DNA of 64,000 nucleotides from Marsupella aquatica (GCA_973895155.1 OZ316898.1:14972330-15036329), one strand, 5' to 3'; counted from the stretch's first letter, positions 1 to 64,000 are shown. Made by a program: numbers and translations. The notes: a model not told the origin generated them from the letters alone.

Positions 1-2
1 CC

Positions 3-302
3 GGTGCATATTCTGGGCTCAATGATGACCTATTTTTTAGAAAGAAACTATATCCATATCTATGCGACATGTCAATTGACAAGTTGACATTCCGCGAGCT
101 CCTTAGTGGATATGGGATTCCAACGTTCTCTCAAGAAAATCTTGAGAGAGATTATATTGATAAGACAAATCTTTGGAGGAGAAATGTGATCATTCGTAAT
201 CAGGGGAATACAGACCATTTAGAAAAGTTTAACGAATATATGAAATACTTATTTGCCGAAAAAGACCGTGCTATAGAAGCCCGGGATAAGTCCAATAAGT
301 AA
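3..302 (+). pseudogene. C-terminal part of FCP1/NIF (HAD)-like domain, copy 1 of a tandem array (truncated by window edge)
   Basis: Frame 3 reads YSGLNDDLFFRKKLYPYLCDMS...YGIPTFSQENLERDY...NLW...EKFN. This aligns with FQGSLDDVFLRDDLIPYLRKLS...YPIWSIRNLHQDW...IW...KHFN of the next copy. Confidence 0.55.
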
Positions 303-460
303 ACATTTATTGTTTATTATCAATTATTATTTATAAATTGATTGAAATTGAACTTTATATTTTGGGAGTGACGCACCCGGTCGCGTGGTTGTTTGCAATT
401 GCATAATATGAGAATCGAATTGTTCATTTACAGGTGTCTAAGTGGAGCAGGTCGCATTAA

Positions 461-1141
461 CTTCTAATTTTAGGACTAGAAAACTTCCTGTGCTCTATTT
501 CAAAATATACTCCTCAGCTCAAGTCGACACCCGGAATTTGTATCGGATCTCTATGTGTCGTTTCGAGGCCGCGTCTTCATGATCTTATAAAATTCTGTTA
601 TGATCATTTTGATGTGATGGTCTGGTCTATTCTCGACAATAAACTGGTTTATCAGATACTTTCAAAAGTGTTGTCGAGCACCGACCTGTCGCAGCTAATA
701 TATGTGTTCACGCGGGATCATTGCTGGAATCTTGGTTATGTGAAGAAAAATTATAAGACTGTTGTCTTTAAATCTATCGAGAGACTACGTGATATGTTTC
801 AAGATTATCAACCAGAGAATATAATCCAGATTGATGCCTGTCCTTCCCATACATGCCAGACAGTTGTATGCGGATTATTGTTCGCTAAGTCGTTTCAAGG
901 ATCGTTGGATGATGTCTTTTTGAGGGATGACCTCATTCCATATTTACGAAAGCTATCAGATTCAAGGCTTTGTCTTGCGTTCGCTAACAAGTTCGATTAT
1001 CCCATCTGGTCGATTAGAAATCTACATCAAGATTGGGATCTGAACGAGGATATATGGGAGCATCTGTACGTGCAGAGACATGCGGATCCAGTTCTTATCA
1101 AGCACTTCAACAGACGTCACTTATCAATGGCCAGAGTGTAG
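461..1141 (+). pseudogene. FCP1/NIF-like HAD domain, copy 2 (degenerate catalytic motif)
   Basis: The frame is open from 461: LLILGLENFL...VVSRPRLHDLIKFCYDHFDVMVWS...VFTRDHC...FKSIERL...ENIIQID...DDVFL. This is the NIF pattern, with DxDxT replaced by GLENF. An in-frame TAA lies at 458-460, just downstream of a likely acceptor at ~433. Confidence 0.7.
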
Positions 1142-1924
1142 AGGATGTTGTCTCTGTAATATGTGATGCGACCATTCACGTGACTACATCCATACGGGCT
1201 CATGCATCTTCTTGTGTTTCTCTACAGGAGATTCATTGCAGCAGAGAAAATGGGCTCATAGTTTTAGACGTGGAGCATCTACTCTGTTACACTGCACCGC
1301 ATTCCCGACTGATGGCGGTCTCAACTAGAATTTGGATTGGGAATATATACGTTTTTCCAAGGCCTCATCTTCACGAATTCTTGAGATTCTGTTTTGAGAA
1401 TTTTGATGTAGGGATCTGGTCCTCTCTTGGGAAGAACCTTTTAGATCAGATTTTAGCATCTATTTTTACTGCGATGGAAATGGCCTCATTTAAGTATATT
1501 TGGGATCAGTCTCATTGTTACTTATGCGATAGGGTGACATCAAATAAGCGGATATTTTTGAAGTGTTTTGAGAAGGTTGGAATTTATACGAAGGCGTATC
1601 TGCAGCAAAATATAATGCTTATCGAATCCGATGCATTTCATGTTTGTTTAGATCCTGTTGTTGGATCATTATTTCCGCCCAAATATTTTGGGTCGGTCGA
1701 CGACAGTTTCTTGATTAACTTGCTGATTCCGTATCTTAATTAGCAAGCTAGAAAAATCTTGTGAGCCGCTTGTCATTGCCAATGGAAGAGATTATCCTGA
1801 TTGGTCAGTTAAATCTATTTTTAGAGATTATGATTATAATCATACTCTATGGGAAGACCCTGTGATTCAGAGGCATGGAGATAGATCATATCTAGTAGAG
1901 CAATTTAACAGACGCCCAATATAG
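1033..1924 (+). pseudogene. FCP1/NIF-like HAD domain, copy 3 (frameshift near 1740)
   Basis: Reads LIVLDVEHLL...VFPRPHLHEFLRFCFENFDVGIWSS...IWDQSHC...FLKCFEKV...NIMLIESD...DDSFL. After a frameshift it continues SKLEKS...DYPDWSVKSIFRDYDYNHTLWEDPVIQRHGD...EQFNRR, matching the tail of copy 2. Confidence 0.75.
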
Positions 1925-2255
1925 GATGCTTCCGAAATAATAGTTGGCATGAGTTCAGATTAATTTGTATTGTCGTTCTAGAAACGATTTGTAAACTCCT
2001 TATATACTGGTTATCATATATAAAGGATCTCAGAGATTTATTTCTCTATTGTTATTATTCGCGTGAGCATGTCTCTTGGTCCCGTCAAGTTGGATTGGTT
2101 AAAATGTGATGTTGCAGTCATTTTCAGGGTTTCACGCGCAGCCACGCGTCATGTCGCCCCCTTTTTATTAAAATAATAATATTTAGTGATTTTCAGAATT
2201 TCCAAAGTTTGGTTTTCCTTAAATTGGGGTTAAAGGCTAATGTTTATTAAATAGC

Positions 2256-2543
2256 AAAATACTTGATGGGCCCCCTCTAGTTAAAGATATTCCTAACGGC
2301 CCCTCACTTTTCAAATATACTTAATGGGACCCTTGTCCATACAACCCTTTCTCATGACCTGTGTGATTATTTTTTTCATTGTTAATTGTAACATACTCAT
2401 ACAACTATCTGAGTCAGTCCACCAAATTCCTCTCTAGAAGAATTCCTCTCTAGAAGCAATTTGCAGTGTACTCAAAAGTATATTTGAAAAGTGAGGAGCT
2501 AGTCAGGAATATCTTTACCTAGAGGGGGCCCATCAAGTATTTT
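2256..2543. mobile_element. Long-TIR MITE/foldback element (Mutator-like)
   Basis: Perfect 25-bp inverted repeat AAAATACTTGATGGGCCCCCTCTAG (2256-2280 / 2519-2543), extending imperfectly to ~67 bp inward (2256-2322 / 2476-2543). An outer TGATTTTCAGA/TCTGAAAATCA pair (~2187/~2600) may mark the true ends. Confidence 0.7.
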
Positions 2544-4635
2544 TCTGGTTAATTAAACCCACTCCATACTTTCCCTAAATTCACCCAACTCTGAAAATCA
2601 ACCCCCAAAGTGACCTATGTGAGTATGCCAAAAATGCAAAATGGGTTAGGGAGTAAATGTTTGAACATCTTGGGTAGGATGGAACGAGATTTCTAATGAT
2701 ATCAAAGTTGCCCCCAAAGATTATGTAGGTAAAGTAAGTTAAATCCCTCAAAACCTTCACTCCTAACTCAAGTTTCCTAGTGTAGAAAACCTAAATTTAA
2801 GTTTCCTAGTATTTAAGATTCACATAACTCATTTCCAGTTTTTGAAAACTCAGGTTGGTCAGATATTTTGAAGAGTAGGCGGTGGATTTTATATTTCCCA
2901 AAATAAAACATTATTCAAATTGGAGAAAAGCAAGCCTCTGAAATTATTTGTTTCCCTTTCTCTCTTTCTAGGTTTTAAGAGTTCACCTTGCCCACTTCTT
3001 TCGAGTTTGGTGATCGTCCCCTTCACCTCTATTGCTTTTCTTCAATGTACTTTATTTGACACTCTTAGTTTTGTAAATAAACTTCAAGTCTTTTCATCAG
3101 GAGAGCATAATGTCATACACTCATACGGGGACGAGATGAGTCTGTCCTGAGTCTAGATTCCCTCCCAATGTTCCATATCCATCAGTTAGCATATAATAGA
3201 TGCTGTGTGGATAATGACTTGGGGGTTGCGGTTGTGATTGATGGTTCCTCTATCCTCATTTGCATTAGGTACCGTAAACTCTTCCTGAATTTTTTTACTT
3301 TGTGTGTACAAGGTTATGAGGCTTGACCCTTGGGTAAAGCCATAGAACCCTGGGCCAGCCTGGCCTGGGGATTCTGAAATTTGAATGAGAAATAAAGTAA
3401 AGTTCAAGTGGCAGACTTTTCTTGTGTAAAATTGAGTTGAATGATTCAAACATTTCACTCAACCTTTACTCTTGGTGACTCATCCCCACTTGGGGATAAT
3501 GACAGTAACCCCCTCAGGCTCAGTGCCCTCTTTACATCCCATTACCCCTTCTTGGGATGGGTTACCCTGCACATATTACTCTGACTTTTTGGCTTGTTTC
3601 CTCCCCATTATGGAGTCACTTGTCTCTGGGATCCTATATCCCCATTAGGCATATTTACTCTTGGACAATGCAGTCGTATTCTTCGTTGGGAGTTGGAAGG
3701 AAAACACCTCATATTTCAGCAAAAAGTCAGGTTCACGTCTTGGTCAAGGTTTCACTTGCTCCTATGTGATTGTCTTTGTTCCTTTGTTTTTCAGAATCTT
3801 AGCAAGCCTTGGCCAGAAATTCGCCAGATATTTTAGGTCCCACTATATAGCCACATGGCCCATTTAGCCATGTTTTAGCTCTCCTTAAATCTAGAGAGAT
3901 CTAATGGTCAGAAACAAATCTAATAAGCTTAAAAAAAGAATATTATTAGCATCTACTCCTCTACACAAGCTAACAATTGCCCGCCCCACTCCCCCCCCCC
4001 CCCCAAATTGAGAAAACCGTTCTACGCTGCCATAGAAGGGTCCCGCCACCCCAGCGTGGTCTTCCTGGATATTGATGACCAAAAATCATCACTCAGTTGG
4101 CTGGGCCCAAATCACCAGTAGCGATGGCTTTCCGTCCCAAGTCTTCATTTCTTTTTTGGCCAGCTCATTTGCGTTTTTGCTGGTGTTGGCTATTTCGTGC
4201 ATGAGTCAGCTTGCCAGAACCTAACTCAGGGTTGCTTTACAAGACATGGGGGCACGTTGCTTCGTTTTATTCCCTTTGAGATTAAGTTGAGACACTATAA
4301 TAGGTCAAAATGATTGCAACTGGCCTTACAATAACTGGGGGCATTCAGGTATGGTTCTTACCAATCCTACATAGCAAGTAGTGGCCTAGGATGCTGGTGT
4401 GGAGTGTTTATTTTGTCTAGAATGTTAGACCACCGTCCAGATGTGGCCCCTTCATTCAAGGGTTTTGGATTTTGTAGTCCCACTTGCAGACTAGAGGGCA
4501 CTCTACAAACATTTGACAAAATACAAGTGGTCAATTGTGTTTTCGCAAACCTGATCTACAGGTCCATTGAGAATGTTTCCTTGACCAGAAGCTGAATGAT
4601 ATTTTCATGCCTATTTTGTAAACGACAATTTTAGA

Positions 4636-4967
4636 ACAAGAAGTGGCCCCTCCAGTTTGCTTAGAGGGGCAACGTGCCCTAGACTTCTTGGAAAGTCACC
4701 CTCACACTTGCCCACCTATGTGCTTTGGTGATATACAAAAGTCACAAGTGCCCAATGAATATCTAATTTGCCTATTGGGTGGCAATTTCTGAACAAGAAG
4801 TGGCCCTCCACTTTGCTTTTTGAACAAAAGTCACATGCCCCTCTAGTAAAGCCCCTCTCACCCATAGCTGGAGACTTCAAAACAAGAAGTGACCCTCTAG
4901 TCTCCTTGGGCTTAACAAAGTCACAAGTGCCCCAGACTTCTTGTGGAGTCAACCTCACACTTGTCCC
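4636..4967. repeat. Degenerate modular repeats (AACAAGAAGTG(G/A)CCC..., GTCACAAGTGCCC..., CCTCACACTTG), probably TE subterminal sequence
   Basis: AACAAGAAGTG motif at ~4636, ~4792 and ~4881; AGACTTCTTG...CCTCACACTTG occurs twice. Confidence 0.5.
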
Positions 4968-5250
4968 GTGATTGAATCTGGGGGGACCTCATAACCAACT
5001 TAAAGAGCCACTAGCCATGACAAAAACATGGTTCCACAAATTTCACCATTTTAAGTATTTTTTTCCTGAACTTGAGGAGCAAAACCTCACTGCAGAGGAG
5101 AGGAATAGGAAAAAAAGGAGAAGTGTCCAAGACTTCTCCTTTTATATGGCCAGGGGTGGTTTAATCACAAGTGCCCTCTTCTATATTTGGCTCCCAGAGT
5201 CATTACAGGTTTTTTTTTTGTCAATTTTTTGGATTTGGAACCACTCCAAA

Positions 5251-6012
5251 TGGCCCTTTTGGCTCCTTTGATCTTCTGTGATCTGGTCCTTTGGCTTTTG
5301 ACGTCCCTTTGACATGCTATGCTTTTGTCTTGTAGTGATATGTGTAAGAGAACTAATTGTTTTACAATAAAATACAATAGTAGAAGTATAGTATATGCAA
5401 AGAAAAGAGTATCTTTTAACAATGAGTGGAATACAAGTGTAGAAGTAGGGCACAAGCAAATAAATACACATAATGATCAGTAAAAGTACAAGTCTTATGG
5501 AATAAAGATAAAGAATAGTTGTGCACATAAGGAACACATACTCGCCTGAGGTAATGATAATGCCTGAGGTAATGATAATCAATTCAATCAAAACCATAAG
5601 TTCAGGAAAACTAATCATGGGGGAACGTAACACACGAGGTGTCCACACTCCTCAGATTCATTTTTCTTGCTCATGAGAACAAGTAAAACTTCTTCTCTCT
5701 TCTGGTAGAAGTTCAAAATTAGTGGTAACATATATGCTTTGGATAGGAATGATTAAAGGGAAGAGGGGTGTCAAAATGAACACAAAATCCTCTAGAACAG
5801 CCAAAAATTAAAAGGGGTCCCAAAATTAATCCTAATCTATATAACACAAATGATTCACCTAGAAAAGGCATGAAATAAAAATATATGACTGAAAATATGA
5901 ATAAGAGAAAATCTGAAAGGTGGAAACACCATATAGCAGTATCAACTCAAACAAGTGGCCCTTTTGGCTCCTTTGATCTTCTGTGATCCCATCCTTTGGC
6001 TTTTGACGTCCC
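5251..6012 (+). repeat. 57-bp dispersed direct repeat (5251-5307 and 5956-6012)
   Basis: TGGCCCTTTTGGCTCCTTTGATCTTCTGTGATC...TCCTTTGGCTTTTGACGTCCC is present twice with ~3 mismatches. Confidence 0.85.
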
Positions 6013-6252
6013 ACTAACCTGGTCCACCGCCTCTAATCTGGCTTACAAGCATTCCCTTCAGATTGGGAGTCCTTATGGTTTCTATATCCCTTACTCTTTC
6101 CTCATTGTTTGGTACTGAAGAAAATTGTCAGGACATTCTATTTCTTGATTAGATGTACGTTTTTTTCTTTCTGCACGTTCAATGTGAGAGAAGTGATGCA
6201 GAAAACTAAGATTTTGAGGTATTTCAGTCCCCATGAGCAATTTGTACACTCA

Positions 6253-6618
6253 GCCAAATATTGCCAAATATTGCATTGAAGTCACCTCCAATGGTCTTAA
6301 TAACACAAATAACTTGTGGCCTAAGATGGCACTTAGCTCCACTTTCAGACTAACTTACAATATGCTTGGCAGTGGCAGAACTTAAGTGCCTGATTGATGG
6401 AAAACTAACTACTGTACGTTAAGTTCCCAGGCCTGACTCTGAGGCCAAATATTGCCAAATATTGCATTGAAGTCATCTCCAAATGGCCTTAATAACACAA
6501 ATAACTTGTGACCTAAGATAGCACTTAGTTCCACTTTCAGACTAAACTTACAATATGCTTGGTAGTGGCTGAACTTAAGTCCCTGATAGATGGAAAACTA
6601 CTACTGTACGCTAAGTTC
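6253..6618 (+). repeat. Tandem duplication of a ~175-bp unit (period ~191 bp)
   Basis: GCCAAATATTGCCAAATATTGCATTGAAGTCA...CTACTGTACG(T/C)TAAGTTC at 6253-6427 and 6444-6618, highly similar. Confidence 0.9.
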
Positions 6619-6780
6619 TGGATGTCACAGTCATAAAGTAGTTGTTATAGTTATTTATATATTTGATGCTTGTTAAAATGAGAAACATGTAACTACAAAG
6701 GTCCAGCCCAAAGAGGCATTACTTTGTGATAGTTCACTTGAGTAGAGTAGGTCTTGAGTTCAACTATTTTTGCTGACTCT

Positions 6781-6955
6781 TTCCTTTCTGTGTAGTTTCA
6801 CAGATTTTCACTTCAAAAAAAATATAAAATAAATATGTCCCTGCCACTGGGCAGATCAGGGCATTTCTTTTCTGTCTAGTTTCACAGATTTCCCTTTGAA
6901 AAAAATTATAATTTTATTTTTCGTTTGTCCCTGCTAATGGGCAGATCAGGGCAAT
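6781..6955 (+). repeat. Tandem duplication of ~85 bp
   Basis: TTTCTGT(G/C)TAGTTTCACAGATT...TGTCCCTGC...TGGGCAGATCAGGGCA occurs twice. Confidence 0.8.
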
Positions 6956-7658
6956 CATCAAGGCAGCGTCACTACTCACGAAGTGCAGCCACTAACAGTT
7001 ATTGTAAAGCCACCCTCACACTAGTCCCTGACTGGCCTCTAATTTGCTTCCGTGAAAAGCAATACAAGTGCCTCAGACTTCCTGTAAAGCCACCACCCTC
7101 GCACCAATTTTCAATTTGGGTGCCAGACTTCGACAAGGAAAACATTTCCAGGTCACGAGGAATCAAGGACCGACATGGCACCGCAAAAGCCGAGAGCTTT
7201 GACTTTGTCATCACAGGTCACGGGAGATCAAATCCGCTCCAGCTCGGTGGCTAGCCCAAAGAATCTTTCATTGACTTTGCCCTTTTTATCAGGCGAGAGA
7301 ACTCGCTCACTAGCCAATGAGAGTTTTCGTTGGCTGTACTGTACTCAAATGAAGTTGTGATTCGTTCTCGAGGGAATTGTGTCCCACTCTCACTCAGACA
7401 GTGAAATTTTCGGTGATTTCACTCATCAGGGCACTGCACGTACCTGCTTTCGACTGTTTCCATGTTTGCTTCGCGCCTGCTGCTCGGTGCTATTCATAGG
7501 AACAGTCGTCCTTCGCGCAGCCTTTGTTTATGTGTGCCCAGTACTCTTATGTGTGCGCAGTACTATAACCAGCTTTTGTTGATTGTTTCAATCTCAAACT
7601 CACGTCAAGTTTCATGCGACTTGACTTCATTGTGTGCTGTTCAGTCAGGTCCTGAGTC

Positions 7659-7897
7659 CTCGATTCTACTATACCCCCTAGTCTCTTCTCTCTCCATTGC
7701 TCGATTCTACTATACCCCTAGTCTCTTCTGTCTCCATTGCAATCTGTTGCTGATGATCTCCAATTACTCGATTCTACTGTACCCCCTAGTCTCTTCTCTC
7801 TCCATTGCAATCTGTTGATGATGATCTCCAATTCATCGATTCTACTGTACCCCTTAGTCCTTCCCTCCCATTCCAATCTGTTGATGATCTCCAATTC
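7659..7897 (+). repeat. Pyrimidine-rich tandem repeat (4 units of 41-69 bp) upstream of the BAHD ORF
   Basis: Core TCGATTCTACT(A/G)TACCCC...TAGTC...TCCATT at ~7659, 7700, 7767 and 7836; later units add AATCTGTTG...ATGATCTCCAATT. Confidence 0.85.
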
Positions 7898-8015
7898 TCT
7901 TCGAAAGACCTGCGATTATCGCGCAATTTACATCAGCAGAGACTCTGTTCTTGAAGTGAATTTGGAAGATTTGCTTGATGAGACAGACGCTCGGACTTGC
8001 TGTCTTCTTCTTCTG

Positions 8016-8091
8016 CCGATACTCAGGCTCAACATCTCCCGATACTCAGGCCCAACATCTCCCGATACTCAGGCCCAACATCTCCCGATAC
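8016..8091 (+). repeat. 23-bp minisatellite x3.3
   Basis: CCGATACTCAGGC(C/T)CAACATCTC repeated head-to-tail with no spacers. Confidence 0.9.
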
Positions 8092-8308
8092 ATACTAAAC
8101 AGAGAGTAAACCCTCGAAACAGTGTAGTACTGTAATTTTGTCTTCAATTAAGAAATTGTAGTCATTGAGGTGACGGAAGAGTATAAGCGGATACGTATCC
8201 AGCTTGAGTTCCAAACAAGCTACCCGCATTAGTCTGAACTGGTTTTCGTTTAATTGGACTGCAGCGCACCTACTCAAATCAGCGAGCCATTTTCGTGGAG
8301 GAGAAACC

Positions 8309-10225
8309 ATGACAACCCTTTTGCGCTCTGACGATGTAGAAGAGACGGAGACGAGGCAGGTAACGGGATCGATGGCAGGTGAGGATTATTTGGAGTCCGA
8401 ATTGAGTCTGATGTCCCTAGCCGATAGCCCACACCTCGATGCAAACATTTCGCTCGAGCAGAGCTTGTCCGAATCTGGGAGAAAGGGGGTGTGTTCCGGG
8501 CCCAGGTTCACTCGGTCGTGGTCGTTCGTCGAATCAGTGGAGGATCGGAAAGTAAATCTTGCCGGAAGGAAATCGAACCTCCGACTCGACTGTGTGAGGG
8601 CAGCACTCAACAAGACGTGGTCATTCACCGATACGGTCCGCAGCCCTAGCCCCGATGATCCGAACTCAAATTACATGGACTTCGTGCATATAAGCGAAGG
8701 AAAACAGAGGTCGAAGCTAGGAACACCAGTCGGAACACCTACGGCGGCAGTCATCCATGAAGCTGTCGAGTCGACAGTGAATACCCTGCCCCAGTCCTTG
8801 GAAGGGGAAGAAGTAAAGGAAGAGGAGGTGGAAGATTCACCACCAACGACGCCGGAGCCCGTCTATGCATTGAAACTAACAGCGAGAACAATCGTCCGCC
8901 CAGCAGAGCTAAAGGAGAAGCACTGGCTGGCTCTAAGCAACCTCGACCGAGTAGTGAATCCCACATTCAGCAGCGTCATCCACTACTACAGGGATGTAAC
9001 TAAGACACGGTCCTTCTCGGAAGTCACAAAGCATCTAAAGCAGTCGCTGGCTACGACGTTGGTAGATTTCTACCCTCTGGCGGGTAGGCTTGCACTAACT
9101 GAAGACGGCAAGGTGGACCTGCACTGCAACAACGATGGAGTCGTGTGGATGGAGGCTGCAGTGAACAACAGCCTCGACGACATCGGCGGAGCAAAACCAA
9201 ATCACCACCTCTCCGGCTTCGAGTTTGCTCGACTGGGTGCAGGACCAATCTACATCCCTGATCAGATCACCCCCATGCCCGTGCTTCTCATCCTGGTCAC
9301 CAACTTCAACGATGGCTGCATAGCCGTCGCTACGAGCTGGCACCACACAGTGGCCGATGGCTTCAGTGGCACTCACTTCCTGCGATCTTGGGCAGAGGTA
9401 GCCCAAGGGAAGCCCATCTCCCTCAGGCCCGTGTACTCCCGTGAACTCTTGAAACCCCGGGCGAGCTTGAATCCCACTCTGGTCAATGGGTATTCTTCGC
9501 AGAGTGCGAATGCTGCCATGGACGAGGTGAAGGTCTCCACCGCAAAGCCGGCTAAATTGGGGACATTCGATCTGAGTAAAGAGAATATCGCAGGATTGAA
9601 AGAAGCGGCGAACTTGGAGCCACCTCCATTCACACCTCGTCCATTTACTTCGGCTGAGTCCATATCAGGGCACTTGTGGAGACAGATGACCAAAGCGAGG
9701 GCCGGGGCAAATCGTTATGGAGCTGACAAGGTCACAGGCCAGCCAACCAAGTTTTTCATGTTTGTGGACGGGAGGAAGAGGCTCCGTCTTCCTCCTGGGT
9801 ATTTTGGCAACGTGGTGTGTAGCGCATGTGCAGAAGCCAACGAAGCTGACATCTTGAACGGATCCCTGCACTTCGCAGCCAGCTTGATAAGGATAGCAAC
9901 GAGGAACATCACGGAAGAGTATTTCAGATCCCTGATTGATTGGGTGGAACTCCAGGGCATGTCCAGCTCCAAGTCTGAGCATGTAAATTCGCTCGGTCAC
10001 GATGTTGCCGCTACTTTCTGGACGTTTTTCCCCTTGTATGATATTGAGTTCGGGTGGGGAAGGCCTATTTTCGCAGCCAGGAACTCCCCTCCCCGCCCAC
10101 TCATTGACGGTATTGCCATGATGCCCAGCCCCGAGGGCCAAGGGATGGTAGCCCTTCTCAATTTGCATTCAGATCGTATGTCAAAACTTCAACGCCAAAT
10201 CTCGTTTGCCACCGTATTCCAATAA
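8309..10225 (+). CDS. BAHD acyltransferase (HCT/clade-V-like) with ~185-aa N-terminal extension; intronless, 638 aa from first ATG
   Basis: Motifs LSNLD, FYPLAGRL, catalytic HxxxD (HHTVADG), LPPGYFGN and a DFGWG variant (IEFGWGRP). Confidence 0.93.
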   Translation: MTTLLRSDDVEETETRQVTGSMAGEDYLESELSLMSLADSPHLDANISLEQSLSESGRKGVCSGPRFTRSWSFVESVEDRKVNLAGRKSNLRLDCVRAALNKTWSFTDTVRSPSPDDPNSNYMDFVHISEGKQRSKLGTPVGTPTAAVIHEAVESTVNTLPQSLEGEEVKEEEVEDSPPTTPEPVYALKLTARTIVRPAELKEKHWLALSNLDRVVNPTFSSVIHYYRDVTKTRSFSEVTKHLKQSLATTLVDFYPLAGRLALTEDGKVDLHCNNDGVVWMEAAVNNSLDDIGGAKPNHHLSGFEFARLGAGPIYIPDQITPMPVLLILVTNFNDGCIAVATSWHHTVADGFSGTHFLRSWAEVAQGKPISLRPVYSRELLKPRASLNPTLVNGYSSQSANAAMDEVKVSTAKPAKLGTFDLSKENIAGLKEAANLEPPPFTPRPFTSAESISGHLWRQMTKARAGANRYGADKVTGQPTKFFMFVDGRKRLRLPPGYFGNVVCSACAEANEADILNGSLHFAASLIRIATRNITEEYFRSLIDWVELQGMSSSKSEHVNSLGHDVAATFWTFFPLYDIEFGWGRPIFAARNSPPRPLIDGIAMMPSPEGQGMVALLNLHSDRMSKLQRQISFATVFQ

Positions 10226-13200
10226 AGAAAAATCGGCCCAGACGAGCTGCAGCGGGTGTCGACGAATCAAGGATACTTGGGTTTCGTGCTTCACATTTTA
10301 GATTTAGCTCTTTACATTTTTAGGCAGTTTTCAAGTTTCGTGCTTAGCACGTTAGAGCCAATTGAAAATCTATGACGAATCAGCCAATTTCGATATTTAG
10401 AATCTTCAATCGAAATGCTCCAAAAGATAGAGTGAAATAAGGAAGGATACTACAGTTCTTTGACATTTCTCGACTCCAAAGGTGATGGACGTTATCTGAA
10501 ATCCTGCATGACTGTACTTGACGAGGCCGGCTATTCCCAAGAGTGATTGGGAGTTTTGAACGTTAGAATAAAACAACCCCAGCATGTAAGAATCAGGCGT
10601 GCGGATGTGGATTAGTTTTACGTGGCAATCAACAGAACGATTCTGGGACCTGGTGCAGGGGGTTAACATAGGTAATTTAAGGGGAACAACTTCCCTTTCG
10701 AAGCGACCTTAATTAAATGTTATGTAAGCTGGTCTTCTCTCTTACGTGTGTATCTTCTGGGCTATGCACCAGTTATATGACCTACTGTACATTGCAAGAA
10801 AGTTGGGCTGCGTAAAGCTCGTTTTGCCCCAGCAGATCGCAAAACGTCCCAAGTTTCTAAAGCACGAGCTGTGCAAGCCTGTCCAGAGCACAGAAATTTT
10901 ATGTCTAGATAGATTGTTAGTTTAAGTATTCTAGACCGGCAGAATCACTCCTATATTGTAGAGGAAGACATGTACATTCTGTTAAGCAGTCTCTATGGGC
11001 TGTAAAGATTGTGCAGAACGATTGGATGATTTGAAGAACTCCGTGGGAATTTTATTGTAACTCCATAATATGATTCCAAAGGTTCTAATCCTTGCATGGC
11101 TATTACTTCTTTTATTTTTACTCGACAACATGCCTCCAAAGGTTCTGGATGCTTCGATGGATATTACTTCCTGCGGTAATGCTTCTTTGTACAAAATTTG
11201 TTGCACCTTAGAGAATGGCAGGGGTCTACCAATCCATTTCCAGTATTATCTAAAGTTATAACAAGTGTGGATAATTCTTCCAGAGAACTGAAATTACAGT
11301 CAGCTCGTCCTAAGTGCACACTTTAAGAAGTGCAAATTTCGGTTTTTTGCAAGATTGAATCATTTTTCCCTTTGTTTCCGACCGTCTTGTCTTTATGTGT
11401 TTTCAAGTGTTTCACGGTCTCCACTGGACCTTAAACAATAGTCCAATGTTCTGATAAGGGTACGTCAGTACACCCTTATCAGTAATCAATTACATGCTCT
11501 GGAACACTTATCAACAACTTATTTGTCGTAGTGTATTATTGTTGTGCAACAGGGTTTCAGGGCAGGGTCCAGTCTGAGGAGGCACGAGGATCATGTAGCA
11601 TGTCAGTCGGTGCGAGTTCAGCATCAGGTCGTTGCTGGTTCACCTCTGGTGGTTTTCAAATACTGTTTTAAGGTTCACGTCTGGCTTAAGAGTGTAGAGT
11701 AGAATGGACAGGAATGAAGATTTTGACAATTGAGAACACGATCCAAGCATGGTGGATGTTAATGACTTTTATTAAGGAGAGTTTTATCAGAAGAAGGAAA
11801 ATGGTTCTGAATCAACCTGGGGACAAAGTACTACGGTTGAAACTGAAATCACAAAACTCCGAGCATCCAATGGGCCATGCATTAAAAATCGAGATCGGCC
11901 TCACTGCGCTCAAACTTACCTCATATTGGGTTCCATCCGTCCGTCGGTGAGTAATTTTTGCCAGAGTTGGAGTCCTCCCAAACAAGAACCAGAGCACGAT
12001 GTGAACCAAAACCACTCAAATTCTGCTCTTCTGTACGGTCTCTTCCTTCAAAGCCGATGAGATTTCTCGAAGACTTTCAACAAGTGGCCGGTATGAACGG
12101 GTTTTCCTGTCATTTGACTGTGTCCAGAGTGACATGGGCTTTCCCTTAAACTTTGCCCATAATGAGTGGAAGAACTGGTGTTCCATCGAGCACCTTGAAA
12201 GCAAATGTCGAGCTTGAGGCAATGCATTTACCTTCATGGACACTGACGTATCAAACTAAAAGTCACCATTATGTCAGCGACAGCAACAACCAAAAAGCAA
12301 CTAGATTACAAAATAAAGAGAAACGACAGCCCTCGTTAAGAGAAATGAACTGCCCTTCGCTAACCATGGTTGAGTTGGCCCTTTTCAATTTGCAAACATT
12401 TAAAGAATAAAAGACCATTTGGCAACATTGGTGAGTATAACGCATACATATCATGTCGATTACTATCATATCTCTCAAAACCTTTGATCTTTTGGCGTAA
12501 GACATCTCTGCTTCTTTTTAGTTTCATGCCGAGAAATATGCCTAAATCTCTCCCATTAATTTAATCAAGTGATGAATAGGATCATCCTGAAACATAATTT
12601 TCATACACGGTTGCAGACATACTGGTATAAATATTGAATTGATTGAAAACACTCTTAAAATGAGATCCACTCGTAAAATGAGATTCAATAATAGAATTTA
12701 CATAATCCGAAACTAGAAAGGACAACATGCGCCATTGCGGTGTTGCAATGATGTGATTTTTCAGTTCTTCAATTGAGTTGTCGTCATGGTCATTCCTGTA
12801 CGATCAATCGAATCAGTATGCCCTGAAAAGCAAGAATCTCTTCGATCGGTAAGGATTCAAGACCACCGTCGACAGATCACTCACTCTTAGAAAGACCTGC
12901 CTTCCGTGGACATTCCACACCACAAAATCCAAACTTTGAGGTTGTCAGTCCTACAGCGACAGACCAGGCAAAAATTGAGGCTGAAGACAAGAATTCGTCA
13001 GACTAATTCCAGTTCGACAAGACCCGTCAATAACGAAACACCGCCTAATAATCCAAGCTGTTTATAATATTTGGACAACAATTTGGCACATTGTTAAGGA
13101 ACCTTAAGACGAGATTAGTAGACCCAAGGAAGACCTATGGGGACAATGTACCGAGCCTATTATACCTGCATGAGTAGAAGAAAAACCCAGGAGTTGGCTT

Positions 13201-13280
13201 GGTAAATGCCTGAAGTCATGCAGCATCTGAGATAATACGTGGAACCAACACGTGCTACCCAAAAAATGTGCGAGATGTGT

Positions 13281-16200
13281 TCAGATGTAAGCTGACAGTA
13301 AGAACTCTGATATTTCGTCTCGGAAATGGGCCTGCTCAGCCTCAGCAGCCTCAAACAGGTCTTCGTAAGTCAGGAAATGATCCTTCTCAGTCCGCAACGA
13401 CGCCTGATGATTCAAAGCAAGAAATTCAACTGAATAAAGCTACAGTCATGACCTCTACACCCAATATGTACCTCATCGATGCAAGGCACGAATACTGGCA
13501 ATTACGAAGGTGACAATAGGCGCATACAACAATCCCGGCCGTGTAATATGGAATAGCTATCTCCCAATTGAAGAGAACCTTTCGAATTGGAAAACTGACC
13601 TTGGCAGCCCCCCTTACGATGGCACTGCTGATAGATTTACTTGTAAAGTCAAAGCGTCGTCCAAGCTCTTCAAAGTTCAAACTGGGAGCTAGTGGACACT
13701 GCAGGGAAACATTAATTCCAGTAGCTGTGTTGATGAGTAGTCTCTATATGCGAGAGAGAGAATGAATTATCAAAACCAGTGACCATGGTCTAAACTCCCA
13801 GAATAAATTATCAAAACCAGTAACCATCTTTCTAAACTCCCACATTCAGTCCTCCATAGGTTGATGTTAAGAATCAACAGCCATTGAAGCAATATATTAG
13901 AGACTATACAGACTAGTATGGAAGCACCATTGCTAGACACAATCCAGTAATCGACCTTTTCTGGAATCATTCTCTTCCACATTTGGGCTCGTACTACGGA
14001 CTCGGGCAGCTTGAACTCGACAAGAAATTTGAGCCTTCGCGTAAGTTCAGGGTCGATCCTATGCACAACACTTCCCTGGAAACACAGACGAATTTATCCA
14101 GTAATCTTTTCAATGAAGAGGTACTCAGCCACGAGGAAGGATTCAGCTATCAGCACGTGAAGTGGTGATTCAGAACGTTGTTTCCGAATTCATTTTTCTT
14201 TCGATGTTTAGTCCTCGTGTCCATTCTGTTCATTAGAGATATACGCGACTAATTGTGGAAGTTTTACGAGCGGGGACTTCACTACCATAACGAATTTTTT
14301 TAGTAGAGGAAGATAACATGCCAACGCAGTAAGTTTCATTGATGGTCTAGATCGAAGGCCATCAACTCTGCCCACTGCATCGAGAGAGGTCTCTCAGAAA
14401 AGTAAATTGACCACTAATATAGAAAATCCAGAACTCATACCTGAACATTGTTTGCAACGAGGATGCAGATACCAGGAAATTTACTCAATTCGTGAAGTAA
14501 CAAGCCAATAGCCACGTCGGACCATGCTGACACACTCCCCACACCCGCTATGGCTTGGCTCCAAAAAATCTGCGATCACAATCAGTGATATTAAATGAGC
14601 TCACAATTGTCCAATAGATTGACATCTTTGTAAAGTTACATACTTTTTTATGTTCTCATCGACAACCACAGATCCTTTTTCTCAATAGAAGTGAATACAG
14701 AACATAAGGTGGAGGACCACAACTGAGCTTGAAAGGAAAACCTGGAAATCATCGAGCACAAGGACTGCATCCATGAGCTGTGAATCTCTGAATGCAGTCG
14801 TGATGTTGGATCCTGCAACATTCTTCTTGTCTTTGGATATGAGCTGACCACAGTTGATCACCTTCAATTTGTGGACCCACGCGAGTAAGAGCAGTCGACG
14901 AAGGCAAGCAACCCAGGAAGGCATGATTAGCCCAATGACCATGGGAAGCACTCTTGACACTGCAGCTAATGATTGACTGAATGAAGTTGGTACGGTGCAA
15001 AAATAATAGAACAAGCACTGTCGAATCGGGATTTTTGATCTATTTTCCGATTATGTGCTCAGGAGGTTGATCATTACCTTCAGAGGGCGGCCCAGCTCAT
15101 ATCCAATTGCCTGCATTCATAAACAATAAATTGATCAAAGCGTCCCGTCCTCACACTTCATGAAGAATACGTCACAGCAAAACCTGTCCTCCGAGCAACA
15201 TTGCTACAGAATGGGTTTCAAGAACAGAAAGACAGACTACCTCTGCGGCTGATGATTTGCCTGTACCACTGGGACCCCAAAATAGGCATGCTGTGCCTAT
15301 TCTTTCCAGTTCGAAACCCCACTGCCCCAACAACACTCCCCTCGCTTTCTGGAAAGTGACGATGGCTTCCAATTTTTGACGCATACTCGACGTTAGTATC
15401 AGCTTATCCAGGCCAGTCTTTGGCACGACCCGATGTTTAAACGTCTTCATCTGGACACACGAATCGTACAGGTGTCATATTCCCAAACAAACGGGGTGTC
15501 ATTAACAGCTTGGCAGTCTTGGTGACGCATTCGGGAAACAAACGACGAGCCAAAAGGAATGTCGCTGAGACCTTGGAGAACGGCATACCTGCAAACTTCC
15601 TCGCATTTGGAGACGGCAACCATCCACAATGTCTCCTTCTGTTACCGACGGTTTCAAACTGTCTCTGGAAATGGCTGTCAGTAATGCACCCACCAAGGCA
15701 TTCTTGATGTACCCTCCTGTCAACTCATATCTGCAAAACTGCAGAAAGTCAGATGCAGTCGCCGTTACCTCTAAAAATTCTAGCTCTTAAAAATTGCTAC
15801 AGCAACATGCGTCACGACCCAGACTTGACGTGCCTTACACAGGTCTCAAAGGTACGACAGCTAGAATCGAAACTCTGGAGAAGTAGAAGATTTAGTAAAA
15901 TTACCGGAGCGCAATCTCATCCCAGTTCACATTTTCAGCAACTGGCAGGCGCTCAGATGCAAGCTTCCAGATCGCCCGACGTTGTGTGTGATCTGGTGCA
16001 GAGAATTCACTCACACATCTGCCCAACGTGAAACAGCAGCACAGACAAAAAGTAAGAATTGTCAGCAATGTAACAAAAATACACAGAGGAGGCCAGACGA
16101 GGCAAGTGACGAAATGAGAAATTTACATACGTGATGCGTCTGTGCATAGCCTCGTCAAGATCTAGAGGTCTGTTTGTCGCGAGCATAATAATTCCTTCAT

Positions 16201-19200
16201 GCCGCTCCATCTCTGTTAGCAACGAGCTCAACAATTTGTCTCCACCGCGCTCTCTCTGTTGCGGTTGCAATCAAGATAGTGATAAATTTCTCGAGCTAGT
16301 TTATAAGAAATGATCAGAATGAGGGAACAAACTTCTCAGGAATGCAGCAACATAGTAACAAAGTCTGAAATTTCTTCCGCACAAACTGCTTGCCACATTG
16401 CCGAATACTCGGACAGCTTCGAATGCATTGTCAAAAGTTTCCTTGCTCATAAAGATAATTAATGTCAGTGGTATGAATGCAACTCCTCACCTTGGCAAAA
16501 ATTGATTCGCACTCGTCAAAGAATATGATGGCATCATTCATTTCTGCGTCTCGGAACAGACCTCTGAGGTCTGCTGATTGATCATCACCAGATCTGCTCC
16601 CTCCACTACCTTTGTGAAGAGATTGGAAATCAACCAGAAGTACTCGCTTGCCTGGAGGTGGGATAACCATAAATCTTCCACTTTCAGAACCACTACTATG
16701 AAATCAATTCTTTTCATTCTCATACATCGCCTGGACGCATTTCAGAAACGCAAAGTAGCTCACTTTATTCCAATTTCTTCAAATTTTGCCTTCCTATAAA
16801 AGCAATGCGTACCGGTCAAAATCTTGCACAACTTACTACCAAAGCAGCTCGTAAAGATTCCTGTCTTCCCTTTGTGGAAAAGGCTCGCATACCAAGATGA
16901 TGTGCGACGGCATTGACAGTCATCGTTTTTCCAGTGCCAGATGGTCCACACAGTAGTACAACCAATCCTGCTCCGTAGCTGATCAAGTCCTCTAGACCTG
17001 CACTTTTCCTAAACTTCTTGAAGTTCGCAAAATTATCAACTGTTTTTAGCAGCATGTCTTTTTGCTCCTCTGGAAGAACTACCTGCTCCATGCTAATCTG
17101 TTGCCATCACAGTAACATTTTATATCAGCATTGGAGTGCCTTCTGAAACACAATCTTTGTCGAACAGAGTTTGATCAATCTATAGGTACAGCAATTGTTC
17201 AGTTTCCACAAATTTTTCCAGTTCATTGGAGAAGTGAATGTGTGTTCATGCGGAGACTCTTTTGAGCTCGTACATATAAAATAAAAGTTCACTGCGACGC
17301 ATGACAACTTGGTAATAACAACCTTTGGTTGGTAGAGATGGCTGCCATCCACCAGTTCATTCATCTCTGCATCAAGACCAACAATCCAGTCCAATATCCG
17401 CCGATCTAGCTCGACATGTTGCTCCATAAGATCCCCCCCTCCTCCTCTCGCATATAATGATGCCCGCAACTTAATCAAACCTCTAGCAACCAATTTGCTC
17501 GACTTGTAGAAGTAAGTTCGAGCAAGGACCTTCCATTGCAAAAGCATAATCTTCAGCCAAGGTTGTTACAATCCTTGCTAAGAAAATTCACTAGCTTTCT
17601 GCTTCCAGCTATGTCAAAGATAAAACAAAGCCAAAATGGAAAGCAAAATAACGTGCTCTTTCGCTGGAGTGAATTCGTGGTTCAGCAGTTCCATCAACAT
17701 TTCATTATGCGTAGATATAATACTGTTGTAACTATCACCTGCTCCTTGAACGAGTCGAAGAAAACAATCAGCACGTCCTTCACCTGCAGCACAAACGTAA
17801 ATACTCTCCAGATAAAAGGATTCTCTCCGACCAGACCTCCTATACCTTTCAAGCAAGGCTGTAGTTCTCAGAAGGAGAAGTTACTCGCTGTAGAAAATTG
17901 TGTGCATTTTCCTCTAACGCAAATGGACAACACGATCTCTTCCAGCTATAAATACCCAGCAGGGCCAAGAACAATAAATACTTTTGAATCAGTAAATTAG
18001 CTCTTAGTCTTTACTGTCATGGGCACATACTTGTATATTGTCACTGCTAGGCCGATACTTGCCAGTCCCGACCGCTTCAAAGATGCTCTTCAGCACTGGG
18101 GAAATCGAGATTCCTGCAGATTCAGCAGTCGTTGAAGGTAAGAGGTATTAGAAAAAGAGGGTCCCGGTCTCAACTCAATAGAAAGAGCATGAAACGTCGC
18201 ATGGAACGCACCTGCAAGCATGACAACAACACCTTTTTCGAACTCATCCAAACCAAGTTTTTTTGCGAGAGCCTGGCGCACACAGACCATTCCAAATATC
18301 AGAAAACTATAAAGCAGACCTCAACAAACAGATCGTTCTACAAAATTAGCGAGTAAATAATGTGGGCCTAATAAAGTAACCTAAATGGTGCCCGTGGTAC
18401 AGCAGTAACTTCGGTCTCTCAAGATACATCATTAGATTGCGCTCAATTACAGAACACTCAAGCAATGATCAAAAGAGAGCACATTACTTCAAGGCGGGGC
18501 AACTCAGCTGACCCATCTCCACAAGCTTTTTCTGTAAGCTTCATCCGCTCAGTTAGGCGATTTTGAGCGAACTTCAATTTTGCCATTAGCTCGCGTAAGT
18601 TCGATACCTGGGAGACGGCATTAGATCATCTTCAGCGAAAAAGAACTTTACGACGTTTAGAACAGTGCAATTCGAGACTAATGCTATGCAATGCCATCAA
18701 GAAACACTTCACAGCAGGTAGGACCTACCTTACTTGACCGATCATACCAAGGTCGCTCATCATTCAATGCCTCCTTCATGTCTTCTTTGTGCCGAGCCTT
18801 AGCAATTTGAAGCTTCAATTGCAACTCTTGAAAACTATTATCCAAATACTCTAAGCTTGATTTGTACACAGAAAGCTCCCCGTCCTTCTCCTCTTCGTTT
18901 GAAGAACCCGTCCCAGAACCATCTCTACCAATCACAGACGCCGTCCCATTTGCCATTCCAACCTCAGAGCTGGCAGTATCATCTGTTGACGCATCGAGCT
19001 TCTGTTCAGGCTTCCTAGATGATTTCAAGAGTTGATCAAGTTCCCCTACATGCGCAGCAACATCACGTACCCCCAGATCATATTCACCTCCAGGGTTTGG
19101 CTTATGATCACGGAAAAATTCACCTTGAATTTTCAAAGTCTTCTTGACATCATGCTCTGATGAATTGGCCTGAAATTTATCCTCGTCAACCACACTTGTT

Positions 19201-21584
19201 AGGGATTTACAGTACGTAGTAACGTGGGATGTCCATCGCTACAGCAAGCAGGACGGTGTTCAAAACGTCAACTTCATCAGAAAATCATTTGTGTCACTTA
19301 CTTTAGACTTTATGAAACGTTGTTTGGAACACTTTCTGGTTACTTACATTCTCCTCATCAACGATAAAGAATTGACAAATCGTTCCACGCGGTATCCACT
19401 TAGCATCAGAACACAAATAGAGCTACGAGACCTGGCTTTCGAAACTACATGTATTTGAAATTTCAGTGGAGAACCCCACCAGGACTGCACTAGCTGCACG
19501 AAATAGAGAAGGAACAAGTAAGCTCATTCCGCACATATACGCTGCTCTCACCTCGGAGGCTTCCAATATATTGAGCAACTCAGTTTTGCTGAACTTCAGG
19601 CGCTGATCCGTTTTCAATGGCCTCTTAAGAAGAACTGACACTGCTTCCTTGCTCATCCGGACGCTCTTTCCGTAGGCCACGGATTTGTCCTGCAGAACGC
19701 CATCAAAAGAAGGTGGTGTGATAAGCTCAATTGCTCTCGACAGAAGAACGCCTATTAACCGTTCCGAGAAATGGTGAAGCAAAGTGCCATTTAAAGAGTA
19801 AGTAAAAGGAAAATTGTCATTGTTCAAAGGGAAAAGAACCGACACACAAGCAAACTAACTCCGACAGGATCTACTGGAAAAGTTAACACCAAACCAAGTG
19901 ACGCTAAATTGAGATTATCTTTAGTTGAAGGACTTTCATTACCTGCTCCACAACTATGATACCTTCTGCCATATGTGTCCGTTTGTCATCCAGAAAGTCT
20001 TCTACTTCCATCAGACTCATTCGACAGAGGTCCATAGCTATCTCCTTGTCTTCCTGCCTGACTCCTGGAAATACGAACGTGACTAATATGATGCAACGCA
20101 GACAGAATCTACCCGACTGGAGGGCATGCGAAAAAAGCGACCACAGGAGTTTTATGTGAAACATACTAATAACTACATCACTCTCCTCCTGAAACCAGCA
20201 AATTAAAAACCTAAATATGAGGACGCAGACGCAGACGGGCTTGGGATAAATAGGAATGAGTTCTATGTGAAACTCACCTAGAACTCCTCGGATTGCAGCA
20301 GATTTTGAGCCACCACCAACGAATAGCAATTGGAATAAATCAGATTCTGCCGCAGTGAGGCCATAGCGACTGGCCAGACGAAGCACGAGAGGATGCAAGC
20401 TTTTGTCGACCTCTTTGAGGCGAGCCTGGGCGAACGCTTCAACCTTGTCGTGGAATTCATCAATCACAGACAATGTCTCCTTTCTACAAACGGGAATACT
20501 ATGTCAGTGCAGAGAAGGGCATGCCTGGGAACGTTTCACAGAATGTTTCTCAGATTCTAAACGTAGCTCAGTTTTTCTAACAGGATTTGCGGAAATAAGG
20601 GGAAAAGCAAGGGGGAGGGGATAAGACAATTACAAAACTAGTGTGCCGTTAAATCATTAACCCTGCATTCACCCTGGACCATGTACACAACCAGAGGCAA
20701 GCTTTATTTTTTAAATGTTTTTAAGCCTGAATTTTCATTTTCGAAAGTCTCTTCCATGTCACATTTTCCATCAGTGACTCCATTCTTATTAATTTTATGT
20801 GATTATTTATTTTTGCGACTTGTCTTTTGCTTTCTTCACTTCTTCTCTTCTTTCTTTGCTCACCTCTAACACGATGCTAGAGACAAGGAGTATTGACTAC
20901 TTACGCAAAGGAAATCTGGATCGTATTGTTAGCTTCATGGGAACTTCCCCAGATGTATCGCCCCAGCGCTCGTACTAGTCTCATTCTGTGCGACCGCAGC
21001 ACAAACTTGAGTTCTAAGTAAGTAAGCCACTCGGCATCTCCGAAAGGTGTCAACTCCTGCTGCTCCTCAGGCTTACCATTTGGCACCTCCGACTCTGCTG
21101 CAGTACCTGATGATGCCTGCACCACCACCAGCAAGCCTCTAGAACGACATCCAGCAAGACATCAACATAGAATTCAAATACCCCCTCGACGTTCATGCGA
21201 CGTCTGGTAATAGAAGAAGACCATGACAGACAATTTGCTCGGGAATACGATAAACGCAGGCACAAAGTTTAAGGGGTTCACGGACTCAAGAGTGGTAGGG
21301 GATGATAATTGACTCTTACCGCATGGAAATTCTCAGCCGCAGCTAACTCCGCAGTGAACTCTGGGAGCAGTGACAGGATATCTGACCGAATGCGCTCGGG
21401 ATCTGTGGGGAAGGATTTCAAGAGCTGGATGGCCTGTCTGAGAGCTTCATCTGCACCAACAAAGGGCGCTGCACACAACAATTCATCATTGTAGTAGGAG
21501 TCTTCAGAATGCAAGTTCAATTCAAATTCCGCGCAATCAACAACAAACCATTCGAGCAAGTAGAGTACCTGGGAGTCCTGCCAT
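13281..21584 (-). CDS. Multi-exon double AAA+ ATPase with duplicated coiled-coil/winged-helix-like N-terminal modules (Afp15/Pvc15-like ATPase family)
   Basis: Spliced by eye. Exon 1 21584-21569 (MAGLP); exon 2 21468-21320; exon 3 21116-20976. AAA1 has GPSGTGKT (~16930), IIFFDECE (~16520) and LATNRPLDLDEAMHRR (~16160). AAA2 has GPSGTGKS (~15265), VLVLDDFQ (~14750) and IDPELTRRLKFLVEF (~14040). Last exons are 13698-13600 and 13403-13281 (ASLRTEKD...LLSAYI*). Checked borders are GT-AG and in frame; some internal borders were not resolved. Confidence 0.88.
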
Positions 21585-22169
21585 ACTTGCTGGTAGCCAC
21601 ACAACCAACCAATCAGGGAAAACGAGGAATCTGCCGATGGGCGAAAAGCATGCTTTTGGACTGATCCCTCGAATGATGAGTGAAGTGGCTGCAAATACCA
21701 AAATTGGCCTGCTCAACTGATAGATTTGCGCCCCGTTCTCCCCGTACAGAATTGAACGCCAGCTTGCTCGTTGAACACCGGCGAGGATCTCAACAGACCT
21801 TCTCTTTCCGCCTTCACAGAGCTGCTTCCAACCTTCGCCGTCCACGCACAGTACTGTCCTTCCAATTGCAACGGGATTGACGTACTCCTCTCCCCGTCTT
21901 CCCACAGCCTTCCACCGTTCGACGCTTCTCCGCCCCGTACAGAATTCGTCGTCGAATTCGAACGGGCGGTGTCGATCATACAGGTGACAACTTCCGAATC
22001 CAAACGGTCGAATCCGAAACCTCCTCCTCGATTGCGTTGGCAATTCAGCACTCGCCTTGATCGAATCGAATGCCAGAGGGCCGCTACACTACACTGCAGA
22101 TGAGGTCGAGTACAACAACGAAATTGTCGATCGAGGATAAACGATTCCTCGGGCGAATGGCTCGCGCTC

Positions 22170-22175
22170 TTTATA
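22170..22175 (-). promoter_or_regulatory. Candidate TATA box of the AAA ATPase gene
   Basis: TATAAA on the minus strand in a GC-rich context ~590 bp upstream of the predicted ATG; site-II-like GGGCCC at ~22399. Confidence 0.35.
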
Positions 22176-22709
22176 CCCTGATTGCGTCACCTTCGGAGTG
22201 GTCCGGGAACCCTTTCGGTGCGCTCTCTCCAGATTCTGCTACCTGCTACCTGCCACCATAGCGCAGCTTCGCCGAAAGTCCGTGTCATTCTACCTTTCTC
22301 CACTTCCTGTCTTCTCCCGCCCAATTAGCCATCTTTCTCCCCTGTACCAAATTGTTAATTGTGTGCCCGACTGTCATCGTCGTCAGTGGCTGGGACTGGG
22401 GCCCGCTCACCCTTTCAGACGGGAGTACCGTAGTAGTAACTAGAGTAGGTTTGCAAAAATCAAGCCCGGATAGGCCAAGGAAAAAGTTTTCCTTTTTTTT
22501 AAATGGAAAGTGCTAAACAGAGTTTTTTTTAATTTTTTAGAAAGGGTCCAGGGTGGACAAAAACCAAACTCAAGGGAAACCCTTAACAAGCAGGAAAGAG
22601 TAAACAATACTAACACAAATCTACCAGGGTCCTCATCAAACCTAGCAAATGTGGCAATCACTAACATTTGGTCCACATCAAATATCAAAACTCAATCAGT
22701 AAATGGTAC

Positions 22710-23590
22710 GGGAATGTACTCGAGGGGGGCGAGCTGCTGTGAAGGCACATTGGCACCCATTGTGAGAGATCCACGATAGATGACCCAAGCTTGAGCACCT
22801 TGTAATGTCAGTGAAATGTGTTTACAAAAGTGTGTGGGTCAAAATAGAGAGTTGGGGTCCATCCGACCATCAATATCACAAGCAACTTGCAGGGCAACTT
22901 GCCAAAGAAGGTTATCAAACTGATGATAAAGACGCCCAAAGATCTCAAGAGCAAGGGGAAAGAAGCTATCAGATGAAGCTTGTGCATCATATTTGGCCTC
23001 TTTTGTTGTTGCCACTCATGATGTCACTGCCCCCGCTACCATTGTTGTTGTTGTCCTGATGGTGTCTTGGTGCAAAGGGTTTGCCACCACTACATTGACC
23101 AAAGTACGCTGACCATCATAAACCATGGTAACAGCCCATAACCACTATGATGGAGGCCCAAGTAACTCGAACACTACCTCTCGTCGCCCCAGCTTGTTGC
23201 ACACAAACCAAAGATCCAGAGAGAACCTGGGCAGTAGCATCTCTCACAACATAATGAACAATAACGGTTTTGTCACCCAAATTGCACCAAAGAATGTGGA
23301 CACTTGTGGCATCACAAGGCTATCCACGTGTGCACGAAGTGGGCAAACCAATATTAAGAAGTGGGTGGGGCAACCCCATACAAAGGCGCATCACTGTCGA
23401 GAACTCCTCTGAAGACATTTGTGGATGATGAATGGTGGGATTTGCCTGAAGCCACCCTCTTGCGCGCATGTGCACACGCCCAGCAAGGTTAGCCTCAAGA
23501 TAGATAGGGTCCAAGGATAAAAACTCCTGAAATGAAGGTAACACAGCTTGAACAGGACCTGATAAGGATGATTGACATGTGCCTTGTGCA
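22710..23590 (-). mobile_element. Degenerate 3' end of a CRE-like non-LTR retrotransposon (CCHC zinc knuckle + restriction-like endonuclease)
   Basis: The minus strand reads ARGWLQANP...MSSEEFSTVMRLCMGLP...CTRG*PCDATSVHILWC...HYVVRD. After frameshifts it reads TLVNVVVANP...KEAKY...LALEIFGRL, the typical C-terminus of RLE-clade elements. Stops and frameshifts are present. Confidence 0.75.
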
Positions 23591-24329
23591 AATAAACCTA
23601 AAATTTGAGGGAACCCTCCTCAACCTCCATGAGAGATGAAAGTAAAACGAGAAGTAAAAAAGGATGATCCGCAATAAGAAAACGATCTACCAACAATGAG
23701 AAACCATGCTCTCAAAAAGGCCAAAGGCGCTAGGCTCTCAATGGAAGTAAACCCAAACCACCCTAAAAAATAGGAAGATTGAATTGTCGAAGAAGCCACA
23801 AATTAAAATGAGAGCAAAGTACCTGTCCCTAAAAGGGAGGCAAAAGTCTCACAAATGGAGATATCAAACGCACTGAAGTGTAAACAAAGATCCTTGGTAT
23901 GAGCATGCATCCTAGCCACAAAGAGTGTCTTCCTAGCTCCTCAATCCTTGTCCATGCCACAATCAGCACAATTGCACATACTAATCCACAGAAAGGGAAG
24001 TTACATAAACTACCCTTACAACAATACATAAACTAAAGTTTTATACACAAAGTTCTCACAAATCTGAAGGCCTTAGAGAATCCATATGTTCTTCAACCAG
24101 AACTATTTCAAAAAATTCAAAAATAATGCACAACACTGATATATCAATCAAGAGAATTCCAAAACTAAGGTCAATTTCTTTAATCCTAGTCTTTGTTTAT
24201 TTCAAGTGTTACTCTTCATCATTGTTTTGTTTTTACAGCTTAGTGATCTAACTGTTTTTCTTTTGCCATGCCACAAACACAAATCATTTGGATTTGTTTT
24301 TCTTGTAAAACCACATTTTGTTTGTGGCT

Positions 24330-24390
24330 AACATTGCTGATGTGGCTCAACGTGGTGCCAGAGATTTTGGAAGGAACTTCCCATTGGGGT
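24330..24390 (-). repeat. Dispersed repeat also present at ~37245-37300 (+)
   Basis: CCCCA(A)TGGGAAGTTCCTTCCAAA...CATCA(G/A)CA is shared in opposite orientation. Confidence 0.55.
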
Positions 24391-24899
24391 CTGTAAAGAA
24401 ATGGAAAATACAAGCAATTTGATGTTAAGCACTGATATATCATTGACAATATATCAAATAGGTTATCAATAGGGTGTAAAATAACAAATGACATGTGAAA
24501 CAAATGCAATGCAATGTGTGAAGATACATAGCACATTGTCAAAGGACAAAAAATGCTTAATAGAAACAAAATGCCAAAGAGAAGAGATCCAGTAAAGGGG
24601 AAAAATCAATGGAAAAACCCCGAGATGACCAAAGATAAAAACACAGGGGAGTCCCACACAATGCAAAAGAAACTATACCCCTACTCAGCGGTAAACTAAA
24701 AAGCTTTGTAAAGCTCATGAGTAAACCACATAGGAGAATCACAAAGTGGTGTTTGCTTAGAGTCCCTAAAACCAGGATCTTAGAGCCAACTTGCATATGG
24801 ACGATCCTTAGTTTTCAGGTCCTCAACTTACAGATGGCAGTAAAGTATTGATTGATTGAGAACTTTGTAGGTCTATTTGGTTGACAAGGCTTTGATTGA

Positions 24900-24979
24900 G
24901 ACCTTAAGGGCCTAAAACTTGCCCTTGAACAGGTGGAGAACCAAGGGCAAGTTTTAGGCCCTTAAGGTCCCACCTGTTC
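24900..24979. repeat. Perfect 28-bp hairpin whose loop is complementary to the 3' flank
   Basis: Arms 24900-24927 and 24942-24969 are exact reverse complements. GAACAGGTGG (24927-24936) is the reverse complement of CCACCTGTTC (24970-24979). Confidence 0.9.
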
Positions 24980-25685
24980 TTTGAAATGAGAATAAAACAA
25001 ACAAACATGATAATGCACTGTTCATACAAACAAGGGAGAAGGCTAAACAATCACACAAAGATGTTTTGCAGGGTTCACACATAGCAAGCAAGCAGGTCTA
25101 TGGAACATTGAAATCCTTTTTTTCCCAATGCTCTTAATTGGCAGCCTGTTGAATGCTTGAGCCCTTAAAAAGTATAGTAGGGCGTCTCAAATATGAGACT
25201 TTTCCCTGCGGGACGCCGCCCGGGAGCGTTCCAGGTCGGGCCATCGGTACTGACTGGTCGGGCGCCGAATGTCAGCCCCAACCAGTCACACCCGGGACTG
25301 ATGACCGATAGGGAGTGCCCGACTGCGCGTAACCCAGGTTACCCTAGGGTTTAGGATGATGGTTGGATGAGCGCAGACTACCTCACGACTACTTCACGAT
25401 TCTCTGTCGCCCCCCTCCCCGAAGGTCGAGCATCGAATTTTGAGCGCGTACTCTCCTACAAGTGTTCGATGGGAGCATTGCGAGCTAACTTTGTAACCAG
25501 GGAGTGAAGGTGGTGGAGCTTTAACGATCGGCTGTGGTTGCGTTGTGGGTTGCGCGCCTCTGTGAAACGATTTTCACACCACGCAATATCGGTAAGGGGT
25601 CTTTAGCGTCGAATTTTTGAAATAGTTGTTGTTCATGTGATGCGCAATTCGTGTTGCATCCTGAAATGCTCTATATCTTTCTGTC

Positions 25686-26345
25686 ATGGTGGCATTCCAG
25701 GCCATGGGGGACTGGACACCCCTTGCAGTTGTGGAGGATGCTAGAGTCTCTGGAAAGTGCGAGTCGTTCCCACCATCTCTAGTCTGGGCAGGGAACTATT
25801 TCGCCAGAAATCCATTTCCAAGGAAGTTTACGTATTCTGCATGTACAGAGCTGGAACGTCCAGGCATAGTTTGTAACAGGTCCCTGGAGTTTGGTCGAAA
25901 ATGTGGGCATTCTGCCCGTGGAGAGCCTAAGTATCGATTCCAACTCACTCTCTTTGATGCTGTGCACGGTGGCACACCTCCACTCAGAGCTCTAATTTGG
26001 GATCAGACAACTGTGCTCCTCAATTTACAGCCAGCAGCATTTAGCCTTTTACATGATGATGAGCAACTAGTCACGGTCCTAAAAGTAGTCCAAAAATGTC
26101 CTAAATTGCAAGTCTGGTTATCTGTGAAAAACATGGAGCTGCACATCCTACGCCTGGCATTTGTGCATGAAGGGTGTACAAGTAGTCCTGGGATTCATTT
26201 AGGTAACAGCATAGGAAATTCCCCTAGCCAGGGTACACCCAAACAGGCTGTACAGTTTGAATGCACTCCCACAAAGCCAAAGAGTGCCAAAAAATTGTTG
26301 GCTGATTTGATAGAAGCTCTGAAGGACACTGACCTAATAGATTAG
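25686..26345 (+). CDS. Transposon-borne RPA70 C-terminal-like OB-fold/zinc-ribbon protein (probable start Met at 25704)
   Basis: FTYSACTE...VCNRSL...KCGH...EPKYRFQLTLFD...LRALIWD...LLNLQPAAF matches the Rep_fac-A_C pattern YxAC..CNKK...C..C...RY.L.L.D.T....F...LLG..A. The ORF is intact. Confidence 0.6.
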   Translation: MVAFQAMGDWTPLAVVEDARVSGKCESFPPSLVWAGNYFARNPFPRKFTYSACTELERPGIVCNRSLEFGRKCGHSARGEPKYRFQLTLFDAVHGGTPPLRALIWDQTTVLLNLQPAAFSLLHDDEQLVTVLKVVQKCPKLQVWLSVKNMELHILRLAFVHEGCTSSPGIHLGNSIGNSPSQGTPKQAVQFECTPTKPKSAKKLLADLIEALKDTDLID

Positions 26346-26577
26346 ATTTTGAGTCACTCTATAATGTTTTCAACTATTTTGTACTCGACTAATGCATACC
26401 TCTGCCATGATATTTGTATACTACCTTGGCAAGTGGCTGTTTTTTTTTTGCATACAAATGTTCCATTGCTGAATCCTTGGTCTAAGTATGTGATTGAATT
26501 CATGGGAATTGTGCAAATGCCTCTGAACATTTATCTTCTTGCCTTGTACATTTTTCCAGAACCATACATTGCTCATT

Positions 26578-28097
26578 ATGCCTCGTGTTTTACAACGCCA
26601 GGAACAATTGAGGGCTCTCAGGCATGAACTACAGCTAAACATTGCATTAATGAGCTCCTCAAACTCTTCATCTGATGTAGATTCACTGAACGCCCCATCG
26701 GGCTACTTGGAGGCAGAGGATCTGGCCAATACTTCCATTTTATCACAGTCAGACAACGACTGTGACATGGACAGTACTACTTCGGACTCAGAGTGCTCAG
26801 ACGGTCCACTTGAGTATGAAGTTCTTACTTCAATGTTTGAATTGTACTTTGTGCTGTACTACACCAGGTTCTTTGTCCCCAGACATGTGACCAGTAAGTC
26901 TGGGGAATTTGTCGCCCAATATTTCCACAATTTGCCCAATCCATTGTTCAGGCAGCTGACGAGGATGGACAAGAGCACCTTCTTTGGCCTGGTTGATAAA
27001 GTTGAATCTCATCCCATATTTGAGAACCATTCTCACTATGGACAGGCCCCCATCATTACCCAGTTAGCAGTATGTCTTGACAGGCTAGGCCATGATGGTA
27101 ATGGGGCGTGTTTAAATCATTTGATCCCAACTTGGGGAGTTAGTTGTGGCACTCTAGTAAATTTTAGCAAGCGGTGCTTTGTGGCTTTAGAGGCAGTGCT
27201 TTTTGACCAAATTGCTTGGCCAAACATCACTGAGAGGCTTCAGATTTCAGAAGCGTTTTCAGCTCATGGCTTCCCAGGATGTGTAGGGCTCATTGATGGG
27301 TCCCTGATGCCATTGACACAACGGCCTAAAGCACATGGAGAATGTTACTATGACAGATAGAGTCGTTATTCAATTAACAGTCAAGTAGTGTGTGACCACA
27401 GGCGAAAAATCATCTTCATGTTCATAGGTAATTATATTTCCATTTGCATTTTCAATTGAAATTGTAAGTTGTATTGAGCAGTTTTAAATTGCAGGACTAA
27501 CTGAACATTATGTGTGTACAAATTTCAGGAATACCAGGATCATGTGGTGACCTCACAAGCATCAGGAGGTCTCCATTGTGGGAATATTGTAACCAGGTAG
27601 GGGCAAATGTAGTGTTCCAAGAAGGGCAGTACTTATTGGGTGACTCTGGCTATCATGTCTGTCCCCATTTAGTATGTTCCTTTAAACGAGTGGACACTTC
27701 AGACAACAAAGAGGACTTTAACACATGTGTGGCTAAGTGTCGAGTCACTAATGAACATTGTATTGGAGTTCTGAAATCCCGTTGGCATTCACTGAAAGAG
27801 GTGAGGGTGCAGCTCAATCAAAAAAAGGATTCAGTTTGGATGGTTAGATGGATAAACATTTGCTGTAAGTTGCACAATTATGTTATCAATGAGAACGATG
27901 AGTGGACTGAAGACGACCAAATGGAGAACCAGGACTCAGTGGATGCCTCTGAGCCGAATGAGACTGAAGGACATTTCAGGGCTTCAAGGCAAGTAACTTC
28001 ACAGGCCGGAAATGCCCTGCTACTTCGGGTAATGGATTACACCCAGGTTCAGTTTAATAGGGCCCCAGGAAGATTTTTATGGAGCGCCCCTCAATGA
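26578..28097 (+). pseudogene. Harbinger/PIF DDE transposase (DDE_Tnp_4), two exons, one nonsense codon
   Basis: Reads FRQLTRMDKSTF...QLAVCLDRLGHDGNG...GFPGCVGLIDGS...YYDR*SRYSINSQVVCD; intron 27428-27528; then GIPGSCGD...YLLGDSGY...RVTNEHCIGVLKSRW...CCKLHN. The TAG at 27358-27360 sits where a Lys is usual. Confidence 0.92.
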
Positions 28098-28112
28098 CCA
28101 GGACTCAATTAA

Positions 28113-28849
28113 ATGGCCACTTTGCAGGTATAGTCCTGTTCCCCTTGTGTGGCACACAGTTCTACATACTTCACGTGGGTACTTTCTTTGTGGAGTTAAT
28201 ATGGAGTAACTTCGTAAGGCAGCCACTTTGCCTTGCATATTTCTTTTCCATGTGACGCTCCATGCCTATTCTCACGTTGGCCTTTTATGAGTACTTCAGG
28301 GAGGACCTACTCGCCTCGAGCTTCACAGAAGGCCACTCGAATGTGACAAGGGCCTGAAGTCTATTGTTGTTTCAAAGTCCGCAAGTCAGCGTAAGAGTTT
28401 TGAGGTGACATCGCTCAACGATGCAGAATACACGGCTTTGGCTTGTGGGGAAGGGGATTACCAATTCCACCATATGGATTGCAATTCCGGGTTTTCCACA
28501 GTGGCCAAAGGAACCTCGTATTTCCTTTCAGAGAGTCCACGGTTTTGTGGAGAATTTTGACCCTAATTTTGAAGGTGTGCAAGTCCTTGAGGTTAACGTG
28601 AGGGCAGCCCTAGTGTACTCCAAAGCAGTACTTTTTGGCAGGCAAGAAATGGTGCCTTTTGGGGAGATCCCTATGCCTGATCTCCCGGTAATCCACTTGG
28701 AAGATTTTGATACGGAAGGAGAGAGCGTAGTGACAACAGCGGATGCTGGATGCGGGGAGTTGGAATCGGGAGAGGTGTCCTCTGTTTCATGTGGAGAGGA
28801 CCTCGGATGTGCTAAACCGACTCCTCATACAGGAGCACCAATAGAGTGA
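28113..28849 (+). pseudogene. Third transposon-borne gene, unknown product (possible OB-fold), probably frameshifted
   Basis: MATLQ (28113-28127), then a GT-AG intron (28128-28299), then GGPTRLELHRRPLECDKGLKSIVV...EYTALACGEGDYQ. It continues in another frame as IWIAIPG...FQRVHGFVENFDPNFEGVQVLEVNV with an acidic tail to the stop at 28849. Confidence 0.4.
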
Positions 28850-29031
28850 TAGAGGATAGAGCAAAATTTCATACTAGGGTTTACGTATTGTTGTAGTTCA
28901 ACTTTGGTGGAGCTTTTTGAACGGATGTACTTTGTACACAAGCTAGGCATTTTATGTGAACTACTCTAAAATGTAACCTTGGGCAATTTTGTCTCGAAAA
29001 GCGGCTAAGTGTGCCCTTTTTGGATGAATGA

Positions 29032-29777
29032 ATGATTCGGCTATGGATGCCAAAGTATGCAGCTGTTGTGGAGTGTCAATTTGGCTTCTGTTGGCTTCTA
29101 TTGCAAATGCATTCCGAGTTTGCTCCCCGGTTTGCTCTGAGTGTGGAGGTCCATCCCAAAAATGATCACAAATGGTCCCGATGTAACATTGGAAAAGAAT
29201 GCCTATGTCCCATTTATCTTAGACACATTAATTTGAAGTACACGTAGAGTTTCAAAAAGTAATGCTCCATCAAACCCCCGATCAAACCGATGGAGCTGGA
29301 GTGGGAGGAGGAGGACGTGTATCTGTGTGTCCACTCCAAGTTCAGATTTGATAAAAATCAATAGGGCACTTTATTCTCTTAGGGTTCATTCACTGGTTCC
29401 ACGCCCAGATGTTGTGTGTTTTCTAATGCCGATCTTCTTTTTAATGAACTTGCTGCGGAGTGCTGATGTTATGCTGTGAACTATTAGTCTAGAAGAAGTT
29501 ATCCTAACGTTGGAAAGGTTAAATCATGCGACTCAGAAACTTTAACTCATCCCGCATTTTCAAGTAATTTCTGCCCCCAATCCAGATGCTTTAGATCCCT
29601 ATCTTCTGATACATACTGAGAAGACTAGACACGGTGAGCTTTCATGATATGCGACGTTCATGCTTGGGTGGATATCAACACACAAAGTGAGCTATTGATC
29701 CTGCCTTCTGAAGCGAATTCAGAAGGTTTGCATTCATGGTTAGATCTAGATATCGGTACTTACTCGCAGGATTGAAG
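29032..29777 (+). pseudogene. Possible fourth degenerate gene in the transposon (Cys-rich N-terminus)
   Basis: Fragmented frames read MDAKVCSCCG...FYCKC...VCSECGG, then later MELEWEEEDVYLCVH and FMICDVHAWVDINTQSELLILP...LHSWLDLDIGTYSQD*. Many stops; reconstruction uncertain. Confidence 0.25.
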
Positions 29778-29890
29778 GGTATCGACTGAGCATTTTAATT
29801 GTGGAAAATGTGTGTGACCACACAACAATCAGTACATGGAAAAATTGGCATTTAACCTACTTCACAGAAGCCAACCTAAAGTCTACTGAG

Positions 29891-31388
29891 CTACGGGCTA
29901 ACTGAATCTGGGACACTCGAACTTGCTGCGTCTATAATGGCCATCATTACCTTAAAGTGTTCAGGCGAAGGATTCTAATGAATAAGTTGCGTGAGCAAGA
30001 CTGTGGATTGCTGAGCTTTTATAATAGCCAGCTGATGTTTGAGATCTATTCTTGCTCGCTTCTCATCGTGTCTTCGTTGAATTCGTTCTCTTCTATTCAC
30101 TTTTGCTGATTGAGCAACTCGCATGACGCTCTCTCAGAATGCATCTGCTTCTCTGGCCTCTTTCCTGTCTACAAGTTCTTGTTGCCTCCATCTGTCCTTG
30201 GCCTCGATCATCTGAATTCTGTATGCATTTTTCTCTTGTAATCTTTCGGCATATATACACCTCGGCCAGGTTGGGCTTAGATGTGGATTGCGTTTGTGAT
30301 GGCCTCTTCCCCTGTCGGGCCCGCTGACTACCTCGTTCCTGTGTGACTGCTGGATGAGTAGACGCTGTGCCTCTGCTTTGACCTTGTGACCGTGGAGCTG
30401 CCAATGCTGGGATGAATGTTGGAGTTGACATCGGCTCTTCAACAGTTGGCAGGTTTGATCCAGGCTGGGATTCAGGCTGAGTTGTTGTTTGAGGTAGCGA
30501 CTCATTCACAGAGCTATTGGCGGTACCAGGAGGCCGAGTTGCATCAATGTCATCGTCGGTAAGGGAATGAGCAAATTGAATTTCGGGGTCAGTTGCGGCA
30601 AAAATAGCAGAGTGAGTACCAAATGAATTGTCAATGGTGCAATGGACTACATTTAGAGGCCTACATGCAAGTCATTTGCGCTACCAAATGGGAATGGGGG
30701 GAGTAGCTACGCTCTTACCTGCTTCGTGGTAGTTGGAGTTGTCTGGGTTTGGAAACTCAGATTCATGCAGCTCTTCATCGTCGGATCCAACATCAACATA
30801 TAATTCTCGATGGCCCGGTAAGCCAGCAGCGATTGTGCTTGGAGGAGAAACGTTAGATCTCTCCCCATAAATTGCGTGCATGCGCTCAAACAATGGGCAA
30901 ATTTTCTCATACTTATCACCCAGTGTAAGTCCCTGTCTCAACTCAGCTTCTGTGAGTCCAGCACCAGAGTCTCGCTTCATAGCCAGGGCCTCCTTATATT
31001 TCTTTAAGAAACGCTGAAATCGCTTCCCAAGGTTATCGCCTGTTGCCACAAACTTTGGAAATCCATTGTCGTGCAAGTCGATGAGCATCTTTTTGAAAAC
31101 AGTCTTCTTCGGAGGATGTTTACCTGTGATGGATGGACGACTACTGGTGCCATTGAGCATAGCAAAGTTCTCAGGTACTTCCAACCAATCAACGATCATT
31201 GCAAGGTGATGTGGCAAAAGCTTACGATTATCTCCTCCTGGACCCATTGCTTCAGCTTGCGTGACCATATCGATGTCGGATTCAGGAGGTTGGGAGTCGT
31301 GGATGACCACTTCAGCAGGGGAATACCTCGGCCGATTTGGATAGTGAACCTGATGGTTCACATATGATTCCTCGGCTGACAAGTCCAT
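29891..31388 (-). pseudogene. Harbinger accessory ORF2 (Myb/SANT-like DNA-binding domain + coiled-coil tail), convergent to the transposase
   Basis: Exon 1 (31388-30719) reads MIVDWLEVPENF...KKTVFKKM...LGKRFQRFLKKYKEA...GAGL...KICPLFERMHAIYGER. After a short intron come a low-complexity linker and a charged helical tail (YAERLQEKNAYRIQMIEAKDRWRQQE...), with a frameshift at ~30255 and internal stops. Confidence 0.75.
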
Positions 31389-32353
31389 GTTTAGTATTGC
31401 TGATTTCGCCTCAGAAATTTGGAGAGGAGCTCCTAGATCGAGCGAGGGAATTGCTATTTCAAATCTTCAAGGAATTGAGCAAAGCATTCATGTCGCGACC
31501 AACACATTACGGCGCGTTCAAAATAAAAGTGGGAATCGATAGAAAGCTAGTGTGTAGTGTGTAGTTTTGCACTAGTCGTCCACCTCAGGTTAACCTCAGG
31601 TTTAGCAGGAAATGGCCCGACACTCAGTGCCGCGACCCCACTCAATATTGAGTGCCCTAAAATAAAACGGCTCGGGTGTATCCACTTGCGGGACGCCCGA
31701 CACCTTCACGGGCCGCCCGTGAGGTCAGATATATTCCCATATTTGAGACGCCCTAGTAGATCCCTGCTGTCTAAAGAAGGGAGGCCACGGCTTGGACAAA
31801 AGATCTCACATGATCGTGAGTGGTACAGCTCAGGAGTAAACACATAGAAGAGTTCAGAGTGGAATTTGCCTAGAGACCCTCAACCCTAGCATAATAATGA
31901 AAGCGAATCACTCGATAGTGCAACAAACACCATGTCTAGACAATTGAGTGAAGTTTCACTTTACACGAAAGGGCGACACGTGATCCCAATAAACCGTGAG
32001 CCAACACAAATGACCCTAAACTTCTTGCAGTCCGAAAGCTTATAATTGCAAAATGACCCTCACTTTTGCTCCCAGTCACGGAAAACCCCCATTAGCAAAC
32101 TGACCCAGATAAAAGATGAAATTGGCCACCTCTAAGGTCTAGCATATAGCCACATGGCACATTTCCTGAGAAAGTGGGATTTGGAAGGAGGAGGAGCGAT
32201 ATTCGACAGAGGGGCAAGCGCATATCTACTGTAGCAACTCTATGAGTCGCAAGGATGTCTTTTCTCAAATCCAAAGCACAGCCCTTAGCTCCTACAACGT
32301 ACTGCGGTTCACGCTTTTAGCAAGGTAGAGAATTTGTGTGCAGCAGAGTATCA

Positions 32354-35189
32354 ATGGCATCATCGGGAACGCTACCGGTATCGGTGACCATTGATGCATA
32401 CAGCGATGTAGCCTGCCCCTGGTGTTACGTCGGAAAGGTTTTCCTCTGCACTGTACAGCTTTCTTTGTTCTGCACCAGACTGGGTTTTCTGTTCGGAAAT
32501 GTCTTCCTCTTGCGGCTTGGGGATTAGGGGCTAGCAATGTAGAATCAGCGGTTTGTGGAATTTAGAGAAACTGCCACCAATGGGCACAAAGATGAAGAGC
32601 TACATCTTGCTACCGAGTAATCGACCTCTGCTGCCTCATTGTGTGGTTAGGGAGAGATATCAAGTCGGGCTGGATGTGATTTGAATTTTCTATTTCCCTC
32701 ATCGCACGAGTCGTGATTGTCTATTCTCAGCTGCTACTACCTGTTGTGGATTACAGAGGCGTCTCGATCTAGCAATACAGAAGATTGAGGCGGACACAAG
32801 AAGTGCACCAATTCGGGTTGTCGTCAAATGGTGAGCATAAAACCTATCTACCTTAAATCAATCTCAACATCTGATGAGAACCCGCTATTTAGAGAGGTTA
32901 ATTTAATTAGATTCCACTTTGTTGATCTGAATCCGTTTGAAGCACAACGGTGGTAAATGTAGGCTCAATGAATAAAAGTTACTCCACAATGGAATCATAA
33001 AAGTTTTCTAAGATATACTCGGGTTATAGTGAACACTCCTCATGTGGAACTTCAAGCCTGTGAATCGATCGTGTAGGTAGTTTTGTAACTGGTCGATTGG
33101 TCCTTCTTAGCTTCACGGGGCGATTGCTGGGACAGCTGACACGATTCAAAGAAGCCCGACTTGGAGAACATCGTCGCAGTTGGAAAACTTGCGGCACGTT
33201 TCATTTTCAACTTTCAAGTCCTTACCGCAGACAAAAAGATTGTTCAACGTTAAATAATTCGAGAGCCTTATCGTCAGGTTAAACTCTGCCAGAAATATGC
33301 TGTAACATGCTGGCTTTTTAATCAGGCATCCTTACATGATTGATCCGAGGACAAATATATCCGGGGAGGATTATCTAGCTTACAATCGGCGCAGATGGGG
33401 TTCAGATTCGTGGACACAATCTCTGCGGAGGTATTGCTGATCACTCTCTTTGCTATTGCGGACAAGGTTGATAGGGAAGTTATTAGTTCTCCTCTTTCAT
33501 TGGTTAGGTCAAACTCTTCCACGAGTTTCCTTAGAATGAAGGCAAGACCTAGTTAAAGGGAAAACCTACTCTTCATCTACCCAAATTAATCAGCTTTGCT
33601 GCACGTTGCCTCATGACGGCTAAAAGTTTTTCCGGCTGCCTCAAATTGGCAATTGGTTTTCCCTATTGGAGAACATATTGGCTCTAATAGCTTTAGGCTC
33701 TTAGTCCATGTGCTATCAGGCGGGAGGGAAGTACTTCTAAGGAGGAGGGAGCCAAATGCCTTCTTGGAGATACTCGCACTAGTCTAATGACAGTTGGAGC
33801 ACCTTCCATTTTTCTGTTCACCTTCGTTTCCACTTCTACATTTGCTCCCAATGCATTGATGTCCTCCTTTATGGAGATTTATTGGTTGGATTTATCATTA
33901 AATTTTGGAAGTCCTCTCCTGCCTAGTGAAACTCTTGACACCTCATCCCAACCGCTGTCGTCCTCGATTCTTTCTCTGGATACTCTCCCTTGCATGATGG
34001 TCTACTGGACTCGTTTACTTCAGGTTCTACTACGGAAATCCCTCTGATATGGACAATGAGGCTTTCTCGGTGGTCCAAGTTGACTTTATTTACACAAACA
34101 GCAGTTCCTCCGGGCGACAATACTTCAACTAATCGTGAAAATCCTGGATGCGGATGTGGTTCTTGGTCTAGGCTTAATGATGGTTTTTTCTTCCAATTTC
34201 AATATTTCTAGTCTAAAGCAAATCGAGCAAAATACTGTCTGACACAAACCTGCAGATCAGGAGCAAAGAATGGGCTCAAGTTTGCAGACTGGCAGTGGTG
34301 GCCGAATACATTGCATGCACACAGGTGCGGTTGCTTCGTGAAAACATTATTTATTATCTATCATATTACACCGATTCTCTCCCTTAAAGAGCGCCAATTA
34401 AGAGCTGACACTTTTTCAATCCCCTTCGACGTATGAGTGTGCTAGGTTGATACTCCTGGCCGATAGTTTCGGAAAAGGGGCGGAGGCAAAGCAACTTTTG
34501 CTGGAAAAGACATACGAGGAAGGCTTAAATGTCTCAAACCTTGAAGTGCTTTCTTCAGTTGCAGAAGAACTCGGTCTACCAAAAGCCAACGAGTATCTTG
34601 TAATTTTACCAAATTCATGGTCTTGTCCTTTGTGGTGTGTATCACGGTGCAAAGGCAGCTGCAAGTTGTTCACCTTATTTTAAAATATCCCTTACCTGCC
34701 TGAAAAGTGCCTTGATTTAGAGTTTTAATAAGTTCCCCTAAAGTGCCTCAGCTCCTTGACAACTGCGCAGAAATCAGATCAAGGGAAGGAGGAGGTGTTG
34801 AAACAGAATACGTTTGCGAAATCCAGGCTCGGAATAAGCTCCGTTCCTCATTTCATCATTGACAGCAACTTCTCCCTCTCTGGTGCCCAGGTTTGTTCTC
34901 TGAGCTCTCGGGGATTTGTAAACAAGGGATTTTGCAGGAATCTATATTTCTAGTTTTCTTTGCAATCGTACTTCTGTTTGAGTTCATTTAAGATTTGGCC
35001 CTTGCTTTCCTTTGACTGTGCACGAGATGATGATGAAAATTGATCAGTTGTGTTTTGCTGTCCAGATCAATCTGCTATAGCTTCAGATTTTCTAATACAA
35101 TATCTACCTTGGGTTCTCAATGAATTGTTCAGGATGTAGCAACATTTGAGTCAGCAATTCAGAAGGCTGCTACTCCTCATCTGGAATAG
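32354..35189 (+). CDS. DsbA-like/FrnE-family thiol oxidoreductase (DSBA thioredoxin domain), 7 exons
   Basis: Exons read MASSG...IDAYSDVACPWCYVGK | RRLDLAI...VVVKW | HPYMIDP...YNRRRWG | SGAKNGLKF...PNTLHAHR | LILLAD...ANEYL | KSDQGKEEV...GISSVPHFII...LSGAQ | DVATFESAIQKAATPHLE*. CPWC, cis-Pro VP and SGAQ motifs are present, and all GT-AG junctions are in frame. Confidence 0.93.
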
Positions 35190-36155
35190 TTAACCTCGAT
35201 GTATGAGCTATGATGGTAATCGTGTAGTATGTATCTGGTCTGCAGATCTCTGCAATTATGAAAAACTAAAGTACTGGTCATGGCTCAAACCTGTGGTCAC
35301 TCCTGTCCTTTGAACTTTGTTGACCTGAGGCCACACAAATCGCTTATGTATGGTATCAGGAACGACAGAGGAGGAACAGATCATCATTGGGACCCTGCGA
35401 TTAAGTTCCCTGAATTTCTCTGAGTTGGTACTTATCTGCTTTCTTCGCTGACGCAAATCTCTAGGCAAAAGACTGTCGGTATGGTGCAGTCTAGTAGGCA
35501 AATGCTTGATGCTGGATCCTGGGTTCCTTTTGAGTTTTGTTTTTATGGTTTTTTCCTCAGAACTCAAAGTAGGACGAGGTTTGATTCTCGAAGTTGATAC
35601 CCCGGATTTGTAGCCATTCCCATGCAACATTATAGTACTAACCCAAAGCTCTTGTGATTTCAAGTCAATTCCACATCCACACTTGCTTTGTCGTCTAGCT
35701 TAGGCTTAACCTGGAGCGTTCTTCCGACTTCTCTAGCGTTTATGAGCTCAGCCTGCCCCCGTTCAAAGAAGCTCTGCAATTTGGTGTCGACATTTGCCCA
35801 TGTTCGATATGACATCTTCATGCCATTCGAACCATGCCATTCGAACCGCTGAGATATTTATGTTCACTGAAAGTCTTGAAACTGCCATTGAGAGAGTTTA
35901 TCTCAAATCGCAAGGTTATGGTTGCACACATGGAGTTGCGCCTTATGTTTCGGGAGGGGTTTAGCGGGCAAAGGAGCAACCGCGTGCCTATCCAATACGA
36001 AGTGAAACAGATGTTGAGGGGGGCCATTATTTGCTAAGTCGTTACCATTAAGTAGGGGTTATCAAGAGACAAATTGGCGGAACGTGACAGGGTTTACTTT
36101 TGTAGGATGTCCAATGAGATGCGCTGGGTGAGATATAACTTGCCCAAGGACCTCA

Positions 36156-36457
36156 TCTAATCAACTGGGTGTGGTCAGTTGGCCAGGGGATGAGCTGAGA
36201 GAGGTCCCAGGTTAAATCCCCCCTTCACATGCAAGTGTTTTTTGGAAGGTGAGTGTGTGTGCGATGGGTGTGGTGGTGGGTGACCTGGTTTCTCCTCAGC
36301 CCTGGGTGGTCTGTTTTGGGTTCTGGTGCAACCCAAAACCCTCTCTCCCTCCTGGGGATGACCCCCCTTGTGGGCTATCCTATAGAGGTGCATGCTGGGA
36401 GTTTATTGTCTATCCTCTGTTAGATGGGTCAGCTTTCAGTTCCAAGTCAAAAAAAAG
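36156..36457 (+). mobile_element. Candidate tRNA-derived SINE
   Basis: A-box-like TGGTCAGTTGG (~36172) and B-box-like GGTTAAATCCC (~36210); A8 tail at 36449-36456; flanking direct repeat GGACCTCA at 36148-36155 and 36458-36465. Confidence 0.5.
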
Positions 36458-39009
36458 GGACCTCAATAAAAATGATCATGGGGACGTCATAATTTATACC
36501 TGAACCAATGAAGTAACAATGTTTACACTTCCACACAATGGGGTCATGTCCTGATCCTATCCCGAGTAGATAATGGTTAGGGCTGCAGGCTCAGACTGCC
36601 TGTGCACTTCAAGGATTCTGACAAGTATTGGGAACTCCAGTAACGATGACATGTTTTGCTTCCACCCAGAGAAGAAGTGGTGATTTAGATGGAGGTGCCT
36701 TTTGGTCTACCTAGAGAGAAACCCTTTGCTGTCTTTGGAAAACTCATTTATTAAAACCCTTTGCATCCCACTATTAGATCTCAGCTCTTTCTATTAACCC
36801 TTTCTATTAAGGTGGAAGACTCTCCTCTTGCCCCTATATATCGAGGTGATAAGAAAATGACCTATGTTTTGTGTGTCAAGTGTTTTGTGTGCAAAGGACC
36901 TCAGTGATCTAGACATTGGGATGGGTGATAAGAGAGTGATCTCCAATTTTCCTAAATGCCATTTCTTGTGTGTGTCAAGGAATTTGGTGAACCCAATGAG
37001 GGCTTGTGCAAAATCTAATAAGCTTATGGCCCTTGAACTCATAACATCATTTGCTGCAATGCATACTGCTATCCTAGGGGAGGAAGCTCTGTAGTTATGT
37101 GATTTGTGCCCCTTGGGAATCACCTAGTGTAAAAATCCCTAAACCCATGAGAACAAACCAATATAATTTGAAGAAAGAAAAAAAGAAATAAATGCACTAA
37201 TACAATTACTTGTACCTTTTATTATATGACTTTGACTTACGGACCCCCATGGGAAGTTCCTTCCAAATTCCTGATACATGTGTAGTTGCATCAACATGAT
37301 TTGTCAGAAACAAGAATAGTTAATTATGCAAGAAGAACCAAAATTATTAACTATTCGTGTTTGAAACAAGGCAAAGAAACAACACTTAGACCCTCTAATT
37401 GTAAAAATACTCAAAATTGAAAGTAATATTTCATGTACAAAGAAAAGGGTGAAATAGGGGTGAATTAAAGAACACAATCTTTGGATGAATTGTGATTGAT
37501 ATATCAAGGTTTTCTGATAATCTTTTTCAATTTTTTCCTTTAATTTACACATTTTGAAATAATGACAAATAGAAAGAAACTCCTCAACTACTCTAAGATT
37601 TACCAAGGTAACATAATAAACCCACCAAACTTTTCAAATTCTCTAAGATTCACCAAGGTAACTCAAGAAACCCTTTGGCTGCTATGGATAGAGGAATAAC
37701 AAACAAAGGTAAGAAACACCAAAACTAATTCGGGTAGAGGAACACGAAGGGAGTCTAAGACCTTTCAACTACAATACATGGACAAAGCTGTGATATTTTG
37801 TATGAACTAAATATGGCATGTTACATGTACTGTGTAGACATAAAGGTACTAAGGGAAACATTTTGGACAAAAACTTACCCTTAGTATTACCATGAATGTA
37901 CTCATATTTATCTTTAATTAAATTGTCCTAACTACATGTTAGATTCACTTCATTTAAAATACTCCATTTAATCTTTGTACTTTCATCTATCTATTCCAAC
38001 CTTCATCTCTTCATGGCTCCAAATAGTTCAATAAACAAGCTTACATAACCAATGGGTCCTCGAACTAATTAAATCTTGAATTATATACCTTGTTAAATAT
38101 CAAGAATAATATTTTTACCAAAATTGGATTTTTAAATGCTTTAAGTACAAGTGTTTGATTATAATTATTAGACCGACAAGATTAAAAATAACCTTCATTT
38201 AGTCACACCCAGTTCTAATAATCCAACAAGTGATTCCCTAGGGATTTGTGCACTGTGGATAGCATTTGTTTGGAAATGTGAAAGACATACACCTTTATAA
38301 CATCAACTTATGTATGATGGTTCACAATCACAGGCATCATTGAGTGATTGGACCCAATGAGCAATAGTAAATGTGTGATGGGTGGCTTGCAATAATGGGA
38401 AGCATTGAATTTGGAACACTATGAGCACCAATGAATAAATTTCCAGGAAGGCTTGGCCATACAAAGTGGTGGTGTGTTAGGGGTAAGTGTATCTTGTCAA
38501 CAATTGAGGTGGACCACAACTGAAATAAGGAGAAGCCACCAATTGATGTATCACAAACGCGGTCTACCTCAAATTCTGCTGGAGCTTTACTCCTACATTG
38601 TGTAGAGTTGCCATTGCATTTGCATCTGCGCTGATCAGATGCAACCTTCCCACCCCCACTTTTGAGTTAAGCAGGAGGGTTCGAGTTCTTAAATGTAGAG
38701 GTCAGCCAGTATAGCTGTCAGTTTTGCTAGTTGCTACACTATTGTCTGATCTCTGGCTATTCATATTCTGCTGTCTCAATGGACTTCTCCAAGTGGATCA
38801 AGCAGCTATTTGTCTTTTGCTGTCTCCGCCTACTTCTCCAACCAGGACAATAGTCACCGCAGTTGATTACTACTTTGATCAGGACTGATTCTGATCCTGA
38901 CCTCACTAGCAGGTATTCAGTTACTAGTCCTTGACAACAGTTGCGCTCATATTCTTTTTGACTAGTGACATCTGATCTTGACTCCTCCTAGTGGATGATT
39001 CAAGTTGTG

Positions 39010-39295
39010 TCTAGGCGGGAGCCCCATGTTTTGTATAGGGTAATGCAGGTCTGGGCGCAGGTTACTAGGCTGTAACCTTGCGTCCGGAATATGAAAAGAA
39101 GCTGATCGGCGGCAGCCAAAAAGCTTTTTTGAATATTCCGGGAGCAGGTTACAGTCTATAACCCCAGCCCAGCCCTGCCCTGCACTAGCGTACGTAACTC
39201 CTGCCCAGAAAGAGGTTACCGGCTTGACTTTTCAGGACAACAGATTATGACTATAGCAGGCCCCTGCAGAAATGGTTACACACCGGTAACCTCTT
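39010..39295. repeat. ~200-bp imperfect foldback (39010-39209) abutting a second 13-bp perfect inverted repeat (39210-39222 / 39283-39295)
   Basis: Arms GGTTACTAGGCTGTAACCTTGCGTCCGGAATAT...AAGCT and AGCTT...ATATTCCGGGAGCAGGTTACAGTCTATAACC pair; second pair AAGAGGTTACCGG / CCGGTAACCTCTT. Confidence 0.75.
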
Positions 39296-40035
39296 CTCCT
39301 AACAGGTTTTACGTTTAGTTTACTGCTGTTGTCTCTTGTCTGGCTTTCCCTTGTGGAGACTATAGTTCAAAGCAGTAAAGTGGCATGCAAACAATCTAGC
39401 ATGCAAACAATCTCTTTCTGCACATCTCATCTCATCTCACTGTGATAATAGCTAGCTAAACATATATATTATTTAGAATTAAAGGAATTTTTGGTCGGGT
39501 CAAAGATTTGCAATTCTTGATTGTATAGACAGACATGGGAAAAATGACCTGTGCATGCCTTTTGTGCAGCTTTCACATACTGTTCAAAAGTCAACATGCA
39601 CAGAAAACATGTTGAGAGTTAAATTTGCTTTTAATGGATGGGAAAGGTTTAACTATATATACTTCCACAAATTTATGCACTACAGCATAATCCCCAATCA
39701 TCCAATCAAGTTTTGTTTTGAGATCATTCTCATTTGGAGATGTGTGCATTCTCCTCTGTCAAAGAAACTTTGTGGGATAGCTCAACAGGTAAGATAGTCT
39801 ACTCTGAGTGTTGTACTGACAAGTACTGGTCTTCACACATGATTAGGTTGGAACATCATTACCATCATTACCAAGCTAAGAGGCGCAGAAGAGCTATGAC
39901 GGCACATGGGTATGGAAGATGACTCCTGTGCTTTTCCTAAATTGCATGAGCCCATGCCAATTGATTCCCTTTCGTCTAAAAAACAATTAAACTGACTGAA
40001 CTGGTTGAAGGTTTTCAAAAGGACATAGCAACCCC

Positions 40036-40676
40036 CTCGGGGGCCTCAATCCAAGGGGTGTCCCATATCACGCTCAAAGTTTTGGGGGAATAAACACCAT
40101 AAAAGTTAAGTCAATAAAGTTTTTTTTTGGAATTTTTTACCTCTAACTTAATGGAATATTCCAAGAATATTCCCATATTTGATTTTAAAAAACCCTATGA
40201 TTCTTATAATTCTCAAATTGGATTAAAATAACCCTAATGTTCTTCAACAAAAATTTAAAAGTATTTCACTAAACATAATAAAAAAACCCTATACTTATTC
40301 GTGCCTCGGGGGTGTCACTTCCACGGAAGTGGCACATCATGTGCGACGAAGTATAGGCCCATTTAAATGGGTGTGGTGGAAGACATCCAAAGTTTGGTGG
40401 AAGAACACATAGGGCATATTTTATTGATTGGTCGACTTTAAAGAACACATAGGCCTATTTAATTACAAAAATATTTTCTTTAAAGTTTTTAGTGGTTTTT
40501 TAATAAAAAATGACAAAATTTAAAGAAAGAAAGGGCTTTGCAAAAAAATACTTTTCACTTATAAGTTAGGGGGGTCAAACCCTAAAACGTCGCACGCGAT
40601 GTATGGCCCTCCATATAGTGACCCCCCTGAGATTTGCACGTGATGGGTCGGAAGAAAAGAAGTGAGGACCCGGGAG
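40036..40676. mobile_element. MITE (CTCRGGGG-TIR family) interrupted by a nested family member
   Basis: Ends CTCGGGGGCCTCA / TGAGGACCCGGGAG. The sequence is collinear with the uninterrupted copy at 41889-42180, and both flanks share CAACCC. Confidence 0.75.
40305..40631. mobile_element. Nested MITE, 15-bp TIRs, degenerate 8-bp TSD
   Basis: TIRs CTCGGGGGTGTCACT / AGTGACCCCCCTGAG; flanks ATTCGTGC and ATTTGCAC; collinear with 54250-54562. Confidence 0.8.
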
Positions 40677-41888
40677 CAACCCTGACAACAACGATGAAAC
40701 ATTCTCCTCCAAATTGGGCAAGGTTGTGATGCATCTGATGACCAAGTGAACGTGCTACAATGCTACAAAGCCACATTTGTGACGGGATATGGCTGAGCAT
40801 TAAATTCTACTCGAATCTGATTACTTGAACCCGGATACAATGGAGGATTGTAGACTACTGACGTGTTTTCTCAATGTGCAGAATCCTGATGTCAGGACAA
40901 GTTTCACCAATTTTCCTAATTGTTGCATGGAGTCTAAATCTCACCAGTTCGGAACAGGTTTTGTCCTCTTACTTGAAGGAATGAGAAGCCTGTGATGATC
41001 AAAGTTGCTCTTTCATTTGTCAGAATAAAGTGGCAAAAATGATCTGTGGAGGTATGTCAGCTCATCTCTTTTAATGTGAGCGATGAGAGTGTCCTTCAAC
41101 AAGAGAGCAAGGCAGCGAGTACATGCATGACATACGAACAGGTTATAGAACATTAAAAAGGACTGCAGAGACCTTGGGCATCTAGGTATGATAATCATCT
41201 TGTTGCTCTGTCCAGCTGCCATTCAGCAAGACACACCACAGCTAAAATTTATTAAAGAAAAGACTCAAAAGACACTTCAATAGATACTTTGAAAAAGCAA
41301 ACAAAATCAGAAATAAAGAACATTCAGTCATTTAATGCTAAGCGTTTTTACCTTGAACAAGTCTGTGCACTGTCTGCTCTGGCAGCAACATAGTACTCCA
41401 ACTTAGAATTCTTATAATTTGGCTAGATGTGAATCGGCATCATGGTGGATGATCATGTTTGGTTCACCAGATACCAGATTCATCTATCAATTGACTCTTC
41501 AATGCGTTGCAAGTGGAGTTCTACATCAGCTCACGAAAGCTAAACAATCATGGCCGAGCCTTCAAGATAGCTGTGGAACTCCACCCCACTCCGGCTTCCT
41601 TTCCGAGTGCCCAGCTTTATGCTGTTCTAATGAATGTCAACAAAATCTTTTAAGGCAAAAAACAAATAGCTCTAGAAGTGCCCATGATAGGACAAAAAGA
41701 CTTGACGTCCTTTATTGTATCCTTCCACTCATTATCATTCATCTCATATGGTTGAGTCAAGTAAACCTTGTTTGCACACACTGAAAGAGTTCAGTAATGT
41801 TTGAGTCTAACAGCAATCATGTACAATTTGTTAGGTTTGGCAGGATGAGTCAGTCCCTTTAGCGGGCTTTGGTGGGAATTCTCTAACA

Positions 41889-42180
41889 CTCAGGGGCCTC
41901 AAGGGGCGTGCCATATCGCGTGCGGAGTTTTGGGTGAATAAACACCCTAAAACTTAAGTCAATAAAGTTTTTTTGAGGAATTTCTTTACCCCTAAGTTAA
42001 TGGAATATTCTCAAATTTGGTTTTAAAAAACACTATGATTCTTATAACTCAAAACTGGATTAAAACAACCCTAATCATGTTCTTCAACAGAAATTCAAAA
42101 CTCTCTCACTAACCCCAATAAAAAAACCTTCTACTTATTTGCGCATGATGGGTTGGAATAAAAGAAGGGAGGACCCCGGG
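41889..42180. mobile_element. MITE (CTCRGGGG-TIR family)
   Basis: Ends CTCAGGGGCCTC / GAGGACCCCGGG; 8-bp TSD CTCTAACA / CTCTAATA. Confidence 0.8.
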
Positions 42181-43194
42181 CTCTAATAGTGTCTCAAAAG
42201 TTGGGCAGGGATTATAGCCCACAATATCCTGAAAATAAGGCGTTAGTGTATACACACTAGGCCATTGAAACAAGATCCTCAAAAAGATCTCACTTCACTA
42301 AAGTACGTACTAAAGAGGTCAGGAAATTTGGAACATCATGAACTACAAAGGAGAAAGTGAATTTGTGCGACAAGACGAAGCCCAAAGGGTCCTCACTATC
42401 TACGTTTCTATTAGTTGGATTTTTCAAAAACTTGCAATTTTTTGAGAAAATACAAGCTTTTTGTTGCAATAATATATCACTGAAAATACATCCATTCAAT
42501 CCATTAATTTGTTGTACGTGAGAGTCCTTGGCAAAATTCCCCAACAACAGTCAAAAACTGAGTGAGATCTTACCTAATGAGATCCTTTTCTAGTTCCTTC
42601 TTGTCACTGTAAATTTCAAAGGTAATATTTGGGTTGGAAGCTCCATCGATACAGGCCAACAACTGTGTAGAGTGTTGAGGGAATGGAACTTAGATAGAGA
42701 AATTATGATTCAGCATCTAAGATGAGACATAAATTCAAAACGATAACACCAGAGACCATCAGACATCAAAATTTACAAAGAAGGGTCCCCTTTTCCCTTG
42801 GCCTTGCCAGGATTAAATTTGAAAATTTCCTAGAAGAAGCTAAACATATATCCAATGCAAGAAAACAAAAAGAACTAAAGCAAAAACAGAGGGTACCAAA
42901 GGCAAGAAAACAAAAGGTTTTCCCACAAAAAGCAAAAAAGCCTGAGAGTCTACCAAAGCCTGTAAATTGAGGTTATCCCATATCCCTATTTATGCTAAAG
43001 ATCAGCTTTACGAGTCCTTTGAAGGCCATCCATGAGTTAGCACCACAGATCAACCAGCAAACAGAAACATAAGCTTGCTTCATTCTGGCAATTATGAGGA
43101 GGAGCAGTACCACTATGTGAGTACAGTAGTGGGACCACGCGTTAATGTTCCCTTATTTTCCTGGGGGCCCGTCCACTTCCCAATCCCCAAATGC

Positions 43195-43790
43195 TGATGC
43201 CCGCTCCAGCCCGAGTTTGCCAAAACACAAACCAAAACTCGAGAGATATGCTTAGTAGACCCCCTTCTGGAAAATTTTTGCTTAATCAACCCCCTCCATA
43301 CATTTCCCCAATCTGGACTGTTAATGGACCTTTTGATCTCAGATCTGGACCGTTGATAGACCTCAGGGGGTTGATCAAGTAACAAGTTTCATTTTGGGGG
43401 TCTATCAAGCAAATACTTCACCAAAACTCTACCATTTTGTCACCCGCTCTGTCCCAATCAACTTTATGCTATCAACTTTGGGTTTGTGTTCTAGCACCCT
43501 TCACTTGTTGTCACCCACTCCGGCCCAAGTTTTCCAAAACATAAACCAAGACTCAATTTGAATTTAAGAAGTGTTGCCTGAACATTAATCACAACCCCAC
43601 AAGGAACAAGTTGATGGCACAAAGTCAATCGGGCTGGAACGAACAACAACAAATGAAGAGTGCCAGACCATAAACCTCAAGTTGATGACACAAAATTAAT
43701 CAGGCCAGAGCAAATGACAAAATGATAGAATCTTGGTTATGTTTGACAAACTTGGCCAGGAATGGACAACCACCGTCAGGGACTGGGACG
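43195..43790. mobile_element. Composite foldback region containing a long-TIR MITE at ~43245-43418
   Basis: TGCTTAGTAGACCCCC...GCTTAATCAACCCCCT is inverted against AGGGGGTTGATCAAGT...GGGGGTCTATCAAGCA. Flanking modules CCC(G/A)CTCC(A/G)GCCC(G/A)AGTTT...AAACCAA recur directly and in inverted orientation. Confidence 0.55.
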
Positions 43791-45940
43791 GGTGCATAGT
43801 CCCAGGAAAATGGCGGAGTATTAACACTCCCAATAGTGCTGGATTGTATTGGATTGTGGTAAAATTCCAGGGCCAGATGCATAGGGAGCAGTTATACGGT
43901 ACGGGCTCACCCATGTTTGCACAGTAAAGGCACGTACGTCAAGTCCAGAAAGGTAAGGCAGAGATGTACCAGGAGCTACGTTAACATACGGACATACCGT
44001 GTGTTCAGCGTCCTTGACTCATGTGCAATGCAAGTAGGGAGGGACGGGGAGGAGGGACAGGAGGGTTAGAATAATAGTACGTCTGCAAGGGTACACCAAT
44101 ATACGGTATGGCTGCTGTCCGGTGCGAGAATTACGGTAGCCTACTCCGGCCGTGTAACATCGACGGCCATAATCTATCCCTAGCAACATGTACGACCCCT
44201 AGCCTTGATATAGTCTCAATTATTGATAGAAACAAGTTAATCGGGTATTCCTATGACGTGGCAGAGGTAAAAAAGGATCATGCAGGACTCTGCTGTCTGC
44301 TACAGAAGCAGTGGACGACTGGGCCGACTAAGACGTACATCTCCCATTTATGATGAAGCATTCAGAAATGTGTAGAGCATTCTTCGAATGTCTCCAGGAA
44401 ATATCCCATTACGAAGACTAGAGGGGGTTAATTATCGTGCTCCTTTTCCTCTGCCTCTGCGGAGTCTGCGTCGTAGCAATGCGATCGTTGTCCGTCAACT
44501 ACACAGTACTTTGCCAGGCTTACATGCGTTCCACCGAGTGACTTATGGAGCCTGAATCAATCGCATTCTTTCACCTCTATCCCTGTCTCTCCGTCCTACC
44601 AAATCTCTGTTGAGAGGGGGGTTAGCGATCTTGGAAGTTGGCGACATTCACTATACCTTGGGAACATTCACTGCACCTCCGACGCAATTCTGTATTTCAA
44701 TTATACAATGCAGGCCGAATGAGAAATGTTGAAACATCGTCGTCAGAAAGGAGAAGTTGAAGCTCGACTGGGACAGCCATCAGTTGCACTACTGTCCTAG
44801 GTTGCCCAATTGTGCATTCGAGGGGTACTCATTGCTCGATAATTACCTATAGACTGAGTACGTGTACAAAGAAGATATACACTGGAGCGCTAAATTCTTT
44901 ACTAAGAGCTTTCGGGAACGAATATATACTTGAAAACAACAGGTGTAAACGTACAGTTGGGAACTTGACGAGCTGCACTAGTGCACAGCAGCGCAGAGAG
45001 AAGGACAAGGGCATGGAAATACAGGACGGTAACATGAAGGGCCGAAGGCTAACCTGGCAGACTTATCTTGATGTCCTTGGCCACGCTTTAGGAATGGAGC
45101 GTGGCTCATTGGCCGCTGGAGACAGAATGATGCGGCATGTCGACTTCTCAAAGAACATCGCGCGAGAAACGAGTAAGGAAAGGAAAAAAAGAACTACTTC
45201 GGAATTTCGTTGAATTTCGTTGAATTTCGTTGAATCAGAGCCCTGGACTTCCCTGTCTCCGTAGTGTACTTGAAAGTAATCTGCACAGTGAGTTTCTTGG
45301 CAAGGTAACGACACTAGAATTTTTTATGTCACTTATTGCCCATATGCACCCAAAGTTGGAATGCTTACTAGCCCTTCGGACTTTATTGTTCAATCATGGT
45401 CAATTCCTGATGATATTCGATTGTCGAGAGCACAAACACTCGGCTTAAGCTCAGAGCATTCTTCCTGCCAGATGCATCGAAATGAAACCGACGTATGGGC
45501 CACATTACTAGCTGAACGTAAATATTGTCTCTAATTGCTACGAGTCCCCACGCGAGCCTTAAACAAAGAATTTTGAAGGAAGAAGTGATAGGAAACTTTA
45601 TGACCATCGGATCACGTTGCAGTCTTAGGGAGGATTTAAGCTCGAATAAACAGGAGACAAAGGAAAAGGAGCTCCACTGAACGAGGAAGCCAAATACTCC
45701 CCAGAAAATCAGGGAGCGTCAATTTTGCATGTGTGCCGCTGCTTTTCAACGGGTACTCTTTACAATGTCTACGACATGGGGTATAACACTCTTTGGTCCA
45801 CACCCGGATCGCTCTGGAAAGAACGTGTGAGAAAGAGAAAGAGGTTACGAAAAGGACAATTTCCAAAAGTCAAAAGTGGTGGTGTACAAAAGCCTCTCGG
45901 TAACTGTGGAAACTGTTCCTGGCCTGTAGTCTAATCACCT

Positions 45941-48900
45941 TCACTGAGTGTAGGAAACTTTGAAGCGAGGGAAGCAGCATAGTCGAGTAGGCGATGGTGA
46001 ACGGCCGTGGTCGCGTATCTCTTGTGCCCAATGATTAGTTTTCGCTGCTTGCTCCCCGCATTTTGCTGCTGCTGACGCGCGCATATTCTCTGCTTTCAAG
46101 TGCACAGAGGCGAGTTTGTTCTGGAGGATTTCGTTGGCATGCGAACGCATGCGCTCCAATTTAACCTGAAATGTACGCAAAAGACCACATTAGGCTGATC
46201 CATTTCTACCAAAAATAGCGGCCAACGTTGAAGGCAGGTGATCGATCCGTGGTCAAACTGGTCTGAGCCACTAAGTAGGGTTCATTGGTTGAGGCGCTGA
46301 TAATCGTACCTCCACTTTCATCATGTCAGCCTCTGCCTTGGCCTTTTCGTGTGCTTCCCATGCAAGGATTTTCGCCTCCTCTCGATGATACCTGGAAATT
46401 CAGAGTAGAGACTTAGGAATAGACTTCCTCACCGCACAACAATACAGAAGGCATCTAAAAAGAGTCGAGGACTTTCAGTGAGTCACATTTACAAGAAAGG
46501 CATACCGGGCCAGGTACTTGGAATGCTCAGCCTCTTCCCAGGCTGCTGCCCTGGCCTCGAGAACATTCCTTTTGACTTCCTTAAAATCTACACTCCGGCT
46601 AACACTCAGCCGAAGGCTCTTGGCACTTTCCTCCACTTCTTCTTCCCTGGTGGTCCAATGCGTATCTGTTAGAGTTGCGGCTTGATCAAGTTCGAGCTTC
46701 GCCTGATGGCAATTTTTTAGCTCTGTGACATCTACACCGACAGAAGCCGGTCTTCTTTCTGAGTGCACTGGAGTGGTGTTCAGCCGGGCAGGACCACCGT
46801 TATGAAGTCGTGGAGGGGTTCCTGCTCCGTGGAAGCTTTGCGCTGGAGTAACTTGCGTTGCTATATCCCTCTGCGACGTCGAAGGAGTTATCTCGGTTGC
46901 TGCATCTTTCATAACAATAATCACACGTCCAGTCCTTGGGCTGGTGTTTTGAACCGTAATGGAATCAGCAAATTTGTCTGCGAGAAGTTGACACAGATTC
47001 AGTTCCTTTAAAGTTGTTATTGTATTGCCTAGATCGAAAATGAGTTAGCCTGATCTTCACGAAATTGATAGCCACATCCAGAACCGAAATCACTGGAAGA
47101 TCATCAACCGGCCTTCCTTTTATGGAAATTGCAACTCAAAGTCCACTGATGTACGATTCAAATCGTCACAAATTGAGCATCATATACCAGTGGATCGAAG
47201 CAAGCAATTTGCAGATTCGTCAGTAAGCATTACACATTCAACTCTAAAACTAAAAACCGACTTAAAAAGCATTGCCGGTCTATCAGAGGGTAGTAGGTGC
47301 TTAGCCGTAATGAGTGAAAAAATTGAGGACGATTATTCAGTCAAAATGAAATCCACAGATTGTTGACATTCTGATCTTGGGCTATTTGTCTCTGCTTTCT
47401 GTACGGTGCTGAAATACGAAAGAAGGCGGCCTTCACCTTCAGGTCGAGTTCCTGTCTCATCGCGATTTGACATCTCACACACTTTTGCGTCTTCCGGAAG
47501 GCTCTCTTCAGGACGATCAGTTGTGGTTGAAGCGTCGCAGGATCGCCGGAAATGAATCACATTTGTAGGGGAATAAGTGTTGGAGTTCACATCACAGTTT
47601 TCAGGAAGCAACCGGGCACCATACGATTCAGTATTGGCCGGTAAGCTTTCGCCTGGAGTTCCATATATGCGAGTGCTCTGGTTGGAGCTTGGTAAATTGT
47701 GACCGTATCTAGCTGAAGCTGCTGCGTGAAGTTGAGTAGCGTGCTGAGGCGTAGAACCGCCAGAGAGGGTTCCATTTCCATACGCCGAATGTGTATTCGA
47801 TTTCACAGACGCCGAATTGACAAGCCATTTTTCCGCATCGTCCCATTTGGCTGGGGATGGCCTAGGTTTCAGCGGGTTGGTTTTAAGAAATTGCCCCGGA
47901 ACAAATCTCTGCTGAGGCATCAAACTGGTTCTACTTGTATCTCCCCCAGCGGCCTTTCCACCGCATTGAAAACTTCTCTCAACATTATGAGAGTCAGACG
48001 GAGACCCCTCCGCACTAAGCGTATTCGTTGATCCTCCGTCGACAGATTTCCGATGACCCTCGACTGCTTTGGTCAATGAATTTCTGTCGTAGTAGTCACT
48101 GTATGATGTGGACTTGTGTGTCCGTGCATCTTTCTGTGCAATCTGCATCTCAGGAAAATCCTTTACACTCTGTGTAGTTGCCTTCATCGCGAAGTCTGAC
48201 GCCGGGTCTGACGAAAGTTCAATCAAGGTGGAACGGGGCGACTCAATGCAGCCATTGGAGAGACCCGGAGATTCGCCCGGAGAAAAACTCTTCTTCGCGG
48301 TTTTCGAGTGTCGATACCCTGATACACTAGATCTGCCATCTCCTGTTCACGAAGCCAGTCGTAAGAAGTTAGTGATAAATATTACACGTTCTTGCAAACT
48401 TTAGGGGAAAGGGGAATTAAAGGCGTAACGGACCGATCGAATTGCACTTCGGAAATTCCACGAAGTGTAGGATTAACGACCTCCCCTTCCCAACAACATC
48501 TCTCAGCACGCTGCGTGCGTCGGCAGTGTGTGGTTACTATGCAAGTGTTCATCACACTTCGTAAGGAGCTCACCAGAGAACGAGTTCCGGTGCGGCTCAC
48601 CGGTAGTCCCAGGTGACCATGCGATCTTATGCTCTCCTGTCCTGATCTCTTCTCCTCCAGAGCCTCTAACCACAAACTTGTTGAGCTCTATTTGATCCTC
48701 ATAAGGAAGCTCTGAATCATTTTTGACATTGCACATGCGGCCAATGTCAGCATCCTTACACTCGGGTTGGAGATTTACAGCCTTGCAACTATCCTCACTT
48801 CATAGTCTAGTACATGTGTTCTGGCCACAGTCCTGACGGAATTGGCATTAGACCCCTAATGTGCAGCATTAGATCCCTCAATGTTCTGGCCGACTCTATC

Positions 48901-49820
48901 ATCATGGTTACTAGAGTTTATTGGACAACTAGTGAATGATTCTTTGCACATTCCTTCAATCAAGGTCTGCATCATGGAGACCGAAAACCCATCTTTTAAG
49001 GAACAGTACAAGTACAAGAGTAATTTCTAATCAATATTTGCTACTCTCAGGCACAATGCTGAACACCAAATGGCGAAGAATGGACCTGTTGGATGTGGCA
49101 GAGGAGCAAAGGCACTGCTCGTCATGGTTTCTGCTCCAGGATATGACATCCTTCTGTTCGCCACGTCATTTTCAGCACCACGAGCGAAGCTTTTGGCGCC
49201 ATCCTTCCCCGTGTTCCTTGCACTCATCCTGACCCTTGGAGACGATGTTTCGGAACCAACTCCGGATATTTGGCCCATTCTTGGATGTACTGTGGAAGAA
49301 GAATGGCTTTCAGACACAGACTCCAGATGTAAGTGACCATTGCTTGTCTGCACATCGCGGAAGAACGTCTTCGGTTATTGCCTTTCGGTAAGAAAATTCC
49401 CTACTCAGCTTCTCGATCGATGAAGGACAATCCACCAAACTACCCCGATTGTGTAACTATTAAATGGAAACGTATGTCAAGAGACAACTATGGAGCCAAT
49501 AAGTGGTAGGTTGAGGGGCATACCTTAGCAGAAAGCTGACGTGATAGCACCACAGCACTCAAGTTTACACCGGGCAACGCATTCTCTTCGTCTGCGTCAG
49601 AAATCGAGTGAACTCGATCATGACGAGGTGCTTTCTTCAAGTCTGTTAGGCGGCGCTCCAAACTCGCCGATGCAGAAGAACATGGACTAACAATACGAGG
49701 GTCCGAAATGACCGATTTTGGACTCTCAGCGTCTTTAGTTCTGGACTTGAATTTGGTAAACAGAGGTTGTCCGGCCGAAACAACAGCGCTAGAGTCTTTA
49801 AGACTCATAGTTATAGACAT
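45941..49820 (-). CDS. Remorin with long disordered N-terminus (group 5/6-like)
   Basis: C-terminal exons read LEARAAAWEEAEHSKYLAR | YHREEAKILAWEAHEKAKAEADMMKVE | VKLERMRSHANEILQNKLASVHLKAENMRA...RLCCF. Internal motifs PAKWDDAEKWL and RDIATQVTP are present. The upstream exons (49820-49524, ~49347-49086, ~48342-47440) join in frame but are less certain. Confidence 0.85.
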
Positions 49821-52800
49821 GACCCTAATATTCAGGAATTGCGCTCAGTCTCTAGTCTCAGCTCCGATCACAAGACGTCTCAATCCGTAGCATATTTCGC
49901 CTGGGCAGTACGTATGCTACAGCCAGTCGCCAAAATACAGACTGGTTACCAGAGAGCGATAGCGTGTCACCCGCCTTATGCACAAGCAATCGAAAGGAAC
50001 CCCGTGACAAGTGAAGTGGACAAGGACCTAGTGATTTCTCTTGGGTGCAGGATCCCGTGACATGCACATCAACGCAAGAGCTCCATATCCCTGTCGGCGC
50101 AATTTGAAAATATTAGCTACTCTTGAAACGAATAGCTTGTTCCAACAAAAGCTCAATGCTCTCCTGGTCGTCCGGTCCAAAACCGCCAAAATCGTCCACT
50201 TTCTATTGTTAGCTCCGGCTATCTCGTGGTCGTTTACTATGGTAAAGTTTCAGCAAACCTAGACCTCCAACCATGCTCATTTCAAAACCATGCGATCTAG
50301 ATCCTACGAAGCCCAAGCATGCTCCATTCAGAACCATGTGCAAAAGTGATCTGGACCCTACGAGCTACCGCAATTTTCAACTCTCCCAGCTGCGCGCTTG
50401 AGAAAAAATTTCGTCTTCTCCATACATCAAGAGACCGAACAACAACGCCCTTGAGACTCGGTGGATGAGACCAAATATAGTTAGTTACTAAATTCTGCTG
50501 CGGTTTATTTACCACAGAACTACATAGAAGCAAGATGGCCGAGAGCAGGTTGGACAGCTGTGCAACGTCGTAGAGCAACCAAAGACCCCGTGTTAGTGTA
50601 TTCCTTTACGAATGTAGGAGTTGAACGAGCAAGGGTGGTTCCTGGCCAAACATGATGCACACAGCTCGGATATGAAATTGTGGTGCTCTGCAGCACACCT
50701 GAACATATCTGAATCCGGGTCCGATGTAGCTTTCCTGGTACAGATCCTCTGAGATACTAAATTAGGTTAAAAACCGCAATCCTGGAAGGAATCGAATGAG
50801 AATTCTACGTACATTGCTGGGCGTCAGTGTCGTCTTTTGAGGTGAAATGATTCTTCAAAAACTGGTCCGACAAAATCGTCAGAAATTTATCGTTCGCATG
50901 CAAGCCTCAGCAAGTGTGCCCTTGTGTTGGTAGGTCCCACCATCCGTCGAAAAGAAGCTGGCAATGCGCAAAATCTGTGCTCCGGTTCCACATTGCCATG
51001 GTACTACAACCTAAGCTTCTCTGCAGGTTCCAAAATCGGCACGATACACTTCATTTCACCAGTACTTTAAGCTTACGCGAGCTGTTGATCTTGTCAATGA
51101 ATCAGCAATTCACGAAGTACATTCATCCGCAGAGTGCTGCAGAGTGGCTTTCGTCCTCTCATGAAATTGTTCGTCTAGACCAGTATGTGCGCGCAGCGAA
51201 GATCAATGGTCTTGCTCACAGTCTCTTGTTCACCCGGTACGATGAAAATCAGCTGAGAGCGGAGACAGGACAAAACTGATAAAACAACGCAAGAGTCGAC
51301 GCTTGCCTCCAGACCACAGGCGTCTCGCTCGGCTTGCGACAAAGCCCGAGAAAATCCGTTGCTGATGTATGCTCTGCAGAAGGCCGCAGGAGGACAGATC
51401 AATCAATTCATGATAGAGTGGAACAAAGCGCAGCCTCTTGGGCGGGCTCCGGAGCATATTTCCCGGCGCCGTTCTGGGAAAGTGACCACTAAACAGTACA
51501 CACTACATGCTTGCGGTGGTGGTCCCACAAGCAGAGAAGCTCAGAAGCGGGCTAGGGGAACACCGTGTTCAAAACTTGTCGAGAAGACAACTATACGGAG
51601 CATTGGAGCACTGGAGCAGTAGTCGGACCTCTGTAGCAATCATCGCAGCCTATTTAGATACAGTCGCGCCTATTGATTATCGCCTACTATAGGCCCGTTG
51701 TAGATGCCTACCATCGGTGTAGCCATTGCATCTGTTATTACTACCGTCAAAGGCCCGGATGAAAGTTTTACCCCGGCAGGTAATCAATCACCCATCAAAA
51801 TAGGGCATGCATTAATTGATTTAAACGTTGTCTATGGTCTGGAGCTATGTCGTATGCCATATATGTCAGTTTTACGACACGAAACAGGCGCAACAAGCTT
51901 TACAATCCTTCTTAGGGTTCCATTGAGAAAGCATTGGACCATTGTACCCCCTAAATCACATCCTTAGTGTAGAGCAGTGTGGGAAGTAATGTCCACTAGA
52001 TTATCCCCTTCATATATCACACGTAAAATAACAAAATGTGTCAAATCTGAGAAAGGATAAAGACCCAATAAAAGGGAATAAATGAAGGGAAGAACCCCTT
52101 TTGCTTTCAATAGAGTCATAGTCTATATCTATATCAGCGTGGCTGTTGCTCACCAATTCAAACTAGAGGGCAACGTCTTGTCCTAAAGAGAGCCTCCATA
52201 CAAAATAGTTCTGGTAGCAATTTCAATAAATGCACTCTTAAATAAATTAGCTCAAGTTTGGAAATGTTTGGACTACCTTTGGACATCATCTAAAATCTAG
52301 ACAAAACAAGCACTTCACATCAGCATATACTTGGGCTTATCAGTTGTCATGTAGGACTAGTAATTACCATACCTGATGGTTCTCCAGTTCTTGTGAAGCC
52401 AACTACATCTCCTCCACTCATTCTAAGGTGCAGGTTTAATCTCAAAGGAAATACAAGGACGAGAATGGACCTCCAACATCTTGTAAAGCCACTATTACAA
52501 TCAGAGTCTATGTTAGATATATGTCAGAATATTGGGAGGTTGTGCAGCTGGTCCAGGATAGCAGGCTCTAACCCTTCCTTGAGGAGACTTCCACCTTTTA
52601 GGAAGCACTCGTTCCAAACCTAGAAGACCTTCAAAGGGTGCCCTTCAAAGAATTCATGCTTCAGGTACTTTATTGTAAACTGACAAGAAGGTGATAGTGC
52701 ACCTACTGTATTCCAAGGGAACCCCGACAAAACATAACGGGAAACCAAAAGAACAGACCCAAGGGGCCAACATGAAGCTGGGCGGGAGCTGCAGCACCAC

Positions 52801-53171
52801 CCGGCATGAAAGAAAGAACCGCTGGGATGAAAGCTAAGATGAAACAACTACTTGTGTACAGCAAAAAATTGAATAAGCACAAGCATTTAATCTCAACATA
52901 ATCTTGTTCCCTGTCTAATTCAAGTGAGTGTGTACCAAAGTAAAACTACATACAGACCATCAAAGGTGGAACATAGTTCATCCTAGCAATTATGGTCAAT
53001 CTTGGCTCAAAGTTGTGGTTTCAAGTAGGCAAGCTGGTTAAATCTTACTCTAGGAACTCTGACTTACTCTAACTTTGGTATCAAACCAGCCAAACTAAAC
53101 AATCATTCTTTGAATGTTAATACAAATGATGACAAAAATGATCATGTATCATCATAATTTGAATTACACAA

Positions 53172-53297
53172 TATCTCCTTTTTTCTATCCACATATTTTG
53201 GTGGGGCCCTGGAGTCATCATTTGACATGCATACACAACATCTCATCCTTTTTTTCCACCCACATATCTTTTGGTGGGGCCTGGAGTCATCCTTTAA
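53172..53297 (+). repeat. Tandem duplication ~70 bp
   Basis: TCCTTTTTT...CCACATAT...TTTTGGTGGGG(C)CCTGGAGTCATC occurs twice. Confidence 0.75.
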
Positions 53298-53747
53298 CTC
53301 ACTTCTACGAGCCACATGTTTCACAATTAATGTTGTCTTGTAGTGGAGTGAACATTGACTGGAAACTACCACAGCCGGTTCCTCTCCTTGAATGAAAAAA
53401 TTCTAAGTGTGACTAGGTGCTAGTGAACCCCACTTTTGGGGGAGGATGTGTATTAACTCTGGGGTGGAATTAAAAAAAATACTAATGTCACTAGAGATCT
53501 CTATATCCCACTTTTGGGGGGATCTGTGTTAAAAGGGGAAAAGGGGCATGCAAGATTCAAACCCTCCACACTCTCACCCATCTACCACCAGGACATGGCC
53601 TGCTGGATGTTACCAGTGGCGCGTTTGACGTATTTAACTGAATTCTACGCGCAGCTAACCTGCACCGACCAGCTACCAGCAGCGACCGCCTGCACAACGG
53701 ACAACATTCAATTCGATTCCCGTGACTTAGAGAAGGAAATCATCATT

Positions 53748-53865
53748 TAGAGGCTTCACTCTAGAGGCCTAAACCCCAACTGTAGCTTTTGATAGTTATT
53801 TATCTTACTAGTAAAGTGCTACAGAAGCTACTAGTCAGGCCCTATGGTCTAGAGTGAACCCTCTA
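53748..53865. mobile_element. Small Tourist-like MITE (~118 bp)
   Basis: 18-bp inverted repeat TAGAGGCTTCACTCTAGA / TCTAGAGTGAACCCTCTA with one mismatch; inner GTAGCTT/AAGCTAC arms. Confidence 0.6.
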
Positions 53866-54249
53866 GACCGTAACTCTGGGAGCGTCAGCAAAATTGAGGG
53901 GTGCCAGTGGAAAGTGGGGGTGAGTCAGCGCATTGTAGTTGTATGGAAGTAGTCAGTGCAGCACCGAGAATAGGTTTGAATGTCAAAGTAAGGCTAAGAG
54001 GAACGGGGCAGTGGATGTGATGATGGCGTGTGTGAATGCAAGGGAGCTGAATGCAAGTGGGAATGGCGATGGCTGTGTGGGAATGTAGGGGAAGTTTGGG
54101 AGTTTGTAAAGAGGGTCATTGTAGCTCACTTTGTAGGATAGCTATGTCGTCTGATTGAATTAGTCAATGAGTGCTATGAGTGGATTGAGACTGACCACAC
54201 TCATCAATTCTTTTCAGATATGGTGCCTCAACAATGAAGAGGATGTCAT

Positions 54250-54562
54250 CTCGGGGGGGCATACATCATGTGCGACAAAGTAACTATATGCCCCTTTAAA
54301 TGGGATGTTGTGGTGGAAGACTTCCAAAATTTTGCGGAAGCACACATAGAGCATGTTTAATTGACTGGTTGGCTTTAAAGAACACATGGCCTATTTAATT
54401 GTAAAAAATATCTTCTTTAAATTTTTTAGGGGTTAGAAAAAAATAACAAAATTTAAAGGAAAAAAAGGTTTTGCAACAAAAAAACACTTATAAGTTAGTG
54501 GGGTCAAACCCTAAAATGTCACACGCAATTTATGGCCCTCCATGTGACCCCCCTCCCCCGAG
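54250..54562. mobile_element. MITE (CTCRGGGG-TIR family)
   Basis: Ends CTCGGGGG / CCCCCGAG; TSD GATGTCAT / GATGCCAT; collinear with 40305-40631. Confidence 0.8.
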
Positions 54563-55379
54563 GATGCCATCACACAAAGTACTATCAGTACTGGTCCACT
54601 ATACTTGCGCACAACCACTACAGACGGCCAATCCTATGCAAATGTTGTCATTTTTTCTTGGAAGGATTTGTGTTCATGCTTGGGCAAGGCTGATGCCAGG
54701 AATTTGGTGCTGCAAGGTTGAGCAGCACAGCTTCACTTCGTCCATCACCACCACTGCCTTCAATCGCCAGGTTTGCATTGAGGTGAGGGGTCCTCCTATT
54801 TTCTCAGAATAACAGGTTGTCATTCTGTCTTTCAACCTCATGTGAAATGTCCCTAACAGAGTGTATGATAATGGCAGCTCGGATGACTGCTCGAGGCTAA
54901 TGATGCTGCACTTCTCACCCTCTGTGCATTGATTGACATCACGGACCGGACATCTAGCTCAAATCTCTAGCTGCTGCTGTTGGGATGGAGTGGGAATTTG
55001 ATTGGCAATGGGATGGTTGGGCCAGAAACCCATGGAATAATAATACAAGGCAGCCAAATGAACCAATGAGCAATTCCACTATTTGTCACTAAATTTGATT
55101 CTACTCTACTGCTCCAGTCTAGGGTGTTATTACCATCATCTTAGAGCTCAAGATCACTCATGCCCAAGACCATCAAATCTCTCAATAGTATTAACACAGC
55201 CACTGTATGTTTTCCTTTCCAGATTTAATTTGGAGAGTCCTGTACTTGTTGTGAGTGTGACAAGGAAGGGATACTTCATCCTGGTAGCTAGTGGGGGCAA
55301 AGGTGCTATCTGGACTCAACGAATCAGGTGAGGGAAGGAATTCAGGTGAAAGCACAGACTGTTCCCCACTCTTTCTTGA

Positions 55380-56570
55380 GTACAAGTTGATTCACATCAC
55401 CGGATTGAAGGTACCATCCTATTTGTGCTGGGGAGGGACTCAATTGAAGTAGCACTGAGTGTCAGCTTAATCAAGCAATGTTATCTAAGTATGATCCAAG
55501 TTAGATGGAAATGAGTAAATTTTAATTTCCTTTTCATACCATGTTTCTTTGATGCTCTCTTTCTCAAATGCATAGACCTATTGAATGATCTTATCTCAGG
55601 TTTTGCAAAATAGTGCAATCGAGTTATGGGCTGATCAAAATGTGCACCTTGGGGGTCTCACTTCCACAAAAATGGTACATCACGTGCGATGAAGGATAGA
55701 GTTGTTTTATTGGTTATAAGGGAAGACATAAAAAATTCTCAGAAGAACAGTAAGGTCTTTTAAATCCAATTTTGAGACTTCTAAGTCCATTAGGGACTTT
55801 TTAATCAAAATTTTGGAATATTCTAAGAATGTTCCAACTTTATAGGGGTGAAAAACAGTTTTTTTCTCACATTTTAGGGGGTCTAAGACTTAAAATTATC
55901 GCAGGTGATGGGGAGGCCCCCATATAATGAGACCCTTGAGATGTGCACTAACCAAGGTTTTCTTGTATCTCAATTGCAGCAGAGTGATGTCAATGCTGGA
56001 CTCGTCATGTGTGCAGACGATACATTTAATTGGCTTAGTGCTGCGCTCCCTCCCACATTTGAGCTGCTACAGTAGCACCAAGCAGACCTCCACTTGAATT
56101 TAAGATAGCTAGGTCAGTAACATAGATTTTGCTTAGATGGATCTAAGCAAAATCGGAGTTGGAGTCCACACATTCGGCCCAGCATTCGGTGAGCTGAAAT
56201 CCAGGAACATCTGCAAGAGTGGAATATTCCTGAGTACTGGACGGTCACTCCAGCAATTGGGACTCTCTTGTTGGGCCAACTCTCCTTGGACCAGCTTTCA
56301 ATCCTGCCCAGGCAAGATTCACCTTAGTACTTATAGGATTTGCGAGCATTCAAAAGGGGCAAAAAACTTTTCGACCCGCACTACCAGATCTCTGTCAGTA
56401 GCACTTTGCAAGAGGTCCAGAGAGAAGGACGCAAGCATCCAAAAGGGCAAAAATCTCCTTGAATCATTGTAATGTGGAGGATATATGCCAGTAATTGTGA
56501 TTGAAAGCTGATTGACTGCACAGGATGTGAGACAGGAGAACTAAGGAATATCTGAAGGAGGATACATGCC
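55380..56570 (-). mobile_element. Possible highly degenerate L1-type LINE 3' remnant, interrupted by the 55648 MITE
   Basis: Minus-strand fragments KCIVCTHDESSID (zf-RVT-like CxxC...ES.DH) and KETWYEK (IW.ERN-like) occur among many stops. Confidence 0.3.
55648..55940. mobile_element. MITE (CTCRGGGG-TIR family) with perfect 8-bp TSD
   Basis: TIRs CTTGGGGGTCTCACT / AATGAGACCCTTGAG; ATGTGCAC at 55640-55647 and 55941-55948. Confidence 0.85.
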
Positions 56571-59500
56571 AATTGATAGCCATGATAAAACGCTATGGCC
56601 CCGGTATCAAGTGGGGTTTTCCTTCGTCTTTTGATACACTATTTTTATTATTGTACCAAATCTATATTGTCTGAGGTATTTTTTTGTCCCTCACCTCTAT
56701 TAACGTTCAAAGAACAGGTAGTTGAAGCTAGTTAGTAAGATTTCCCATTCCTTGTGTAAAATAGCAAGCCCATAAGCAACAACCTGTGGGTAGGAGCAAA
56801 AATACCAACTTTGGCAAGGACCTAATTATAGACCAAGCAAATATGGATCTTGTTTTATTAATGAGATGCCTGCTAAAAAGTTACTTGGCCTAGTGGGCAG
56901 GTTGAGAGATTAGACTGTAGAAAAATAGCAAAGGCTTTTCAGTGAGGTGGAATTTGGCACCTCTTGCCACTTAAAAAACACTGGTTTAGATGCCACTACC
57001 CTCTACCCATGTGTAACAAATGTAGGAAGTTGATGTTGGAATGATTCCTGAGGTGACAATTTTGTTAAATCATCCACCAGATTTATCAGTGTTAGATGCA
57101 CCAAGCACTCCATGACAGGCCAAAGGGTTATTTTGCCAATATTGCTTGTAGAATTTGTGAAAACAACATCCGCAAAGGAACGGGGACTAGATTAAACCTC
57201 CCAATCCCTTCAATAGCATATAGTGACGATCAGGATTGTATAAAATAGTAAACGCCTGATAAGCATCGTTGATCTCATTTTCACTTCCGGCAATTCTGTC
57301 CATGGCATATATGGGTTTGAGACTGGTAATTAAAGGAATCGCTTACTTGGACTTTGAATAGGACAATGACATTAATGTCCTGGTTAGAGGGTGGCAGCCT
57401 AAGTTTTGAGGGCATTATTGTCATAATATTAGTAACTAGGACATTAATGTGTGTAAAAGCTTGAATGATTTTTAGGTGACAAACATAAAAAAGTGAATCT
57501 CTGAATACAAAATCCAAGCAAAAGGGCCTGCAATTGGCCAAAGGCATGAAAGAAATTAAAAACAAATTTTATAATTTTGATACAAGTTATTATGTTACTT
57601 GACTTGGTAACATTATATTTGGGTTTTACTTTTTTTATTTTAGTGATATTCACATAATGTTCTCCTCAAAAGAAAAGAGACTGTACGGGAAATTAATGCA
57701 TTCATAAATACAAAAAAAAATCACAAAAATGTTTAGGAGTGTCGGACCCTCACCGACAATAGCTATGGGCGAGGTCGTTTCACAATTTTCTACACAGAGG
57801 GCCGAATATAGATAAACAAATCAACGATTTGACGGTGCCATGTGTTTTTCTTACTTGGAAGATGATTTTGATCTTTCTTCAGGCTTAATTAGAACGAGTG
57901 GATTACGGACTCAATTGAGTCTCACTATTTCTTTGCGGCCTTCGCTTGTCTTGCATGATAGCATTCCAAATGCATGCCTGTGAATGCACACACAGACACA
58001 TATTCACGTAATGTCGTAAGCTGACATCTTGACACGTGCAGTACTGAGATATAACACCTGGTTCCATAATTGACTGGAGATGGTGGAGTCACCTTGGGAC
58101 TCGGGACTTGGGAGCAGATCGAAGCTGTCGACTCCGTTACAATTAATGACATGCAAAATAAGTTTTGGTTCCCGAACCCATGGAATGGAACGACATTGTC
58201 AATTAATTGTCTATCAAGTTAGTACAGTAGACTAGGTTTCATTCGAGAATCATTTGAGAATTAATATTGCTGATACGATAACGATGTATCGTGAATCGTT
58301 GAGGAGTATAAACTGGTCTAATGTAACACTCGGTATAGGTAAGGATTAGTTTTCTTCGAAAAGAAAAAGTAGGGGAACCACGGCCCAGGTAAACCTCGTT
58401 TTGAATATATTTGGCAGGCATAGCAGCTATTGAGCTATCCTAAAGTTTTACACTGGAACCCGGGATGGTCAATATGGACCTAGGTTGAAAAGATCGTTCA
58501 TTCTTTGGTATAAATTTGGTATCGCGGTGTTTCACTTCAGTCTTTGTAGACTTTCCAGATAACAAGACAACTGACCGTGAAAGGTCTAATTATTACAGCT
58601 ACTGATTCTACTACCAGTTTACTATGAGTCCATTCCCCTGTTCCCGGAACCAATTTGTTTGGAGAAAGACAGTACCCGTCAATATATTGATGACAATGAG
58701 ATCTTGACTGAATACGTAGCCTAAATTAGGAGACTAAGCTACCACGTCACAAATTCACAAAACCTGTCCCTATCTGTGATGTACTTTTAAAGTAATTAAG
58801 ACAATGACCATGTACCCCGGTACGGTCAGTTAGCAGTACAGTAACATAATTCTGACCGACCAATCATAGGAATTGTTTAATAATTGAGTTCTGTCGAAGC
58901 ACTGCAGTGTCAGATTATCAGTCAGGACTATCGATTGTTTCTAATAGAAGCACGTGATTTAACATTTATGATAGATCAGAGTTTGCGAAATTTGTATCAG
59001 TTCATTAGCTCGTTCGACGTGAAGTTTACCATACTGTGAATTGCTGTTCATGAAGACACTTGTGGGGAAAGAGCATGTCGTTGTATGTTACTGCACGATT
59101 GATTAACGGATTATATTTTTTCTAGTCGAGCATGTAATATAAACAGGCTCGTGTAAGTGTTCGGCTTACGCTCTTTTCACTAACGGTTATTTTCCAATCG
59201 ATATACTTCACCAACGGTGCTTCAATACCTGCCGATCGCAGCCAGTGCATATAAGGTCAAGATCTTTTTCCCAGTGTGAACTGACGACAATGGACGCTAT
59301 TCCTTACAAGGCGGACATCGTTTACTGGAGCCACTCACATTAGTTTAGATCGGGTTGTTAGCTATTATGATAAAGTACTTCCCCAGAGATCTTGGATCAA
59401 GAAAGCGTCGCTGCACTTTGATCTATTATCATCATTGATGGAAGATTGTCAACCGGGTTCACGCAGCCTTAATACAGCACTTTATAGTTTCCCGTTGTTG

Positions 59501-62500
59501 TCAAGTGAATGAACTAATGAACCCTGAAAGTACGTAAACATTGAGAGAAACCAGCCTTCAACTACGATCGCTCAGAATATCCAACGAGCCCCTCTACATC
59601 CTCAACTGTAAGATGTCAAACAGAGAGGACTACAGGAGGCGTCCAAGGGGGGTCACTGATTGCTGAGCCAAATCGTGTGAGCGAGCTCACTTGCGGCCTT
59701 GCGGAATAGAGGTGCGGCAACGAGCAGCGACGTAATTATCACGATGATTGTAGAATACGGTCAGATTACACAAGTGAATGACCCTGCCGTGAATGACATA
59801 CCTAGGTGCAGACTGCAGTTACGTACCAGCCTACTGCCCAGATGGCTGTCAGAAGTAAATTAAAATGTAGTCTCTCTGTCATCCGGCATTTCTCCTTCGT
59901 GGCTCCCTCTATGGTGGCCGGCCTGCTGTCTCCCGGTACTCGGGTACTGTAGCGGGCCAGGACCCTGGTCCCTGGCTGAAATGCGGTACATTGCTGTACT
60001 CAAGTTTGTGTTTGTAAATAATTTGCTCGTCGATAAGCTGATTCTTTTCCTGCTGCACGCATTGAATTCCCATGCAAAACAATATTGGATTCATAAAAAT
60101 GCTACTTCACGCCCATACGGTTCAGAGTTGCACACTAAACGTTCTTGTCTCGAGAAAAGTGCGTTCCCGATGCGCGAATTGATTTACTCTACGACAGGAA
60201 TGCAAAGCTCGTGAGTAAGGTACACGTTCTCGTTGATCGTATCGAATGTAATCAAGGTCCCGTTGAGCTGGAGTGGTCTTCAATATTGATAGCATATTCC
60301 ATTCCGTGCAGAGGATTGCCGACGCTTCTACACAACTGTAAATGTCATTCCTTAAATATATTCCTGTCCCCTTTCAACGAGGATGGAAAAAGTGTCCGAA
60401 TGACCTTATACTCTTTCGAGACCACATTATTGGAAACGAAAGCTTTTATTTTATTTGTGTCCATGCTATTCATTATATAAGCAAAGGTTCGTAATTCCAA
60501 GTACGCAACTTGATGAAAGAATGTGACCAATAAATTGTGATCAGAAATTAGAGTTGGGTTTTAGGTTTCTAGAGTGAATTCTTTCAACACTGACTCCAAG
60601 GTCCCACCAAAATATATATATGGATGAAAAAAGTTATTAAATGTTATGAACATAAAATTGATGATACTACATGAAAATTTCTGTTATCACTTCTATTAAG
60701 GATTGGAAAAATATACCTTCAGGCTTGTTTGTTGTTAAAAATGATTATGTTTTTGCCTTTGGGCCGAAAGGTTTTGGAGGCAACCTGGTGCTCAGTTTCC
60801 TCCGTTCAGACCTGGAATATACATTCTGATCGGGGTATATATATATATCCAGAATGTGTATCAGGTTTTGTCCCCCTACTCACTTTGTGCCATCTTTTCT
60901 TCTTTTAAATGGTATTTCAAAATTCCCAGTTCTGTACTTTTTTGGTACCCGTGCTGAGTACGACGTCGAATGCAAATCTGGATGGTGAAGGTAAATACGG
61001 GTTTTTGCGATTGGTCAAGATTCATCGTTAGTCGGGCAGCTAGATTATGCGTACCTCGTAGATGTAATAACCTACTGTAGACATTTAACTCTTCTCGTGT
61101 GTGCTCGACTACATAATAATTTTGTGATACAGAATTGACCACAAATGGTACTCACACGAGGCGGAGAAGCGTGTAACCTTCTACAGAGGGAGTTGGAGCC
61201 ACATGAATTCATAGAATTGTACCTTAAGTAAGCCGTAAGCGTCACTAAGTAAAGATTTGTTCCACCATTATTTCAGGTCAAAATTTTGCAGAAATAAAAA
61301 TTCAGGTCACCACGTTCGTGATGTCACATTTCTTTCGGCAGACCCCAAAGTCGTACTCCTCGTACTGACAAAGAACAGTCTTCGTAGGAATTTACAGGAC
61401 GGAGTTACTCTAAGAGTCTAAGATATATATATTTCGACCAGCCCTTGTATCACGTATACAGTACAATGAACCAAGCGAGCTGAAGAGCAGCTCACCAAAC
61501 AACCCTTCGTCGTACCGTCATGCCATGCCGGTTCCTGTTCGGGAGAATCTTGCACAGATTGTAGTATTTGAGGTCGATGGATATAGTTCCCCCTGTAGAT
61601 CGGCGATATTATGATTTGTTTTTTTCAATTGTATTGACATATCGATATAAAATCGGAGCGCACGATGGGTAGGCACGTGCAACTTCTGTATGTAGAGGGC
61701 TGTATTGGCCATTGATTCACATGGAGTGGTTTTAATCAAGGGGCTAGTATGGGGAAGGTTGTAGAGTGATCTATCCATGTGCTCCTGTAAATTAACCTCA
61801 TCAGCGTCAGTTGGTCTTTACTATCCGTCTGGGAGGCAAGAAGTTCAGTGTGTAGGTCACCCCGGTTTTGATTCGTCACTGACCTACATAGTGCTGCTGA
61901 GACTGACTGTTGTGGGCAGTTTCCGTCTGCGGTACTGTTATCTACACGCTTGGATTTATGATTAACTTGTCAGGTTCAGAGCTTACTGATATCGATCCTT
62001 GATGCGAATGCTTTCGACTTATTTCTTGGGCAAACAGGATTCGTTCACCTATTATACTGGGAAGGATTGGGAAGTAAATTGTGTTCCCACTCAGGACCAC
62101 AACAGAAACCGCCAATTTTGTCGCTGCCACAGTCCTGTTGTGTGTTTGGGGCAGATTCATTGGTTATATCATATCTAAGTCTATTGCCCGAATATAGTAC
62201 CATCGACACCTCACGAGTTATTCTGTAACGGACCAATTGAAAAGACGTTTCAGAAATTGTAAACAGGTTGGACTTCTCGTCTGACTCTGGAAATTATGAA
62301 CACGGAGGATGTCCTGCACTCTTCCTAGATGGGTACTCTATAGCATTTACGATTTATATGTGTCATGTTGAGTCTCTGTTGCTCCTGGTTCACTTACACT
62401 CTCGAGATTCCAGTTCGGTTCATATCTCCTGTGGTAAATTCACGCTGAAATTTCTGTATGGTACTTTCTGTTCTTAGAATGACCTAAACTTATGTATTTT

Positions 62501-64000
62501 ATGTTTTAAGGCATTATGCTGGAATTTCTGAAAGTCTAGAGTAGGAGTTTGGAATAAGCAGCCAGTGGCAATTGAAATGAATCGGCACCTTGCTAAGTAA
62601 AATAATACTAACTAAATATCAGGGCAGTACTATACAAGCCTCACTGGGCCTCCAAACTTAATCGGTCTTGCATTTATCTGAAAACCTATGAGAGCAGTAT
62701 TGAGGGTTCCGAATGCCATCATGGAAATTAAGTCGTTTTCATAGATCTATATGATATAAGAGTGCCACCTGTCCAGTGGCTCTGCAAAATAACTGTTTGG
62801 CCAGCCAGACGGCATTCTATTGTATCATCACAACATGCAACTGGAATCCAACAGTGTCCCAATTCGGAACTTTTCCTCTGGTCGTGAAAAAGTCATGGCA
62901 AGGAATGTAATTATTCAGTCAAGCCACTCTCACTTCAGTTCTGTAATCAGAGTGTGCTGACTCAACCAGGACCGGAATCAAAGTCAGCAATGACTTCTGA
63001 TCGCTTACAATATCCCATATCTAAGATGGTGTTGAGGCAGTCATTGTTTACATTCCTTTGAAATTAAGTTACCATCGGGCCAGATATACTTTACATCGTA
63101 GCGTACAAAAGAATGGATCAATTTATTTCACACTTGGTGTGAGCTAACCATATTGGAACCCATTTACTGAGCGGTTTCTTGTTGCCTCAGTGGATAGTTT
63201 ATTTAACTCTCTGAACTTGCATGCGGTCTGTCAATTTAGTAAGTTTGCGTGATGTGGAATCATTCATTTAGAGAGCACTTACTACCCGAAAATGAGCGGT
63301 TACTGGCCATCGTCTATTGGATTCCGGACCATGGTACATGAGGTTGGCCATGTTGGATTGTTGGGACTCAGTACTAATGAGGATCTGCTGGATGACGCGA
63401 CCGTGATCAGCTCCGTCGTCTCGGTTATTTATTGACAAAGGTGTAAGCTTAATCATGAACAAAACACCGAAATTTTACAAAGAGGTTTTCCACAGTGAAG
63501 AGGCGACTGAAAGGCAGGTTTGCCAGCCAGCCGACTTCAGATTCGAAAGGACGAATGCAACCTATCTGCGTGTCACGGCTGGCCTGCCAAGAGAGAAGAA
63601 TGTGCATTCTCACTTATGTAACAAAGCTTTCGGAGACGCTAGCCAGCCTTTGCCAGGCCTTGAACAGACGAAAGGACACAGCGGGCCCAGCATGGCAGCG
63701 GCGATGTCATCAAATTGATTGCAGCAGGAAGGCCTCTGCTTGCTTTGCCTTGTACCGTAGCCACGAAGGAGAGTCTCATGATTATAGACTCCGTTCACCA
63801 AGTAGGTCGCCACTCGGCAAGAAACAGGGCGACAAAATCCCCTTTTAACTTCAGCTGCTGTTGCTGCAGCCCTGAAGATTTATCATCTCGCTGCTTACCG
63901 ACCTGAATATTAACTGCGCTCGATAAATAAATATTCCCCCACTGAATGAAAGAATATAACCTACGAATGTTTGATACTGAACCATCGACTTTTGAGATGA

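Follow-up and report, generated by a model that had tools for sequence, protein, structure and literature searches.

Harbinger-type cut-and-paste transposons are thought to require only a transposase and a DNA-binding partner. In canonical PIF/Harbinger elements, the target duplication is TWA (TAA or TTA) and the partner carries a Myb/SANT or MADF domain. Accessory genes resembling RPA have been associated with Helitrons, which produce single-stranded DNA as they move by a rolling circle. The Pangu group, which corresponds to Harbinger2 in Repbase (PMC12730594), is characterized by a 3-bp target duplication of the type 5'-ANT-3', ends starting with AG or GG, a single-domain transposase and a second ORF without known motif (Han et al., 2015, PMC4482050). 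The known Pangu elements contain two ORFs and are about 3.5 kb long on average, and their listed hosts include two algae and no land plants (PMC4482050). Third genes are on record for HarbingerS of oomycetes, which carries a SET methyltransferase, and for PHISTA of rust fungi, which carries a TET/JBP dioxygenase (PMC12730594). The PHRPA proteins of plant Helitrons are RPA-like, contain several OB folds in about 470 aa and occur in monocots and dicots only (Roffler et al., 2015, PMC4683698).

The element studied here spans positions 25179-31754 (6,576 bp) of a 64-kb stretch of Marsupella aquatica DNA (hereafter the window) and was read as a single copy from the host genome. It likely represents a slightly decayed, three-gene DNA transposon of the Pangu group within the PHIS superfamily, an assignment based on target duplication, ends and gene content. 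The best matches to the host genome come from leafy liverworts. An earlier note on this DNA had described perfect 17-bp terminal inverted repeats and a target duplication, and both were recovered. The left repeat AGGGCGTCTCAAATATG (25179-25195, plus strand) has its exact reverse complement at 31738-31754 (minus strand), and the trinucleotide AGT, 3 bp of the 5'-ANT-3' type, flanks the element at 25176-25178 and at 31755-31757. The 16-mer core of the repeats has only these two matches in the 64 kb, even when up to 3 mismatches are allowed, and no part of the element recurs elsewhere in the window. The homologous elements L002 and L007 share the first 13 nt of the repeat at their ends. In neither the window nor the loci fetched for comparison did anything resemble human sequence. 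Inside the ends lie copies of the motif GTCGGGC, on the left within 25235-25323 (25235 and 25257 on the plus strand, 25317 on the minus strand) and on the right within 31615-31701 (31615 and 31695, both on the minus strand). Against an expectation of 2.4, the window holds 11 occurrences; five lie close to the two ends, at distances of up to about 150 bp and in mirrored orientation, which makes these subterminal motifs candidate protein-binding sites.

The DDE_Tnp_4/IS5-like transposase, the short inverted ends and a duplication in the 0-3-bp class are those of the PHIS superfamily. The earlier placement in the Harbinger superfamily thus stands at this level, but its canonical PIF/Harbinger frame gives way to the Pangu group because of the ANT duplications, the AG-starting ends and the motif-less second gene. 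The inverted ends begin with AG (AGGGCGTCTC...), which fits the AG/GG start of Pangu elements (compared with PMC4482050), and ANT-type flanks recur among the relatives, with ATT on both sides of L002, AGT to the left of L007 and ATT to the right of L012. Like Pangu, the element combines these features with a DDE transposase without any extra domain. It shares with the canonical groups (PIF, Pong and Harbinger3_DR) the DDE_Tnp_4/Plant_tran transposase, short inverted ends, a 3-bp duplication and a second gene, which is needed in trans there and is often convergent, but the duplication is ANT instead of TWA and no Myb/SANT or MADF domain was detected. We regard a canonical PIF/Harbinger identity, with a TA/TWA-type target, GGGCG ends and the ANT as a by-product of a TA target, as very unlikely. 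While TA does lie directly beside GGGCG on each side in both complete elements, a bare TA target would turn the additional matching flank bases (A-G-T in the window, A-T-T in L002) into a coincidence of about 0.02 per element, and a 3-bp duplication next to a GGGCG end gives unequal flanks (GTA vs TAG; TTA vs TAT). Equal TWA flanks were obtained under no reading of the ends, either in the window (AGT) or in L002 (ATT). Plant_tran and DDE_Tnp_4 are the usual Pfam models of PIF/Harbinger elements and would suit the canonical reading, whereas the second gene is devoid of a Myb/SANT match, as reported for Pangu.

The transposase gene lies on the plus strand and, like the second gene, was searched exon by exon. 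Exon 1 (26578-27427, ATG at 26578) contains the first catalytic D in the motif GLIDGS, and exon 2 (27529-28097) adds the second D, in PGSCGD, and the E, in TNEHCIG, so that all three DDE_Tnp_4-type catalytic residues can be read. The exons are separated by a 101-nt GT..AG intron in phase 1 (27428-27528), placed by the frame change between the ORFs and the GT/AG boundary, and the Calypogeia fissa gene has its exon boundary at the corresponding place. Of all the ORFs listed in the earlier note, the transposase alone gave a Pfam match. Exon 2 matches DDE_Tnp_4 (PF13359, E 5.4e-16) and Plant_tran (E 9e-4), exon 1 is homologous over its full length to the transposases of L002, L007 and L012, and transposase relatives in the database carry PF13359 and PF04827. 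The previously proposed plus-strand DDE transposase is therefore present, but the gene is not intact, as an in-frame TAG (27358-27360) stands where the relatives have Lys (K).

The second gene is convergent with the transposase, here as in L002, L007 and L012. Its exon 1 (30719-31388, minus strand; ATG at 31388, donor GT at 30718-30717) is matched by the homologues P0003-P0007 with E-values of 4e-60 to 1e-25, one of them a C. fissa protein. The C-terminal part (29975-30646, minus strand; stop at 29977-29975), found by tblastn, comprises a low-complexity linker and a conserved coiled-coil tail; its start, at 30646, is based on a tentative splice model. Residues 296-387 of C. fissa P0006 and the C-terminal ORFs of L007 and L002 align across the stop, and the upstream linker is in a different frame. 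Two lesions damage the gene, a frameshift near 30257 and, at 30131-30133, an in-frame TGA. The convergent minus-strand gene of the earlier note is thus supported by homologues, but its Myb/SANT character is not: no Pfam match was found at E<=5 in seven homologues and none in a PDB profile search, and a language-model search led to Myb_DNA-bind_4/MADF at only 0.78. Exon 1 encodes a domain of the DNA-binding-partner type that is conserved in this group of transposons and has no recognised motif, and a convergent second gene of this kind is typical of the group. With a nonsense codon in the transposase and a frameshift and a nonsense codon in the second gene, the copy at 25179-31754 is predicted to be unable to move on its own.

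Two further degenerate ORFs had been proposed between the core genes, giving a count of four to five genes. The frame at 30093-30509 was rejected as a separate gene, since it is C-terminal coding sequence of the second gene. The remaining one, a 142-codon ORF at 28421-28849, lies in the spacer between the convergent genes (28098-29974) and was rejected as well; it has the look of a chance frame, without a Pfam match and without a counterpart in the four related elements L002, L006, L007 and L008. Translated similarity of the spacer to these four was limited to one 23-codon match (29240-29308) with a borderline E-value of 8e-5, and the spacer is about 1 kb longer than its counterpart in L002 and L007. 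The number of conserved coding regions is therefore only three.

The third of these, which we call ORF1, is an intact frame of 219 codons (25686-26345, plus strand) between the left end and the transposase, upstream of the latter and on the same strand. It is predicted to encode a standalone OB fold resembling DNA-binding domain C of RPA70, then a disordered linker and finally a conserved helix at the C terminus; the OB fold carries a CCCH zinc ribbon (C53, C63, C73 and H75). From an alignment of three sequences, the AlphaFold2 model was poor (pLDDT 36) and a PDB profile search gave noise; both approaches succeeded after the alignment was deepened to 50 sequences, and the model reached pLDDT 86. 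Foldseek placed 1l1o_F, 4gop_C and 3u50 as best matches, with E 1e-4 and probability 1.00 to RPA70C. In VIA-align, Z-scores of 13.7, 13.4 and 13.0 to RPA70C and Teb1 OB-C were obtained over about 140 residues (13.7 to residues 451-616 of 4gop_C; 13.0 to residues 439-601 of 1l1o_C), and each of rows 1-11 was a domain C, whether from eukaryotic RPA70, from the archaeal counterpart of that protein or from Teb1. The 50-sequence family profile reaches domain C of yeast Rfa1 (E 0.004), aligned at the motifs Y-x-x-C and YR-x-x-L-x-D, and C53 and C73 line up with cysteines of the Rfa1 zinc ribbon. The top PDB sequence match of this profile, C18orf21 (E 0.0012), was discarded, as it lay mostly in a low-complexity tail. 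A language-model search led to Rep_fac-A_C clusters (0.91). ORF1 of the window has no Pfam match, and two of 50 relatives match PF08646 (best E 8e-4). By its sequence, ORF1 is a distant relative of PF08646 that is below the Pfam gathering score and so outside the Pfam-defined membership.

ORF1 has relatives in 112 protein clusters, 17 of them below 1e-30; the few that were looked up are labelled 'hypothetical' or 'unnamed' or have no label. Across the 50 sequences (22-53% identity), C53 is invariant and C63, C73 and H75 are each kept in at least 90%. Seven ORF1 copies are free of internal stops although their synonymous sites are saturated. Their dN is 0.45-0.81. At this divergence the NG86 estimates of dN/dS are unreliable and about half of the pairs are not computable; where they are, dN/dS is 0.15-0.42. 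The pairs L004/L005 and L009/L010 represent the same DNA from different samples and are uninformative on selection. It is improbable in the extreme that this is an ordinary Harbinger with two genes, in which the extra frames, ORF1 among them, arose by chance or are decayed remnants. The missing Pfam match, the poor three-sequence model and the appearance of 28421-28849 would agree with it, but the 112 relative clusters with conserved Cys/His residues, the confident model with its specific RPA70C match and the conserved position beside the transposase in three other elements refute it for ORF1, and it holds for 28421-28849 only. We conclude that ORF1 is a real, conserved gene whose product is predicted to fold like domain C of RPA, the zinc-containing DNA-binding domain, in agreement with the intact RPA70-C-like ORF noted previously.

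In the related elements L006, L007 and L008, ORF1 is likewise followed by the transposase on one strand, with roughly 200-230 nt between ORF1 and the transposase ATG, at a transposase identity of only about 50%. The full set of three genes is present in L007, together with the same 13-nt end. The four transposon-linked ORF1s fall into one clade (SH-aLRT 96). According to a transposase tree built from the concatenated, profile-aligned columns of both exons, each of the two transposase subgroups contains elements with ORF1. The ORF1 tree pairs the window with L006 as sisters, the transposase tree puts both into one subgroup, and L007 stands apart in both trees. Searches with the family profile did not find ORF1 in L002, L012 and L013 of C. 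fissa or in the Riccia locus L014. L002 has both ends intact and a transposase 54% identical to that of the window, with an 81-bp tandem array in the place of ORF1. The synteny in divergent families, which the earlier note proposed as a check, therefore holds for L006, L007 and L008 but not for the C. fissa and Riccia relatives. Because of these absences, ORF1 is a lineage-variable accessory gene that is dispensable in cis. Other ORF1 relatives (L003, L004, L009/L010 and L011) showed neither a Pangu transposase nor the second gene in the fetched DNA by tblastn and profiles, and have no gene in common except ORF1. RING and coiled-coil genes are neighbours in L009/L010, and a PHD ORF in L003. 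For L011 a weak precomputed match to a MULE neighbour exists, and Pfam found nothing on the L011 ORF pieces.

This distribution bears on whether ORF1 is passenger cargo, namely an RPA-like gene that one or more Pangu lineages acquired from a family of TE-associated or host genes, which we consider unlikely. It is similarly doubtful that ORF1 was retained for a time as a harmless passenger, or as one helpful outside transposition chemistry, for example by interfering with RPA-dependent silencing or checkpoint signalling. The absence of ORF1 from L002, L012, L013 and L014 despite closely related transposases and ends fits such cargo, as do the other neighbourhoods of L003, L009/L010 and L011, and accessory genes are indeed traded in the Harbinger superfamily, as shown by TET/JBP in fungi and SET in oomycetes (PMC12730594). 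Cargo is harder to reconcile with the same slot, strand and spacing in three elements at such transposase divergence, with the agreement of the ORF1 and transposase trees on the split between window plus L006 and L007, and with ORFs that are intact at saturated synonymous divergence. Moreover, the identity of ORF1 to real RPA70 structures is just 12-18%, which argues against a recent host-gene copy. As to Pack-type capture, ORF1 has no high identity to a host gene, is found in three diverged elements and is intact in seven copies at saturated dS, and the single point in favour is its absence from the C. fissa relatives. The earlier view of an element-native gene is upheld by the same slot in three diverged elements and by the single clade.

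As a native gene, ORF1 may have a role in transposition or repair. It may already have been present in the common ancestor of both transposase subgroups and later lost from some elements, such as L002 of C. fissa; histories with two gains and with two losses are equally parsimonious on the transposase tree. Its product could bind single-stranded DNA, or dock host RPA32/RPA14 via its C-terminal helix, and might act at the breaks and 3-nt gaps from excision and insertion. It would thereby link cut-and-paste movement to replication or the repair of gaps by the host, much like the role suggested for RPA-like genes carried by Helitrons. The idea is directly testable, since heterologous assays of transposition have succeeded with Harbinger elements.

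The conservation of a standalone RPA70C-type gene in a DDE lineage suggests that cut-and-paste transposition, too, may depend on how single-stranded DNA is handled or on contact with the RPA of the host; alternatively, transposons may deploy RPA mimics against host control. More tentatively, small zinc OB-fold proteins like RPA70 domain C might be recurrent, undescribed accessory genes of liverwort DNA transposons, ancestral to a whole lineage of Pangu/Harbinger2 elements and recruited by other superfamilies. If so, cut-and-paste elements would, like Helitrons, gain from their own single-stranded-DNA-binding or RPA-docking factor, and their transposition would be coupled to host replication or gap repair, or RPA-dependent silencing blunted. 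As leads for recruitment by other superfamilies we list the RING and coiled-coil linkage in L009/L010 and a possible MULE neighbour in Riccia. For annotation, a family of more than 100 protein clusters would receive a name, and the range of the little-studied Pangu group would be extended to land plants (liverworts).

ORF1 resembles domain C of RPA70 and OB-C of Teb1 (1l1o, 4gop and 3u50) in its OB barrel, inserted zinc ribbon and helical insert. It differs in its ligands, which follow C-x9-C-x9-C-x-H instead of the four-cysteine pattern of the aligned yeast Rfa1, and in standing alone without domains F, A and B, with a long disordered linker before the last helix. In our literature search on Harbinger/PIF elements with RPA or OB folds, no paper was found that describes an RPA-like gene in a Harbinger-type element. 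Like PHRPA of Helitrons, ORF1 is a transposon-borne, fast-evolving and distant homologue of the large RPA subunit, accessory and missing from some derivative elements. Helitrons, however, move by a rolling circle with an obligatory single-stranded intermediate, whereas the carrier of ORF1 is a cut-and-paste DDE element, and PHRPA has several OB folds, whereas ORF1 has a single domain-C-type fold in about 220 aa. Compared with the two-ORF Pangu elements described so far, the liverwort lineage is larger (5.1-6.6 kb vs about 3.5 kb) and carries the RPA70C-like gene as a third. In this it is akin to HarbingerS and PHISTA, in which a third gene besides transposase and partner is also stably carried within Harbinger-superfamily lineages, but theirs encode enzymes of chromatin or DNA modification, whereas that of the liverworts encodes an OB-fold protein of the DNA-binding type.

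ORF1, a 219-codon gene at 25686-26345 (+), had no match in a Pfam scan. A word-based search returned two relatives of it, and a full profile search returned 112 clusters, of which 17 scored below E 1e-30. Across an alignment of 50 sequences (22-53% identity), C53 is invariant and C63, C73 and H75 are nearly so. The AlphaFold2 model computed from this alignment has a pLDDT of 86, with residues 10-160 above 95, and its top Foldseek matches were human RPA70 domain C (1l1o), Ustilago RPA70 (4gop) and Teb1 OB-C (3u50). VIA-align scored the model at Z 13.7, 13.4 and 13.0 over about 140 residues, and its rows 1-11 were domain C throughout, from eukaryotic RPA70, Teb1 or archaeal RPA. From sequence only, the family profile reached yeast Rfa1 domain C (E 0.004), with the alignment falling at the zinc ribbon; two ORF1 relatives touched PF08646, the family to which a language-model search with ORF1 also led. 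The suggestion of an RPA70-C-like ORF upstream of the transposase, made in the earlier note, is thus borne out by structure model, Foldseek, VIA-align and family profile alike. Since identity to real RPA70s is only 12-18% and no full-length RPA70 occurs among the 112 profile matches, ORF1 is not a fresh copy of a host gene. According to its profile and predicted structure, it is a distant, standalone protein of the domain-C type. The OB fold is followed by a linker of poor conservation and low model confidence (about residues 160-200), after which residues 201-214 form a conserved helix.

Three further loci (L006, L007 and L008, contigs from two sequencing samples) carry an ORF1 relative immediately upstream of a Pangu-type transposase and in the same orientation as it, and the extra gene was therefore found at the corresponding place in diverged families, a check that the earlier note had proposed. 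Identity to the window ORF1 is 50% in L006, 36% in L007 and 47% in L008, and transposase identity is about 50%. L007 has the complete layout of ORF1, transposase and convergent second gene and shares its end sequence with the window element. About 200-230 nt separate the ORF1 stop from the transposase ATG in L006 (1563-1788), L007 (1305-1502) and L008, as also in the window (26346-26577); that this spacer is short and of similar length in diverged elements raises the question of one transcript common to both genes. The family tree (50 members) unites all four transposon-linked ORF1s in a single clade of 16 rows (SH-aLRT 96), in which those of the window and L006 are sisters (support 95). The transposase tree (19 rows, columns of two exons concatenated) places ORF1-bearing elements in both subgroups, and its split of window and L006 from L007 mirrors the ORF1 tree. 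Stops are absent from seven ORF1 copies despite saturated synonymous sites. The predicted dN/dS below 1 was obtained where it could be computed (0.15-0.42), although saturation makes the figure unreliable at such divergence.

The earlier note took absence of the extra ORFs from related families as evidence against native genes; ORF1 is present in L006-L008, but profile search found it in neither L002 (Calypogeia fissa), whose ends are intact, nor L012 and L013 (C. fissa) nor the Riccia locus L014. In L002 an 81-bp unit repeated 4.9 times in tandem (L002:13841-14233) fills the ORF1 slot between end and transposase. Two losses and two gains of ORF1 are equally parsimonious. We favour loss from some elements over repeated gain, because the ORF1 tree is concordant with that of the transposase and because ORF1 keeps an identical slot, strand and spacing.

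The ORF1 family also extends to loci where no Pangu genes were detected within reach (L003, L004, L009/L010 and L011). At L003:9944-11477 (C. fissa CBCUJL010000001.1) the relative P0018 is followed by a PHD-finger ORF. A supported three-way clade unites P0018 with the ORF1 carried by the L007 transposon. Within 10 kb of P0018 there is no Pangu transposase; this relative may be a stranded ORF1 copy or a domesticated one. P0123 (210 aa), a more distant member, ends a same-strand gene run on two Logan contigs (L009:1-6400, L010:1-5526) that comprises genes for a coiled-coil protein of 382 aa and a RING-finger protein of 215 aa (zf-RING_2, E 2e-5), together with ORFs of 59, 175 and 88 aa; neither contig carries a transposase. 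In Riccia sorocarpa (L011:10001-16545, CM100796.1) a protein of 359 aa has an ORF1-like domain at its N-terminus; its neighbours are a 422-aa gene and, in convergent orientation, a 549-aa gene for which a weak MULE match had been precomputed. A Pfam scan of the L011 ORF pieces returned nothing, so that a connection with a Mutator-like element is no more than a lead.

The transposase of the window element runs on the plus strand from an ATG at 26578 to 27427 (exon 1, read from the sequence) and from 27529 to 28097 (exon 2, DDE_Tnp_4, E 5e-16 in Pfam), with a 101-nt GT..AG intron between 27427 and 27529. The intron position is identical in L002, and the R. sorocarpa transposase (L014:7758-8999) is one uninterrupted ORF without an intron. 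The catalytic residues are complete, namely D (GLIDGS), D (PGSCGD) and E (TNEHCIG). Codon 261 is an in-frame TAG (27358-27360) in place of the Lys that the C. fissa relative shows ('...WTRKSPYSINVQ'), and the gene is therefore broken.

In searches run exon by exon, as for the transposase, exon 1 of the second gene (31388-30719, minus strand) matched five database homologues (E 4e-60 to 1e-25), including one from C. fissa, and alignment to the C. fissa protein locates a conserved C-terminal coiled-coil segment at 30256-29978 (-). This alignment runs straight through a TGA at 30131-30133, and the linker just upstream of the coiled coil lies in a different frame, which indicates a frameshift near 30257. 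The Myb/SANT label given to this gene in the earlier note could not be confirmed, which is explained by Pangu second ORFs having no known motif. The two degenerate ORFs once counted as additional genes did not hold up: 30093-30509 is the second-gene tail according to the C. fissa protein alignment, and 28421-28849 has neither a Pfam match nor translated similarity to four related elements. Conserved coding regions across these four elements number three (ORF1, transposase and second gene) rather than four or five.

With transposase and second gene both disabled, the copy would be mobile only with proteins from other copies; our findings on the source genome come from one element copy. That ORF1 is the sole intact gene is not significant, since an ORF of 660 nt is spared about half the time when three lesions fall in about 2.7 kb. 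Established for ORF1 are its fold, its conserved zinc ligands and its conserved position beside the transposase. We posit that its product may bind single-stranded DNA at excision or insertion breaks and 3-nt gaps, or may dock there to RPA32/RPA14; alternatively, it could interfere with RPA-dependent host control.

The element ends read AGT|AGGGCGTCTCAAATATG on the left and CATATTTGAGACGCCCT|AGT on the right, so that the previously claimed 17-bp inverted repeats and 3-bp duplication are right as stated, the repeat being perfect. Its 16-nt core matches only at both element ends in the 64-kb window (up to three mismatches). The window element shares its terminal 13 nt, AGGGCGTCTCAAA, with both ends of L002, which is flanked by ATT on either side, and with the left end of L007 (a Logan contig), where the flank is AGT. 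L012 terminates in ...GAGACGCCCT|ATT, and every flank examined (window, L002, L007, L012) matches 5'-ANT-3'. Ends read as GGGCG with a 3-bp duplication give unequal flanks, and a bare TA duplication is disfavoured because it leaves additional matching flank bases unaccounted for. GTCGGGC occurs 11 times in the window against 2.4 expected, with mirrored copies within about 150 bp of both element ends; they are putative sites of binding by the second protein. A hairpin at 24897-24972, with a 14-nt loop between 31-nt arms that are 97% complementary, is situated about 200 bp upstream of the element.

The Pangu group of the PHIS superfamily, equivalent to Repbase Harbinger2 (Kojima 2025, PMC12730594), is described by ANT duplications, ends starting with AG or GG, a transposase without other domain and a second ORF without known motif (Han et al. 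2015, PMC4482050). The window element shows all four features and fits this group on them. We found no published report of an RPA-like gene in a Harbinger-type or any cut-and-paste element, in a literature coverage outside which lie most subscription journals and Repbase Reports. Third genes are known from other Harbinger-superfamily lineages, namely SET in HarbingerS and TET/JBP in PHISTA (PMC12730594), and RPA-like genes are carried by Helitrons (PMC4683698).
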